From positions 416,001 to 480,000 of the forward strand of contig CAWFQK010000002.1 of NCBI GenBank assembly GCA_963817955.1: a DNA stretch of 64,000 nt. The letters are read 5' to 3'. This stretch comes from an uncultured Gemmatimonadaceae bacterium. Lineage in GTDB: Bacteria > Gemmatimonadota > Gemmatimonadetes > Gemmatimonadales > Gemmatimonadaceae. The notes below the pieces were generated by a model. That model did not search any database, had not been told where the DNA came from, and saw only the letters and a program-made list of their open reading frames with translations. Shown here piece by piece: positions 1 through 64,000 of the stretch. The position numbers and the translations under genes were made by a program. Numbering within the stretch: position 1 is the first letter of the stretch; every line of letters starts with the position of its first letter.

Positions 1-185
1 TCCAGCAGCGACAGTTCCACCCCGTAGAGGGGGCGATGAGTCACCTCATCGGTGACGCGCGCAACCAGCACGACGCCGGCTTCCGATTGCGCGCCCACGG
101 CCTCAGGCAGTCCGCCTAAAATGAGAGTCCCCGCTACCACGCAGGCGAGTCGCACTCGGAGTCCCTGCGTAGCAGCTGTGATCAT
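1..185 (-). CDS. Secreted carboxypeptidase-regulatory-like (CarboxypepD_reg) domain protein, N-terminal part; runs off window edge
   Basis: ATG at 185 reads MITAATQGLRVRLACVVAGTLILGGLPEAVGAQSEAGVVLVARVTDEVTHRPLYGVELSLL: signal peptide then V-T-D-x2-T-x2-PL-x-GV motif; 5 bp downstream of previous gene. Confidence 0.7.
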   Translation of the reverse strand, partial: MITAATQGLRVRLACVVAGTLILGGLPEAVGAQSEAGVVLVARVTDEVTHRPLYGVELSLL

Positions 186-190
186 GGGTC

Positions 191-1936
191 TCACCGTTGC
201 ACCCGAATCGCCGTCGTGACATAGGGCTGGCCGATCGGCACGACAATCTCGCGCGTGGTGCCTCCGCCCGGGCCCGCGTCAACGTGCAGGACGACGGCGA
301 CGCCGCGTAGCACTCCACACACGGACACTTGGCCGGCGGAATCAGTTGTGCCGTTCCGGCGAGATTGGACCACGCCCGCCAAGGTGCCCCGCTTGGTCGG
401 TTGTGCCCAGGTCGCCGACACGCGCACGCGCGCCAACGGCGCCGATGTCGCTGAGTCAATCACGACGACCCGCAACAACGCGAGCGACGCGTTGAGCACA
501 CCGGAACACAGCTTGGCCACGGCACCGGTGGGGGAAAGGTCCGTCAAACGCACGGCCACCTCACCGGAATCCCGAACGGCCACCGACGTCGCGTGCGGAA
601 TGCCCAAACTATCTATCGCCAAGTTCTCGGCGGTGAGTTGATAGGTTCCCGGGAGGAGCGACTCGAAGCGGAAACGTCCAGCCGTGTCGGTCACCATCCT
701 CCGAGTGGTTCCCTCGACCAGCACGCTGCGACCGCTCCGCGGTATTCCTCCCTCGTCGGTGACCGTTCCGACGATGGCGTTCACGCGTCCGCGCCAGAGC
801 ACCGTCGTATCGTGATGCAGTTCGAGAACCTCGCCACCCGACACCTGGGCACCAATGGCGACGAGCGCCAGACGCTGGCCGATGGCGCCCGACCGCGAGG
901 TAACAGACTGTCCTGAGAACGCGCCCGCCCGTGCCTCCAGGCCCGTGATCGGCATGCGGATGTCCCATCGGCCGACGATCCACTCGTTCGACGGCAGGCG
1001 CATGAACTCGACGTGCCCACCCGGGTGCGCCGCATCGGCTTCGGGAGGCAGATCAGTATACTCGAAATTCAGTTCCCGCAAATCGGAGGTGCGTCGATCC
1101 ACCCAGAACACGCCCTGAATGTCTGGACGTTGTGGCGAGCTGCGGAGCGGCAGGAACTCGACACCAGCCCAACTCGAATGCCCCGGTGGCTCCGGTCTGG
1201 AGGCCGGCCGGAAGCAGTGCGACTCGGCAAACGAATCGGAGAGCAGCGCGTCCGCGTCCGGACCCAGGTACGTCGCGCCCGAGGCATCGCGACGCACGTA
1301 GCCGAAAGCCAGCAGACTATCCGCCGGCGCACTGCGGAATGGCTGGAGCGAGACACCATCTCGCTCGAACTGGCGCTGCCCGAGTACTCGCTCTGGACTC
1401 AGGTCCACGCGCCGCTCGTAGAGTGCGCGCCGCACGGTATACTCCTGATTGCCCGCCACGATACTGGCCGCCATGAGCGCTTTGCGCGCTTCACTCCACA
1501 GTTGGGCAGCGAGCGTCCCGGAATCAGGCGCCACTTCGCAGACTTGCTTTGCCTGCACGCGGACGGTGGCGAGGTGCACCGGCGTGCCCGACAGCAGGAG
1601 CCGGTACTGCACGTCGGCGCGTGGGTCGAGGGCGAGCGGGTCCGTCGTCGTGGGAGAGAACCCGATGCGGAGCGCACGCAGTCGGTACGCGCCGGTAACG
1701 GAGGCGCGAACGACGAATCCGCCGTTTGCCCGCGACAACGTGCGGTCAATGACGCGTCCAGTGCGGTCGACCAGTTCGACGATGATGCCGGCCGCCGGCA
1801 GGCTGTCTGCCATCACGACGGTGCCGCGTACCGCTTGGGCTTCCAGCGTGTTGGCTCCGCACGCCCACAACAGCCCCATGAACATGAAAGCGGAGATCCA
1901 GCTCCGACGACCCATGGATCGCGACCGGCTCATCAT
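191..1936 (-). CDS. Secreted protein with several CarboxypepD_reg-like domains and a central domain of unknown function
   Basis: Signal peptide ending LEA-QA; repeated motifs VRGTV..P.AG..V.L, YRLRALRIGF, TDTAGRFRFESLLPGTY, TDSAGQVSVCGV; start moved to ATG 1936. Confidence 0.75.
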   Translation of the reverse strand: MMSRSRSMGRRSWISAFMFMGLLWACGANTLEAQAVRGTVVMADSLPAAGIIVELVDRTGRVIDRTLSRANGGFVVRASVTGAYRLRALRIGFSPTTTDPLALDPRADVQYRLLLSGTPVHLATVRVQAKQVCEVAPDSGTLAAQLWSEARKALMAASIVAGNQEYTVRRALYERRVDLSPERVLGQRQFERDGVSLQPFRSAPADSLLAFGYVRRDASGATYLGPDADALLSDSFAESHCFRPASRPEPPGHSSWAGVEFLPLRSSPQRPDIQGVFWVDRRTSDLRELNFEYTDLPPEADAAHPGGHVEFMRLPSNEWIVGRWDIRMPITGLEARAGAFSGQSVTSRSGAIGQRLALVAIGAQVSGGEVLELHHDTTVLWRGRVNAIVGTVTDEGGIPRSGRSVLVEGTTRRMVTDTAGRFRFESLLPGTYQLTAENLAIDSLGIPHATSVAVRDSGEVAVRLTDLSPTGAVAKLCSGVLNASLALLRVVVIDSATSAPLARVRVSATWAQPTKRGTLAGVVQSRRNGTTDSAGQVSVCGVLRGVAVVLHVDAGPGGGTTREIVVPIGQPYVTTAIRVQR

Positions 1937-2194
1937 AAGGTGACTTGAGGGATTTGATGGCGGCGATTCGAATGGCGGTCGCATGCGCACAGAACCTCGA
2001 CAAACTATAAGCCGAGCAGCCGAGCAGCCACCTCCAGATCCGCGAGATGACGACAAGTACGTTCACGCATCGGCTGTACGCGGCAGCAACATTATCATTA
2101 AACACTCTTTGACACAAGAGGCAAACCGCCGTCACACGGCGCGGCCCGACGATAACGCCACTAGTGAGACCGAGAATCTATAAGCAGTACATCC

Positions 2195-2374
2195 TCAAGT
2201 AGTGTTCGGCGATAAATCGAAGGGCGGCGACTGGTGAGAGATTTCGTCATCGGGATTCGACAGGTCGAATGCCGTGTGTAGTTGTAACGGCGGGGTCCTC
2301 TCGGAGAGCATCGCGCTGAGGATCTGTAGCACGGTGCAGAGCTGGAGGGTACGTTGAAGCTGCGTGCGGGTCAT
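2195..2374 (-). pseudogene. Probable IS4-family transposase C-terminal remnant
   Basis: LCTVLQILSAMLSERTPPLQL...HQSPPFDL resembles the LYTILQILSVTLFEKTP...NQL.LFD C-terminus of IS4-family transposases. Confidence 0.5.
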
Positions 2375-2556
2375 GCCCCCCTGTCTGCCACTGAGAATGG
2401 ACCTGACCCGGTTTTGCGGACGCCTCCCTCGCACTGAGCGTGGTATTGACTTTGCGGAATTGTGATGGCTTTGGGGAACATCGACAGCGACGGCGAGATT
2501 GTGCGAACCTGCCAAGGTCTCGGACACTCGCTCGAAGTCGGGCCAGACGACGGCAG

Positions 2557-2941
2557 CCAAGGTCTTCCGGGCCACGCGTTCCACATCCCCGTCGGTAATG
2601 GGGCGCGGGGCCCCCGGACGCGGCGCATCGAGCAGTCCATCCAAGCGATGCGCCAGGAACCGCGTCAGCCACTTCCCCACGGTCTGTCGCGTGACGCCGA
2701 CCGCGTCCGCCACCTCGACGCTCGGCGCACCGCTCGCACTCCCGAGAATGATCCGGGCGCGCTCCGCGATCGCTCGCGCGGTCTTCGGGCGACGACTCCA
2801 CGCGGTCAACTGGGCGATCTCCGCGTCGGTCAGCATCAACGGCTGCAACATTGGGCCGCGCCTCATAGGATCAATCTCTCGAACGAGTTGGCCCGTGACG
2901 AGAGCAAAAGGCAATCCATGAACTTCTAACTCGCGACACTA
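2557..2941 (-). mobile_element. Truncated IS630-family element: left end plus N-terminal HTH of transposase, no DDE domain
   Basis: ATG 2866 MRRGP..LMLTDAE..L..WSRRPKT...RARIIL...TVGKW..RF...LDGLLDAPRPGAPRPIT; IS630-like end TA-GTGTCGCGAGTTAGAAGTT at 2941-2921. Confidence 0.85.
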
Positions 2942-2994
2942 ATGACCTTCACGGTTCTTGCAGGACATGTGGATGCAGCGTGAAGGAGGAGAGT

Positions 2995-3440
2995 ATGGTA
3001 CAGTGGCGGCCGCGGCGGTTGAGCGCGGCACAATTGGAAGAGCGGCGCCTCGCCGCGGCGCGGGAGTTTCCGCGCTGTCGCGTTCACGGGATCTCGCAGA
3101 GCGAGATTGCGCGCGCCGTCGGCGTCGGACGCCAAAGCGTGTCGCGCTGGTATGCGGCGTGGCAGACCCTGGGGGTCTCCTACCACTTTCGCTCACTCGG
3201 GCGCGTGCTCCGTGCGCACGGCTGGTCGCCGCAGCGCCCGGCGACGCGCGCGACCGAGCGGAACGAGGCGCTCATCGAGGCGTGGCTCAAGCGCGATTGG
3301 CCGCGCATCAAAAAGGGGCTCGTCGAAGCGGGCGGGTCATTGCCTTCCTAGACGAAACGGGTTTCGTGGTTCCCACGTACCGGGCCCGCGTAGGCAGCAC
3401 CTGGGCGCCGGTGGGCCACGTGCCCGTGCTGCACTGTCGA
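2995..3440 (+). pseudogene. Second IS630-family transposase remnant (winged-HTH ORF A, then -1 frame ORF B start), internally deleted and truncated
   Basis: SQSEIARAVGVGRQSVSRW, GVSYH...GWSPQRPATRATERNE..I..W...WPRIKK, then AAAAAGGGG and -1 frame IAFLDETGF...TWAPVG.VP; strong SD AAGGAGG. Confidence 0.85.
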
Positions 3441-3560
3441 TCGACAGCGGCGCGAAGTGTCGAGCCCCGCACCTGCACAAGAGGCCTCAGTCGGTTTGGT
3501 TGACAACTGAATCCGGGAGCCGAAGAAGTCCCCCCGTCTACCTGCCGTCGTATCGCAAGG

Positions 3561-4313
3561 TCAGGCGCTGGTGCGCAACACCACCGGCGTGCCTCGCGCA
3601 ATGCCTAACGCGTGCGCGGCGTTTCCGTCGCGCACCGCGATTTCGACAAAGCCGCTGGATCCGACCACGGCGACCGGTGCACCCGACGGCACATCCGCGT
3701 AGATCTTTCGGATCGGAATACCGCGCGACGAAACGTCAACGATGCCACCGCGCAAGGCAATGAGATTCGTGATCGCGTTGCCGAAGCGATCCACGAGAAT
3801 CACTTCACCAGCCATTGAGCCGTCGGCGCAGCGCCGCGGTTCTGGTGTCCGACGAACTATCGGATTGCAGCCGACGAGACCGATGGCATCGATCGGCTCT
3901 CCGCGCGCCAGTGCCGCCGCTGCGGGAGCGAAGACGTCGCGCCCGTGGAACGTAGCTGACACACCGGGCAGTATCGCCAACTCGACGGCACGCGCGCCGG
4001 GCATGAGGAGCGCCGGTGACAACACGCCATTGTCTGGTCCAACGAGATACCGAGCATCGCTGGACACCGCCAGCGCCGCCCGCGATGAACCGACGCCGGG
4101 ATCCACGACGACGAGGTGCACGGTGCCCTCGGGAAAACGCTGCCACACGCGTGCAAGCGAGAGCCGCGCGCACTCCACGTCTTGTGGCGGAATGTCGTGG
4201 GTGATGTCAACCAGCTCCGCGTCCGGGACCATCGTGAGCAGCACACCTTTCATCTCGCCGACATACCCGTCGGCAGTTCCGAAATCCGTCAGCAGCGTGA
4301 TGATAGGTCGCAT
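3561..4313 (-). CDS. SAM hydroxide adenosyltransferase (DUF62; chlorinase/fluorinase family)
   Basis: IITLLTDFG.DGYVGEMKG, VVDPGVG, GPDNG, TFHGRDVFAP, DRFGN motifs. Confidence 0.93.
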   Translation of the reverse strand: MRPIITLLTDFGTADGYVGEMKGVLLTMVPDAELVDITHDIPPQDVECARLSLARVWQRFPEGTVHLVVVDPGVGSSRAALAVSSDARYLVGPDNGVLSPALLMPGARAVELAILPGVSATFHGRDVFAPAAAALARGEPIDAIGLVGCNPIVRRTPEPRRCADGSMAGEVILVDRFGNAITNLIALRGGIVDVSSRGIPIRKIYADVPSGAPVAVVGSSGFVEIAVRDGNAAHALGIARGTPVVLRTSA

Positions 4314-4315
4314 GG

Positions 4316-5719
4316 CTATACAGATCTGCGCTTCCAGCGGCCGCTGCGCCAGATCAGCGCCATCGAGACCCCGCGTCCGATAGCAGTCAACGAGATCACC
4401 CACCAGATCCCGGCGCTTCCCCATCGATTAGCCGCCCAGCCTGCGAGCGGAATGCGCGACGCCGTGAGCGCCGTGGACGTCAACATGGGTGGCACCGTGT
4501 CCCCCGCCCCGCCGAGCGCGCCCTCGAGCACAATCTCGGCGCACACAGCAAGCTGTGAGATCGACACGATGCGCAGGTACTTGACCGATTCGGCAATCAC
4601 CGCCGGGTCGTTCGTGAACAACGAAGCGAATTGGCGGGGCATGATGAGCTCGAGCGTACACGCGACCACGCCAAGCAACGTGCAGAATCCAGTCGCCATC
4701 CATGCGGCGCGATTGGCGCGATCGGGCCGGCCCGCGCCGAGGTTCTGCCCCACAATGGCTGCGGTCGCCGCGCCGAATCCAACGCCGATCATGAACAACC
4801 AGCTTTCCACACGGTGGCCAATCCCCAACGCGGCCAGCGCCGGCGTGCCAAAGCGTGTCGTCGTGCGTGTGAGCACGATGTAAATGAAACTGAACATGAC
4901 CCCGGTAACCGCCGTCGGCAGTCCAATGCGACAAACCGACCAGAGGGCGTGCAGTCGAACTCGCCCAATTCGGAGCAGTCCACGTCGTGACGCGATGATG
5001 ACGCCCATGACGAATGCTGTTCCCCGCGTCGCGATCGTTGCGATCGCTGCTCCCGCGACGCCGAGCGCCGGAAAGGGCCCCCAGCCGAGCATCAGCGCCG
5101 GATCGAGCACGAGCGTCACCGCGACCGACGCGAGCAGCAGTACGAACGGCGTTCGCGTGTCGCCCGAGGCTCGGAACGACGCGTCCACGACGAAGAATCC
5201 GTAGATCAGCGGAGTACCGAGCAGATAGGTCCGCAGGTATGTGGTGCCGAGCGCGGTGACATCGGCCGGCGCATGCATGACGGCAAAGAGCCGGTGGAGC
5301 TCATGCGTGCCAGCGAGACCGACCATCGCGCCAAGCAGCACGCCAAAAACGAGCGTGTCGCCGGCGAGACGCGATGCCTCGGCCGCGCGGCGCTCACCGT
5401 GCCGGCGCGCCGCCACCGCCGTGAGCCCCACGCCGATCATCTCGGCAAGCGAGATGATCATCCAGATCCAGAAGAGCGAAATCGAGACAGCGGCAAGGCC
5501 CGCAGCGCCGATGCGCGTGCCTACCCAGAATGCGTCCACCGACGAGAAGATCGTCATCAGAAGCGATGACGCCACAGCAGGCAGAGCGACGCGCAGGATC
5601 GTGGCGCGGAGTGAATCGGAGACGAGATGAGTCGCCTCCCACTCGCCCGTGATGGCGACCGGCGCGATGCCTTCGTGCGGCTCGACCGGAAACGACGCGC
5701 TCGACGCCGGATCGCGCAT
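4316..5719 (-). CDS. MATE family efflux transporter
   Basis: About 12 TM segments; VDAFWVG, FRASGDTRTP, IVGQNLGAG motifs. Confidence 0.92.
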   Translation of the reverse strand: MRDPASSASFPVEPHEGIAPVAITGEWEATHLVSDSLRATILRVALPAVASSLLMTIFSSVDAFWVGTRIGAAGLAAVSISLFWIWMIISLAEMIGVGLTAVAARRHGERRAAEASRLAGDTLVFGVLLGAMVGLAGTHELHRLFAVMHAPADVTALGTTYLRTYLLGTPLIYGFFVVDASFRASGDTRTPFVLLLASVAVTLVLDPALMLGWGPFPALGVAGAAIATIATRGTAFVMGVIIASRRGLLRIGRVRLHALWSVCRIGLPTAVTGVMFSFIYIVLTRTTTRFGTPALAALGIGHRVESWLFMIGVGFGAATAAIVGQNLGAGRPDRANRAAWMATGFCTLLGVVACTLELIMPRQFASLFTNDPAVIAESVKYLRIVSISQLAVCAEIVLEGALGGAGDTVPPMLTSTALTASRIPLAGWAANRWGSAGIWWVISLTAIGRGVSMALIWRSGRWKRRSV

Positions 5720-5730
5720 CGGCGTACGGA

Positions 5731-6591
5731 TCAGTGGTTTGCCACCGCCCCCAATTGATCGCCAATGCGTTGCGCGATCGCCGTGAGCGCGCGCGCCGCC
5801 GAAGACTCGGGATCGGCAATCACGATCGGCGTACCTTCGTCGCCACCCTGCATGACGCGCGGGTAGAGCGGAATCTGTCCGAGCAGCGGCAGGCCAACTT
5901 CCATGGCCAAACGCTCTCCGCCGCCGCTACCGAAAATCGGGGACGGTTTGCCGCAGTGTGGACATTCGAGCCAGCTCATGTTCTCGACGATACCCAACAC
6001 CGGCACGTTGACGCGCTCGAACATTCTGACCCCGCGCAGCGCGTCGCCCACAGAGACTTCCTGCGGTGTCGTCACGATGATGGCGCCAGCGAGTTGTGCG
6101 GCTTGCACGAGCGAGAGCTGTGCGTCGCCCGTGCCGGGCGGCATGTCGACGATGAAATAATCCAGCTCTCCCCATGCAACGTCGCGCAGGAACTGACCCA
6201 GAATCTTCATGACGATCGGTCCTCGCCAGATCGCCGGCTGATCGCGATCGATCAGCACGCCGATGCTGATCAGCTTCACGCCGTGTGCTTCGAGCGGCAC
6301 AATGCGGTCGTTGATCACCATGGGTGGTTCGTTGATGCCCATCATCCGCGGCAGATTGGGACCGTAGATGTCGGCATCCATCAAACCGACGCGCGCGCCC
6401 TGCTTTGCCAGCGCGACCGCGATGTTCACAGCAATGGTCGACTTGCCGACGCCGCCCTTGCCGCTCGACACCGCAATGATGCGGCCGAGATTCGGCATGG
6501 CGACAGGCGTGGGCGCGGGAACGGTTTTCGGGGCTGCCGCCGGCTGCATGACCGGCAGCACGCGGCCCGACGGATTCTTGTTGCTTTCCAT
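5731..6591 (-). CDS. mrp: Mrp/NBP35 (ApbC) Fe-S cluster carrier ATPase, lacking the N-terminal accessory domain
   Basis: SGKGGVGKST, DADIYGP, WRGP, DMPPGTGDAQL, ENMS..CPHC. Confidence 0.92.
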   Translation of the reverse strand: MESNKNPSGRVLPVMQPAAAPKTVPAPTPVAMPNLGRIIAVSSGKGGVGKSTIAVNIAVALAKQGARVGLMDADIYGPNLPRMMGINEPPMVINDRIVPLEAHGVKLISIGVLIDRDQPAIWRGPIVMKILGQFLRDVAWGELDYFIVDMPPGTGDAQLSLVQAAQLAGAIIVTTPQEVSVGDALRGVRMFERVNVPVLGIVENMSWLECPHCGKPSPIFGSGGGERLAMEVGLPLLGQIPLYPRVMQGGDEGTPIVIADPESSAARALTAIAQRIGDQLGAVANH

Positions 6592-6610
6592 ATGTATGAT
6601 CCTCGCCCAG

Positions 6611-7648
6611 TCAGCGAAATGCGCGACGGGGCGCTTGAGTCGAGAGAAATTGTCGCGCGGCGTCAATCGTGCGCTCGCGGACGTTGTCCAGTGAACCGAC
6701 GATCAAGGCGCCGGCGGCTTTCGCGTGGCCGCCGCCGCCGAACTGCCTGGCAAATGCATTCACGTCCACATCGCCCGTGCTGCGGAAAGACACCTTCACC
6801 TTTCCGTATCCGAGATCGCGGAAGAAGAGCGCCATGCGTGTGCCGACGATGGACCGCGCATGCTCGACGATGCCGTCGAGGTCTTCCGGGCGGACATGAT
6901 ATTTCTCTAAGTCGCCCGCGCCGAGCGACAACCACGCCAGGCCGTTCGGCTCGTCGGTTCCGAGCGTCGCCAGCACGTCGGCGAGCAGCCGGACGCGTCC
7001 CGCGGGCGCCGACGCGTAGATGCGGACATACATCTCCTCCGGGTCGACGCCGGCGGCGAGCAACGCGGCGGCCATGCCATGGCATCGGGGGGACGTGTTG
7101 CTATAGCGGAAGCTGCCGGTATCTGTGAGAATCGCCGCGTACAGCGCCCGCGCGATCTCCGGCGTGAGGTCAAAGCCGAGCGTGCTGGCGAGATCATAAA
7201 CCAGCTCGCCGGTCGCACACGCGGTCACGTCGGTGAGAATGATGTTCCCCGCCGGGTCGTCCGACGCGATGTGGTGGTCGATCACCAGCTTCGGCACGTC
7301 CAGGGCCCGCACGGTTTCCGCCAACCCCCCCAAGCGCCTCACATCGCTGATGTCCAGCACGATCAGCATATCGATGCCTTTCAGCGCGGCGGCACCCTTC
7401 GGCGTGAGGTTCTTCACCCCATCGCCAAGCAAGAAGTTGAACAGGTCGGGCCAGGGCGTCGGGTTCACGATCCGAACGTCCAGGCCCCGCTGCGCCAGCA
7501 TGTGCGCCACGGCGACTTCCGACCCGCATCCGTCGCCATCCGCGTTCATGTGCGTCGACAGCGCCACACGGCGGCCCGGCACCAACTCTCGATCGAGCTG
7601 TTGGATGGCTGCGCGCCGCGGCTCTGGAATAGCGAGGTAGTCGGGCAC
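6611..7648 (-). CDS. nrnA: DHH/DHHA1 phosphoesterase (NrnA-like oligoribonuclease/pAp phosphatase)
   Basis: H.N.DGD, IDHH, TDTGSF, SFRS, GGGGHAKAAG; GTG start at 7648 inferred. Confidence 0.88.
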   Translation of the reverse strand: MPDYLAIPEPRRAAIQQLDRELVPGRRVALSTHMNADGDGCGSEVAVAHMLAQRGLDVRIVNPTPWPDLFNFLLGDGVKNLTPKGAAALKGIDMLIVLDISDVRRLGGLAETVRALDVPKLVIDHHIASDDPAGNIILTDVTACATGELVYDLASTLGFDLTPEIARALYAAILTDTGSFRYSNTSPRCHGMAAALLAAGVDPEEMYVRIYASAPAGRVRLLADVLATLGTDEPNGLAWLSLGAGDLEKYHVRPEDLDGIVEHARSIVGTRMALFFRDLGYGKVKVSFRSTGDVDVNAFARQFGGGGHAKAAGALIVGSLDNVRERTIDAARQFLSTQAPRRAFR

Positions 7649-7691
7649 TGTGAGCTCGTGTCTCGTTGCTGGATGCTGAGTGTTGGGCCAC

Positions 7692-7727
7692 AAAAGGAAA
7701 CGGCGCCCGGAACCCGGACGCCGTCTC
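7692..7727 (-). terminator. Intrinsic terminator-like hairpin after amino acid permease
   Basis: Minus strand GAGACGGCGTCCGG-GTT-CCGGGCGCCGTTTC followed by CTTTT. Confidence 0.6.
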
Positions 7728-7747
7728 AAAGATAACTGCCGCTGGAC

Positions 7748-9223
7748 TCAGTCGCCTGCCAGCGACGCGTCGGCGCCGATGCGCGAATGGCGCAGGCCGT
7801 AGGTGAAGTAGATCACCAGGCCGAGAGCCATCCAGACGAGGAGCCGAGTCCATGTGTCGCTCGGCAGACCGTACATCATGTACCCGCAGATGAGGATGCC
7901 GAGGATCGGCACGACCGGTACGAGTGGCGTACGGAACGGGCGCGGGATGTTCGGCCGAGCGTAGCGCAACGCCATCACACCGAAGCACACGATGACGAAC
8001 GCCAGCAACGTTCCAATCGACACCAGCTCGCCAAGCAACGCGATCGGGAAGAACCCGGCCACGATCGCGGCCACGATTCCCGTGACGATCGTCGTCACGT
8101 AGGGCGTCTGGAACTTGGGGTGAATCTTGCCGAACACCGCCGGCAGGAGACCGTCGCGACTCATGGAGAAGAAGATGCGCGGCTGGCCCATGAGCATCAC
8201 GAGCACCACGGATGCCAGACCAAGGATGGCGCCGATGTTGATGAAGTACGTCAGCCACTTGAGCGCCGGGCCGGCCGCGTTGATCGCCACGAACACCGGA
8301 TGTGGAACGTTCAGGTTCTGGTACTTCGTCAGCCCCGTCATCACCAGCGCCATCAGGATGTAGAGTACCGTACAGATGGCGAGCGAGGCGAGAATGCCGA
8401 TCGGCATGTCGCGCTGGGGATTCTTCGCTTCCTGTGCCGCCGTCGACACGGCGTCGAATCCTATATAGGCGAAGAAGACGACCCCCGCGCCTCGCACGAT
8501 GCCGCTCCAGCCGAAGTGGCCGAACTCCCCGGTAGGATTCTCCGGGATGAACGGATGCCAGTTCGCCGTGTTCACGTACATGAAGCCGAAGCCGATGACC
8601 AGAATGACGATCGCCAGCTTGATGAACACGATGACGTTGTTGAAGTTCGCCGACTCCTTGATGCCGATCACGAGCAACGCGGTCATCAACAGCACGAGCA
8701 CGATGGCCGGCAGGTTGATGATGCCGCCTGGATTCCGCACCAACGTGTGCGTCCCGACCACGTTCAGCGGCGCCTGGGTGAAGGCATCCGGCAGATTGAA
8801 CCCGAGCTCCTTGATGAACGCCACGAAGTAGCCCGACCAACCCACGGCCACCGTCGCGGCGCCGAACAGATACTCGAGAATGAGATCCCAGCCGATGATC
8901 CAGGCGACGAGCTCACCGAGCGTGGCGTATCCATACGTGTACGCGCTGCCGGCGATTGGAATCATCGCCGCGAACTCCGCGTAACACAGGCCGGCGAACA
9001 GACAGCCGAACCCCGCGAGAATGAAGGAGAGAACGATGGCCGGTCCGGCATACTGTGCCGCGGCGGTACCAGTGAGGACGAAGATACCGGCGCCGATGAT
9101 GGCCCCGATACCGAGCATCGTGAGATTCAGCGCTCCGAGCGCTCGCCGAAGCGTGACTTCCTGCCCCTCGGCCGCGGCCTCTGCTTGCAGCAGCGCGATA
9201 CTCTTCTTGGACCACAAACCCAT
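7748..9223 (-). CDS. APC-superfamily amino acid permease
   Basis: GIGAIIGAGIFVL, CYAEFA, GSAYTY, FFAYIGFDAV, EAKNPQRDMP. Confidence 0.95.
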   Translation of the reverse strand: MGLWSKKSIALLQAEAAAEGQEVTLRRALGALNLTMLGIGAIIGAGIFVLTGTAAAQYAGPAIVLSFILAGFGCLFAGLCYAEFAAMIPIAGSAYTYGYATLGELVAWIIGWDLILEYLFGAATVAVGWSGYFVAFIKELGFNLPDAFTQAPLNVVGTHTLVRNPGGIINLPAIVLVLLMTALLVIGIKESANFNNVIVFIKLAIVILVIGFGFMYVNTANWHPFIPENPTGEFGHFGWSGIVRGAGVVFFAYIGFDAVSTAAQEAKNPQRDMPIGILASLAICTVLYILMALVMTGLTKYQNLNVPHPVFVAINAAGPALKWLTYFINIGAILGLASVVLVMLMGQPRIFFSMSRDGLLPAVFGKIHPKFQTPYVTTIVTGIVAAIVAGFFPIALLGELVSIGTLLAFVIVCFGVMALRYARPNIPRPFRTPLVPVVPILGILICGYMMYGLPSDTWTRLLVWMALGLVIYFTYGLRHSRIGADASLAGD

Positions 9224-9440
9224 AACAGGAATCTCCTGGGGTCGGACGTAAGAGACGGCGCCACATGGCGCGCCGCCGTGCGGCGGGATGACCTACAGCT
9301 GCCGGCGACCGGCGAGCAACACGGCCGCGCGTCCTACTGTATACACAATGCGGGGCGGAAGTTGGAACTCGACGGCACTGATGTCAAGGAACTCCGCCCC
9401 GCCTGACACACCTCTAACGTTGTCAGACCGATTTGCGTTG

Positions 9441-11042
<1,602 letters not shown>

Positions 11043-11498
11043 TCACGCCTTGCCAATCACTCTCAGCCGGCGGCGGATTCGCTTTGGAAGGAAGAATGCG
11101 GCGGCAGACAGCGCGGCGCGCAGATTGAGATCCGCGAGATCGGCCGGGTTCCCCGACCAGTGATCGAGCAGCACCGCGCGTCCCGCATTCGAAACAAGGC
11201 GTTGAAGCGCGAGGACCAGGATGAAGAGGTCATCTATCTCGCCGAAGAACGGAATGAAGTCGGGAATGAGATCGAGCGGCATCACGATGTACGCGATCGC
11301 GGCAAGCACAATGAGCTTGTCTGCCAACGCGACACGCCGGTCGGTCACCAGGCCGCCGAGGAGTCGCACGTATTGCGGTAAATGGCGAACGTAGTAGACC
11401 ACCGTGCGCCGTGCGCCGGTCCGCGGCGCTCCAATGGCGGGGCTGTCAGCGTCCACACGGGGACGCCGTGCGGCCCCGGCGCGGGAGCGGGCCTCCAT
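11043..11498 (-). CDS. YkvA/DUF1232 family membrane protein
   Basis: AYIVMPLDLIPDFIPFFGEIDD. Confidence 0.9.
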   Translation of the reverse strand: MEARSRAGAARRPRVDADSPAIGAPRTGARRTVVYYVRHLPQYVRLLGGLVTDRRVALADKLIVLAAIAYIVMPLDLIPDFIPFFGEIDDLFILVLALQRLVSNAGRAVLLDHWSGNPADLADLNLRAALSAAAFFLPKRIRRRLRVIGKA

Positions 11499-11917
11499 CA
11501 GAGGGTTTCCCCCGGCGCGCCGGGTTCCTTTGTTTCGTGCGCCGGTGACGAAGCGTTCTCTGACGTGGACGCCGGTGGGCCAGGCGTGGGCGGTGGCGGA
11601 GCACCGGTGGACGAGGCGCGCGCTGTATTCACGAGATCGCTCGCCATACTCTTGCCCGTCTCTACCGCGTTGTTCAGCACGTTGGCTGCGCGATTCATGA
11701 AGCTCATCGTTTCGGCGATCGCGTTCGCCGACACCTTGCCGGCACGTAGCTTGTCCTCGATCGCTTCCGTGAACTTCGTGAACGTCGTCGCGCTCGGCGA
11801 CGGACGCTCGGCGTACCGCGACTCCAGGAATTCCACGTAGTCGAGCACCTGATATCCGCGCTCGTCCGACAGTGTCTCCAACTTCCGGAGGATCCGGTCG
11901 CGCAGGTGCTCGTTCAT
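11498..11917 (-). CDS. Hypothetical protein (DUF2281-like N-terminus)
   Basis: LETLSDERGYQVLDYVEFLESRY; SD GGGAG upstream of ATG 11917; TGATG coupling to next gene. Confidence 0.7.
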   Translation of the reverse strand: MNEHLRDRILRKLETLSDERGYQVLDYVEFLESRYAERPSPSATTFTKFTEAIEDKLRAGKVSANAIAETMSFMNRAANVLNNAVETGKSMASDLVNTARASSTGAPPPPTPGPPASTSENASSPAHETKEPGAPGETL

Positions 11918-11939
11918 CGTGTGCTCCCTGAGTCCGAAG

Positions 11940-12959
11940 TCAGCCCTTCCAGCGCGAGCGTGTGCCGCGCGCATCGATGTGCACGTACGGCGTACGGTAG
12001 CGGCGGCTGGTGTAGAGCCCAAGCCCTCCCACGAGCTCCGGATGCTCCTGCTCCACCTGATCCACCGCCCGCGCGACGATCATCTCGTCGACGCGCGTCA
12101 CGCGGCCATCGCCATTTGCGTCAATCGCCACATCTGCCGCGTCGCCATATTGATGCCGGCTGTCACGAGCAGCCCGCCAGACGCCGCCGTTGTGCGCCGG
12201 CGTCCGGAAACCGCTGTGCACGTCAAATGCCAGCTCCGGCGGTGGCTCGTCGGCCGGCGAGAAACGCGCTCGCGAGCCGACTTTGGCAAGCACGAGTTCG
12301 AGCTTGTCGAGGATGCGCGGATTCAGCGCGACGTACTTCGGCCACACGTTCGCCTGGGCATCGTGCGTGAGGAAATCGCTGAGCAGAAGGTGCGTGCTCA
12401 CCTTGAGGCCGAGGTCCGCTTGGCGCACCTGGAGAAACCCCGCGGGGTGATCGTGCTGTCGAAGCCGCTCGGCGATGTATGTCCCAATTCGATAGCCGTT
12501 CAGCGTCGAGCCAACCTTCTGGGCGAATGGCACCATGACGGCGAGCGCCGGGTCCGAGATGATCTCGCGCTCCGCGCCGCGCAGGATAGCCAGGTGATAG
12601 AACCCTGGATGCGACGGAGCGACGAAATCGGAGCCATTCAATAGGCGCGGCGGCTCGGCGGCCACTGAATCAGAGGATGCCACCCATTGGTACGTGAGCG
12701 ATGACGGATCGCCACTCACCTCGAGCGGGAATACGATGTCGGCCCCAGGCAGCGCGAAGCGAAGACGGACCGCGTGGCTCGCGCCAAACGCATCCAGCGA
12801 CGGCCCGGCGCTCACCCGATGGCTGATCACCGCCAAAAAGGGCTTGGTGGGCGCAGACGCTGCCGGCTTCGCGAACTGCAGCACGGCGATCGCCGCGACA
12901 ACGAAGATGGCGAGCGCGCCCCACGTGGCTGAGCCAGCGGACCGGTGGTTGGAATCCAT
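11940..12959 (-). CDS. Peptidase M15-family (D-Ala-D-Ala carboxypeptidase-like) exported metallopeptidase
   Basis: N-terminal TM/signal; SGFRTPAHN, SRHQYGDAAD, VHID zinc motifs. Confidence 0.85.
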   Translation of the reverse strand: MDSNHRSAGSATWGALAIFVVAAIAVLQFAKPAASAPTKPFLAVISHRVSAGPSLDAFGASHAVRLRFALPGADIVFPLEVSGDPSSLTYQWVASSDSVAAEPPRLLNGSDFVAPSHPGFYHLAILRGAEREIISDPALAVMVPFAQKVGSTLNGYRIGTYIAERLRQHDHPAGFLQVRQADLGLKVSTHLLLSDFLTHDAQANVWPKYVALNPRILDKLELVLAKVGSRARFSPADEPPPELAFDVHSGFRTPAHNGGVWRAARDSRHQYGDAADVAIDANGDGRVTRVDEMIVARAVDQVEQEHPELVGGLGLYTSRRYRTPYVHIDARGTRSRWKG

Positions 12960-13130
12960 ACGGCAGCGTCCAACGAGAAGAAATCGCGCAACGACAACGC
13001 GGCGCGTATAGCGATGATAGCCGTTGGTTGACGAATCTCAAACCCTTTGGGCAACATAGGTTTGCACGATTGTTTAGATTATCGCTCCGCCTGCTGTGTG
13101 CCTAGGTTCCGTCTCGCCCAAATTCCGAAC

Positions 13131-14672
13131 GTGCCTAAAAGTCCTATCGTCTTGGTCGTGCTGGACGGCTGGGGATACCGTCCCGAGCGCGAGGGAAACG
13201 CCATCGCGCTCGCTCATACACCCACATGGGATGCGCTCGTCGCCGGCCACCCCGGGACACTGCTCAACGCATCGGGCTTGGCCGTCGGGCTTCCCGAAGG
13301 GCAGATGGGCAATAGCGAGGTCGGCCACCTCAACCTCGGCGCTGGCCGAGTGGTGATGCAGGACCTGGTTCGCATCAGTGAGTCGATTCGCGATCGATCG
13401 TTCTTCGACAACCCCGCCTTTCTGCAAGCGTGCAACGCGGCGAAGAAGAGCGGTGGCACGGTCCACCTGATCGGGCTCCTGGGCAACGGCGGCGTGCATG
13501 CCATCGACAAACATCTGTTCGCGCTCATAGACCTGTGTGCACAGCACGGCGTGCCCCGCGTCGCCATTCACGCGCTACTCGATGGGCGCGACACCATGCC
13601 GCGCTCATCGCTCGGCTACATGCGGCAGGCGATCGAGTACGCCAACGGACGCGCGGTGATCGCGAGCCTGGGCGGACGGTACTTTGGCATGGACCGCGAC
13701 AAGCGGTGGGATCGGACGGAAAAGTGGTATCGCGTTGCGGTGGATGGCGTCGGACCTGAAGGCACCGACCCGCTTCAGGTGATTCAGGATGCGTACAATC
13801 GAAACGAGACCGACGAATTCGTCACGCCAACGGTGATCGTGCGCGACGGCCAGCCCGTGGCGCCCATGCGTGATGGCGACGCCGTGATCATGTTCAACTA
13901 TCGCGCCGATCGGATGCGGCAGCCCCTCGCCGCACTCACGCAGCCCGATTTCGATGGGTTCGACGTCTCCAGTCGGCCAAAGTTGACGGTCGTGACGATG
14001 ACCCACTATGACCGCAGGATCAGCGTTCCGGCCGCGTTTCCGCCGCAGTCAATGGCGAACATCGTAGGCGAAGTGGTGTCAAAGGCTGGCATGTACATGT
14101 TCCGCACTGCTGAGACGGAGAAATACGCGCACGTCACGTACTTCTTCAACGGCGGCGTCGAGACGCCGTTCCCGCACGAGGATCGGCTGTTGGTGCCGAG
14201 CCAGAAGGTGGCGACCTACGATCTGATGCCAGAGATGAGTGCGCCCGGCGTGACTGACGTGTTGTGCGACGCCATTGAGAAGCGCGAGCACGATTTCATT
14301 CTCTGCAACTACGCCAACAGCGACATGGTAGGCCACACCGGGTCGATTCCCGCCACGATCACCGCGGTCGAGACCGTGGACCAATGCCTGGCGCGCGTGA
14401 TGAAGACGGCCGAGCGAATTGGCGCGCGTCTGCTGATCACGGCGGATCATGGCAATTGTGAGATGATGATCGACCCCGAAACGGGTGGGCCACATACGGC
14501 GCACACAACCAACCCGGTGCCATTCATCATCGTCGATCCGACTGGCGAGAAGCCGTTACGTTCCGGTGGAGCGTTGTGCGACGTTGGCCCCACGCTGCTG
14601 ACAATGCTCGGTGTCGAGCAACCCCCCGAGATGACCGGGGTAGACCTGCGATTTACAGGAGAATGCGTGTGA
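13131..14672 (+). CDS. gpmI: 2,3-bisphosphoglycerate-independent phosphoglycerate mutase
   Basis: LDGWG, GQMGNSEVGH, DGRD, GRYFGMDRD, AETEKYAHVTYFFNGG, TADHGN. Confidence 0.97.
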   Translation: MPKSPIVLVVLDGWGYRPEREGNAIALAHTPTWDALVAGHPGTLLNASGLAVGLPEGQMGNSEVGHLNLGAGRVVMQDLVRISESIRDRSFFDNPAFLQACNAAKKSGGTVHLIGLLGNGGVHAIDKHLFALIDLCAQHGVPRVAIHALLDGRDTMPRSSLGYMRQAIEYANGRAVIASLGGRYFGMDRDKRWDRTEKWYRVAVDGVGPEGTDPLQVIQDAYNRNETDEFVTPTVIVRDGQPVAPMRDGDAVIMFNYRADRMRQPLAALTQPDFDGFDVSSRPKLTVVTMTHYDRRISVPAAFPPQSMANIVGEVVSKAGMYMFRTAETEKYAHVTYFFNGGVETPFPHEDRLLVPSQKVATYDLMPEMSAPGVTDVLCDAIEKREHDFILCNYANSDMVGHTGSIPATITAVETVDQCLARVMKTAERIGARLLITADHGNCEMMIDPETGGPHTAHTTNPVPFIIVDPTGEKPLRSGGALCDVGPTLLTMLGVEQPPEMTGVDLRFTGECV

Positions 14673-15361
14673 AGAAATCGGTCGCGCCGATCGTTTCGGG
14701 ACTGCTGTTGCTAGGTGCGGTCGCCGCGCATGGGCAGGTTGGATACCTGCCAGCAAAGAGTCCGTACCTCGATCTCGAGCACGCACAGGAGATCACGCTG
14801 ATCGTGGGGCAGTTCCATGCGTCCCGCGATCCGGTGGACGTCGGGCCACAGAGCGGAGCACTGGTCGGAGCACATTACGAATGGCGCGCCGGCGGCCCGG
14901 CGCATCTGATCGCCGAGGTGGCGCGCATCTCGTCGAACCGCGACATCATCGATCCGTTCAAGGTTGGCGCGGCGCGCGACCTCGGCGTCACGAGTCGCCC
15001 GTTGTACAGCGCGGATGCTCAGCTTGGATTGAGTCTGACTGGCGGAAAGAGCTGGCACCATATCGTTCCGGAAGTCGCGGGCGGCGCGGGCCTCGTGTCC
15101 GATCTGCGTACGCAGCCCGATTCTGGCGGGTTCAAGTTCGGCACCCGGTTTGCACTCACGTGGGGCGGCGGAGTCCGCATTGTTCCGGGCGGGCACTGGC
15201 AAGTCCGCGCCGACATAAAGGACCGCATGTACACGATCGGGTATCCGGAAGCGTACTACGTCGCGCCAATAGGCGGCACAGCGGTGTTGACGTCGGCACA
15301 GGCGAAGTCGTTCTGGACGAACAATCCAGCTTTCACCCTCGGGCTGTCGTACCTGTTCTAG
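14669..15361 (+). CDS. Outer-membrane beta-barrel protein
   Basis: Signal peptide (AAHG-Q), alternating beta strands, C-terminal LGLSYLF; GTGA overlap with gpmI. Confidence 0.75.
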   Translation: MKKSVAPIVSGLLLLGAVAAHGQVGYLPAKSPYLDLEHAQEITLIVGQFHASRDPVDVGPQSGALVGAHYEWRAGGPAHLIAEVARISSNRDIIDPFKVGAARDLGVTSRPLYSADAQLGLSLTGGKSWHHIVPEVAGGAGLVSDLRTQPDSGGFKFGTRFALTWGGGVRIVPGGHWQVRADIKDRMYTIGYPEAYYVAPIGGTAVLTSAQAKSFWTNNPAFTLGLSYLF

Positions 15362-15417
15362 CGGCGCTAGCGGCGCGCCGCCGGCGTCGAGGGACACCGT
15401 CTTCCACGGGTGAGCCC

Positions 15418-15918
15418 ATGGCGCGCGATTTTGAAGACCTGAACGACCTCGACGACTTGAGCGACGACGAGCTTCGCGGCTTGGTACGCAACCATCTCGC
15501 GGCACACAACGCGCTCGACATCGACGATCTCACGGTCGAGGTCCGGGAGGGCGAGGTGATTCTCTCTGGCCGGGTCGGTACGGATGGCGAGCGACTGATT
15601 GCCGAGCACGTGGTCACCGACCTCGTCGGCGCTCCGTGTCGCAATGACATCTTCGTCGATCCGACCCGTCGCGCGCAGAGTCCCGACGCCGCAGACGAGG
15701 CCATCGTGGACGAAGCCCAGCGCGAGGGGCTGGCACTGGGCGACAAGCCGGTGCCGTTGAGCCCGGAGGCGGAGCAACGCGCCGACGATCTCGACGCGGA
15801 GTTGTACGGGACCACCGACCTTGGGGATGCGATGGAGAAAGGCACGGGGTGGATTCCACCGGAGAGTCCGACACAGGAAGGCTTTACCGGACGCAACGAG
15901 TTCGGGGAAGATCATTAG
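15418..15918 (+). CDS. BON domain protein
   Basis: SDDELR..V...L......DLTVEVREGEVILSGRV; acidic tail. Confidence 0.82.
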   Translation: MARDFEDLNDLDDLSDDELRGLVRNHLAAHNALDIDDLTVEVREGEVILSGRVGTDGERLIAEHVVTDLVGAPCRNDIFVDPTRRAQSPDAADEAIVDEAQREGLALGDKPVPLSPEAEQRADDLDAELYGTTDLGDAMEKGTGWIPPESPTQEGFTGRNEFGEDH

Positions 15919-15922
15919 CGGC

Positions 15923-16360
15923 ATGCCCTTCTTTCTCACCCGTCGCGTGACGTTCGCCGCTTCGCACCGGTACAGGCGACCGGACTGGTCGGATGAGCGC
16001 AACGCGCGGGTGTTCGGCGCGTGTGAGACGGTGCATGGTCACGACTACGTCTGCGACGTCACAGTTCGTGGGGATGTCGATCCGGAAACGGGAATGATCG
16101 TCGACCTGGGCCTCATGGACCGCGTGCTGGCGACGGAAGTCCACGATCGGTTCGATAAGAAGAACATCAATCAGGACGTGCCCGAATTTGCCGACGGCGA
16201 GCGGATTCCAACGGGCGAAGAGTTGGCACGTTTCGTTTGCGAGCGTGTTCAGCAGGGTCTGGGCAACGCCGCGCGCGTGGTCGAAGTGGTCGTCGCGGAA
16301 GATGCAACGCTGAGCGCCAGATACCGGCCCATGGAACCGGCACATTCAGAATTCTCGTGA
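15923..16360 (+). CDS. queD: 6-carboxytetrahydropterin synthase / PTPS
   Basis: F.ASH, C-x3-HGHDY, GMIVDL, PTGEELA, V.E. Confidence 0.85.
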   Translation: MPFFLTRRVTFAASHRYRRPDWSDERNARVFGACETVHGHDYVCDVTVRGDVDPETGMIVDLGLMDRVLATEVHDRFDKKNINQDVPEFADGERIPTGEELARFVCERVQQGLGNAARVVEVVVAEDATLSARYRPMEPAHSEFS

Positions 16361-16384
16361 CCTCTGGGCCTGCTCACTCTTCCT

Positions 16385-17218
16385 GTGATTGAACCGCCGC
16401 CTCTCCTGCGTGCTGAACGAGTGCGCCATGGGCCGCGTACAAAGGAACGGTCAGTCGTGTCGCCGGCACCAACCCGTCGTCCCACCGTCGCAAGCCAGAA
16501 GCTTGCCGATCAGCTCCAGCCCATCGTGCGGGTGCATGCTGGCTTGCGCGGACGCGGCCTTGCCCGGGTTGATGTGGCCGATGCGAGATCTCGCATTCGT
16601 ACCGGCCGATGGGGTTTCGATGCGGCGGCATTGATCGACGGAGCGGCGAATCTCGATCCGGCATTTGAGCGCACCGCCGACGCGTTCGAGCGGACAGGCA
16701 TGGCCACCGTCCCACGCGTCGGTGCGCTGCATGACCAGGGAATCGATGTCCGCGCGCTCGTACTCGCGTGGTCGAACGGTGACTCCCTGCCGCGCAATCA
16801 GGCGTTGCGACTGGCCCGCGGCGTGGCAGCGGTGGTCGGCAACGCCGTCTTGTCGCGCGCGTCGGCGGACGTGACGAGGGGATTCGCGCTGGCGGCTTGG
16901 AAACGGCCCCACTGTCCCTGCTGCGGTGGCTCACCGGATCTAGCGCTCACCACGGCCACCCGACGCTCGCTCGTCTGCTGGCGATGCGATACGAAGTGGA
17001 GGACCGAGGCGCGCGGGTGTCTCGGCTGTGGCGCCGATGCCCCGCCAACCCTGGCCCGTGTGCCGTCACCGTTTCTCGGGTACGAGCTGACGATCTGTCA
17101 CTCGTGCGGGCGCTATCTCAAGGAACGTCGCGGCCCGCTGACGCACGACCTGCTCGTGGAACGCACGTTGACGGCCGGACTCGACGAAGCCGCACAGCAA
17201 CGAGGACTTCGCGCCTGA
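16385..17218 (+). CDS. FdhE-like protein (formate dehydrogenase accessory family)
   Basis: W...HCPCCGGSP, CWRCDTKW, CLGCG, CHSCGRYLKE, LD..A...G: four CxxC pairs in FdhE spacing. Confidence 0.8.
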   Translation: MIEPPPLLRAERVRHGPRTKERSVVSPAPTRRPTVASQKLADQLQPIVRVHAGLRGRGLARVDVADARSRIRTGRWGFDAAALIDGAANLDPAFERTADAFERTGMATVPRVGALHDQGIDVRALVLAWSNGDSLPRNQALRLARGVAAVVGNAVLSRASADVTRGFALAAWKRPHCPCCGGSPDLALTTATRRSLVCWRCDTKWRTEARGCLGCGADAPPTLARVPSPFLGYELTICHSCGRYLKERRGPLTHDLLVERTLTAGLDEAAQQRGLRA

Positions 17219-17805
17219 TCGGCGCCATCATTGCCGGCGGCGAGAGCACCCGCTTTGGCCGCGAGCCCAAGGGGCTGCACACAGTGGGCGGCGTTCGAAT
17301 CATCGATCGGGTCGCCCGTGCCGTCCGCGCGCACGTCCCTGACCTCCTGCTCGTGAGCAATGACCCGCGCGCACCAGACTGGTTGCCGGGGGTTCCCGTC
17401 GTGTGCGACGTCCGCGCCGAGCGCGGCAGCCTGGTGGGCATTCACACCGCACTCTCGCATGGACGGCAGAACGTGCTTGTCGTTGCCTGGGACATGCCGT
17501 TCATCAGCACGGAGATCGTTGCGTTGCTCGACCAACGCGCGCGCGCCAGCCGGTACGCCGTCGTTCCGGAAACGACGACCGGGCTCGAGCCGATGTGCGC
17601 CGTCTACTCCGTTCACTGCCTGCCGTTTCTCGAGGCAGCGATCGACGAGGGGGACCTGCGTATCACCAACTTTCTCGCTCGGCTGCCAAGCTATGATCGG
17701 ATCGAGCCCATCGAATTGGCGCGGATCGGCAATCCGGTTCGGATGTTCTTCAACGTCAACGACGCCAGTGACCTGGCCATCGCGAACCGGATGGCCGCCG
17801 GCTAG
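17215..17805 (+). CDS. mobA: Molybdenum cofactor guanylyltransferase; start probably CTG
   Basis: IIAGGESTRFG..K, GSLVGIHTAL, VAWDMPF, EPMCAVY, FFNVN. Confidence 0.9.
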   Translation: MIGAIIAGGESTRFGREPKGLHTVGGVRIIDRVARAVRAHVPDLLLVSNDPRAPDWLPGVPVVCDVRAERGSLVGIHTALSHGRQNVLVVAWDMPFISTEIVALLDQRARASRYAVVPETTTGLEPMCAVYSVHCLPFLEAAIDEGDLRITNFLARLPSYDRIEPIELARIGNPVRMFFNVNDASDLAIANRMAAG

Positions 17806-17883
17806 TTCTGCCTGGTGAGAATTTGAGCGCGAACAGGGCATGTCGCAGTATTCTTCACGCCGCACGCCTCTCACGGAGATTCC

Positions 17884-19386
17884 ATGTCCCGCGCTCGCGC
17901 GCTGTCGCTCACGTTCGCGCTCGCTACCGGATGGTCCTGTCGCGCCGCCACGAGCGCCATACCCCGCCCCGCCACGAGCGGCGCCGCCGCCGTCGCCATG
18001 CTCCGCACAGCCATCGATTCGATGACCGACGCGGCCGAATTCGCGAACGCACATTGGGGAATACTCGTCGTCGATCCGGAGCGGGGCGACACGCTCTACG
18101 CCCGCAACGCCGGCAAGCTCTTCATGCCGGCGTCGAACATGAAGATTCTCACGAGCGCCACGGCGCTCGCGCAGCTCGGTCCGAACTACCGTTACCACAC
18201 CGTCTTTGCGGCGCGCGGCTCGGTGACCGGTGGCACGCTGGCCGGCGACCTCCTGGTCTACGGCCGCGGCGATCCGTCGGTGAGCGACCATATGCTCCAC
18301 GACGCCATGCTCCCGCTACGCCTCATCGCTGACTCGCTCGCCGCGCGGGGCATCCGGCACATCACCGGACGCGTGATCCCGGCGGGCGACGCGTTTCCAG
18401 GCGAAGTATTCGGCTACGGCTGGACATACGACGATTTCGAGGATTCCTACTCGGCCCCCATCGACGAGCTGCTCTTCAACGAGGGCTTCAGCGAACTGCA
18501 CGTGCGTGGGGGTGAGCACCCCGGCGATCCCGTGCAGGTGGAGACGCGGCCGGCGCACACGGTGCCCGAGGTGCGCGTTGCCGCCACCACCGGACCTGCC
18601 GGAGTCGGAGCCAGCGGCAGCGCGCGTCGCGCCGGGAACACCCTGCGCGCGCGAAAGGACAGCACGACATGGCAGGTCGTCCTCGAGGGCCAGATCGCCC
18701 CGCGCGACTCTGCGACGATCGAGGTCACGCACCATGATCCGGACATCGCATACGTCGCGGCGGTACGCGAGGCATTGCGCGATCGTGGCATTCGCGTGGA
18801 TGAAGCCGCCACCGACACGCTGTCGCGCGTCGACACACTCGCGACGCTTTCGTCGCCCCCACTGCGCGACATTCTCAAGGCACTCCTCAAACCGTCGCAG
18901 AACCAGATCGCCGAAATGCTGTTCCGCACCGTTGCGCTGCAAGCCACGGGCACCGGCAACACGGACAGCGCGCAGGCCGTGGTGGAACGACAGATCGCGC
19001 AATGGGGCGTCGTTCCGTCTGAAGCCGTGGTCCGTGACGGCAGCGGCTTGTCACGCTACGATTACATCTCCCCGCGCACCGCCGTGCGCATTCTCGACGC
19101 CATGCGCCGCTTGCCGGCCTTCGACGTCTACTATGACGCGCTGCCGATCGCCGGCGTCGACGGCACGATCCGCAGTCGCATGCAAGGCACGCCGGCAGAA
19201 GGCAATGTGCACGCAAAGACCGGCACTGTCGCCATGTCACGCTCCCTCTCGGGATACGTCACGACCGCCGACCACCACATGCTCATCTTCAGCTTTCTCT
19301 GCAACAATTACACGGTGCCCACTCGCGCCGTCGAGCGCGTGCAGGACGCCATCTCCGTGCGTCTGGCCTCCATGCAACTCCGCTAG
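17884..19386 (+). CDS. dacB: D-alanyl-D-alanine carboxypeptidase/endopeptidase (PBP4, S13)
   Basis: PASNMK (SxxK), SQN (SxN), DGSGLSR, KTG. Confidence 0.95.
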   Translation: MSRARALSLTFALATGWSCRAATSAIPRPATSGAAAVAMLRTAIDSMTDAAEFANAHWGILVVDPERGDTLYARNAGKLFMPASNMKILTSATALAQLGPNYRYHTVFAARGSVTGGTLAGDLLVYGRGDPSVSDHMLHDAMLPLRLIADSLAARGIRHITGRVIPAGDAFPGEVFGYGWTYDDFEDSYSAPIDELLFNEGFSELHVRGGEHPGDPVQVETRPAHTVPEVRVAATTGPAGVGASGSARRAGNTLRARKDSTTWQVVLEGQIAPRDSATIEVTHHDPDIAYVAAVREALRDRGIRVDEAATDTLSRVDTLATLSSPPLRDILKALLKPSQNQIAEMLFRTVALQATGTGNTDSAQAVVERQIAQWGVVPSEAVVRDGSGLSRYDYISPRTAVRILDAMRRLPAFDVYYDALPIAGVDGTIRSRMQGTPAEGNVHAKTGTVAMSRSLSGYVTTADHHMLIFSFLCNNYTVPTRAVERVQDAISVRLASMQLR

Positions 19387-19393
19387 GATACTC

Positions 19394-20644
19394 ATGACGT
19401 ACAGCGTTCAGGAAGCGAGCGAACGGATTCTCTCCGGCGTCAAACCGCTGGGCGTCGAACGTTCGCCGCTCCGCGACGCCCTGGGGCGGGTGGTCGCCGA
19501 GGACGTCCGATCGCCCATCGAACACCCCCCGTGGAACAACTCGTCGATGGACGGATACGCCGTGCGCGGCGCCGAGGTCGCGCGAGCACGCTCGGGTGAG
19601 CCTGTGGTGCTGCGCGTACTCGAGACCGTCCGCGCCGGACAACGTCCGACTCAGGCGCTCGCGCCCAACACAGCCATTCGAGTGATGACCGGCGCGCCAG
19701 TTCCAGTGGGCGCCGATAGCGTGATCCGCGTGGAAGACACGGACGGCGGCACCGAGCGCGTTGCGATCCACGATGCGCGCGACGTGGATCGCAATATTCG
19801 TCCGCGGGGCGAGGATCTGCACGTGGGCAGCATCGTGGTGGAATGCGGCACCGTCATTCGTCCGCCGCAGCTCGGGGTCCTGGCCTCGGTGGGCTGCGCG
19901 TTCGTGCCGGTGTATAGGCGTCCGCGCGTCGCCGTGCTCGCGTCGGGCGACGAGCTCGTGGATGTCGATCAGTTCGACGCAGTTCGCCGCGGCGACCGGA
20001 TCGTGTCGTCGAACAGCTACACGATCGCCGCATCGGTTCGCGAAGCAGGAGCCGACGTCGTCGACCTCGGCATCGTGCCTGACGACCCCGGTGCCTATGA
20101 AGAACGTATTGCACGCGCCGAGGGCTGCGATCTGCTGATCACCTCGGGCGGCGTGTCGGTGGGTGCATTCGACTTCACAAAAGACGTCCTCCGGTCGCTG
20201 GGCGCATCGTTGGATCTCTGGCGTGTACGCATGCGCCCCGGCGCACCACTCGGATTCGGCATGTTGGGTCACATGCCGTGGCTCGGACTGCCCGGCAACC
20301 CGGTGTCGTCCATGGTGACGTTCGAGCTGTTCGCACGCCCGCTCATTCGCCGGCAATCGGGCGAGACACAGGTCTTTCGTCGCACGATCGAAGTTCAGGC
20401 GCGCGAAGACATCGCGATCGTCGCGCCACTGACACACTTTCTGCGCGGCGTGCTGGATTGGGCTGACGACGGCATATGGGCGTCACTCACCGGGCCGCAG
20501 GGATCGGGCCTGCTGACATCGATGTCGCGCGCCACGGCATTGCTGATCGTTCCGCCGGAGCGCCCGCTCGTTCACGCCGGTGAGCGATTGCGCGCCATGT
20601 TGCTCGGCGAACGCGCGCTGTCATCGGCGTCGCTCGAAGCGTGA
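19394..20644 (+). CDS. moeA: Molybdopterin molybdotransferase
   Basis: SSMDGYAV, MTGAPVP.GAD, SGDEL, TSGGVSVG..D, LPGNPVS, QGSG. Confidence 0.95.
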   Translation: MTYSVQEASERILSGVKPLGVERSPLRDALGRVVAEDVRSPIEHPPWNNSSMDGYAVRGAEVARARSGEPVVLRVLETVRAGQRPTQALAPNTAIRVMTGAPVPVGADSVIRVEDTDGGTERVAIHDARDVDRNIRPRGEDLHVGSIVVECGTVIRPPQLGVLASVGCAFVPVYRRPRVAVLASGDELVDVDQFDAVRRGDRIVSSNSYTIAASVREAGADVVDLGIVPDDPGAYEERIARAEGCDLLITSGGVSVGAFDFTKDVLRSLGASLDLWRVRMRPGAPLGFGMLGHMPWLGLPGNPVSSMVTFELFARPLIRRQSGETQVFRRTIEVQAREDIAIVAPLTHFLRGVLDWADDGIWASLTGPQGSGLLTSMSRATALLIVPPERPLVHAGERLRAMLLGERALSSASLEA

Positions 20645-21342
20645 CCGGCCAGCAGAAGGCGGCCGCGCTCGAAATCTCTCTCCGTCGGCGCTTTCGCGTC
20701 GTGGAAACCGGGGTGAAGGTCGCGGGACGCGTCATTACCGTTCTGCATCCACAGAGCGCCGAAGACCTGATCGACGAGCGCGAGTTCGAGCAGGATGAGC
20801 GTTTACCATACTGGGCCGAGCTGTGGCCGTCGTCACGCGTGCTGGCCGAGCGCGTGCTGTCGATGGAGGGCGCAGGCCGAACGCTGCTCGAGCTGGGCTG
20901 TGGAACGGGCCTCGTCACGTCGTGCGCCGCTCTCGCGGGCTTCGAGGTCACCGCATCCGATTACTACGAGGACGCGGTGCGCTTCGCACGCGTGAACGCC
21001 GTCCGCAACGGAGCGGCCGAGCCGCGTGGCCTGCTGCTCGACTGGCGCAAGTTACCGCCGCGTCCCCCGAAGTTTGACGTCGTAGTCGCCTCGGACGTGC
21101 TCTACGAGCGACCGTACGGAGCGCTGGTGGCGGCGACCATCGGGGCCATGTTGGCAGATGGCGGGTGCGCCGTCGTGGCCGACCCCGGGCGTGTGGCGCG
21201 TGACGAATTCTTGCGTGCCCTGCCCGGGCACGATCTGGAAGCCGTGGGCCGCACCGATGTGGTGTTCCGTGAAGAGAAGATCCGGCAGACGATCGCGCTG
21301 TTCGTTATTGGGAGAAATACGGCGGCCCGATCCAATCAGTGA
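20641..21342 (+). CDS. Class I SAM-dependent methyltransferase (Methyltransf_16-like)
   Basis: PYWAELWPS, LELGCGTGL, ASDVLYE, DPGR. Confidence 0.85.
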   Translation: MTGQQKAAALEISLRRRFRVVETGVKVAGRVITVLHPQSAEDLIDEREFEQDERLPYWAELWPSSRVLAERVLSMEGAGRTLLELGCGTGLVTSCAALAGFEVTASDYYEDAVRFARVNAVRNGAAEPRGLLLDWRKLPPRPPKFDVVVASDVLYERPYGALVAATIGAMLADGGCAVVADPGRVARDEFLRALPGHDLEAVGRTDVVFREEKIRQTIALFVIGRNTAARSNQ

Positions 21343-21517
21343 GGCAGGCCGCCCGCTTCCCAGCGAGAGTGCACATTTGTGATCCTCCACAGCAGATCTG
21401 GCTGTGTTCGCTATTGCGGGTGGCCGCGCGAAAGGCTAGGGTATCTCCGGTTCCCTGCCATGGCGCGCGCGCCATGGCAGAGCTGAGTTGTTTGACCTGA
21501 TCGCGGTGGAGGTTCCG

Positions 21518-23796
21518 GTGGGATCGCTGGTACGTCGTTCCTGGTTCGAACCCAAACAGGCTGTACGAACGCTCAGTTTCATTGGCGCGCTCGTCGCCGG
21601 CGTTACGTGCAGCGATCAGCCGCTCGTGGCCCCCAAGCATATCGTCGCGCCGGGCCACGCTGCCTTCGCGATGGCCCCGGCGTTCTCCGTGCTTCCGGCG
21701 GGCGGTCCAACGATCATCCTGTCCAAGGTCAGAGCGCTCCTCATCAGCGCCCAGAACGACACGCTCGCCGTTGAAGCCAACTTCCAGGGCGATAGCGCCA
21801 TCCTGCTGTTCGACGTTCAGTTCACCGGGAATTCAGCTGACTATACGCTCGACCTCTCGGCGTTCGACAGTCAGGACGTTCTCGCATATCACTACTCCGA
21901 GTCCATCACGCTGAAGCCGGGCGACAACCCGTCGATCCCGACACCAGTACTGGAGCCAGCCGGCCCGTACGCGGCGATCAAAACAGTGAAGGTGAGCCCA
22001 ACCTCTCTGCAGTTGAACGCGGGGGCAACGTCGAACCTGAGCGTCACAGGCGCGGACGCGAGCGGTCATCCGGTCACGCCCGTCGTAGTCGGATGGACCT
22101 CGCGAGACAGTACGGTCGCTACGGTGGACCAGAACGGCCTCGTCCGCGCGGGAGCATTCCAGGGCTCGACGTTCATCGTCGCCCGGACGGTCACGTCGAT
22201 CACCGATTCGATACAGGTCAAGGTGAAGGCGCCAGTGGCCAAGGTGCTCGTCGCTCCAGCGAGCCTGCAGATCATTCGTGGGCAAAGCGCCGCCGTGGGC
22301 GCCGAACTGCGCGACGCGGGCAATCATCTGATCGATGACCGCACGGCAACATGGAACTCGTCGGACACGAGCATCGCCACTGTCTCGGCGGCAGGCGTCA
22401 TTCAAGGAATCAAAGTGGGCGCCGCGACCATCACGGCGACCGCCGAAGGACAGACGGGCACAGCAGCAGCGACGGTGGTATCGCCGATCGATCACGTCGA
22501 GATCATGCCGACGTCACTCAACCTGACGACACTCACTCCGACGGCTTATGTAACGACGAAGATCGTGCCGCGCACGGGTGGGGTAGTCGATGGCATCGCG
22601 GTGAGCCTCTCGTCGAACAACCCGGCAGTTGCGACGGTCGATGCCAATGGCCTCGTCACGGCAATCGCCAATGGAAACGCGGTCATCACGGCGACGGCCG
22701 AGACCTTCAATGCCACATCGGCCGTGACCGTGAACCTGGCGGGCACCCTGTTGGCGCTCAACGTTTGGTCGGCCGAGAAATTGCCGGGCGGCACACAGCA
22801 GTTCAACGTCGTTTCGGGCGGCAGCGGACCATTTACCTGGACCGTGAACAACGTTGCCGGTGGCAATGTCACGTTCGGGAGTATCACGACCTCGGGCTTC
22901 TACACCGCGCCAACGTCGGTGCCCTCGCCGGCAACATTCGATGTATGCGCAGTGCAGGCCAACCCGGCGGAGAAGGGTTGCGCCCATGTCACGATCAATC
23001 CGGTGCCGACGTCAGGGGCGGATGTGATCGTCTTCAACGACATCAATACGTTCGACGACGGCGGGGCTTACGATCCGAACAATCAACTGATGTATCGCAA
23101 TCTGGTGAATTTCACGGGCACCGGACCGCGAGTCACGAAGACCGGCGTGATGATGTATTCGGGTCACCAAGCTCGATGAACCCAGTTGGCCTGACGTCCT
23201 TTCGTTCGGTGATCACGAATGCGGGGTTCACCATCGACGACGTCATCACCGACCTCACCGCCGCGATCGACCCGAAATACAAAGCCGTCTTCCTTCTCCT
23301 ACCGAGCGTTCCGTTCACGGTCGCCGAGATCAACAACCTCAAGGCATTTTCCGCCGACGGGGGACGAATCGTTTTCATTGGGGAGCATGAGGGGTTTTAC
23401 CTTGCGGCCGGCATCTCAACCGAGAATACGTTCTTTCAGAACATGGGTGCGCAGATGACCAATAGCGGCGGCGCGTTTGACTGCGGCACCTACATTGCCG
23501 AGCCGGCAAGCAGGTTGCGCCCGCATCAGGTCACCACCGGCTTGACGCAACTGACGATCGCATGTGCGTCTGAGGTGATTCCCGGACCGAACGATTACCC
23601 GTTCTTGTACAGCCTGGACGGACTTCACGTGCTAGCGGCGGCGGCGAAGGTCGACGTATCGCCGCTGACCGCCGCGAACAGCTTGTTGCGCCCGGCACAG
23701 CGTAGCACAAACAAGATCCCGGCCACCGGGTCCAGCACTGGCACCGTGATCAGTCGGTATCCGACTGACACACAGGGGCGGCCGATCAAGCCGTAG
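21518..23796 (+). pseudogene. Large exported Ig-like (Big_2 repeat) protein with C-terminal alpha/beta domain, split by a frameshift near 23170
   Basis: Repeats WTSRDSTVATVD.NG.V, WNSSDTSIATVS, SSNNPAVATVDANG; frame 1 stops at 23179 and the coding-like sequence continues in the -1 frame to 23796; SD GGAGG before GTG 21518. Confidence 0.7.
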
Positions 23797-23816
23797 GAGA
23801 CACGAGACACCGAAGG

Positions 23817-23846
23817 CCTGTCATCCTGAGTGAAGCGCGAAGGATC
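23817..23846 (+). repeat. REP-like element CCTGTCATCCTGAG-GAAGCG-AAGGATC
   Basis: Matches the reverse complement of 27227-27254 with 1 mismatch and a 2-nt insertion. Confidence 0.75.
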
Positions 23847-23860
23847 TCGGAGACCGGCAG

Positions 23861-24120
23861 AACAGCTTTTGAACACAGAGGCCGCAGAGAACTGCAAGAG
23901 AACTGCAGAGGAACACCGAGTAGATCTTATCCGGATGTCTTGGCTGATGCGGTCGTGACGCTCGGAGTCGCGCAGCTGAGAGATAGGATCATCTGAGAGA
24001 CCGAATCATCTGAGCGATGGGATCATCCGACAGGTGGATCACCTCTAGCGTTCCACCTGCACGTGCTTCTCTCTGCAGTTCTCCTGCAGTTCTCTGCGAC
24101 CTCTGCGTTCAATAGCTGTT
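23861..24120. repeat. 260-bp MITE-like element with 50-bp terminal inverted repeats
   Basis: 23861-23910 vs reverse complement of 24071-24120: 46/50 identical. Confidence 0.8.
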
Positions 24121-24166
24121 GGGCCGCTCTGCGTTGACAAAGACAACTGGACACGGGACGGTCCAA

Positions 24167-26230
24167 CTACGTCCGCAACTGCCCTGCCACGACTTCCGCG
24201 ATGTCCAGCACCGGCACGTCCGAATCCTTGGCCTTCAACCCATCGGCGATCATCGTCATGCAGAACGGACAGGCCACGGCGATTGTCTCTGCGCCCGTCG
24301 CCAGCAGTTCCTCGGTGCGTTCGACGTTGATGCGTTTCCCCTCCCGCTCCTCCATGAACATGCGCCCGCCGCCGGCACCGCAGCACAGGCCGCGGTCCTT
24401 CGTCCGCGGCGGCTCGACGAGGGCCACGATCGGGAGCGCGCGCCTGAGCGTCTCGCGTGGGGCGTCGTAGACGTCGTTGTACCGGCCGAGATAGCAGGAG
24501 TCGTGATACGCAACCGTCAGCTGCTTGCCCTCGGCGGTCTGCAGCGGAACACGGTCTTCCTGGAGCAGCCGCTCGATGTAACTCGAGTGGTGAATGACCT
24601 CGTAGTTGCCTCCCAGCTGTGGGAATTCATTCCCGAGTTGATGGAAGCAATGCGGGCAGATCGTGACGATCGTCTTCACGTCGTACTTGTCGAGCGTACT
24701 GATCGTGTCAGTGGCGAGCGTCTGATACAGGTACTCATTGCCCATGCGGCGGGCCGGATCACCGTGGCAATGCTCTTCCTGGCCCAGGATGGCAAAGTTG
24801 ATGTCGCATGCTTTGAGAATGCGAGCGAAGGCAACGCTGATCTTCTTCGCGCGGTCGTCGAACGACCCCATGCAGCCAACCCAGAACAGAATGTCTGGGT
24901 GTTCACCGCGCTCCATGAGCTCGGCCATGGTATTGATCTCGAGACCATCTGCCCACTGCGCGCGATCGGCCGGATTGAACGCCCATGGCGAACCGTTGCG
25001 CTCCAGCGATTCGAACGCCGGCTGCACTTCCTCGGGAAAGCGCGACTCGGTCAGCACCAGATAGCGGCGCATCTGGTTGATGATGTCGAGCTGGTCGATC
25101 GAAACCGGGCATTCCTGCACGCACGCGCGGCAGCTCGTACACTGCCAGAGCTCTTCCTCGCTGATGTATGTGCCGAGGAGGGCATGGTCCATGACCTGCG
25201 TCCCCGCGAGCGCTCCAGCATCCAGGCCGTGTGGCAGCGCCGGACGCCTGAAGTCCATCCGCTCGCCGGTAACGACAGGGGCTTTCTCCATCAGCCGCTG
25301 ACGCGTGTTGATGACGATCTTTCGTGGACTGAGAATCTTCCCGGTGATGTTCGCCGGACATGCCGCCGTGCAGCGGCCGCATTCGGTGCACGAGTAGCCG
25401 TCGAGCAAATTCTTCCACGATAAATGCTCCACGTCGGATGCGCCGAACTGCTCGACGTCGGCCTCCAGGTCCATGGGCCGCATCAGGCCCTTCTGCCCCG
25501 GCCCGTCGGTGTTGGACAGGAAGACGTTGATCAGCGACGTGACAACGTGCAGGTGCTTGGAGTACGGCAGGTAATTCAGAAAGACAAGGATGAGCAGCGC
25601 ATGCGACCACCAGAAGACCTGGGCGATGGGCGCAGGGTGCGCAGCAAACGGCGCGACCATCGCCGCGACGGCGCGGGAAACGATCTTCTCTGGGCCGACC
25701 GTGCTCGGATCCACGTTGTACTGAAAGGCGTTCGTCAGCAACAGCGTGACCATCAGTCCGCCGATCATCCCGAGAATGATCAGGGCGTCGGCGTGCTCGA
25801 GATTGTCGCCGTCGAGCCGGCGCGGGTGCAATACCAGCCGACGGTAGAATGCATAGACGATGGCGCCGAGGACGAACAGGGCGAACACGTCCTGCGACAA
25901 AGAGTAGAACTGGTATACCGGCCGCGGCAGGATCAATGCGTATGAGAATCCGCGAAACACACCCTGGATGAGCAGTTCCACGGTGCCTACTGTCAGCACC
26001 ATGAACCCCCAGAAGATCAGGGCGTGCATGGTGCCGGCGACGGGATCGCGAAAGATCTTTCTCTGCGCGATAGCGATCGTCAACAGATTCTTCAACCGCA
26101 CCAACGGATGATCCGTGCGGTTTTCGGCGTAGCCGAGCCGCATGTACGCCACCAGACGCTGCACGTTGAGCGCAAAGAAACCTGCGCCCAGCACCAGCAC
26201 GAAGGCGAACACCGCGTTGGAGGCCGTCAT
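24167..26230 (-). CDS. Membrane-bound Fe-S oxidoreductase (FadF/HdrD-like, ETF-linked)
   Basis: TM N-terminus; [27 protein letters not shown] domains ([21 protein letters not shown]). Confidence 0.9.
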
Positions 26231-27219
26231 CAGTGCTCTACTTTTGCCTCGTGCACGGCTTTGGTGAGCGCTGGCACTACTTCGAGCGCGTCGCCGACAA
26301 TGCCATAGTCCGCGACTTTGAAGATCGGCGCTTCCTTGTCCTTGTTGATCGCGACAATCGTCTTCGAGGTGCGCATACCGGCTAGATGCTGAATGGCGCC
26401 CGAGATGCCGACGGCAACGTAGAGCTGCGGGCTGACCTGTCGCCCGGTCTGGCCAATCTGATCGCTGTGCGGACGCCAGCCGTCATCGGTGACGGCACGC
26501 GTGGCGCCAACAGCGGCGTTGCCGAACGCAGCGGCGAGCGCTTCCACCAAGCTGAAGTTCTCCGCCGCCCGCAATCCGCGGCCGCCCGCTATGATCACCG
26601 GTGCTTCGCCGAGGTCGATCTTCCCCTTTCCGCCTTCCACCATCTCCTTCACCACTACGCACGACGCCGCCGGCTCGGCCGCGAGCGCCATCGCTTCCAC
26701 ACGATGTGCGACGGGCGATGGGACTGCCGTGAACGCGTTGGGTCGCAGGGTGAGTACGGCGAGCGGTCCCTTCACCTCGAGCGTCGCGATGATCTTGTTT
26801 GCATACGCGGGATGCTTGACGATGAGTGAGTCACCAGCCGCCCGGATCTCGGTGATGTCGGCGGCGATAGGCGCATCGAGCTTGACGGCAACGCGCGGAC
26901 CGATGTCGCGCCCCTGCGCCGAGAAGCCGAGGACGACGGCGCGATAGCTGCCCGCCTTGGCGCGGGCCGCGATGGTCGCCGCCACGACTTCGCGATCAAA
27001 GGTGGCGAGACCGGGGTGCTCGGCGACGACGACAACATTGGCGCCATGCTGCCCGAGCGCGTCGGCGACTGAGCCGATCCCGGGAGGGCCAGCGACGAGC
27101 GCATGCACTTCGCCGCCACCGGTGGCGTCGGCAAGCGCGCGCGCCGCGGTCACTGCTTCGAGCGCAACTTTCCGGAGCGCGTTGCCGCGCGTCTCGGCGA
27201 ATACGAGAATATTGGACAT
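26230..27219 (-). CDS. etfA: Electron transfer flavoprotein alpha subunit
   Basis: [42 protein letters not shown]. Confidence 0.96.
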
Positions 27220-27226
27220 TCGAAGG

Positions 27227-27297
27227 GATCCTTCGCTTCGCTCAGGATGACAGGCTGGTCAGGATGACAGGATGGTCAGGCCGCTCAGGATGACAGG
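27227..27297 (-). repeat. REP-like element plus tandem TCAGGATGACAGG copies between etfB and etfA
   Basis: TCAGGATGACAGG at 27242, 27259 and 27285. Confidence 0.8.
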
Positions 27298-27301
27298 ATG
27301 G

Positions 27302-28054
27302 TCACAGAATCTTCGCTTCGGTCTGCAGAAGACGAACGAGCTCGGGGACCGCGGCAACCCCTTCGCCAATGATCCGACCCGCCGGACGCTCGGGCGGCAG
27401 CTCCATCGACTTGACCGTGATCCGCGCCTCGCCGAGCTGCGCGGGCTTGCTCTCCATCGGCTTCTTCTTTGCCGACATGATGCCCTTGAGCGACGGATAA
27501 CGCGGCCGCGCAATGCCCTCGTCGATCGTCACCACGGCGGGTAGCGGGAACTCGACGATTTCGGCTGCGCCCTCGAGCTCGCGGCGTGCCGTGCCGCGGC
27601 CGTTCGCGATGTCGAGCTTGGACGCCGCGGTGACGCATGGGACGCCGAGCAATTCAGCCGTCGCCGTCCCGACGATGCCGGATGACGTATCGAACGCGTG
27701 CTTGCCGAACAGTATCAGATCGAACCCACCGTTCTTGAGCTCCGAGGCGAGCGCCTTGGCAACCGCGAGGCCGTCGTAAGGAATGCCGTCGGTCTTGAGC
27801 TGCACCGCGCGATCGATTCCCATGCTCATCGCTTTGCGCAGCGTCTCCTGAACGCTGTCAGGGCCCACGGCGTAGACCACGGTCTCGCCTGGGCCCTGCT
27901 TTTCATTGAGCTGCAGCGCGACTTCCACCGCATAACTGGCGAAGTCGTCGATGTCGAATTTGAGCCCCGTCTCGTCGATCGCTGTCGTGGACGCGGCAAC
28001 CTTGAAGCGTGACTCCGAATCCGGAGTGCGCTTGATACAGACGGCAATTTTCAC
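27302..28054 (-). CDS. etfB: Electron transfer flavoprotein beta subunit
   Basis: KIAVCIKRTPD, YAVE.AL, AMSMG.D, PRYPSLKGIMSAKKKP. Confidence 0.95.
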   Translation of the reverse strand: MKIAVCIKRTPDSESRFKVAASTTAIDETGLKFDIDDFASYAVEVALQLNEKQGPGETVVYAVGPDSVQETLRKAMSMGIDRAVQLKTDGIPYDGLAVAKALASELKNGGFDLILFGKHAFDTSSGIVGTATAELLGVPCVTAASKLDIANGRGTARRELEGAAEIVEFPLPAVVTIDEGIARPRYPSLKGIMSAKKKPMESKPAQLGEARITVKSMELPPERPAGRIIGEGVAAVPELVRLLQTEAKIL

Positions 28055-28166
28055 CGCCGGACCTCACTCGGGTTTGAATTCAGGCGCAAGTTAGCCGAGC
28101 AACGTCCCTTTGTCAGTCGGGTCCGTAACGTCAGGGATTGGGTGGATCCGCCCACACGTCTGCGCG

Positions 28167-29339
28167 CTACTTGAACGCGTTCATCCCTGTTACGGCCTGG
28201 CCCAGGATGAGCGAGTGCACATCGTGCGTGCCTTCGTACGTGTAGACGCTCTCCAGATTCGCCATGTGCCGCATGGCCGAGTACTCGGCCAGGATGCCGT
28301 TGGCGCCAAGGAGCCGGCGCGTCTCCCGCGCAATGTCCGTCGCCATGCTGACGTTGTTGCGTTTGGCGAGCGACACCTGCTGGGGCGTGAGGGTGCCGAG
28401 ATCCTTGAGACGCCCAAGGTGCAGCGACACTAACTGCGCCTTCACGATTTCAGTGAGCATGTCGGCGAGCCGCACCTGCTGGATCTGGAAGCCGCCGATC
28501 GGCCGGTCGAACATGATGCGCGTCTTCGAGTACGCCAGCGCTTCCTCGAAACAGGCCATCGCCGCGCCAATCGCGCCCCAGGAGATACCGTAGCGCGCCT
28601 GCGTCAGACACATGAGCGGACTCTTGAGGCCGCCCGACTTCGGCAAGATCGCGTCGGCGGGGAGCTCGAGGTCCTGAAACACCAACTCGCTCGTGTCACT
28701 GGCACGGAGCGAGAGCTTGCCCTTCTGATCCTTGGCCTTGAAGCCCTTGCTGTCTGTGGGGACGACGAATCCACGAATCGACCGGTCGGCCTTGTCACCG
28801 TTCGTCTTTGCCCAGACCACCGCGATGTGCGCCGCAGACCCATTGGTGATCCACATCTTGGCGCCGTTGACGAGCCACGTGCCGTCCTTCTGCTCGTGCG
28901 CCATGGTGATCATACCCGATGGATTCGAGCCGAAATCCGGCTCGGTGAGGCCAAAGCAGCCGATCACCTCGCCCTTGGCCATGCGCGGCAGATACTTCCT
29001 TTTCTGTTCTTCGCTGCCGAACGCGTAGATCGGATACATGGCCAGCGCGCCCTGCACCGACGCGAACGAGCGTACGCCCGAGTCGCCACGCTCGAGCTCC
29101 TGCATTATGAGGCCGTAGGCCACGTTGTTCAGCCCCGCGCAGCCGTACTCCTCGGGCAGGTTCGCACCGAACACGCCGAGCTCGGCGAGATCGGGCAGAA
29201 TTTCGCGTGGGAAGCGGCCGTCCACGTACGCTTGGCCGATGATCGGCATCACGCGTTCGTCAACGAACTGGCGCACGCTGTCGCGAACGGCGCGTTCTTC
29301 TTCCGACAGGACTGAATCGATATTGAGAAAGTCGAGCAT
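28167..29339 (-). CDS. Acyl-CoA dehydrogenase, glutaryl-CoA dehydrogenase-like
   Basis: ELERGDSG.RS..SVQ, GCFGLTEPDFGSNP, KMWITNG, NLESVYTYEGTHD. Confidence 0.92.
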   Translation of the reverse strand: MLDFLNIDSVLSEEERAVRDSVRQFVDERVMPIIGQAYVDGRFPREILPDLAELGVFGANLPEEYGCAGLNNVAYGLIMQELERGDSGVRSFASVQGALAMYPIYAFGSEEQKRKYLPRMAKGEVIGCFGLTEPDFGSNPSGMITMAHEQKDGTWLVNGAKMWITNGSAAHIAVVWAKTNGDKADRSIRGFVVPTDSKGFKAKDQKGKLSLRASDTSELVFQDLELPADAILPKSGGLKSPLMCLTQARYGISWGAIGAAMACFEEALAYSKTRIMFDRPIGGFQIQQVRLADMLTEIVKAQLVSLHLGRLKDLGTLTPQQVSLAKRNNVSMATDIARETRRLLGANGILAEYSAMRHMANLESVYTYEGTHDVHSLILGQAVTGMNAFK

Positions 29340-29368
29340 TGGGGTCTGGTTTAGGTGTGCGAAATCTA

Positions 29369-30076
29369 CTACCGCCGTGCGACGGCGCGCTTCGCCGCCG
29401 CTTCAATCCCCACTTCGCGGGCTTTGTCGCGGAAGGCCCGCAAGTGGTCGATGGGCCGGCCAGTCTCGTCCTGCCACTGGTGCACCATCTCGTGCAGCAG
29501 TGTGTGGAGCGCTTCGTCCCACCCGTGTCGGCGCAGGTGGCTCCAGCTGATCGCGATCTCGGCACCGACGCCACCGGCCGCCGCCGAATAATGACCAAGG
29601 CGGCTCTGCATGCGACGCGACACGCGCACGGGTACGGGCTTGAGGGCGCCGCCGAAATGCTCGCCATTGAGCCGGGCATGCCAGAGGGTGAGGCGCTCGG
29701 CGAGCGGCTCATCGTCCGGCCGCGTGCGCTGGCGGCGCGTGGGGGCCCGCGGGGGCACCGAGACCTTGAACGACACGATCCGCTTCTGCGCCAGGCGCCG
29801 CTCGGCACGCGTGCGTCCTTCGACAAACGTGACGATCGCCTGATGCACGTCGGCCGGTGCCGCGAGATACCCCTCGTGCACGCGAAGGTCCAGTCCGCGA
29901 AAGCTCACCATCACGTTGCGGTTGGCGGTGAGCCGACAGCGCGCAATCCGTTTCAGTCCCATGGCACGCAATCGTTCGAGCAGGTCATCGGCGGTGCGCG
30001 GCACGGCGTCGAGATCCAGCGCAAGCTGGGCGGGGTCGCGTCGGGGGCCGAAAACCGATCTCAGCGCGCGTAGCAT
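29369..30076 (-). CDS. SprT-like zinc metalloprotease
   Basis: SRRMQSRLG, TLLHEMVHQWQ, DH...F. Confidence 0.85.
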   Translation of the reverse strand: MLRALRSVFGPRRDPAQLALDLDAVPRTADDLLERLRAMGLKRIARCRLTANRNVMVSFRGLDLRVHEGYLAAPADVHQAIVTFVEGRTRAERRLAQKRIVSFKVSVPPRAPTRRQRTRPDDEPLAERLTLWHARLNGEHFGGALKPVPVRVSRRMQSRLGHYSAAAGGVGAEIAISWSHLRRHGWDEALHTLLHEMVHQWQDETGRPIDHLRAFRDKAREVGIEAAAKRAVARR

Positions 30077-30888
30077 TTCACGGGTCCCGCGACAAAGTCG
30101 CGCTCGTCATCGGACCACAAGAGCGTGGAGACCTCGATGTCGTTCTCGGTGATACGGATGCTGTTGACGGACGACGGCCGGCCGCCGCGCGACCGATTGC
30201 TGATCGTTCCCGACGTGGAGATGATCGTGCCGCGCTTGGTGTGCTCTATGTAATGCACGGCTTCCTGGTGATCGTGGCCGCAGAGCACCAGGTTGACGTC
30301 CATCTCGGCGAACGCACCCAGGATGCGTTGTGTGTTCTTCAGCCCGTGGCGCTGCGACAGCTCGCCCTTCACGGGATTGTGGTGCATGACGATGATCCGC
30401 GCATCGCCGGCACGCGACTGTTCGAATTCCGCGCGCGCGCGCTCGATCTGTCCCCGGCTCAGATGACCGATGATCGAAATGTCGCGCATGTTCCAGGTGA
30501 GCGTCTGGCGCATCACGCCTTGAGACGTGTTCAGCCCGACGAAGCTGGCTCCGGGCACGCGGAGTACCGGCTCGAGGTCCTTACTGATGTACGCCCGATA
30601 CTTGGCGAACATCCTCATGGGATCGCCGAATCCAAGCGGCGAGAGCCACCAGGCCACGTCATGATTGCCCGGCACAACGATAGTCTGGCTGACCTTCTCG
30701 GCCTGCCGGATGAATTCGCGCGCACGCTGGAACTCTCCCGCCCGCGCCCGCTGGGAGACATCGCCCGAGATGGCCACCACATCGTACTTGCGGTCCTGGA
30801 TCAGCGCGTCGATCGCCTCGTACTGCTCGGGCACCGCCGGGTGACCGAAGTGCAGATCACTGCAATGAAACAGGGTCGTGAGGCTCAC
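30061..30888 (-). CDS. Metallophosphoesterase (calcineurin-like)
   Basis: SDLHFG, SGD, PGNHD, MHH, GHDH; GTGA overlap with upstream gene. Confidence 0.9.
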   Translation of the reverse strand: MSLTTLFHCSDLHFGHPAVPEQYEAIDALIQDRKYDVVAISGDVSQRARAGEFQRAREFIRQAEKVSQTIVVPGNHDVAWWLSPLGFGDPMRMFAKYRAYISKDLEPVLRVPGASFVGLNTSQGVMRQTLTWNMRDISIIGHLSRGQIERARAEFEQSRAGDARIIVMHHNPVKGELSQRHGLKNTQRILGAFAEMDVNLVLCGHDHQEAVHYIEHTKRGTIISTSGTISNRSRGGRPSSVNSIRITENDIEVSTLLWSDDERDFVAGPVKCYAR

Positions 30889-31898
30889 AACTTGGCGATG
30901 ATGGCGTCTGTGAACTGATCGGTGGTGGCGGTGCCACCGAGGTCGCGCGTCACGGTTTCCCCTGCACGGACGGTGCGTTCGAGTGCGGCGCGAATCCGCT
31001 TGGCATGATCGTGGTTCCCGATATGATCGAGCATCATACAGGCTGCCAGCACGAGTGCGCACGGGTTGGCCACGCCCCGGCCGGCAATATCGGGCGCCGT
31101 TCCGTGTACCGCCTCGAAGATGGCGCCGTTCACGCCAATGTTCGCGCCCGGCGCCAGCCCCAGGCCGCCGACCAGGCCGGAGATCTGATCCGACAAGATG
31201 TCGCCAAACAGATTCGTCGTCACGATGACGTCGAACCGTTCTGGATGGAGCACCAGGTTCATGGCCATGGCGTCCACGATGCGCTCTTCGAACACGATCT
31301 GGCCGGCGTAGTCGCGGGCGACCATGCGGCCTGTATCGAGGAATAGCCCCTGCGAGAACTTCAAGATGTTCGCCTTGTGCACGAGCGTGACCTTCTTGCG
31401 CCCGTGCTTCACCGCGTACTCGAAGGCGTAGCGCACGATACGCTCCGAACCGGCGCGGGTGATGATCGCGATCGACTCCGCCGCGGCGCGTGGGTCGTCG
31501 CCCACGCGGATGTAGTGCTCGATACCGACGTACAAGCCCTCGGTGTTCTCGCGAATCATCACGAGATCGAGGTCCTGGTATCGTCCATCCGACAAGATCG
31601 AATAGGCGGGACGGACGTTGGCGTAGAGATCGAACGTCTTGCGGAGGGCGACGTTGCTCGATCGATACCCTTCACCAATGGGTGTCTCGAGCGGGCCCTT
31701 CAGGGCAAGCTTCGTGCGTCGAATCGAGTCCAGCGTCGCGTCGGGAATCGGATCGCCGAAACGAGCGATGCCGGCCATACCCGCGAGTTGGGTATCCCAC
31801 TCGATATTCGCGCCGGCCGCGTCCAGGATGCGGACTGTGGCGTTCGCGATGGACGGCCCAATGCCGTCGCCGGGAATGAGCGTTACTTGAGTCGACAT
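30885..31898 (-). CDS. Isocitrate/isopropylmalate dehydrogenase family (NAD-IDH-like)
   Basis: PGDGIGP, IRENTEGLY, VHKANILK, NLFGDILSD, FEAVHGTAPDIAG. Confidence 0.92.
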   Translation of the reverse strand: MSTQVTLIPGDGIGPSIANATVRILDAAGANIEWDTQLAGMAGIARFGDPIPDATLDSIRRTKLALKGPLETPIGEGYRSSNVALRKTFDLYANVRPAYSILSDGRYQDLDLVMIRENTEGLYVGIEHYIRVGDDPRAAAESIAIITRAGSERIVRYAFEYAVKHGRKKVTLVHKANILKFSQGLFLDTGRMVARDYAGQIVFEERIVDAMAMNLVLHPERFDVIVTTNLFGDILSDQISGLVGGLGLAPGANIGVNGAIFEAVHGTAPDIAGRGVANPCALVLAACMMLDHIGNHDHAKRIRAALERTVRAGETVTRDLGGTATTDQFTDAIIAKL

Positions 31899-31930
31899 GA
31901 ATCAGTGCTGAAGGTGTTGGGGGCGCGGGC

Positions 31931-32575
31931 TCACGGCACGGCCACCACGTTCGCCAGGCGCGCGGCAATGCTTGCCGTAATGGCCGGTCCGAACGCCGCG
32001 ACGGTGTCGCTCGCAATGTTACCCACCCAGCGCACGTTGGAGTAGCGCGGATCGACGAGCACCAAGCGAAGCACACCACGTCCGCCGGTGCCGGCCTTCT
32101 CGAAGCGCAGCTCGACCGGCGCCAGCACCAGACGCGCGTTTTCATGGAGCGCGATGAGCGTCCGAAGTTGCGACGACAGTGGCTCGGGGAGCCGAACGTC
32201 ACCCGCGAGATTGGGAGAGCGTAGCGGCTCCTCGGACAGCGCGTACGGATCCGTCGCGTACGTGGAGTTGCGCTGGTAGCTCGCCTGGAGATCGGCGGGA
32301 AAGATCCAGACCTTTCTGAGGCCACGTTCGTCGAGCGCGGCCAGGATGTCGGCATCCAACATACGCTTCACAGCCGTCGGCGAGCCGATGGCCGCGGCCC
32401 ACCCTAGCTCCGGCGCAATGGTGACGGCGTAGGTCGGCAAGACCACGATGGGCTGCCCCGCCAAACCCGAGAGTGCGTGCTCGGAGGGCTCCGGCGCGGT
32501 GTTGGGCGCCGGCGTCCCGCCACACGCCGCGACGAACGCGATCGCGAAGAGAAGGCGGACGGAGGGGAGGCGCAT
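31931..32575 (-). CDS. Hypothetical lipoprotein
   Basis: Lipobox VAAC; fills the gap with plausible codon usage. Confidence 0.75.
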   Translation of the reverse strand: MRLPSVRLLFAIAFVAACGGTPAPNTAPEPSEHALSGLAGQPIVVLPTYAVTIAPELGWAAAIGSPTAVKRMLDADILAALDERGLRKVWIFPADLQASYQRNSTYATDPYALSEEPLRSPNLAGDVRLPEPLSSQLRTLIALHENARLVLAPVELRFEKAGTGGRGVLRLVLVDPRYSNVRWVGNIASDTVAAFGPAITASIAARLANVVAVP

Positions 32576-32665
32576 GGGCGGAAGATAATGGGTGGCCCCT
32601 TGTAGTCACGTTCCTCATGCGACAATTTGGCCGCGAGCTTCGCCCCTCTCCGGAGTCACTCCTCA

Positions 32666-34732
32666 ATGTCAAAGTTGTTCCGCGCCGGCCTCTGGGCGCT
32701 GGTGGCTATTCTTGGAGCCGCGGCGTTCGCGCGTCTGGCGTTATCGCGCGGCGAGACGGTGAATGCCGCATGGCTGCTCACAGCGGCTCTCTGCAGCTAC
32801 GCCGTGGCGTATCGATTCTACAGCAAGTTCTTGGCGTCGAAGATCTTCGCGCTCGATGCCAACCGCGCCACCCCCGCGGTGCGACTGGACGACGGCCGCG
32901 ACTTCGTGCCGACCAACCGGTGGATCGTGTTCGGACACCATTTCGCGGCGATTGCCGGGCCCGGTCCGCTCGTGGGGCCAACGCTCGCCGCGCAATTCGG
33001 GTTCCTGCCCGGCGTGATCTGGATTGTGGTAGGCGTGGCGCTCGGCGGTGCGGTGCAAGACTTCGTGATACTCGCATCGTCTGTGCGGCGGGACGGAAAG
33101 TCACTCGGACAGATGGCGCGCGAGGAGATCGGGCCGGTAGCGGGGGTAACGGCGCTCGTGGCGGTGCTCGGCATCATGATCGTACTCCTCGCCGTACTCG
33201 CGCTGGTGGTGGTCAATGCGCTCAAGTCGAGCCCATGGGGAACGGTGACTATCGCGCTGACCATCCCCATTGCCATGCTGATGGGCGTGTACCTGCGCTG
33301 GGTGCGGCCGGGACGTGTGCTCGAAGCGAGCGCCATGGGCCTGGTGCTGTTGGTTGCCGCACTCTACGGCGGACGCTGGGTGTCGGAGAGTGCCTCGCTC
33401 GCGTCCACCTTCACGCTGAGCGGGACGACGCTGGCGATCGCGATCATGATCTACAGCTTCGCCGCGTCGGTCGCACCGGTCTGGTTGCTGCTCGCGCCGC
33501 GCGACTATCTCTCGGCATTCGTGAAGATTGGAGTGGTATTCGGGCTGGCGGCGGGCATTCTCATAGCGTTGCCGCCGCTGCAGATGCCGGCGCTCACGCA
33601 ATTCACCGATGGCTCGGGGCCGGTCTTTGCCGGAAAGGTATTTCCGTTCGCGTTCATCACCATCGCCTGCGGAGCGGTGTCGGGATTCCACGCGCTCATC
33701 GCATCGGGCACGACGCCGAAGATGCTGGAACGCGAGACTGACGCGCGCATGGTCGGCTATGGCGGCATGATCATGGAGTCGTTCGTGGCCGTGATGGCGC
33801 TCATCGCCGCCTGCGCGCTGACACCGGGCGTCTACTTCGCCATCAATGCACCGGCGAGCGCGATCGGCGCCACGGCCGCAAGCGCCGCCGAGGCGGTACG
33901 GCATTGGGGGTTCACGCTCGACCCTGCCGAGATGCAGCATCTGGCGCGGCAGGTGGGCGAGTCGTCGCTGCTGTCACGCACCGGGGGAGCGCCCAGCCTG
34001 GCGCTCGGCATGGCGCACATCTTCGCGAACGCGCTCGGCGGCGGCACGGCGATGGCGATCTGGTATCACTTCGCGATCATGTTCGAAGCGCTATTCATCT
34101 TGACCACGCTCGACGCGGGAACGCGCGTCGGACGATTCATGTTGCAGGACCTGGGGCGCCACGTCTGGGAGCCGTTCGGGCGCGTATCATGGTACCCCGC
34201 CGTGGTGGTATCGAGCGCAGTCGTCGTCGCACTCTGGGGCAATTTTCTGTATCAGGGTGTGCTCGATCCCCTTGGCGGCATCAACTCGTTGTGGCCGCTG
34301 TTCGGGATCTCTAATCAGCTCCTCGCGGCAGTCGCACTCTGCCTGGGCACGACGGTGCTCATCAAGATGGGCAAGGTGCGGTACGTCTGGGTCACGCTTG
34401 CTCCACTCGCCTGGCTCACGTTGGTGACGATGACCGCCGGGTGGGACAAGCTGTTCTCGGCTGATCCAAAGCTCGGGTTTCTCTCGCACGCGCACCTGAT
34501 CGAAGGCAACGTGGCGAGCGGCGTCCTGCCGGCCGCGGTCAAGACCGTGAGCGATGCCCACCGAATGATCTACAACGACTATCTCGACGCAGCCGTCGCG
34601 GCGTTCTTCATGGTCTCGGTGGTCGTGATTCTTGCCGACAGTATCCGCGAATGGATCGCCGTACTCGGCGGGCGGAAACCCCTCGTCTCCACCGAGGTCC
34701 CGTTCCAGGCCCTTGCGCCCGCGGGAGATTGA
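32666..34732 (+). CDS. cstA: Carbon starvation protein A (peptide/pyruvate transporter)
   Basis: DGRDFVPT, GHHFAAIAGPGPLVGP, TIACGAVSGFH, WPLFG.SNQLLA. Confidence 0.96.
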   Translation: MSKLFRAGLWALVAILGAAAFARLALSRGETVNAAWLLTAALCSYAVAYRFYSKFLASKIFALDANRATPAVRLDDGRDFVPTNRWIVFGHHFAAIAGPGPLVGPTLAAQFGFLPGVIWIVVGVALGGAVQDFVILASSVRRDGKSLGQMAREEIGPVAGVTALVAVLGIMIVLLAVLALVVVNALKSSPWGTVTIALTIPIAMLMGVYLRWVRPGRVLEASAMGLVLLVAALYGGRWVSESASLASTFTLSGTTLAIAIMIYSFAASVAPVWLLLAPRDYLSAFVKIGVVFGLAAGILIALPPLQMPALTQFTDGSGPVFAGKVFPFAFITIACGAVSGFHALIASGTTPKMLERETDARMVGYGGMIMESFVAVMALIAACALTPGVYFAINAPASAIGATAASAAEAVRHWGFTLDPAEMQHLARQVGESSLLSRTGGAPSLALGMAHIFANALGGGTAMAIWYHFAIMFEALFILTTLDAGTRVGRFMLQDLGRHVWEPFGRVSWYPAVVVSSAVVVALWGNFLYQGVLDPLGGINSLWPLFGISNQLLAAVALCLGTTVLIKMGKVRYVWVTLAPLAWLTLVTMTAGWDKLFSADPKLGFLSHAHLIEGNVASGVLPAAVKTVSDAHRMIYNDYLDAAVAAFFMVSVVVILADSIREWIAVLGGRKPLVSTEVPFQALAPAGD

Positions 34733-34749
34733 TCGTGCGGACTCATGAA

Positions 34750-34944
34750 ATGAAACGCGCGGCGCGCGCCATGGTCGCGCGCGCTGCCGCCGTGCTCCGG
34801 CGCGTCATTGGCGTTCCGGATTACGAGCACTACCTGTCGCACCTGACGATGCGGCATCCGGGCACGAAAGCCCTGTCTCGTGATGAATTCATGCGACAGC
34901 GGCTCGACGATCGGTACAGCCGCCCCGGGTCGCGCTGCTGCTGA
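34750..34944 (+). CDS. YbdD/YjiX family small protein
   Basis: GVPDYEHYL.H....HP...LS..EF......RY....RCC directly after cstA. Confidence 0.9.
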   Translation: MKRAARAMVARAAAVLRRVIGVPDYEHYLSHLTMRHPGTKALSRDEFMRQRLDDRYSRPGSRCC

Positions 34945-36141
34945 TCAGGGTTTCGATCGCGGCAGGAAAAGCATGGCCACGGCGGCAATCAGCGCGAGCG
35001 CGCCCCCGACGTCGAATGCCGTCATGGACCCGAACCGGTCCCAGAGCAGACCGAAGAGCAGCGACGCTGGCAAGGCGCCAATGCCGATGGCGAGATAGTA
35101 CCAGCCGTACGCCGCACCCCGTCGCGCGGCCGGAACGACATCGGCCACGAGGGCGAGCTCCGAGCCTTCGGTGAGACCGAAGTACAGTCCGTATGCGGCA
35201 AACAGTCCCCAAGCGTGCCACGCCTGCGTCGCTCGGCCAAACAGAAAGTAGACTGTCGCGTATACCAGCCACCCGGCGATCACCGTCGGTCGCCGGCCGA
35301 TACGGTCGGAGAGCGCGCCGCCCGGCACGTTGAAGACGCTCTTTACGCCATTGAGCAGCGCCCAGAGAATTGGCGCCAACGCGACTGCCACGCCAAGCTG
35401 CTTGGCGCGCAAGAGCAGGAACGCGTCGGTCGAATTCCCCAGCGTGAAGACGAAGATCACGCCGAGAAAGGACCAGAAGCGGGCGCCCATGTGCCCCTGG
35501 AGCTCCAGATGGCTACTCGCCGCCGGCCTATGACGCGCCACCTCGCGAATGCCAAAGAGCGCGACGAACACCGCGATGGCGCCGGGAATCGCCGCCAGCC
35601 AGAACACCGTACGCAGCGGTACATGCCACCAGGACAGGATGCCAAACGCGATGAGCGGGCCGAGCAACGCCCCCGCGTTGTCAGCGGCGCTCCGCACGCC
35701 GAACGCCCGGCCGCGCACGGTCGGGTGCACCGAATCGGCGATCAGTGCATCGCGAGGCGAATTGCGGATACCCTTGCCCACGCGATCGCTCACCCGAATG
35801 AGCAACACCTGGCTCGCCGACTGGGCGATGGCAACGAGCGGGCGCACGGCGGAGGCGATCAGGTAGCCGGCCACGACGAGCGGCTTGCGGCGGCGCACCC
35901 GATCGGACCACCAGCCGCTCGCCAGCTTGAGCAGCGCGGACACTGATTCTGCCGTCCCCTCGATCGCCCCGATGAACCCGGCGCTCGCACCGAGGACCGA
36001 TGTGAGAAACACCGGCAATAACGGGTAGATCATCTCGCTCGAGACATCGGTGAAGAAGCTCACCGCGGCGAGGACATACACGTTGCGGCCGAGCCGGGGC
36101 GGCGAATTGTCCTGGCCGGGGTCGGTGTTCGGTGTCGTCAT
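34945..36141 (-). CDS. MFS transporter
   Basis: DVSSEMIYPLLP, SDRVRRRKP, DRVGKGIR.SPRDALIA, LSDRIGRR. Confidence 0.93.
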   Translation of the reverse strand: MTTPNTDPGQDNSPPRLGRNVYVLAAVSFFTDVSSEMIYPLLPVFLTSVLGASAGFIGAIEGTAESVSALLKLASGWWSDRVRRRKPLVVAGYLIASAVRPLVAIAQSASQVLLIRVSDRVGKGIRNSPRDALIADSVHPTVRGRAFGVRSAADNAGALLGPLIAFGILSWWHVPLRTVFWLAAIPGAIAVFVALFGIREVARHRPAASSHLELQGHMGARFWSFLGVIFVFTLGNSTDAFLLLRAKQLGVAVALAPILWALLNGVKSVFNVPGGALSDRIGRRPTVIAGWLVYATVYFLFGRATQAWHAWGLFAAYGLYFGLTEGSELALVADVVPAARRGAAYGWYYLAIGIGALPASLLFGLLWDRFGSMTAFDVGGALALIAAVAMLFLPRSKP

Positions 36142-36194
36142 GAGATTCGAATCTACCACTTGCGATTAGCCCGAGACGGGTAGCAAATGTAGGC

Positions 36195-37400
36195 ATGGCA
36201 ACGCGCGCGCCGTCACCGTCGGAGACCACCGCCACGCACCGTTCGCTCGCAGCAGCGCGCGCGCGGCTGGCGGCGCGCGATGATGCGATCATCCGCACAC
36301 AGATCACCGTGGCGCAGATCGCTGCGCCCACCGGCGAAGAGCATGAGCGCGGCTGCTGGGTGGCGCGCCGATATCAGGATTGCGGACTATCACAGATCCA
36401 CACCGACGAGGCAGGCAACGTCATTGGCCGTCGCGACGGCGCAAAGGCTTTGCCGCCCGTGGTCATCTGTGCGCATCTCGACACGGTCTTTCCACGCGAG
36501 ACGAATCTCGCCGTTCGGCGCGATGGTGCACGTCTCATCGGCCCGGGGATCAACGATAACGGCAGAGGGCTCGCCGTGATGCTGGCGCTGGCCGCCGAGA
36601 TCGACGGCACGCGGTTGCAGTCGCTGCATCCGATCGAATTCGTGGCCACGACGGGCGAAGAAGGGTTGGGCGATCTGCGCGGCGCGAAACACTACTTCGC
36701 CGACCGCGGCCGGGAGGCATACGCCGTGGTCGCGCTGGACGGCGCGGGCGACGAACGCATCATCCATCGCGCGCTGGGGTCGCGGCGATTTCGCGTATCG
36801 TTCGCTGGCCCGGGGGGGCATTCGTGGGCTGCGTACGGCGTGGCGAACGCGGTGCATGCCGCCGCCGGGGCGGCAGCACGTTTGGCGTCGCTCACTCTGC
36901 CGACGTCGCCGCGCACGACGCTGTCGGTGGGCCGTATTGGCGGCGGACTATCGGTGAATTCGATTCCCGATGCGGCGTGGCTGGAAATCGATCTGCGGTC
37001 GACATCGGCCCTACAGCTCGACGAGCTCGAACAGGCCATTCATACGATCGCACACATGGCGGCGGGCGACGAGAATGGCAAACGTGCCATGGGAACACGC
37101 GCGCTCAGCGTGCGCATAGAGTCCATTGGATCACGCCCCTGCGGCGAGACCCCAAAGGATCATGCACTGGTGCGCGCCGCCATGGAGGCGACACGCCTCG
37201 TGGGACGGCAACCCGATCTCGCGCTGGCCTCCACCGATGCGAATGTGCCGATCAGCCAGGGCATTCCGGCTATCGCGATCGGTGCCGGCGGACGGGGCGG
37301 CGACGCCCACACGCACGCCGAGTGGTTTGACAACGTTCACGGCACGATCGGTGTGGCGCGAGCCCTCACGATCGTCATGACCACCGCGGGCATGGTGTAA
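36195..37400 (+). CDS. M20/M25/M40 metallohydrolase
   Basis: AHLDTV, GINDN.RG, GEEG.GDLRG, GGHSW, STDAN, H...EW. Confidence 0.9.
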   Translation: MATRAPSPSETTATHRSLAAARARLAARDDAIIRTQITVAQIAAPTGEEHERGCWVARRYQDCGLSQIHTDEAGNVIGRRDGAKALPPVVICAHLDTVFPRETNLAVRRDGARLIGPGINDNGRGLAVMLALAAEIDGTRLQSLHPIEFVATTGEEGLGDLRGAKHYFADRGREAYAVVALDGAGDERIIHRALGSRRFRVSFAGPGGHSWAAYGVANAVHAAAGAAARLASLTLPTSPRTTLSVGRIGGGLSVNSIPDAAWLEIDLRSTSALQLDELEQAIHTIAHMAAGDENGKRAMGTRALSVRIESIGSRPCGETPKDHALVRAAMEATRLVGRQPDLALASTDANVPISQGIPAIAIGAGGRGGDAHTHAEWFDNVHGTIGVARALTIVMTTAGMV

Positions 37401-37444
37401 ACGGGGCGGTTGAAACTACCGTTACCGCCGTAACAAAATCGGTA

Positions 37445-39139
37445 TCAGTCTGTCTGCGCCGGCTCAGCGCGGGCGAACACGCGACCGAGATACAGCATTG
37501 CCAGGTACGTCTCGGCGGCGAGTATGCACGACGCCAGCAGGGCCACGAGGCCGATCGCCGCGCCGTGCGTTTGGTGCAACCCACCAACGACGCCCCACGC
37601 GATGAGCGCGGGCACAATCAGCGCGAGCGCGAGCGCGATGAGATTGGCGACTGTACCGAGCACATTCTGTCCGAGGGTCTCGACGCCGGTGCTCACGTTG
37701 GGACCCAGGCGGACCCACGCGGGGAACAGCACCGCCATGCCATTCTGGATCGTGAGGAGCGCAGCGTTGAGCGCCAGCAATGCGACGGGCGACACAAGTG
37801 CCAGGGCGCCCAGTTCTCCCACGAGCGGACGCGTGGGCGACAGAAGCAGCGCGATATAGGCAACCAATACCAGAGCGGCCTGGATGGCTCCCATCGGCAC
37901 CGCCGACGACGCGACTTCGGCGAGCACGATCTGCTCCGACGGAATGGGAAGTGACTTGAGGAGCGGCAGGTGTTTCATATCATGTCGCAAATCATTGCGA
38001 ATCATGCGGCCGCCAAAGAGGAGCAGCAGCGCGGCCAGGGAAACCGAACACGCAGCCACGGTCTCGGCCGCAGTCGCTCCTTCGCTCGTAGTGGTAAAGC
38101 CAATGGCAATTGCCATGACGAACGGGCCGATGAACACGCGGAGCTGAGCCGTTCGCCGAAGGCAGAGCATGTTCTTCCAGAAGATCGCCATGGCCGGGTG
38201 GCCGCGCACGGCCAGACGAAGTGTCGAACCAGCAGTGCGTGGGGCGACGGTCGCGCCCGAACGACGGGCCCGCATCGCCTCGATCTTCCGCGCGCGCTCG
38301 GCCGACGCCTGGATCGCGGCGTCCTCGAACGCGGCATCCGTGCGAAGCACCCACCACGCGTGGAGCGCCAGCACGCCGGCGGCAGGCACGATCGCGCGGC
38401 CCCACTCCGATACGTTGTGCGCGAATGTCGGCGCGACCACCAGATGGAAGAGGTACAATCCCCAGTACGCCGGTGCGGTGGCGAGCACGTGACCGAGCGC
38501 GGTAAAGAACACGTGCGGCGCGTCGGCGTCGAGAAGCGGGCCACGCGCTTCGATCAGACCGGCGGCAATCAACACCAGCACCACGCCGAACGCAGCGAGC
38601 GAGACAATGTTCCGCCGCGCGCCAGAGCCGCCATGCTCGCGCCAGGAGGTCCGGACCAATGCCGCTCCCAACCGATGGAGGCTGAGTGTCGAGAACAGCA
38701 CCCACAGGCCGACCGCGCGGAGGGGCGCCGGCAGAAGCGTGCCGCCGCGTCGCAGCACGAACACCCAGATCATCGCGTTGATCATCACGGCGACCTGCGA
38801 GCGGTACAGCTTGTAGGCAATGAGCTGGCGCCGCGACAGCGGCGCCGGGAAGAGCATCGAGACCTCGGCCGGCGTAAAAGCGAGCGCTGTCGCGTCCGCG
38901 CCAAACACCCAGGAACCCATGAGCGTGACGACAGCGAGGAGGGTGACGATCATCTCCGCCGGCTGGCCGAGGAACATCGGCACCGAGCCGCCGCGGTTGA
39001 CGGGACGCACCAGAAAGGCATAGACGTACAGCACGCCGACCGCGAGTGCGATGGCATATCGAGGGCTGCGTGCGCGCCGCAGCGCGAAGCGCAGACGGTT
39101 GCGCGCCGAGCTCGCGGTCAGGTAGAGGAACGCGTTCAC
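37445..39139 (-). CDS. Putative ABC exporter permease
   Basis: Many TM segments; F.PAEV..LFPAP.SRRQL..YKL, RNDLR.D; coupled to an ABC ATPase. Confidence 0.8.
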   Translation of the reverse strand: MNAFLYLTASSARNRLRFALRRARSPRYAIALAVGVLYVYAFLVRPVNRGGSVPMFLGQPAEMIVTLLAVVTLMGSWVFGADATALAFTPAEVSMLFPAPLSRRQLIAYKLYRSQVAVMINAMIWVFVLRRGGTLLPAPLRAVGLWVLFSTLSLHRLGAALVRTSWREHGGSGARRNIVSLAAFGVVLVLIAAGLIEARGPLLDADAPHVFFTALGHVLATAPAYWGLYLFHLVVAPTFAHNVSEWGRAIVPAAGVLALHAWWVLRTDAAFEDAAIQASAERARKIEAMRARRSGATVAPRTAGSTLRLAVRGHPAMAIFWKNMLCLRRTAQLRVFIGPFVMAIAIGFTTTSEGATAAETVAACSVSLAALLLLFGGRMIRNDLRHDMKHLPLLKSLPIPSEQIVLAEVASSAVPMGAIQAALVLVAYIALLLSPTRPLVGELGALALVSPVALLALNAALLTIQNGMAVLFPAWVRLGPNVSTGVETLGQNVLGTVANLIALALALIVPALIAWGVVGGLHQTHGAAIGLVALLASCILAAETYLAMLYLGRVFARAEPAQTD

Positions 39140-39870
39140 TGCGCTGGCGTTTCGTCGCCGGTCAGCGCCAGGAACACGTCTTCGAGCGAGCGGCCGGCAA
39201 GCGCTGGATGCGCTCCAATGATCTCATCAAGGGTGCCGTAGGCGACGCGCTCGCCGCGCCGCACGACGAGTAGCTTGGTGCACAGTTCCTCGACCAGATA
39301 GAGCAGATGCGAACTGAGAATGACCGCCGCGCCGGCCGCGGCGCGCGCGGCGATCGTCTCGCGCATGCGCCGCATGCCTCCTGGATCGAGGCCGGTGAGC
39401 GGCTCGTCGAGAATCAGGACGGAGGGGTCGTGCAGCAAGCCGCAGGCAATCGCGAGCTTCTGGCGCATGCCGCGCGACAGTTCTCCGGGCAGCGCTTGCC
39501 GTTTGTCGGTGAGCTCGAGCTCGTGCAACAGTCGAGGCATGCGCACCTCGACGTCGTCCACGCCATACAGCCGCGCAATGAAGCGCAGATGTTCTTCGAC
39601 GGAGAGGTAGTCAAACAGGTGCGGCTCGTCGGGAATGAACGCGAGCGCCCGCTTGGCCGCAATCGGATCCGTGACGATGTCGTGCCCGCCGATCGCGACG
39701 CTCCCGGCAGACGGACCGATGATGCCGGCCAGGCAGCGAAGCGTCGTCGTCTTTCCGGCACCGTTCGGGCCGACGAGGCCAAGCACCTCGCCGGCACCCG
39801 CCTCGAACGACATGCCTCGAACGGCAGGAAACGAGCCGTAGAGTTTCGACAGCTCGCGGACGGCAATCAT
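39136..39870 (-). CDS. ABC transporter ATP-binding protein
   Basis: GPNGAGKTT, LSRGMRQK, ILDEP, SSH. Confidence 0.95.
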   Translation of the reverse strand: MIAVRELSKLYGSFPAVRGMSFEAGAGEVLGLVGPNGAGKTTTLRCLAGIIGPSAGSVAIGGHDIVTDPIAAKRALAFIPDEPHLFDYLSVEEHLRFIARLYGVDDVEVRMPRLLHELELTDKRQALPGELSRGMRQKLAIACGLLHDPSVLILDEPLTGLDPGGMRRMRETIAARAAAGAAVILSSHLLYLVEELCTKLLVVRRGERVAYGTLDEIIGAHPALAGRSLEDVFLALTGDETPAQ

Positions 39871-39874
39871 GCGG

Positions 39875-40864
39875 TCAGGACTCGAGCCGCACTACCGAGT
39901 GATCGGCAATGTTCACCTGTCCGCGGGCGCCTTCGACGATGGCCGCATCGCCGACGATCGATTTCGTGAGCAGAGAGTTCGTAATCCTGGTGCCGGCGCC
40001 AACGATGGTGTCACGCAGTTCCGAACCTTCGATCTGCGCGCCGGCACTGATCGAGACGTTCGGGCCGATCGTCGACGCCAGGAGCGTCACACCGTCCTCC
40101 ACGTACACCGGATCGATGACGGTGACCCCGTCGGGTACCGAGGTCGGTCGCCGCGCACGGCCCCGCTCGAGGATCGTGCGGTTGGTCTCCAGGAGCGTTC
40201 CCTGCTCGCCCGCATCGTACCATCCTTCGACGTCGATCACCTTGATCTTGGCGCCGTGGTCGATCATGTACTGGAACGCGTCGGTCAGATAGTACTCACC
40301 CTTGTTCTTCGGCTGCCGGAGCGTCCAGTCAATTCCCTCGTACAGCAGCTTCCAGTTCTTGATATAGTACAGCCCAATGTTGGCTCGTTTGGATACCGGC
40401 GTGGACGGCTTCTCGACGATCCGCGTCATGTTACCATCCGCGTCGGTGACCACGACGCCGAAGCGCTGGTAGTCCTCGACCGTCTTCACCCAGATGATCC
40501 CGTCTGCGTCGGTGGTCTTCACGACGGAAAGGTCGGCGTCGAAGATCGTGTCCACGAAAATGATGAACACCGGCTGGTCCACGAACTCGCGAGCCAGCGC
40601 AACCGCGCCCGCCGTGCCGTCCTGCACCTTCTGCTCGATGAACACGGCGTCGAACGGATACGTGGCCCGCGCGTAGGCTTCGACCTTGTCCTTGAGATGC
40701 CCGGTGATGTAGATGACCTGCTCGACATCGCCGAGCCGTTGCAGATCTTCCATCACGTAGTCGATCACCGGCTTGCCGGCAATCTTGAGCATGGGCTTCG
40801 GCGTGATGTGCGTGTGCGGGCGCAGGCGCGTGCCTTTCCCCGCAAGCGGAATGATGACCTTCAT
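39875..40864 (-). CDS. Sugar-phosphate nucleotidyltransferase with hexapeptide-repeat tail
   Basis: IPLAGKGTRLRPHT...PKP, EKP, EYYLTDA, WYDAG. Confidence 0.92.
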   Translation of the reverse strand: MKVIIPLAGKGTRLRPHTHITPKPMLKIAGKPVIDYVMEDLQRLGDVEQVIYITGHLKDKVEAYARATYPFDAVFIEQKVQDGTAGAVALAREFVDQPVFIIFVDTIFDADLSVVKTTDADGIIWVKTVEDYQRFGVVVTDADGNMTRIVEKPSTPVSKRANIGLYYIKNWKLLYEGIDWTLRQPKNKGEYYLTDAFQYMIDHGAKIKVIDVEGWYDAGEQGTLLETNRTILERGRARRPTSVPDGVTVIDPVYVEDGVTLLASTIGPNVSISAGAQIEGSELRDTIVGAGTRITNSLLTKSIVGDAAIVEGARGQVNIADHSVVRLES

Positions 40865-41232
40865 GGGTTGCTGGTCCCTTCCCGACCGTAGCGGTCCTTG
40901 AGGCGGACGACGTCGTCGAGGTGTGGTGTCGACACTTCGATGATGTCGCAATCGGTCACGGCTTCCATCTGGTGGATCGTGCCGGGCGTGACGTGAAACG
41001 CCTCGCCGAGCCGGAGCTCGACGTCGCGCGGCTCGTCATGCTCCCAGATGCGGTAGATCAATTCTCCCGAAAGCAGATAGACAGTTTCGTCTTTCACGTT
41101 GTGATATTGCACGGACAGGGCGTGTCCCGCCTTGATGTGCAGAATCTTGCCGACGTAGGCGTCGGTACGCGCCCAGATCGTCTCGTGGCCCCAGGGTTTC
41201 GGAACGTGCGTGATGGTGGCGCGCTCGCTCAT
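40861..41232 (-). CDS. Cupin protein (mannose-6-phosphate isomerase-like)
   Basis: KPWGHE, LSVQYH..KDE, PGTIH, EVSTP...DVVR..D.YGR. Confidence 0.88.
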   Translation of the reverse strand: MSERATITHVPKPWGHETIWARTDAYVGKILHIKAGHALSVQYHNVKDETVYLLSGELIYRIWEHDEPRDVELRLGEAFHVTPGTIHQMEAVTDCDIIEVSTPHLDDVVRLKDRYGREGTSNP

Positions 41233-41245
41233 ATGGTGATGGTAA

Positions 41246-41800
41246 TCAAGTAAGGTGAATGGAGCTGGGCTCGGTGACGCATGCGGCTACACAGATGCCG
41301 CAGCCAGTACAGGCGGCGCCAATCCGCGGATGACCGTCGGTGTCGATGTGAATGGCGTCCGGTCCAGCCGGACACACCCGCGCGCAGACGCCGCACTCGA
41401 CGTCGCGATTGGTGATGCAACGATCGTCGATCGCAACAGACGCAAAGTGCACCCGAGCCCAACCGTCCGGCGGCACTTCGAGCGCGCCGGTGGGACACGC
41501 GCCTGCGCAGGGCATGTCCGCACACATCACGCAGGCGTCGAGTGCCGGCTGCAGCAACGGCGTGCCGCTCGCAAGGCCGTGGTCACTTCCGACGCGCGTG
41601 ATTGCCGCAACGGGACAGACCGTGATGCAGTCCCCACAGCGCGTGCACGCCGCGAGAAACGCCGCCTCCGGCAACGCGCCGGGCGGACGCACATACTGTC
41701 GCGTCACGACTCCGTTGCCCAGCGCGTTCACGGCCCGGCCCACGACCTTGAAGAGGCCGCTAGTGAAAAAGGCGCGACGGCTGACGGATGGGTCGGACAT
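41246..41800 (-). CDS. NapG/MauM-like 4Fe-4S ferredoxin
   Basis: SRRAFF, RPPGA..E..F...CTRCGDC...CP and three more Cys clusters. Confidence 0.85.
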   Translation of the reverse strand: MSDPSVSRRAFFTSGLFKVVGRAVNALGNGVVTRQYVRPPGALPEAAFLAACTRCGDCITVCPVAAITRVGSDHGLASGTPLLQPALDACVMCADMPCAGACPTGALEVPPDGWARVHFASVAIDDRCITNRDVECGVCARVCPAGPDAIHIDTDGHPRIGAACTGCGICVAACVTEPSSIHLT

Positions 41801-41826
41801 GCGCGAAATAAACCCTTGTCCCCTCT

Positions 41827-44800
41827 CTACCACAAATCCCCTACCGTGATCGTCCACCGTGGCGCGATGGATCCGTGTCCCCCCAACCCGTGTCCCACGG
41901 CAAGGCCTGATTGATTCACGAAGACCGGCGCATCGAAACGCACGTAGACGTCGCGATCGTAGAGTCTTCCCCGGGCGATCAGACCTGCGCCAGCATCCGT
42001 GAGTAGCGCGTTGTCGAGCGCGATCTGCCTCGATGAGGCAATACCGGCATCGCCGAAGACGCTCACGGACAGGGAGCCGCGCCCCCACGAGCCATGCGCG
42101 CTCGCCACCTGCTGCACGACTTCCCCGTTCGCTGCCACGACGCCATCGAGCGGCACATCGAAGCCGAATCCGCGGAGACCCGCACCGCCGATCGGCAGAT
42201 AGTTCACGCCGCTCTGTTTGAGGAGTGCACCGCGCGGACGGAAGAGATCGTTGTTGAAAGTCTCGAACGGATCGGATGACGAGGCAAAGATCGCCCGCTG
42301 TCGGGGCGCGTTGTGCGCCAACCCGCCATACACGCGCACGTGGAGCTGCGAAGTCGTGCTCACGAGCGAGCGCACCAGCCCCAACGAGCCCTCGGCGCGC
42401 AGATAGCCGCGCGTTGGCTCGGCGGTCGTCGAGGAGTTGTCCGACGCCAACCCTCCGGCGAGGGAAGCCCGCACGGTCGTGTATTCGCTATCCGCAGTGA
42501 CCACGCTTCGGTAGGCGCCCGAACCACCGATTTCTGCCACGTTCGCATTCGACCACTGCTCCGGCAGCAACAGCGAGTCACTCGGCATCGCGACGGTGAC
42601 GTATGCCTTGGCCGTGATCGCCGGCCCCGGATTGAAGATGTACGGGCTCAGATCCCACTTCCGGAACACATCAAGCTTGAGCAGACCGTCGAGGTAATTG
42701 AACGCGCCGCCATAGTCCATCAGCGGGCGCTCCATTCCGGGGAGATAGAGGTTCTCCGCTCGCGCCCACACCTGCGCGCGAGTCGCGATGCTCGGCGACT
42801 GGCCGTTCGATGCGCGCGGCGCGCGCGTAGCGAATGCGATGCCGCCGTCGTAGATGTCGACTGTCGACAAATAATTGGTCTTGGCACGAATGCCGAACAC
42901 CGCGCCCTGCGGGTCGCTGTACCATGCAGCGGGCGCGAGCGCCACGATGGTGTGCGCTCGGTCGGTCTGATTGAGGTATGGCCAGTTGTACGTGATCCGC
43001 GGCTCGCGCACGCTGATCAGAAGACTGGCGTTGATGTCGTTGCGCCTATCCCAGTCCCACGTCACGTGGTTCGGGTCCGAGCTGCACCAACAGTGGGCGG
43101 TCCGGCGTGAACACGTGCACGTAACTGTGATCCATCAGCGGATCGCCCCGGGCAACCGTCCATCCCGCGGAGGTCAACACCCCGACCGGCATCGGATGCC
43201 GCAACTCGCCACGGCGGTCCACGCGCGCGATCGTCTCGTACCGCGTGCCGTCGGTATTGACGCCCACAGGTCCGAGCGCGTAGTCCATCAATCCCGTGCC
43301 GTGCACCCACTCGTCGAAGAACCAGCCGAGCGGGCGGCCGTAGGCGCGTTCGGCCGATGCGCGCATGGCGCGCTCGTCCACGTGCTTGAGCGCCCAGCGG
43401 TCATAGTAGTCATGCAGGAAGGCGTGGAACACCGTGTCGCCCATGGCATCGCGAAGCTGTCCGTACATCAACTTCGCACGATTGTAGATCATTTCGTTAT
43501 AGATCCCAAACTCGCGAAAATCGGCGGAATTCGTACCGATGGGTTGTGCGCGCCCGTGTACCTCGAGCGACCACTGCGAGAGGTTCGTGCTGTCGTTCCC
43601 CGGAATCGTGACGGCATTCACGCGATACCCCTCCGGCAGCCGCGGCGGCTCAAGCACCCGGCCGATTCGCTCCTGCGGTGTGAGACGCTGCGCCCAGTCC
43701 GTCTGGTAATCCGTGAGCCCCTCGTCCATCCAGCCAGACCTCCACTCATTGTTGGCGAGGATGCCATAGGTGAACACGTGCCCGCTTTCATGGAGAATGA
43801 GCCCCTGCGACGCCGATCCGTCCATGATCATCATGGGAAACTCGGTGCCGCCGGGATCGAGGCGATGCACGTTCGAGAGCTGCGGATAGGCGTACGGTCC
43901 CCAGATCGACTCGAGCCAACGGAGCGCGAACATCGTGCGCTCGAGCGCGCGTCCGCCGCCCCACGTGCTGTCGTCGCCTGCCTTGTACAGCACGTGCACC
44001 GCAACCGTGTCCCACGTGGGGAAATGCATCCGGCCGACGTGTCGGACATACACGCCGCCCTCATAGCGATAATCCGGCGACGCACTCCAGGCAAAATGAT
44101 GCACGTTCTCGGCAACGAATCGCACGGCGCGGTAGCCATCGGGAACCACCAGCGCACTGCCGGCCGGCTGCTCACGATAGGCGCTCGCGGCCAGATGGGG
44201 CGGTCCATTCCGCGACACCCGCGCCCATCCTGGATCGCCGGACACGGGAACACCCGTGGACGCCAGGACCTGATCGTCGCGCACGATCATGGTCACGTCG
44301 TAGGTGCCGAACTCGCCGTACAGCTCGCCGGCCGGGATGAGCGGGTTTGGTTCCCAGCCGCCGCGATCGTACACGGCGACCTTCGGATACCACTGGGCGA
44401 AATCCCACGTGCGGCCGCGGCGCCCCTGTCGGCGTGTCACCGTGGACGGACGCGCGTCCCACGCAAAGTGAATCTGCACCGAATCGCCGGGCGGGAGAGG
44501 CTTCGGCAGGCGGAAGTGCATGACGGTGCTGTCGGGCGTGCCGGGATAGTCGATGATTACCGGCGTGCCGTTGACGGTCGGCGCCTGCGTGAGTCGTTCG
44601 TAGCCGAAATTCGGTTCGGCAAGATACTGAAAGCGAACGCGGTTTTCGCGGGCGTCGGCCGCGCTCCACTTGGAGCCTGGACGAAACGCATTCAGGTACT
44701 GGTGGAAGTACATCTCACGCAGCGTGTCGGGCGATTGGTTGGTGTACACCAACGTGCCATCCGCGCGCAACTTGGTTTGCGACTCGTCGAGCGTGGCGAC

Positions 44801-44917
44801 GATCTGATAGTGCACGTGCTGCTGCCAATAGCCGGTCGTGTCGCCGGAGGGCGGTGTCGTCGCGCCCTGATAGGTGCCTTGCTGAAGCAGAGCGAGCAGT
44901 CCGAGAAGCTGAATCAT
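41827..44917 (-). CDS. Exported M1 aminopeptidase fused to a C-terminal Omp85-like beta-barrel; frameshift at ~43077
   Basis: YWQQ..Y, QWYPK..VYD, GGTEFP, HESGH-x18-E; second frame gives LRGF, FGDAG, DAGAG, RFDAP and C-terminal W; removing one base gives continuous QLDPNHVTWDWD. Confidence 0.8.
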
Positions 44918-44955
44918 GGTCGAATTGTATCTGCAAGCCCGACTAATTTCAGTGC

Positions 44956-45786
44956 ATGGCACTTTCCCGCCCCAACGCGCTCGCCCCAATTGTCGGCGGC
45001 ACCTGGCACGTCACACTCGCCGCCATCGTCCTCGTCGTCGCGGCGGCGGCGGCGATGGGGCAGACGCCGGCCACGATGCCCTCCGCGCGCGTCACGCTCC
45101 AGATCGACTCAGCCACCGTCGCGCGCTTCGATGCGCGGTCGTTCGACCTCGGCGTCACGCAACAGGCGCCATGGCCCGACGGGTCGGCGGCGGCGGCCGA
45201 GATTCAGTTCGTGAAACAGGCCGGCGCGTTCTCGGGGGACCTCATCCGTCTCGGTGCGAGCGGCGCCCGCGCGCCGTCCGGCACGATCGAGGTGCTTGAC
45301 TCGCTCGGCGCCGCGACGCTGACCGTTCACCTCAGCGACGTGGTCGTCGTTTCGGATCACATTTCGTTGTCCAGCGCTCGGGTGGCGCTCGAGCAGCAGC
45401 GCATCTCGCAGCAGGAGACGCTGACGCAGCTCAACGCCGACTCCCAGGAAGCGCAGCGGCAGCTTGCCACGGCGGAAGAACTTGGCAAGAGCCATGTCAC
45501 CACGCGCCAGGATCTGGCCCATGCGCGCGCAATAGCGTCGGAACTCCAGCAGCGTCTGGAGCTGGCGCGCCAGCGACAGGCGTTGCTCGTGCGACAACTT
45601 CAGGCGCAGGGCGCGCTGGACGAAACGGTCGTGTTGCACTTCGGCCGACTGGAAATCGACAGCCCAATGCCGGGCGGGCATGCAAGTTGGGATTTCAGCA
45701 CCGGCCGACGGACGGCGCCGACACCAGATTCGGTGTCACGGCGCGGTCCGGGGCGGCCCAACGCCGCACCGCCCCTGCGGCCGTAG
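44956..45786 (+). CDS. Exported Hcp-fold-like protein with inserted coiled-coil hairpin
   Basis: Signal peptide; SFDLGVTQ / IQFVK...SGDL....SG / LSDVVV.S / ETVVLHFGRL / WD pattern matches Hcp strand order; heptad-rich insert at aa 141-218. Confidence 0.6.
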   Translation: MALSRPNALAPIVGGTWHVTLAAIVLVVAAAAAMGQTPATMPSARVTLQIDSATVARFDARSFDLGVTQQAPWPDGSAAAAEIQFVKQAGAFSGDLIRLGASGARAPSGTIEVLDSLGAATLTVHLSDVVVVSDHISLSSARVALEQQRISQQETLTQLNADSQEAQRQLATAEELGKSHVTTRQDLAHARAIASELQQRLELARQRQALLVRQLQAQGALDETVVLHFGRLEIDSPMPGGHASWDFSTGRRTAPTPDSVSRRGPGRPNAAPPLRP

Positions 45787-46026
45787 CCGTTCAGGACGTC
45801 GCGTCAGGCGGACTCGAGCACGTGGCGCTGGCGGACTGAACCCGTCCTCCGCGCGGTGAGAGCTTGCTCAACCCATGTGCGATGTCAAACGCAAGTCCGT
45901 ATTCCCGCATGACCTGACACGAGAATCCCGATAGGCAAGACGAACGCGCCACGTACACTGGAATGCGTTCGCTTTTCCCATTCAACGGCTGGTCGAGTTT
46001 GTTTACAGTCGTCACAAGGAGGAATT

Positions 46027-46242
46027 ATGAATGAGATGAACAAGGATGAGCTGATCAAACAGGTCACGCAGCACGCGGGAATTCCGGCCGACAAGGCGAA
46101 GCTCGCAGCGGACTCGGTCGTCACGTTTCTCAAGTCGAAGCTGCCGGCACCCGTCGCCGGGCAGATCGACTCGGTAACCGGGGGCCGGTTCGCCGACGTC
46201 ACCAAGAAGGCCGGTGACTTCATGGGATCGAAGGACAAGTAG
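46027..46242 (+). CDS. Small helical protein (DUF2267-like)
   Basis: Strong SD AAGGAGG; DELIKQV...AGI..DKA..A...V..FLK.KLP; followed by a terminator. Confidence 0.75.
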   Translation: MNEMNKDELIKQVTQHAGIPADKAKLAADSVVTFLKSKLPAPVAGQIDSVTGGRFADVTKKAGDFMGSKDK

Positions 46243-46254
46243 TCGTCCGAAGAA

Positions 46255-46295
46255 GAAAACGCCCGGGAGGCTCTCAGAGCCTCCCGGGCGTTTTC
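46255..46295. terminator. Bidirectional intrinsic terminator
   Basis: GAAAACGCCCGGGAGGCTC-TCA-GAGCCTCCCGGGCGTTTTC, perfect 19-bp stem between convergent genes. Confidence 0.9.
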
Positions 46296-46331
46296 AGCAC
46301 ACGTCATGGCGTCGCCACGGACGCCGATCCG

Positions 46332-49010
46332 TTACGGCACGACTGCCGCCTTGCTTTCCTTCTGGACCGGGTTCTTCACGTAGATGTCGAACCACGCGAT
46401 CCACCGCGCCCACTGGTCGAGGTCGGACTCGCGCGTCGCGGGGCCGTGATCCTCGTACGGGTACATGAACAACGCCGCCTGCTTCCCCTGCCCCTGCAGC
46501 GCCTGCATCATGCGAATCGAGCTGATCGGGTCGGTGCCGACGTTCTGATCTTCGAGCGAGTGGTACATGAGCAGCGCACCACTCAACCGGTCGGCATACA
46601 GGAACGGCGACATTTCGAGGTACGTGTCCTTGGCGTCCCACAACGTGCGACGTTCGTTCTGGAAGTTGAACGGCGTGAGGGTACGGTTGTACATGCCGTC
46701 GCCGGCGATGCCCGCCTTGAAGTACGGTGTGTGGGTCATCGCATTCACGGTGCTGAACGCCCCATAGCTATGGCCGCCGATTCCCACGCGACCACGGTCG
46801 AGGTAGCCAGCCTTCTCCACCGCCTCGAGGGTGAGATCGAGATCCTCGCGTAGCTCGTCCACATAATGGTCGTTCATGCGCCCAGCCGGCCCAACGATCG
46901 GGATGTCCACCGGTTGAATGACGACGTACCCCTGCGTCACCCAGATTTCAGGGCTGCGCGGCGCAACGTTGGCGAACTGATTGATGTTCGTCGTGCGACG
47001 ACGCTGATCGTACTCGGCCTGCGTCGAGAATTCCGTCGGATAGAACCAGATGATGCCCGGCAGACGCGTGCCCTCGCGATAATCCTTGGGCAGCGTGACG
47101 TCGATATAGAACTTGTAACCGTCCCGTGGACGTTCGACGAGCAAACGCTTCCGAATAGCCTGCGTCACCTCGGGCGCGACGTCCACATTCTTCGTGAGCT
47201 TCGTTTCGCTCCCGGTCTTCATGTCGCGCAAATACGAATCGGAGATCATCGACGGCGACTGCCGCAACACGATCGCCTTGTTGTAGTCGTCGTCGAGCGG
47301 CGCAACGACATCTTCCGCGACGTCACTCGTTCCTTCGTACAGACGCGTCTTCTGCCCGCTCTCGAAGTCGACGCGATCCACGAAGTTGTGCGGTGCCTGC
47401 TTGTTCCAGTCGGGGAAGTACTTGGTGCCCTCGAGAAAGACACTCTTGTTATCGGAGGCCACCCGCACGACCGGCACGCCATTCGCTCCGCGCTTTGTCT
47501 GGAGCGCTCCCGGGTTGTTGAAGAACGCCGAGTCGCTCACATTGCCGCGACCACCGCCGGCGCCACCCGCTCCACCGCGGCCGCCGCGGCCAGCAGCGAT
47601 CGAGGCGCCCTTCGCAATCTCGTAATGCTTTGCCGGATCCGCGAGACGAACCGCGTACAGATCGGTCCCCTCAGCCACGAACAGCGTCTTGCCGTCTGGG
47701 CTGAACTCGGCGGACGTGATGCGACTGTTCGCCTCGAAGATCTGTTTGGCGTCATTCGCACCAAAGGGCGGCAGCCACGTGTACAGCCGATCCTTCCGCG
47801 CCGCCGTCGCGCCGCCCCGGCCACCGCGACCGCCCGCCGGCGCTGCGCCACGTTGTCCGCCAGTGCCGGCTGCCGGCGCTTCGGACAACAGGTACACCAG
47901 ACCCGGGCCAACCGGATTCCACTGCAGGTTGCGCTTGGCAGTATCCGACTGCGCGCCGCCGCGTCCACCGAACCCGCCAGTCGAGTCGCTTCCGCCGGCC
48001 GAACCTTCGTTGAGCGGGCGCTTCGCCAGTACCGTGATCACTTTGCCAGTCGCGTCCCAGAGCTGCTCCACGGTGCCGAAACTCGTGACCTGCACGAGAT
48101 ACGAGTAGGGCCTCACTTGCAGCGTGACGCGGAAATACTGGCCATCGGGCGACGCATCGACGGCTGTGATGAGCGCCGGCGCGCCGATCTTCTTCACCGC
48201 TTTGGATTTCACATCGATGAGCGCAAGCTGACCGAGCGTGTAGTAGTCGAGTAAATCCTTGTCGTACGGGTCGCGCAGCAGGCTCGCGTAGTTGCGGTTC
48301 TGGAGCACCTTGCCCGCCTCGCTCGTGCGCACGAGCGGCCCCGTCTCGATCGCTGGCCGTTTCGGCTCGGCGGGACGGTTGTCGGGGAGTAGCACGGCAA
48401 CGATGCACTTGCTGTCCGCCGTCCAATCGAGCGTGGTCACGCGAGTGGCAAGCAACGGCGTCTTCGTGATCTGCACCGACTTGCCCGTTGCGACGTCGGC
48501 GACATAGACGTGCGTAGCCGCGTCGAAGCTGGCGATGTAGGCGATCGATTTGCCGTCGGGAGACCACGTCGCCCCATTCACTACGGCGCCTTTGGGCGTC
48601 TCGATCGCGCGCGCTGCGCCGGTGTTGGGATCGAGAATGGTGAGGCCGATGCTCCCGCGCGTGGTGAGCGCACGGACCCGATTGGCCTTGAAGTCGATCT
48701 CGAGGCCCGCGAGCCGGTAATGAGGCTTACCGAAGACGTCCACGGAGGGCAGCCCATCGTTCTCCGCCTTCAGGAAGAAGCGGTTGTCGGGGCTGGGGTT
48801 GGTGAAGGCAACGCCATTCCGCGGCGCCGTGACAATGCGCTCGACGATCTCCGGCGGCTTGACGTAAGTCTCTTTGGCGAGGACTTCCTTCGGATTCCAC
48901 CCTTGTTGGGCGACGTTCTGGGCGCCGAGAGGTAGGGCGAATGCCGCGAGACCGGCGGCGCCGATCATGAAGCGCGTCAGGAGGCGCTTCGGCGGGGAAA
49001 AGCGGTTCAT
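46332..49010 (-). CDS. Exported S9 prolyl oligopeptidase-family serine peptidase (glutamyl endopeptidase-like)
   Basis: Signal peptide; WSPDG propeller repeats; GGHSYGAF, YNRTLTPF.FQ.E.R, D.N.GT, PYEDHG. Confidence 0.92.
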   Translation of the reverse strand: MNRFSPPKRLLTRFMIGAAGLAAFALPLGAQNVAQQGWNPKEVLAKETYVKPPEIVERIVTAPRNGVAFTNPSPDNRFFLKAENDGLPSVDVFGKPHYRLAGLEIDFKANRVRALTTRGSIGLTILDPNTGAARAIETPKGAVVNGATWSPDGKSIAYIASFDAATHVYVADVATGKSVQITKTPLLATRVTTLDWTADSKCIVAVLLPDNRPAEPKRPAIETGPLVRTSEAGKVLQNRNYASLLRDPYDKDLLDYYTLGQLALIDVKSKAVKKIGAPALITAVDASPDGQYFRVTLQVRPYSYLVQVTSFGTVEQLWDATGKVITVLAKRPLNEGSAGGSDSTGGFGGRGGAQSDTAKRNLQWNPVGPGLVYLLSEAPAAGTGGQRGAAPAGGRGGRGGATAARKDRLYTWLPPFGANDAKQIFEANSRITSAEFSPDGKTLFVAEGTDLYAVRLADPAKHYEIAKGASIAAGRGGRGGAGGAGGGRGNVSDSAFFNNPGALQTKRGANGVPVVRVASDNKSVFLEGTKYFPDWNKQAPHNFVDRVDFESGQKTRLYEGTSDVAEDVVAPLDDDYNKAIVLRQSPSMISDSYLRDMKTGSETKLTKNVDVAPEVTQAIRKRLLVERPRDGYKFYIDVTLPKDYREGTRLPGIIWFYPTEFSTQAEYDQRRRTTNINQFANVAPRSPEIWVTQGYVVIQPVDIPIVGPAGRMNDHYVDELREDLDLTLEAVEKAGYLDRGRVGIGGHSYGAFSTVNAMTHTPYFKAGIAGDGMYNRTLTPFNFQNERRTLWDAKDTYLEMSPFLYADRLSGALLMYHSLEDQNVGTDPISSIRMMQALQGQGKQAALFMYPYEDHGPATRESDLDQWARWIAWFDIYVKNPVQKESKAAVVP

Positions 49011-49107
49011 TGCGTACTCCACGAATGGGGCGGCGATCGGAGGAGACATATTGGGTCAGACGAGATATACGATATACGACGCCTCGGCGCAGGACGCTGT
49101 GGCGGGG

Positions 49108-49157
49108 GGACACCGGACACCGGACACCGGACACGGGACAACGGGACAACGGGACAA
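49108..49157. repeat. Short tandem repeats (GGACACC x3, GGACACG, GGACAACG x2)
   Basis: Read directly from the sequence. Confidence 0.9.
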
Positions 49158-49194
49158 GAAAATCCCGGCCGCAGGTGGAGGCGAGCCGGGACTT
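49156..49194 (-). terminator. Terminator of the atp operon
   Basis: Minus strand TCCCGGC...GCCGGGA followed by TTTTCTT, downstream of atpH. Confidence 0.7.
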
Positions 49195-49249
49195 CGATGA
49201 CTACGAACGACCAGCAGCAACCACGAACGACCAGCGGCCCAACCAGCGC

Positions 49250-49792
49250 CTACCTCCCCGCCAGCATCTTCGACCGAAGCGTTGCCAAGCGGCGACGAAC
49301 GGAGCCATCGAGGACGGTTTCACCGACACGCACGATGACGCCGCCCAGGATGCCAGGATTCACGTGGAAGTGCGGCACCACGTCCTTGCCGAGAGTGCGC
49401 GAGAGCTGTGCGACGATGAGCTGACGGTCCGCATCGTCTGCTTCGCGGGCCACCGTGACTGACGCATGGATGCGACCTTCGACCTGATCCACCAGGTCGT
49501 GATACGCTTGCGCGATCGTCGGGATCAGCATCTGGCGGCGGTGGCTCACCAGCGCCTGCAGAAAGCGTACGAAGTTGCGGGGCAACTGCCCGCCGTACGC
49601 TCGCTGGATGATCTCGTTCTTGCGCTGGGCGCTGGCGCGCGGCGACTCGAGGAACATGCGGAGCCGACGATCGGACTCCATCGCGTTGGCGACGGAGTCG
49701 ATCATCTCGCCCCAACCGCGCAAGTCGCCCGCTCGTTGCGCCAGTTCGAGCAGCGTCTCGGCGTAATTCCGAGCGATCGTTGGCTCGCGCAT
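49250..49792 (-). CDS. atpH: ATP synthase subunit delta
   Basis: IARNYAETL, NFV..L..HRR, ILGGVIVRVGE..LDGSV. Confidence 0.95.
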   Translation of the reverse strand: MREPTIARNYAETLLELAQRAGDLRGWGEMIDSVANAMESDRRLRMFLESPRASAQRKNEIIQRAYGGQLPRNFVRFLQALVSHRRQMLIPTIAQAYHDLVDQVEGRIHASVTVAREADDADRQLIVAQLSRTLGKDVVPHFHVNPGILGGVIVRVGETVLDGSVRRRLATLRSKMLAGR

Positions 49793-50385
49793 TACTGGCT
49801 GACCTGCAGCGAACCGATCGAGGAGAGATACGCCTCGACGAGCTGACGGTTCTTCGCGCTCTCGAGGTTCTGCTCGATCACCTTGCTGGCGCCGGCGAGC
49901 GCGAGGTCCACTGCTTCGCGGCGGAGCTGGATGATGGCGCGCCCCTTCTCCGTTTCAATGTCACGGCGGGCGCGCTCCAGCATGTCCTGCTGTTCCTTGC
50001 GCGTGTGATCCAGGAGGTCAGCGCGCATCTTCTCTGCGAGCGCCCGTCCGTCGGCAATCAGCTTCTGCGCCTCGCCGCGCGCGGCGTCGAGTTGCGCCTG
50101 ATGCTGGCGAAGGAGCTCGGCGGCCGCGTCGCGGTCGCGCTTCGCGCCCTCGATCGCGTCCTCCAACGCCTTCTCGCGTGCTTCGACGGCCTTGGTGATC
50201 GGGCCGAACGCGAACTTCGTGAGAATGAAGAAGAGGACGACAAAGATTATGAGCGTCCAGAACATCAGATTGATCTGGAGGCTCACGAGGCTGCCACCAC
50301 CGCTCGCGGCATGTCCGCCTTCCTGGGCGAGCGCGGCGGTAGCGTTCAGCGCGAGAAGCGCGACAGACAGCGAAAACTTGCGCAT
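49792..50385 (-). CDS. atpF: ATP synthase subunit b
   Basis: FWTLIIFVVL..IL.KFA.GPI....EARE followed by coiled coil. Confidence 0.95.
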   Translation of the reverse strand: MRKFSLSVALLALNATAALAQEGGHAASGGGSLVSLQINLMFWTLIIFVVLFFILTKFAFGPITKAVEAREKALEDAIEGAKRDRDAAAELLRQHQAQLDAARGEAQKLIADGRALAEKMRADLLDHTRKEQQDMLERARRDIETEKGRAIIQLRREAVDLALAGASKVIEQNLESAKNRQLVEAYLSSIGSLQVSQ

Positions 50386-50416
50386 AATGAGAAGTCCCGA
50401 TTGACAGAGAGAGATC

Positions 50417-50448
50417 TTGAAAGCTGCGCCCCGGGGCGCAGCTTTCAA
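50417..50448. repeat. Perfect 32-bp palindrome right after the atpE stop
   Basis: TTGAAAGCTGCGCCCCGGGGCGCAGCTTTCAA is its own reverse complement. Confidence 0.9.
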
Positions 50449-50727
50449 TTAGAACTTGAGTGAAATCAGCAGCGTGACGACCACAGCGAACAGCGCGACG
50501 CCTTCCACGAGAGCGGCCAGAATCAGCGCGCCCGTCTGGATGGTGCCGGCGATCTCCGGCTGACGTGCCATTGCCTCGGTGGCCGAGCCACCGATGCGGC
50601 CGATGCCCAGACCGGCACCGATCACCGCGAGTCCGGCGCCAATGCCGGCGCCGAGCATTGCCCACGCACCCTGGTACTCCTTGGGCGCGTACGACGCAGC
50701 TGCCTGAAGAAGCGGAAGAATAGCCAT
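50449..50727 (-). CDS. atpE: ATP synthase subunit c (H+-type)
   Basis: GAGLGIG, ARQPE, AALVEGVALF. Confidence 0.96.
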   Translation of the reverse strand: MAILPLLQAAASYAPKEYQGAWAMLGAGIGAGLAVIGAGLGIGRIGGSATEAMARQPEIAGTIQTGALILAALVEGVALFAVVVTLLISLKF

Positions 50728-50898
50728 GTGTCTCTCCAAACTATACGAACAGTTATTGCCACTGCTTCGCACCGAGGAACGCACCGTCCCAGGACGCCTC
50801 CCGTCACCGAGCCCCGGGGCTCAACGGGATTCACCAGGCATTCACCTGGCTACGAACCGTCGGCAGTGAAGCGGAAAGCCGACGGGACTACACACTGC

Positions 50899-51879
50899 TC
50901 AGTGATGCGCGGCTCTGATCTGTCCAATGAACACGGCAGCCAACAGTGAGAAGATGAAGGCCTGGATGAACGCGACGAGAATCTCGAGCAACATGATGAA
51001 CAACGCCATCGCCAACGGCGCGAGGGCAACCTTGAAGCCGAACATGAAGATCAAACCGATCAGCGCCAGGATGATGACGTGTCCCGCGATCATGTTCGCG
51101 AAGAGACGGATCGTGAGCGCGAACGGCTTCGTGAATTTTCCAATGATCTCGACCGGCGTCATGATGAGCGTCAACGGCAGCTTCATGATCAGCGGCATGT
51201 CGTGCGGCCAGTAGAAGATCGTGCCGAGATAGCCTGCGCCGAGCGACTTGATGCCCGCCGCCTCGATCATGATGAAGGTGATGCCCGCCAGCGTCGCCGT
51301 CACGGCGATGTTGCCCGTTGGCGTCGAACCGTAGGGCACGAGACCGAACAGGTTGCAGAACAAGATGAAGAAAAACAGCGTGAGCACGAACGGCACGTAC
51401 GCCCCGCCGCCGTGTCCGCCGAGCACCGGCAGGTAGATCTCGTTGCGCAGGTACAGAATCACCGCCTCGAGGCCAGCCGCGAAGCCCTTGGGGCGTCCGC
51501 GCTCGTGCGTCGCCTTCGCGTGCGAACGCGCCGCGAGCGTGAGCATCAGCGTCACGATGACCGCGGCGAGGATCTCGAAGAAGATGTGCTTGGTGAGGCC
51601 GAGATCGATTGTCTTGCTGCCGATCTGGACGTTCCACGTGGGGAACGTGTACTCGCAGGCCCACTCGCTGGTGCTGCGAATGCACGGATAGTCGATCGTC
51701 TTCGAGTCCGTGATGTGCGGCATGATGATGTCCGCCGGCCCGAGCTTCTTATCGATCACATGTCCGGGCTCCGACTGTGGCATCACGCCGGGCTCCTGCG
51801 CCCGCGCCGCCGCGGGAGTCAGGGGCAGCGTCAATATCGCAAGCGTCAACAAGCCGGAGAGGAACGAGCGCAATCTCAT
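50899..51879 (-). CDS. atpB: ATP synthase subunit a
   Basis: NLFGLVP, TGNIAVT, KPFALTIRLFANMIAGH, IQAFIF. Confidence 0.96.
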   Translation of the reverse strand: MRLRSFLSGLLTLAILTLPLTPAAARAQEPGVMPQSEPGHVIDKKLGPADIIMPHITDSKTIDYPCIRSTSEWACEYTFPTWNVQIGSKTIDLGLTKHIFFEILAAVIVTLMLTLAARSHAKATHERGRPKGFAAGLEAVILYLRNEIYLPVLGGHGGGAYVPFVLTLFFFILFCNLFGLVPYGSTPTGNIAVTATLAGITFIMIEAAGIKSLGAGYLGTIFYWPHDMPLIMKLPLTLIMTPVEIIGKFTKPFALTIRLFANMIAGHVIILALIGLIFMFGFKVALAPLAMALFIMLLEILVAFIQAFIFSLLAAVFIGQIRAAHH

Positions 51880-52229
51880 TGTTTGATCAACAAAGGTTCG
51901 ATCAAGGTCGTCAGGAAGAAGAACGTCAAGAGACTCACCAGCGCCGCGGTCAGGGGCACCGTGAGCGCCTTGGCTACGATCAGCGCGTACGTAATGATCG
52001 TCATCATCCGCAGTAGCGCGCCCGTGCCGATGCGCGCCATCACGTTGTTACTCAGCCCCGCTACCCGCCCCAACGAGGACGCCGCGAGTTGGACCGGGAT
52101 CGCGACGGCGGCGCTGAGCCAGATGGCCGCGGAGTCACCCCGCCCGCGAAACACCAACGTGAGCAGCGCGCCCACCACGATCACCACACCACATGTTGCC
52201 GCCGAATACCGGGCCAGGGCCGGCCTCAC
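51876..52229 (-). CDS. AtpI-like membrane protein
   Basis: Four hydrophobic segments; position between atpZ and atpB with 4-bp overlaps. Confidence 0.7.
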   Translation of the reverse strand: MRPALARYSAATCGVVIVVGALLTLVFRGRGDSAAIWLSAAVAIPVQLAASSLGRVAGLSNNVMARIGTGALLRMMTIITYALIVAKALTVPLTAALVSLLTFFFLTTLIEPLLIKQ

Positions 52230-52492
52230 CGGCGCCGCTCCGACCGGTGCTGTGCGTCACGTCGCTGCGCGGCGGTCACTTTCCGGTACATGGAGTAGAA
52301 GCCGCCTCCGGCGCCGATAAAAACACAGAGAAGGAGGAACCAGGGAGAGCTGTGCAAACGCCGGTCGAGCCAGGTTCCCGCAAAGACGAAAACGAGGATT
52401 GTGGCCGCGAATTGAACGCCGACCCCGGCGAATTCCGCCCCGGACAACGCGCCGCCCTGCGCTGCGTGTTTCGATCCTCGTCCATCATCCAT
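52226..52492 (-). CDS. AtpZ/AtpI family protein
   Basis: G.QFA..I......G.WLD.....SPWFLL....G...G...Y. Confidence 0.85.
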   Translation of the reverse strand: MDDGRGSKHAAQGGALSGAEFAGVGVQFAATILVFVFAGTWLDRRLHSSPWFLLLCVFIGAGGGFYSMYRKVTAAQRRDAQHRSERRR

Positions 52493-52513
52493 TGCGGCGC
52501 GGAATTTAGGAGC

Positions 52514-52531
52514 TTGTGAAATTTTTCGCAA
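52514..52531. promoter_or_regulatory. Rex operator-like site in the atp promoter
   Basis: TTGTGAA-ATTT-TTCGCAA vs consensus TTGTGAA-N4-TTCACAA; adjacent to minus-strand -10-like TAAATT at 52508-52503. Confidence 0.7.
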
Positions 52532-52724
52532 GCGAAGCGACAGCCATAAACCGAAGATGTTCCGAACGGCGGAGCTCGTGACATAACTCCCTGATCCGCC
52601 AATACTTCGGCTGTTACGCTTCACGTTGACTATTCGTCTTACGGTTGATAAGTTCGCGGAGGCATGATTTGTGAGCGGTCGTGCGCTCACCTTCATGACA
52701 GACCCGACCCGCCGACCTCGGGAA

Positions 52725-53243
52725 ATGAACACTCGTTTGATCGTCCCATTGCTTATCGCTGGCGCGCTCGCCTTTGCGTGCGGCCCGCGCACGCGCTCCG
52801 AAGCGCCTGCCACACTTGCCAGCCGCCTGCCAGTCCGGAGCGCACTCGTCACTGTGCGCCCACATGGACGACACGACCGCGAACCAAGCACGACCGCACG
52901 GGTAACACTCGAGTCGCAGCTGGATATCGCGGTGGCACCACGCGAGATCACCTTCGCGCTGAACGTGACCAACACGAGCACGAAGCACGCGGAAATTGAT
53001 TTCACGAGCGGCCATGCATACGACTTCGTCGTCGTCGACTCCGTCGGCCGCGAGGTGTGGCGTTGGTCGACGGGGCGTTTGTTCACGCAGAGCGTGCAGA
53101 ACAAGCAACTCGGCTCCGGCGAATCGATGCGCGTGAGCGAATCGTGGAAGCCGCAGGGGAAAGCCGGACACTACATCGCCATCGCGACGCTCAAGAGCTC
53201 CAATTTTCCCATCGAACAACGGGCTGAGTTCGTGGTGAAGTAG
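52725..53243 (+). CDS. BsuPI-like proteinase-inhibitor-domain lipoprotein
   Basis: Lipobox AFAC; F.SG..YDFVV.D..GREVWRWS.GR.FTQ, L.SGE.....E.W. Confidence 0.8.
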   Translation: MNTRLIVPLLIAGALAFACGPRTRSEAPATLASRLPVRSALVTVRPHGRHDREPSTTARVTLESQLDIAVAPREITFALNVTNTSTKHAEIDFTSGHAYDFVVVDSVGREVWRWSTGRLFTQSVQNKQLGSGESMRVSESWKPQGKAGHYIAIATLKSSNFPIEQRAEFVVK

Positions 53244-53283
53244 GGGTTAAATTCCCCACACTCATCCTCCCGGAGCCCAACGA

Positions 53284-54288
53284 GTGGCCACGCGACTGAA
53301 GCCGTCTGACGACTCACGCGACATCGAGCTGCTCGACCAGTTGGCACGCGCCCACTCGGCGCTCGTCGAACAGATCGGGCGTCGCATCATCGGACAGCAC
53401 AAGATCGTCGATGATCTCGTCGCCGCGCTCCTTGCCGGCGGTCACGTACTCCTCGTCGGCGTTCCCGGCCTGGCAAAGACGCTGCTGGTGCAGACCGTGG
53501 CACAGGCGCTCGACCTGAGCTTCTCGCGCGTGCAATTCACGCCGGATCTCATGCCGAGCGACATCACCGGCACGGAGCTCCTCGAAGAGGATCATGCGAC
53601 GGGCCGCCGCCTGTTCAAGTTTGTGAAAGGCCCGATCTTCGCCAACGTCGTGCTCGCCGACGAAATCAACCGCGCCCCACCGAAGACGCAGGCGGCGCTG
53701 CTGCAGGCCATGCAGGAACACGCCGTGACTGCCGCCGGCCAGACGCATCGATTGCCCGAACCGTTCTTCGTGCTCGCGACGCAGAACCCCATCGAGCAGG
53801 AAGGCACGTACCCGCTGCCCGAGGCACAACTCGACCGGTTCATGATGCAGCTCAACGTCGGCTATCCAACCCGAGACGAGGAAGAGCGCATCGTCCTGGC
53901 GACGACGAGCGACCTCGACGTGGACATCAAGCCGATGTTGAACGCCCAGCAATTGCTCGACCTGCAGCGCCTGGTGCGACGCCTGCCTGCTCCGCCAAGC
54001 GTGGTGAGCTACGCCGTGAGACTGGCGCGCTCCACGCGTCCGGGCGCCGAAGAAGCGACGGCGATGGTGAAGAAGTACGTCAGCTGGGGCGCCGGCCCGC
54101 GCGCGTCGCAGTACCTCATCCTCGGCGCCAAGGCACGCGCGGCGATGGACGGGCGCGCCATGCCGGATATCGAGGACGTGAATGCGATGGCGATCCCGGT
54201 GCTGAGCCACCGTGTGGTGGTGAATTTTCAGGCAGAAGCCGAAGGGCTGTCGCCGGAGAAGCTCGTGGCCATACCGGAGCGGCCTTAA
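53284..54288 (+). CDS. moxR: MoxR-family AAA+ ATPase
   Basis: [62 protein letters not shown]. Confidence 0.95.
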
Positions 54289-54299
54289 GCCCAGTGGAC

Positions 54300-55226
54300 A
54301 TGCAGATCCTTCGCTCCCTACTTCTCCTCGTGTCGACCGCGGTCGGCGTCGCATCGGCACAGGCACCAACGGTACAGCACACATTCGATGAGTCCCGCCC
54401 GCCTGGCGCCAACTACGACAAGGCCGAGTTCCGGCTCTGGCTGCCGAATGTCGCGGGCCCGCTCCGGACAGTCGTGGCCCTCGTGCCGGGCTCGAACGGC
54501 GACGGACGCCCTATGGTGGAGGACACCGTCTGGCAGGCCTTTGCCAACAAGAATCGCGTTGCGCTATTCGGCGTGCGGTTCACCGACAAGCCTCACGATC
54601 AGAGTTTCATCGAGGAGTACGTCGACGTCAGCAAGGGGAGCGGCCAGACCTTCCTCGATGCGCTGACGTCGCTCGCCACCAAGGCGAATCATGCGGAGCT
54701 CTCCACCGCGCCACTGTTCATGTGGGGCATGTCGGCTGGTGGGCAGTTCGACTACGAGTTCGTCGCTTGGAAACCGGAGCGCGTCGCCGCGTTTGTCGTC
54801 AACAAAGGCGGGATCTACTACAGCGCGCTCCTCCCGCGCGCCGCGCGTGAAGTTCCCGGCCTATTGTTCACTGGCGGCAAGGACCTCGAGACGCGCATCA
54901 ACACGATCGTCGGGCTCTTCGCGGTGAACCGGCGAGGCGGCGCGCTATGGGCGCTCACCGAAGAGCCCGGCGCCGCGCATGTCGTAGGCAGGTCGCGCGA
55001 CCTGGGCGCGATGTTCTTTGAGGACGTACTTGCTCTGCGCTACCCCGAAGGAGCGACGTCGCTCAAGCCGCTTGTCGAGAATGCCGGCTTCATTGGCGAT
55101 CTCAAGGCGAAGACCTTCGCGCCGATGGGCAATTCCAAGGCACCGTCAGCTCCGTCTGCCTGGCTGCCCACGCTGCGAATTGCAAAGGCGTGGCAATCCG
55201 TCATCACGGACACGCCTTTCCAGTAG
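54300..55226 (+). CDS. Exported alpha/beta-hydrolase-fold protein
   Basis: Signal peptide ASA-Q; nucleophile elbow GMSAGG; candidate Asp (GGKD) and His (GAAH). Confidence 0.75.
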   Translation: MQILRSLLLLVSTAVGVASAQAPTVQHTFDESRPPGANYDKAEFRLWLPNVAGPLRTVVALVPGSNGDGRPMVEDTVWQAFANKNRVALFGVRFTDKPHDQSFIEEYVDVSKGSGQTFLDALTSLATKANHAELSTAPLFMWGMSAGGQFDYEFVAWKPERVAAFVVNKGGIYYSALLPRAAREVPGLLFTGGKDLETRINTIVGLFAVNRRGGALWALTEEPGAAHVVGRSRDLGAMFFEDVLALRYPEGATSLKPLVENAGFIGDLKAKTFAPMGNSKAPSAPSAWLPTLRIAKAWQSVITDTPFQ

Positions 55227-55397
55227 TAGACACGTGCGTACAAAACGAGACTGCACCGCCGTTTGGACGCTAGCCCCACCGACGATGCAGAGCCCGCCGA
55301 TGACAATGCTCCGACCGCCATCGTCTTCGCCGGTATGCTTCATGCGCGCGCCTTCCGCCTTCGACGGCAACACTCACTTCGGAGCGGAGAACACGAC

Positions 55398-55721
55398 ATG
55401 CCATACGCGGTCACGCATCACTTCCCGGGCGGTACCAAGGAGCAGTACGAGGCATCGCTTGCTGCTGTGCATCCTGCCAAAGGCGTGCTGCCAGAGGGTC
55501 AGATCTTCCACGCGGCTGGCCCATCGGCTGGTGGCTGGACGATCCTGGCGATCCACGATACCAAGGAAAGCTGGGAGCGCTTCCGCGACGGCATTCTGAT
55601 GCCTCGCCTGCAGAAGGGCATCAAGGGCGGGTTCACGTCGCAACCACAGGTGACGGAATTCGAGGTTTACAATCTGCACCTTGAACCCGCCGTGCAGGAG
55701 TATGCAATGAGCGGCCGTTAA
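55398..55721 (+). CDS. Hypothetical protein (dimeric alpha-beta barrel-like)
   Basis: SD GGAGA; GGTKEQYE, PEG.IFHAAG...GGW......S.E.W.RF. Confidence 0.7.
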   Translation: MPYAVTHHFPGGTKEQYEASLAAVHPAKGVLPEGQIFHAAGPSAGGWTILAIHDTKESWERFRDGILMPRLQKGIKGGFTSQPQVTEFEVYNLHLEPAVQEYAMSGR

Positions 55722-55831
55722 CGTCGCCGGCTCGCACCACTGCGACGGGTTGGGCGGCCGATGGCGTCAGGGCTATGCGCTTCGGACTCTGGCGCGTAAC
55801 TGACCAAGTCGTCCGCCCAAGGCTGGAGTCG

Positions 55832-56137
55832 TTAGTTCCGCCTCTCGTGTCCCAACTCGGTGTTGAGCTCGCGCATCGCCGCCTCGTAGTACGGATCGAC
55901 TGGTGGCAGCTCGCGGATCTCCGGCACGGCGGGCTTGGGCGTCGGCGCGATCATGGACCGCGCGAGGCGGAACAGCCCGTAACCCACGACCGCGATGACC
56001 GCGAACTTGAGCGCCATGGTCGCCAGTCCGATCAGCGCGCCGAGTACGCCGAACGTGAGCGCCAGCAGCAGAATGCCGACCGGGATCGCGATCGCGAACC
56101 CAACGATGATCTTGAAGAACGTCCACAGGGTGCGCAT
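55832..56137 (-). CDS. Small membrane protein
   Basis: SD GGAGG before GTG; two TM helices. Confidence 0.7.
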   Translation of the reverse strand: MRTLWTFFKIIVGFAIAIPVGILLLALTFGVLGALIGLATMALKFAVIAVVGYGLFRLARSMIAPTPKPAVPEIRELPPVDPYYEAAMRELNTELGHERRN

Positions 56138-56263
56138 TGGGCCTCCACGCCGGCGCCAATAATACTACGGGCGTGCGCGCTCGCGGGTTTCAGATCGTAT
56201 CCATGGCGTACGACTTCTCGAGCGATCTAGCGTTTGAGGCGATTCCGCCCAAGGGCAATCGAT

Positions 56264-57457
56264 CTACGCCGCGCGCTTGGCGTGCTGCCTGACAGCCAGG
56301 AACAACACGATCGGAGCATAGATCACCAGCACGAGCAGTGGATGCACCAGATCCCGCACGCCCGCGCCCTTGAGCAGCACGTCCCGGGCGATGGTGATGA
56401 AATGGCGCACGGGATTCAGCTCCGAGACCATCTGCACCCACCCCGGCATGCTGTCGATCGGCGTGAACAGCCCGCTCATCAACAAGTACACCATCATGAC
56501 GAAGAACGTGACGAACATCGCCTGTTGCTGGGTATCGACGATCGCCGAGATATAGAGGCCAATGCCGAGGGCGGAGAGCAGGTAGATGCCTGCCGCGGCG
56601 AACAGCAGCAGAGGGTTCCCCACGATGGGCACGTGATAGACGGCAACCCCTACCGCAAGCCCCACCGCCAGATCCAGCATCGCCAGCACCCAGAACGGGA
56701 GCAGTTTGGCAATGATGAATTGGCCACGCGTGATCGGCGTGACGTTGAGCTGCTCCAGCGTGCCCACTTCCTTTTCGCGGGCGATGTTCTGCGCCGTGAG
56801 GAGGGTGCCCATCATCGTCACGAGTTGTACCAGGATTCCCGGCACCATGTAGTGGGTGTAGTCGAGCTCCGGGTTGTACCAGCTACGCCGCTGGACTTCT
56901 ATTCTTGGCACGCCGCGGATCGGTATGAGCGCGCTCACACCGCCACGCCCGCTGCCACTGGTGCTCTGCGCACGAATGGCCGCCAGGGTCGGCCGCATTT
57001 GCGTCGTCAGCTCCCCGGAGTAGGCGTCGAGAATCTGCATGGCGTATGACTGGACGATTCCCGCCGCAGTCCCCTTTTCCGCGTTCACGTCGAGCTGCAC
57101 CGGCGCCGTCCCAGTGCGTACGAGTGTGGCCTCGAAGTCGTGCGGGATCGTGAGCACGATCGTCGCCGTGCCGTGCAGCAGTGCGTCGTCCGCACTGTCG
57201 GGCGACGTCGACTGCCCAATGATGCTGAAGAACCGAGAGGCAGCGAGGCGGGTGACGACGCCGCGCGACGTACTCGTCCGGTCGTAATCGACCACGTACG
57301 CTGGCGTGGCGTGGATGGCGAAGCTAGCGACCCGGGCCAGGACCAGGAGCTGCACGATCGGCATCACCAGGATCTGCGTGAGCGTCGCGCGATCGCGCGT
57401 CACGTGGAGCACCTCCGTGCGCGCGAGAAAGAGTATCCGTCGAAGGCCGGTGTACAC
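56264..57457 (-). CDS. ABC-2 permease (YbhR-like)
   Basis: WYNPEL, VPGI, IAREKEVGTLEQLNVTP, SGLFTPI.SMP. Confidence 0.92.
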   Translation of the reverse strand: MYTGLRRILFLARTEVLHVTRDRATLTQILVMPIVQLLVLARVASFAIHATPAYVVDYDRTSTSRGVVTRLAASRFFSIIGQSTSPDSADDALLHGTATIVLTIPHDFEATLVRTGTAPVQLDVNAEKGTAAGIVQSYAMQILDAYSGELTTQMRPTLAAIRAQSTSGSGRGGVSALIPIRGVPRIEVQRRSWYNPELDYTHYMVPGILVQLVTMMGTLLTAQNIAREKEVGTLEQLNVTPITRGQFIIAKLLPFWVLAMLDLAVGLAVGVAVYHVPIVGNPLLLFAAAGIYLLSALGIGLYISAIVDTQQQAMFVTFFVMMVYLLMSGLFTPIDSMPGWVQMVSELNPVRHFITIARDVLLKGAGVRDLVHPLLVLVIYAPIVLFLAVRQHAKRAA

Positions 57458-57458
57458 G

Positions 57459-58571
57459 TCAGTCCAGCCGCGGCTTGAATGAGCGGGTGCTGATGACGAG
57501 GAGCACCAGCGTCATCGTGGCCAGGATTGCCGTCTCACGCCCGAGATACGCCAGGCCGATTCCTTTGAGCATGATCCCGCGGGAGATCGCCACAAACCAC
57601 CGGGCAGGCGACAGTACCGAGATCCACCGCAGCACGACCGGCATGCTCTCAATAGGGAAGATGAAACCGGACAACAGCACGTTCGGCAGCATCGTTCCGA
57701 GGAGCACGCCCATCATGGCCGTCCGCTGTGAATTGGTCCGCGAGGACACGAGAATTCCCACCGACAGCGACGCCAACGTGAACAACAATCCTTCTGCGAC
57801 GAGCAATGTCACGCTACCGCGCAACGGGACGTGAAAGATCAATCGCGCTTCCACCAAGATCAGTACTATGCTCAACAGCCCGATCCCGAGATACGGCGCC
57901 ACCTTGCCGACGATGATGTGCCACGGCCGGAGCGGCGAGACGAGCAGCGCCTCCATCGTCCCCGTTTCCCGCTCGCGTGCCAGCGACAGCGCGGTCATCA
58001 GCGCCGAAATGATCGTCAGCACGTACGCCATGAGTCCCGGTATGAACAGGTTCGAGCTCTCGCGCGTGGGATTGAATCGCATCCGGCTCTCCGGCGCAAT
58101 GCGTATCGCGCCGACGCCGCGCTGGGCCGCACCGAGCTCGCGCTGATAGTTCTGGATCACGGCCGCCGCGTACGCCTGGCGGGCCGCGCCGCTGTTCGGC
58201 TCTGTCGCGTCGGTGATGAGAGAAATTTGCGCCGGCAGTCCGCGTGCGAGCTGCGTGGCAAAGCCGGGCTGAAACACGACCGCTTCCTGTGCACGGTCCG
58301 TGCGGAACAGTGGCTCCAACTCGCGCTGGTCGCGCAACACCGCAACCACGCGGAACACACCGCCCGCCGTAAGCCGGGAGCGCAGATCCAGCGTCGTCGC
58401 ATCCGGCGTCGGATCCACCACCGCGAGCCGTACGTCCTGCACGTCGGTGCGAATGGAGTACCCGAACAACACCACCTCGAGCACCGGTAGCAGCACGAGC
58501 ACGGCAAGTGTGCGACGATCGCGGAGGATGTGGCGCACCTCCTTCACGAGGAGCCCGCGCAGCGCGCTCAT
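57459..58571 (-). CDS. ABC-2 permease (YbhS-like)
   Basis: KE.RHILRD.RTL, FNP, ARERETGTMEALLVSP, LSGFIFPIESMP. Confidence 0.92.
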   Translation of the reverse strand: MSALRGLLVKEVRHILRDRRTLAVLVLLPVLEVVLFGYSIRTDVQDVRLAVVDPTPDATTLDLRSRLTAGGVFRVVAVLRDQRELEPLFRTDRAQEAVVFQPGFATQLARGLPAQISLITDATEPNSGAARQAYAAAVIQNYQRELGAAQRGVGAIRIAPESRMRFNPTRESSNLFIPGLMAYVLTIISALMTALSLARERETGTMEALLVSPLRPWHIIVGKVAPYLGIGLLSIVLILVEARLIFHVPLRGSVTLLVAEGLLFTLASLSVGILVSSRTNSQRTAMMGVLLGTMLPNVLLSGFIFPIESMPVVLRWISVLSPARWFVAISRGIMLKGIGLAYLGRETAILATMTLVLLVISTRSFKPRLD

Positions 58572-59341
58572 GCGGCTTCCGTGGGCTTCACGGTTCCGTT
58601 GGCAGGCCGGGCCAGTCGCACGAACAGCTCGTCGATGCTCTCCACATCAAAGCGGCGCTTGAGCTCCGCCGGCGTGCCCAGGGCGCCGATCCGCCCCGCC
58701 ACCATGATCGAGATGCGATCGCAGTACTCCGCCTCGTCCATGTAGTGAGTCGTGACAATTGCCGTCGTTCCGGCCTGTGCGGCCTCATAGATCAATTCCC
58801 AGAACTGCCGGCGCGTCACGGGGTCCACGCCGCTCGTCGGCTCGTCGAGAAACACGATGCGGGGCTGGTGCAGCAGCGCCACCGAAAATGCCAGCTTCTG
58901 TTTCCATCCCAACGGGAGGTCTCGTACCATGGACCGCTCGGCGCGCTCGAGTCCCAGCCGTCCGAGAATCCGATGCATGCGCTCGACTATCTCGCGGTCG
59001 CTGAGGTCGTAGATCCCCCCATAGAGCACGATGTTCTCACGCACCGTGAGATCGTCGTACAGCGAGAAGCGCTGACTCATGTAGCCGATGTCCCGCTTGA
59101 TGGCTTCCGCTTCCGTGTACACGTCGTGTCCGGCCACCGTCGCATGACCGTCGCTCGGCGCGAGCAGCCCCGTCAGCATGCGCATCGCTGTCGTCTTCCC
59201 TGCGCCGTTCGCGCCAAGGAAGCCGAACACCTCGCCAACGCGAACGTCGAAGGTGATGCGGTCAACGGCGGTGAATTCGCCGAATCGCCGCGTCAGGTCG
59301 CGCGCGTCGATGGCGAGCGAAGGGCTTGCCGCGTTCGTCAT
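58568..59341 (-). CDS. ABC ATP-binding protein (YbhF C-half-like)
   Basis: GANGAGKTT, GYMSQRFSLY.DLTV, LPLGWKQK, LDEPTSGVDP. Confidence 0.95.
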   Translation of the reverse strand: MTNAASPSLAIDARDLTRRFGEFTAVDRITFDVRVGEVFGFLGANGAGKTTAMRMLTGLLAPSDGHATVAGHDVYTEAEAIKRDIGYMSQRFSLYDDLTVRENIVLYGGIYDLSDREIVERMHRILGRLGLERAERSMVRDLPLGWKQKLAFSVALLHQPRIVFLDEPTSGVDPVTRRQFWELIYEAAQAGTTAIVTTHYMDEAEYCDRISIMVAGRIGALGTPAELKRRFDVESIDELFVRLARPANGTVKPTEAA

Positions 59342-60312
59342 GCGGCCTCCCCGGGTGTTGCAGCGTCTTCTCCCTCAGGGGCACCCATGCGGGCGATGAA
59401 CACGTCTTCGATCGTCGGCGACGTGGGCGACACCTCGGCCCCAGCGATCCCTTCGGACGCCAGAAAGGCGCCCAACTCCCGCTGCACAACGTCCGCGGAC
59501 ACATCGGCCCGCTCGTCGGTGTAGTGCAGCGCTTCGCCGAATGGGTACACGGAGTGCGCGTGGGCAAAGCGACGCACCGCGCCCAGTGTGCGATACCGCT
59601 CCGGCGCGCGTACGGCGAACAGCGGCCGCTCGAAAGAGCGGATGATCGCGGCGGGCGTGTCGATGGCCAGGATGTGCCCGCGCTGGATGAGCGCGACGCG
59701 ATCGCAGCGCGTCGCCTCATCCATGTACGGCGTCGATACGACGATCGTGAGACCGGACTTCCTGAGCTCTGCCAGCAGATCCCAGAACTCCCGTCGGGAT
59801 ACCGCATCCACACCGGTCGTGGGCTCATCGAGCAGGAGCAGCTCCGGCCGGTGCACGAGCGCGCAGCAGAGCGCGAGCTTCTGCTTCATGCCCCCGGACA
59901 ACGCGGCGGCGCGCCGATCTTTGAACGCCACGAGCTGGTCATATATAGGCGCGATTCGCGCGTACTGGTCCTCGATCGTCGTTCCGAATACCGATGCGAA
60001 GAAGCGCAGGTTCTCCTCCACGCTGAGATCGGGATACAGCGAGAACCGTCCCGGCATGTAGCCGAGTCGTTTGCGAAGATCCCACATGTCGGTCACGACG
60101 TCGCGTCCCAACACCTGCGCCTGACCCTCGTCGGCTACCACGAGCGTGGCAAGAATGCGGAACAGTGTCGTCTTCCCTGCTCCATCGGGGCCGATGAAGC
60201 CGAACAGCTCTCCGGGGGCCACACTGAACGACACGCCGGCGAGCGCCGTCGTCGTCGCGTACCGCTTGGCGACGTCATGCACCTCGACGGCCGCGCCCGC
60301 TGACGTCGTCAC
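59338..60312 (-). CDS. ABC ATP-binding protein (YbhF N-half-like)
   Basis: GPDGAGKTT, GYMPGRFSLY, LSGGMKQK, LDEPTTGVD. Confidence 0.95.
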   Translation of the reverse strand: MTTSAGAAVEVHDVAKRYATTTALAGVSFSVAPGELFGFIGPDGAGKTTLFRILATLVVADEGQAQVLGRDVVTDMWDLRKRLGYMPGRFSLYPDLSVEENLRFFASVFGTTIEDQYARIAPIYDQLVAFKDRRAAALSGGMKQKLALCCALVHRPELLLLDEPTTGVDAVSRREFWDLLAELRKSGLTIVVSTPYMDEATRCDRVALIQRGHILAIDTPAAIIRSFERPLFAVRAPERYRTLGAVRRFAHAHSVYPFGEALHYTDERADVSADVVQRELGAFLASEGIAGAEVSPTSPTIEDVFIARMGAPEGEDAATPGEAA

Positions 60313-61235
60313 CGGGCTGCGACCACTGGCACAAATCGCACGTCCGCGGGCATGCCAATCTTTAGAATACCTTTCTCGTTGGGCACGCGGATCTTGATCG
60401 CGTACACGAGATTACGCCGCTCGTCGACCGTCTGGATGGGGGTTGGCGTGAACTCAGCGTCAGACGAGATCCACGACACCTGGCCAGGCAGCGACAGCCG
60501 CGGTTCGGATCCGTTCGCCACGTCCACCGTGACCCGAGCCTCCTGGCCGAGCCGCACGTGTGCGAGCTGAGGTTCGGTGACGTAGGCACGGAGCTCCAGC
60601 GTGTCGAGATTCGCGATCTTGTATAGCGGCTGGCCGGGCTGGACGAACTCCCCCGCCTTGGTGTAGGTGGCCAGCACCGTTCCGCTCACCGGATTCGACA
60701 CCGCGCTCCGCGTGATCTGATCGCGCACCTGCGCCATGCGGGCGGCGTTCGACGCAACATCCTGGGTGGCGGACTGGCGCTGCGCGTGTGCAGCGTCGAG
60801 TTGCGCGCCGAGAACACGGAAGTCGCGCTCGGCCTGATCGAGCTGTTGAGCGGTGGCGGCTTTCTGGTCGAACAGCCGACGCGTGCGGTCGTACGTCCGC
60901 TGTGCGATCTGGCGCTGCACCTCCAGCACGCCGATCTGTTGCGTCACTTCGTTGACGTGCGACGCCGCGCCCGAGCGTTGTGCGAACACCTGCTGCAGTT
61001 GGAGCAGCAGCGGCGTCGTATCGATCACCGCCATCGGCACGCCGGCCGCAAGCCGATTCCCCTCCACCGGAACGAATTTCAGCAGACGCCCCGACGTCTC
61101 GGCGCCGACGACGACTTCTGTGGCCTCCATGTTCCCATAGGCATCGGGAGCGGGACCGCGCGCGCAACCGGCCAGCGCGAGCATCGCGACGAGCCCACTC
61201 ACCGTGTGCCTCGACTGAGTCCAGAACATGTTCAA
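60309..61235 (-). CDS. HlyD-family periplasmic adaptor (YbhG-like)
   Basis: Lipobox LAGC; lipoyl halves, alpha-hairpin, AEFTP..IQT..ER..LVY, LKIGMP. Confidence 0.93.
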   Translation of the reverse strand: MNMFWTQSRHTVSGLVAMLALAGCARGPAPDAYGNMEATEVVVGAETSGRLLKFVPVEGNRLAAGVPMAVIDTTPLLLQLQQVFAQRSGAASHVNEVTQQIGVLEVQRQIAQRTYDRTRRLFDQKAATAQQLDQAERDFRVLGAQLDAAHAQRQSATQDVASNAARMAQVRDQITRSAVSNPVSGTVLATYTKAGEFVQPGQPLYKIANLDTLELRAYVTEPQLAHVRLGQEARVTVDVANGSEPRLSLPGQVSWISSDAEFTPTPIQTVDERRNLVYAIKIRVPNEKGILKIGMPADVRFVPVVAAR

Positions 61236-62554
61236 TGCACCTCCAAGCCAAGCGTCGTCAAGAAGTGGGCGCGCGTCTGCGTGAGGTCTATACGATGCTG
61301 CGCGCGCGCCAGTCGAGCGGTGAGCAGATCGGTGCTACGGTCGGTGTAGTCGGCGGCCGTCACGACTCCTTCTTCGAACCGAATGCGCGTCTCGCGCTCC
61401 ACCAATTCACGCAGGGCAATGATCCGGTCGTCGGCGGCGAGCGTGGAGTCGAGCCGTGCGATGGTGGAGACGTCGCTCTCGATGCTCCGCCGGATCTGGC
61501 GCGTGAATGCCGCCTCGTTGGTGGTCACGATGTCCCGCTGTAATGCGAGGACCTCACGATCGCGCGATGTCGAGCCCCACGTCCAAGGCATCCACTGCAC
61601 CTGCAGACCCGCCAACCAATACGTCTCGAAGCTGGTGTTCAGCATGTTGAGTCCGGGACGTCCGTAGCCCCACCGGCCAAACGCCGAGAGCTTTGGCTTG
61701 TCCTGCGCGGCATCGACGGTTTCCTGCGTCGACAGACGCGCACGAGTGGCGGCAAACTGCGCATACTCCGGCCGGGAGCGGAGCCCATCGACCGCATTCG
61801 AAGCTTGCGCCGATTCAGCCACGAGATCCGAATATCCAAGACGTACGTCGTCCGCGACGGGCCGCCCGATCAGATCTCCGAGCCGCGCCAGCGCGGCGTG
61901 TCGGTCGGCGCCAAGCTGCAGTGAGTCTTGCTGGCGCTGTAGCAGCGTCGCGGCAAGAATGGCCGTGTCGCTCGGCAATGCCGTGCCACCGCGCACACGA
62001 TCGCGCGCATCGCGGAGCCGCTCCCGGAGGTCCTGCATCGCAATCTCGACCTCCGTGGACCTTGCCTGTAGCGACGCGGCAGCAAAGAATGCGTCGTTCA
62101 CCTCCTGGCGTAGTCCAAAGAGAGTGGCGCGTACCTGCGACTCCGATTCCGCGAGCTGCGTGCGCTCGAGCGCTTCGCGTGGGGAGATGGTGGGGTCGAG
62201 GATCGGTTGCTGCGCGTTGACGTGTCCGTCGTACGTATCGTGCGGCTGCGTGGGGATGTGCAGATTGGGCGGAAGCGCTGCGCTGAAGCCCGTGACATCG
62301 GATTGATACTGTCCCTGTCCATTGATGCTGAGCGCTGGATACCAGCTCGTGGCCAACGTGCGCAGCCGAAGCGCGGATTGACGCGCTTGAAGCTCGAGCT
62401 GCCGGCCGCGCGGATCCGCCGCCACCGCTTGGACCTGGGCGATGCCGAGCGACAGGGAATCGCCGGCGATGGTCTGCTGTGCATTTAGCTGCGGCGTATG
62501 CACCGCAAGCATTGCGGCGCCGGCGAGCGCGGTGATCTGGTGCGTTGCTCTCAT
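61232..62554 (-). CDS. TolC-family outer-membrane efflux protein
   Basis: Signal peptide; two OEP repeats (YP.LS..G, RPE, KP.LS.FG). Confidence 0.9.
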   Translation of the reverse strand: MRATHQITALAGAAMLAVHTPQLNAQQTIAGDSLSLGIAQVQAVAADPRGRQLELQARQSALRLRTLATSWYPALSINGQGQYQSDVTGFSAALPPNLHIPTQPHDTYDGHVNAQQPILDPTISPREALERTQLAESESQVRATLFGLRQEVNDAFFAAASLQARSTEVEIAMQDLRERLRDARDRVRGGTALPSDTAILAATLLQRQQDSLQLGADRHAALARLGDLIGRPVADDVRLGYSDLVAESAQASNAVDGLRSRPEYAQFAATRARLSTQETVDAAQDKPKLSAFGRWGYGRPGLNMLNTSFETYWLAGLQVQWMPWTWGSTSRDREVLALQRDIVTTNEAAFTRQIRRSIESDVSTIARLDSTLAADDRIIALRELVERETRIRFEEGVVTAADYTDRSTDLLTARLARAQHRIDLTQTRAHFLTTLGLEVH

Positions 62555-63234
62555 GGCCTGAGTCCCCTCAGGTAGAACTCGGGCAGCTCTTTCTTCCGGC
62601 GCGTGATGAAGCGGCGGAAGGCATCATCGTCCATCTGCAGGGCGAAGCCGAGCATGGGCCGGGCGACGAAGGGGAAGATGCAGAGGCCGAGCAGGTTGAC
62701 GATGAAGTCCTCAATGGCGATCGGGCGGATGGTACCGGCGCGCACCGCCGCTTTGACTTTGGCGTCGATCACCTTGAACACGCGCAGGCGCAGCGCGGCG
62801 AGGTCGACTCCGCCGCCGGCTTGCATGGCGCCGAGCAACCGCTCCGGATGTTGGTGCAGCTCGCCGACGACGTATGGCGCGAAATACGGGTGCTGGAGGA
62901 GGAGATCGAGATACAGCGCGACAATGCGACGCACGATGTGCTCGAGTGCGGCGTCTTCGGCAATGATCTCGGTGAGGGGCGGCACGAACGCCGAGGCGAC
63001 GCGGCCGAAAATGACGGCGGCGAGGCGGTCCTTGTTGCGGAAGTAGTAGTGGAGGAGCGCCTTGTTGACGCCGGCCTCGTCGGCGATCTCCTGCATGCGG
63101 GCGCCGGCGGTGCCGCGGCGGAGGAAGACCGAGTGGGCGGCGTCGAGAATGCGGGCCTCGGTATCGAGGTCGTGCGCGGCGGCGGTCGAGGGGCGGGTCG
63201 CCGTGCGGCGCCGCTGACCAGCGGGTTTAGCCAT
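62551..63234 (-). CDS. TetR/AcrR family regulator
   Basis: RILDAA..VF...G.AGARMQEIADEAGVNKALLHYYF. Confidence 0.95.
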   Translation of the reverse strand: MAKPAGQRRRTATRPSTAAAHDLDTEARILDAAHSVFLRRGTAGARMQEIADEAGVNKALLHYYFRNKDRLAAVIFGRVASAFVPPLTEIIAEDAALEHIVRRIVALYLDLLLQHPYFAPYVVGELHQHPERLLGAMQAGGGVDLAALRLRVFKVIDAKVKAAVRAGTIRPIAIEDFIVNLLGLCIFPFVARPMLGFALQMDDDAFRRFITRRKKELPEFYLRGLRP

Positions 63235-63287
63235 GTGGTTTGGTCATATGGTTAAACCAGGATACGACGAATGGACGCGAAGCGCAA
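63224..63287 (-). promoter_or_regulatory. Sigma70-like promoter and inverted-repeat operator of the tetR-efflux operon
   Basis: -35 TTGCGC (63287-63282), 17 bp, -10 TATCCT (63264-63259); IR GGTTTAGCCATGTG/CATATGGTTAAACC (12/14) overlaps the start codon. Confidence 0.65.
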
Positions 63288-63419
63288 GAGCGAGGGAGAC
63301 CGTGGGTGGTTCTTGCCGCAGCCGCCACTAGCGACTCGTTGGTCCCCAGTGGCCCCCACAACCAGCACGTCGATTCTCGATGGCTATTTGTGCGATCGGA
63401 TTCGATTGGCACCGCTCGC

Positions 63420-63941
63420 TTAGACTTTGCCCAAGAGAGAGCCGAGAGTCGCGTCGGCCTTTACCAACGCCGTACGAATGAGCGGCAGCGTCCGCACAAT
63501 CCAGCTGAGTGCCAGCGTTCGCTCGGCTTCTCCGGCAATCGCCGGATCGTACATTGAGCCCTTCCTGAGCCCGCGGATTTCCTCTGAGTCCGCAACAAGG
63601 TCTTCGAGAATATCACCACCGAGCGCCGCAGCGGCGTGAAACGTCATCTCGTGATGGCCCTGTCCCGAGGACGGTTTCAGCCCATGAACCGCAAGCAGCG
63701 CGAGCGCGGCGAGGTGTCCACCATCGTACGCAAGGCGAATCGCGCTATCGACGCTCAACTGCTTGATCGCGGCGTCGCACGCCGACTCGGTGGCTTTTTG
63801 CCAGACGGCCGCAACATCCACCTGCGCGAATTCTTGCTCCTTGAGCCGACGATCGTCGAGCAAGAGACGAATCCGGTCAGGGACGTTCACACCGAGCCGA
63901 TACGTCACGGCGTTTGTCGGCCGTCGCTTGTCCGCGGCCAC
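63420..63941 (-). CDS. HEPN-like domain protein (possible toxin of an MNT-HEPN pair)
   Basis: AYD...AA.ALL...G......GHH......R..R....Y pattern; an upstream ORF ends at 63946. Confidence 0.6.
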   Translation of the reverse strand: MAADKRRPTNAVTYRLGVNVPDRIRLLLDDRRLKEQEFAQVDVAAVWQKATESACDAAIKQLSVDSAIRLAYDGGHLAALALLAVHGLKPSSGQGHHEMTFHAAAALGGDILEDLVADSEEIRGLRKGSMYDPAIAGEAERTLALSWIVRTLPLIRTALVKADATLGSLLGKV

Positions 63942-64000
63942 GCGCTCAGCCGCCCCTGACCTGATCGACCGAAATGCCAGCCGCGAGAGCGACGGGCGTG

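Follow-up and report, generated by a model that had tools for sequence, protein, structure and literature searches.

A leader-bearing Hcp-fold protein of Gemmatimonadaceae carries an alpha-hairpin homologous in sequence to that of MacA-type adaptors

Hcp has so far been understood within cytoplasmic contractile injection systems, and adaptor hairpins within transporter-tied tripartite pumps. An open reading frame of a soil-type Gemmatimonadaceae bacterium, lying in a stretch of 64,000 nucleotides that was analysed as a whole (the window), raises the question of what a protein combining the two could do. The original prediction described an orphan, signal-peptide-bearing Hcp-like protein with a membrane-fusion-protein hairpin inserted, and the ORF was found at exactly the coordinates it gave (44956..45786, plus strand, 276 codons plus a stop). 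The gene encodes a leader, an Hcp beta-core, an inserted alpha-hairpin and a disordered tail. All of the peptides quoted as Hcp strands are present in the expected order: FDARSFDLGVTQ at aa 58, EIQFVKQ... at aa 82, LTVHLSDVVVVS at aa 122, LDETVVLHFGRLEID at aa 221 and ASWDF at aa 243.

In the predicted structure of the ORF protein (mean pLDDT 82.1, with the core and hairpin blocks mostly above 90), strands span residues 44–137, followed by helices 140–178 and 184–217 and then by strands at 222–246, in agreement with the coiled coil that had been placed at aa 141–218 between two Hcp strands. The N-terminal part of the Hcp/tail-tube core (aa 42–137; 45079..45366, plus strand) comprises strands 44–49, 55–66, 81–88, 105–114 and 120–137 and a helix at 93–102; the C-terminal part (aa 221–248; 45616..45699, plus strand) comprises strands 222–229, 231–235 and 242–246 and includes an invariant glutamate, E223. 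Between them, at the turn joining two long core strands, lies an antiparallel alpha-hairpin of 83 residues (aa 138–220; 45367..45615, plus strand). A Pro/Arg-rich tail (aa 249–276; 45700..45783, plus strand), predicted with low confidence, varies in length among relatives and is missing from many. A promoter and terminator scan was uninformative, returning a single promoter-like site, which lies on the minus strand, and a terminator-like site no better than chance. The sequencing runs listed for the stretch are four DNA runs from one study, each contributing a small share, and no RNA run is listed.

The core is an Hcp/tail-tube beta-fold, remotely homologous to Hcp. The PF05638 (T6SS_HCP) match that had been anticipated was not obtained for the ORF protein (P0001) by itself, which gave E 0.064 and 14 bits against a Pfam gathering cut-off of 23.5, and was recovered in 20 of 38 relatives at E ≤ 1, with a best E of 2.3e-7. 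A comparison by hhalign with ten PF05638 proteins gave 97.6% and E 2.9e-12, and the first match of the family profile among solved structures was Hcp1 (1Y12; E 0.026), aligned in two stretches, one on either side of the insert. A single-sequence search of PDB sequences returned nothing but a chance coiled-coil match to Uup (E 2.2), and a query of the ESM Atlas via a stored homologue gave no usable match. In Foldseek searches of the PDB, the matches listed at ranks 1–45 were all Hcp or Hcp-containing (E 2e-6 to 1e-4, prob 1.00), with TM scores normalised by target of 0.57–0.74, a long fusion chain excepted. VIA-align was run against 48,161 chains, and its best 10 were all Hcp or T6SS tube proteins (Z 12.5–15.7, rmsd 2.6–3.6 Å) aligned over the model range 41–251, so that both sides of the insert were covered. 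Foldseek and VIA-align both place Hcp first, in agreement with the Hcp strand order described in the original prediction.

With Hcp (TssD), for example P. aeruginosa Hcp1 (1Y12) and E. coli EAEC Hcp1 (4HKH), the ORF protein has a common beta-core (Z up to 15.7, rmsd about 3 Å, 111–133 residues aligned) and a sequence homology that is remote yet significant. It differs from Hcp in its Sec-type leader, in the 83-residue helical hairpin in a strand turn and in the absence of the canonical stretch linking strands one and two.

The leader (aa 1–35; 44956 to 45060, plus strand) was assigned by a heuristic prediction, which found a single arginine before a hydrophobic run extending to aa 35 and a likely cleavage site at AMG|Q36; Q36 is conserved in at least 90% of the family. 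By the same heuristic, leaders of at least 15 aa are present in 56 of the 58 family members examined. An AxA-Q-type site occurs in only 34 of these 56 leaders, those of the distant clade are without a K/R n-region, and 54 of the 56 have no membrane anchor or lipobox. The protein appears to be exported via Sec and is probably periplasmic.

The origin of the hairpin was addressed with a family profile search across 401 genomes of the phylum Gemmatimonadota at E ≤ 1e-5. Matches were obtained in 150 genomes and were full-length in only two (G000 and G283), so the family is rare in this sample; nearly all other matches covered profile positions of about 135–215, inside frames of about 415–450 aa. 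A hairpin-only HMM matched 29 such frames with i-E values from 1.3e-11 to 1.5e-20; the matches were mostly gap-free, covering 77 residues over 77 model positions in 20 of these 29 adaptors. Searched against the 31,098 ORFs of its own genome, the same HMM recovered the ORF itself (3.2e-28), one membrane fusion protein (MFP; 1.4e-8) and one marginal MFP (0.38), out of a genome with 20 HlyD_3 matches, and a control HMM built from the reversed alignment gave 0 matches there at E ≤ 10. The same positions are conserved on both sides: L145 (53 of 58 family members, 29 of 29 MFPs), A166 (57, 29), R168 (58, 29), L176 (58, 27), V/L181 (49, 29), T/S183 (49, 23), R200 (56, 28) and R207 (50, 28).

By these profile comparisons the hairpin is homologous to that of one group of MacA-type adaptors of roughly 420 aa in Gemmatimonadota, which places the predicted membrane-fusion-protein hairpin on firmer ground than the first reading could know. 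HlyD_3, HlyD_D23 and Biotin_lipoyl gave no match to the ORF protein at E ≤ 10, and NCBIfam EmrA scored 15.9 bits over the hairpin against a cut-off of 390.8. In structure, VIA-align superposed the hairpin on residues 97–179 of MacA (5NIK chain D) with Z 11.1 and rmsd 1.6 Å over 83 aligned residues; HlyD (Z 11.8) and MacA (Z 11.1) rank first, but the match of the hairpin alone does not discriminate because unrelated helical hairpins also score about 10. At the five related MFP loci examined, the order was always MFP, ABC ATPase and one to three MacB_PCD/FtsX permeases, and an OEP gene adjoined the locus in one of the five. The adaptors share with the ORF protein a homologous hairpin of equal length with identical conserved positions, tip included. 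They also have lipoyl, beta-barrel and membrane-proximal domains, which the ORF protein lacks, and they are encoded with a transporter, whereas the ORF gene has no transporter or outer-membrane factor (OMF) as operon partner; in the ORF protein an Hcp ring would replace the domains with which the adaptor itself forms a ring.

An HlyD in the window had been put forward as the hairpin's parallel. Both tip strings exist, that of the ORF at aa 166 and that of HlyD at aa 111 of ORF 60309–61235 on the minus strand, but the hairpin HMM did not match this HlyD at E ≤ 10, and the close relative in the genome is a MacA-type adaptor on a different contig. The TolC-HlyD-ABC operon of the window (56264–62554, minus strand) lies more than 10 kb from the ORF, behind ATP synthase genes, and given this distance and the failed HMM match it was ruled out as a partner system. 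The genome as a whole holds 33 half-domain matches to the OEP family, about 17 proteins.

The architecture is retained throughout the family. There are 94 other homologues of the ORF, and both requirements that the first reading had set for them, signal peptide and insert, are kept: core and hairpin occur together in 58 of 58 members examined, and all but two of these also carry the leader. The mature protein is compact, about 210 residues in the family. Of the 12 columns that are invariant in alignment A1, 9 fall within the hairpin, and R142 is situated at the hairpin base. No longer fused forms of the family were found, which is weak evidence. A sister group (P0144–P0147, the only four close members found) consists of leader-bearing, insert-free Hcp proteins of Gemmatimonadaceae, named 'type VI secretion system tube protein Hcp' at NCBI. 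These share the leader type of the ORF family and, like it, are missing the canonical stretch from between strands 1 and 2. The family profile recognises their core (6.6e-11), and they are likewise orphans, in a genome without a VipB match; they differ in having a short loop at the hairpin site and in passing the Pfam Hcp cut-off, at 46.9 bits. Full-text searches of the literature, in the text that was accessible to them, found no description of an Hcp protein that has both a leader and a coiled-coil or adaptor insertion, in line with the remark in the original prediction that the architecture was not known from the literature.

The orphan status of the ORF holds at the level of the genome. 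In the 94.13% complete assembly, searches for VipA, VipB, Phage_GPD and phage sheath gave no match, and no sheath or VgrG gene was found; gp25 gave one sub-threshold match (22.3 bits). A PF05638 search of the same genome returned nothing at E ≤ 1 and missed the ORF itself; this blank weighs little because the search misses divergent Hcp. Gene neighbourhoods were examined at nine family loci, namely the window, L001–L007 and L041, the seven loci L001–L007 being the only related ones found with A1 because its pattern is narrow. None of the nine has a T6SS neighbour, and no OMF or transporter gene is conserved across them; peptidases and unrelated genes were found instead. Synteny is confined to the close relatives L001, L002 and, in part, L007, while L003–L006 and L041 differ. 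The check for a conserved neighbourhood therefore came out negative, and since synteny is limited to close relatives no functional partner can be inferred from neighbours.

The tip of the hairpin (aa 168–183; 45457..45504, plus strand) bears most directly on function. In MacA, AcrA and HlyD the RLS/RLT tip motif, RxxxLxxxxxxS/T, is the TolC-binding interface (PMC3391258). The family tip, with invariant R168 and L176 and with T/S183, reads R-x7-L-x6-[ST]. Its L-x6-S/T part fits the motif (L176 in 58/58 members, T/S183 in 49/58). The L-4 position of the canonical arginine is Thr in 34 of 58 members, and the invariant arginine stands at L-8, as it does in the 29 related adaptors. On sequence grounds, the tip pattern may thus be related to the TolC-binding motif, with R168 one helical turn further back.

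Assembly was modelled with four copies of aa 40–250. The four-copy model scored 0.65, against 0.00 for the best control, with runs agreeing in at least 84% of contacts and a partner pLDDT of at least 77. Among proteins solved as one-chain pairs, 20 of 30 attain the score mark, compared with 1 of 23 among those solved as single chains; this calibration used two copies and other alignments, however, and the good score may come from solved Hcp hexamers that the predictor has memorised. In the model, strand 130–138 pairs with strand 61–68 of the next copy, and helix 143–172 packs on the neighbour's helix 185–214. The prediction is thus of copies joined cyclically edge to edge in the manner of Hcp, their hairpins packed side by side; the predicted lateral strand-to-strand contact between subunits is one that Hcp also makes. 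R168 is placed within the hairpin-hairpin interface of the model and is not free. Among the structure matches were engineered Hcp1 fusions (GspE-Hcp1, 4KSR/4KSS; Vps4-Hcp1, 6AP1; TrwK-Hcp1, 7O42) in which the Hcp ring imposes sixfold assembly on its partner. Those are laboratory, end-to-end constructs, whereas the ORF family is a natural, family-wide insertion inside the fold, for which a sixfold ring may likewise be supposed.

The first reading had suggested a stand-alone TolC adaptor, channel or chaperone. The interpretation we favour, with the prospects about evenly balanced, is that of an exported chimera of Hcp ring and MacA hairpin acting as a free-standing ring that docks on an OMF. The hairpin would have been captured once, at the turn between the long strands, from a MacA-type adaptor of a MacB-like ABC pump. 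Sec would export the chimera, probably to the periplasm, where the Hcp/tail-tube core would assemble laterally into a ring, and the hairpins of that ring would pack against one another, side by side, forming a helical barrel that resembles the hairpin nanotube found in hexameric MacA. Tip residues of the barrel (L176 and T/S183, with R168 further back) would face the periplasmic tip of a trimeric TolC-like OMF, and the ring could then serve as a cap or regulator on idle channels or as an opener joining the Hcp lumen to the channel. It is the lack of lipoyl, beta-barrel and membrane-proximal domains, together with that of a transporter partner, that leads to a free-standing, energy-independent docking ring as the proposal. 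The fuller claim, a new class of free-standing adaptor in which an exported Hcp hexamer scaffolds six MacA-derived hairpins that dock tip to tip on a TolC-like channel without an inner-membrane pump, is put forward only tentatively.

The same tip evidence admits a different reading. With the canonical arginine missing at L-4 and R168 in the interface, conservation of the tip could serve folding or barrel assembly alone. The protein might then have a structural role as an exported ring or pore-like body, with a hairpin that is only an oligomerisation or spacer element and a function unrelated to OMFs, for example an envelope scaffold, a secreted carrier binding ligands in its lumen or, as some neighbours suggest, a protein with a peptide-related function. 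No neighbourhood examined shows an OMF linkage, peptidase or OPT-transporter genes adjoin three of the loci examined, many conserved helix positions besides R168 fall in the predicted hairpin-hairpin interface, and the insert-free sister group indicates a role for exported Hcp rings that requires no hairpin. We nevertheless consider such a ring unlikely, as it leaves unexplained both why L176 is invariant and T/S183 nearly so, residues that correspond to the L and S/T of the TolC-binding motif and agree with those of working adaptors, and why the hairpin has the length of theirs in 20 of 29 adaptors.

Distinctly less probable is a periplasmic holdase of the jellyfish type, with an oligomeric beta-barrel body and splayed hairpin tentacles that clamp unfolded clients such as outer-membrane or secreted proteins. 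Hcp rings chaperone effectors in their lumen, and Skp, a periplasmic trimer, and prefoldin, a hexamer, share the architecture in which a long helical hairpin breaks up a beta-core; in both, as predicted for the ORF protein, a beta-body built by oligomerisation carries one inserted long hairpin per subunit. Four of 38 relatives matched OmpH, which makes it their second commonest Pfam match, though below threshold (best E 0.019), and prefoldin 2zdi appeared among the hairpin matches at Z 9.9, although a Z around 10 is not discriminating for a helical hairpin. Skp/OmpH (PF03938) did not match the ORF protein, however, and there is no significant sequence relation to either chaperone; the homology of the hairpin is specific to MacA-type adaptors, the four-copy model packs the hairpins nearly to the tip where tentacles would be splayed, and a true Skp/OmpH (103.5 bits) is encoded elsewhere in the genome.

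The helix-helix interface positions that the family has in common with that one adaptor group could also point to a modulator of the cognate MacAB-type pump, whose hairpins would co-assemble or compete with those of the related adaptor and so tune pump assembly. Both genomes with full-length members, G000 and G283, carry the adaptor; this co-presence says little because, of the 401 genomes sampled, about 150 have the adaptor group and almost all of these are without the chimera. No linkage to a pump operon was seen; the G283 copy does adjoin a MacB-type permease, a kind of gene that is numerous in these genomes. In the model the homo-oligomer already satisfies both hairpin faces. We regard a pump modulator as very unlikely. 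That the protein is a divergent but true part of the tube of a type VI secretion system, or of another contractile injection system, is hardly credible despite the Hcp fold and homology and a T6SS sheath gene (VipB, 461 bits) in G283, the genome of a distant family member, given the lack of VipA, VipB, VgrG and sheath matches in the ORF's own genome and of a T6SS neighbour at any of the nine family loci, a Sec leader that directs export out of the cytoplasm, the site of tube assembly, and an 83-residue hairpin in the strand turn of the ring.

The family indicates that an exported Hcp ring has been reused in the cell envelope, with and without a hairpin, and that a hairpin of the OMF-docking type can be kept under strong constraint even when the other parts of the adaptor are missing. 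If the free-standing docking ring is correct, it would be a two-component, energy-independent device in which the channel is kept open to the periplasm via the Hcp lumen, a passive way out or in for peptides or small proteins, or in which the ring acts as a cap; it would also take the tail-tube fold beyond contractile and phage-tail machines for the first time and be the first transporter-free adaptor. A ring that docks TolC-like channels would, as a naturally occurring, soluble and self-assembling tool, allow the adaptor-channel interface to be probed, and the small size and compactness of the family suit it to structural and binding tests. Docking would further raise the question of pump-independent OMF partners that open or close channels, which would bear on envelope permeability, efflux regulation and channel gating.

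The open frame at 44956–45786 (+) runs for 276 codons, with a GC content of 69% and a GC3 of 82% (window GC, 64%), and every peptide string cited in the original prediction was found in it, in the order proposed. A search of a collection clustered at 90% returned 94 further homologues at E ≤ 1e-3, 158–291 aa long; any that carry a name in their source are 'hypothetical protein' entries of MAGs assigned to Gemmatimonadaceae or Gemmatimonas. Exhaustive HMMER searching of 1.84 billion cluster representatives found only 53 matches at E ≤ 0.001, 40 of them at E ≤ 1e-10. This is a genuine, conserved gene from a small family. An AlphaFold2 model of this chimeric protein (hereafter the chimera), built with an alignment of 38 sequences, reached a mean pLDDT of 82.1, with the core and hairpin blocks mostly above 90. 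It comprises a hydrophobic, helical leader (residues 18–33), strands at 44–49, 55–66 and 81–88, a helix at 93–102, strands at 105–114 and 120–137, two long antiparallel helices (140–178 and 184–217), strands at 222–229, 231–235 and 242–246, and a low-confidence tail C-terminal to the last strand. The tails of the closest relatives (P0002–P0005, P0008, P0077 and P0081) are variable, apart from a shared C-terminal (S)LRP or RP (residues 269–276, window 45760–45783); a distant clade has neither the tail nor the last strand.

The core of the chimera is an Hcp/tail-tube fold, as had been predicted and as Foldseek, VIA-align and hhalign bear out. Foldseek against the PDB gave Hcp or Hcp-containing entries at listed ranks 1–45 (E 2e-6 to 1e-4, prob 1.00). 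With VIA-align, which is independent of Foldseek, the top ten of 48,161 representative chains were Hcp or T6SS tube chains (Z 12.5–15.7, rmsd 2.6–3.6 Å), and the matches span model residues ~41 to ~250, so that both sides of the insert are covered. The family aligned by hhalign with ten PF05638 proteins at 97.6% (E 2.9e-12), and the best solved structure for the family profile was P. aeruginosa Hcp1 (1Y12, E 0.026), in two segments flanking the insert. The expected match to Pfam T6SS_HCP (PF05638) was obtained with 20 of 38 relatives at E ≤ 1 (best 2.3e-7), but the chimera alone stayed below the cut-off (E 0.064; 14 versus 23.5 bits).

A profile built from 29 family members gave matches at E ≤ 1e-5 in 150 of 401 genomes sampled from Gemmatimonadota. 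Full length was reached in just two, the window's own genome (G000) and G283; nearly all other matches covered profile positions ~135–215 only, within frames of ~415–450 aa, usually one per genome. The matching proteins bear HlyD_3 and HlyD_D23 domains, as membrane fusion proteins (MFPs). In all five MFP loci examined, the MFP is followed by an ABC ATPase and then by one to three duplicated MacB_PCD/FtsX permeases, with an OEP gene beside the pump genes in one. This gene order, and the MacB/DarD-type ATPase that follows the matching MFP of G000, identify the matching MFPs as MacA-type adaptors. In G000 this adaptor–ATPase pair lies on contig C5 ahead of a sigma-54 response regulator and a histidine kinase (L038:8959-14596); the 8 ORFs scanned in this stretch included no recognisable MacB-type permease or outer-membrane factor (OMF).

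Twenty-nine MFP frames, a best-scoring subset, were excised at their exact match coordinates. A hairpin-only HMM matched them with i-E values of 1.3e-11 to 1.5e-20, and in 20 of the 29 a stretch of 77 residues aligned with 77 model positions, which makes the hairpins equal in length. The same positions are conserved in the family and the MFPs: L145 (53/58 and 29/29, respectively), R149 (48/58, 26/29), A166 (57/58, 29/29), R168 (58/58, 29/29), L176 (58/58, 27/29 plus two Met), V/L181 (49/58, 29/29), T/S183 (49/58, 23/29), R200 (56/58, 28/29) and R207 (50/58, 28/29). Two of the MFP frames, L018 (G157) and L037 (G182), come from genomes flagged unpublished, and no conclusion depends on these two alone; without them L145, A166, R168 and L181 are found in 27/27, L176 in 25/27, and R200 and R207 in 26/27, while the 401-genome tallies and the hairpin tree include both. 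Among the 31,098 stop-to-stop frames of G000, which has 20 HlyD_3 matches and 33 OEP half-domain matches, the hairpin HMM found only the chimera (3.2e-28), one MFP (1.4e-8) and a marginal MFP (0.38). An HMM of the reversed alignment gave no match at E ≤ 10 among these frames, which argues against composition or a generic coiled coil as the cause of the matches.

By sequence as well as by shape, the insert (residues 138–220) is identified as an MFP hairpin, in agreement with the original prediction. The HlyD of the window's TolC-HlyD-ABC operon (56264–62554, −), whose hairpin tip had been likened to that of the insert, gave no match to the hairpin HMM; the operon lies more than 10 kb from the chimera, beyond ATP synthase genes. 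In an unrooted maximum-likelihood tree of 87 hairpins (82 columns, with the MFPs a best-scoring subset), the chimera hairpins (58) and MFP hairpins (29) fall on opposite sides of one branch (support 99/91), consistent with a single capture. In five MFP frames (G146:C35, G264:C55, G385:C49, G099:C31 and G392:C1) the profile match starts at position 92–93 instead of ~135 and takes in part of the strands that precede the hairpin, perhaps by chance extension, perhaps as a sign of a capture larger than the hairpin.

MacA, AcrA, MexA and HlyD are described as contacting the TolC tip through an RxxxLxxxxxxS/T motif at the tip of their hairpins (PMC3391258), and a review figure legend mentions both an RLS motif and a hairpin nanotube formed by hexameric MacA (PMC8277102). 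In the chimera, helix 1 is modelled as extending to 178 and helix 2 as beginning at 184, and L176 and T/S183 fit the L-x6-S/T spacing. At L-4, where the motif expects Arg, 34/58 members have Thr; an invariant Arg lies at L-8, one helical turn further back on the same face, and is likewise placed in related working adaptors. The hairpin-tip motif is therefore present in part, in a local form common to the chimera family and those adaptors.

Core and hairpin are kept in 58/58 aligned members, down to 26% identity, and a leader-length N-terminus (at least 15 residues ahead of the first strand) in 56/58, the other two being fragments; the predicted retention of both leader and insert among homologues was thus observed. 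The wide alignment shows no variation at R168, L176 or E223. The close alignment has 12 invariant columns; the hairpin contains 9 of these, and R142 is at its base. An 11-residue window of mean Kyte-Doolittle hydropathy ≥1.8 was found in 54 of the 56 leaders, an [AVSGT]x[AGS]-Q site in 34 and a lipobox-like string in 2; export is predicted by these leader heuristics. Leaders of the distant clade have no K/R ahead of the hydrophobic run and a Pro/Thr/Asp-rich linker behind it. In its members P0103–P0139 and the G283 copy (L009:1456-2196) the leader opens with the hydrophobic run, and the linker has repeated D-T or D-S pairs. The start codons may have been miscalled, or the leader may be a tether or another type of targeting signal.

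Genome G214 encodes a 158-aa insert-free sister with the same leader type and a short loop at the hairpin site; it scores 46.9 bits, above the Pfam Hcp cut-off, and is named Hcp by NCBI. Both this protein and the chimera family lack the canonical segment that links strands 1 and 2, and VipB had no match in the G214 genome. An Hcp would, as the likely order of events, have gained a leader and lost the strand 1–2 segment, and then have received a MacA-type hairpin in a single insertion. The G214 gene (L039:8082-8558, +) follows a co-directional OPT oligopeptide transporter gene (L039:5766-8030, +) at a distance of 52 bp. In G258, whose genome also gave no VipB match, a 236-aa protein (L040:7414-8124, −) joins an N-terminal hydrophobic leader, through a ~70-residue linker, to a canonical Hcp domain (145 bits against PF05638); it is a second kind of apparently exported Hcp in the phylum.

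The window copy is flanked by an M1-family peptidase (43046–44920, −) and, past a 71-codon ORF, an S9 peptidase (46332–49049, −), a synteny common to loci L001 and L002 and partial in L007. Neighbours are DUF3108 and an OPT transporter (downstream of the chimera) in L004, DsrE and an MFS transporter in L005, MOSC and a racemase in L006, and a MacB-type permease at the G283 locus (L041); none was recognised in L003. No conserved partner gene was found across the window, L001–L007 and L041. The peptidases by the window copy and the OPT transporters in L004 and G214 may indicate a peptide-metabolism theme, or chance in peptidase-rich genomes. In its longest frame the divergent M1 peptidase would start at 44989 and overlap the chimera start (44956); its likelier Met, at 44920, leaves ~35 bp between the two starts. 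The sole promoter-like site is on the minus strand (44952–44924). A 412-aa ORF (41827–43065, −), with no Pfam match at E ≤ 0.001, has 71–73% identity and synteny in L001 and L002.

Four copies of residues 40–250, modelled with the family alignment, scored 0.65 (runs 0.63, 0.65 and 0.65; best control 0.00), with at least 84% of contacts agreeing between runs and partner pLDDT ≥77. In calibration this mark was reached by 20 of 30 proteins whose solved structure is a homomeric pair and by 1 of 23 solved as single chains; these counts apply roughly, as the calibration used two copies and other alignments, and by the tool's own caution the score may owe something to resemblance to Hcp hexamers of known structure. 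Contacts run cyclically, with one face of a copy turned to one neighbour and the opposite face to another: strand 130–138 pairs with the next copy's strand 61–68, and helix 143–172 runs along the neighbour's helix 185–214, almost to the tip. Such contacts are those expected of a ring with a closed helical barrel, not splayed tentacles. The hexamer proposed originally would need this ring to close at six; the model covers four copies.

Hcp is hexameric, as are adaptor hairpin barrels. A ring of the chimera would therefore offer six hairpins with adaptor-like tips, one for each of the six helix pairs in a trimeric OMF of TolC type, and would do so with neither the other adaptor domains nor a transporter; its role would be that of a cap or regulator on idle channels, or that of an opener joining ring lumen to channel. 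We give this docking mechanism about an even chance. An exported ring with an OMF-independent role is a distinctly weaker candidate. A Skp/prefoldin-like holdase is improbable: G000 has a genuine Skp (103.5 bits), and the four-copy model packs the hairpins side by side instead of splaying them as tentacles. Still less probable is a modulator of the related MacAB pump. A true tube protein is very improbable: in G000 (94.13% complete, 9 contigs) VipA, VipB, Phage_GPD and phage sheath had no match, extending genome-wide the lack of T6SS genes noted for the window, and the only contractile-system marker signal was a sub-threshold GPW_gp25 (22.3 versus 27.2 bits) within a 654-aa frame (G000:C2:892119-892286, −).

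The family thus joins an exported-type leader, an Hcp core and a strongly constrained MacA-type hairpin, with no T6SS in G000 and no partner gene. A full-text literature search, judged by titles and abstract openings, turned up no description of an Hcp that combines a leader with a coiled-coil or adaptor insert; the parts are known, the combination is not. As the chimera lacks defining features of both the Hcp and the adaptor families, it is functionally a member of neither. If docking to an OMF proves true, it would represent a new class of adaptor.
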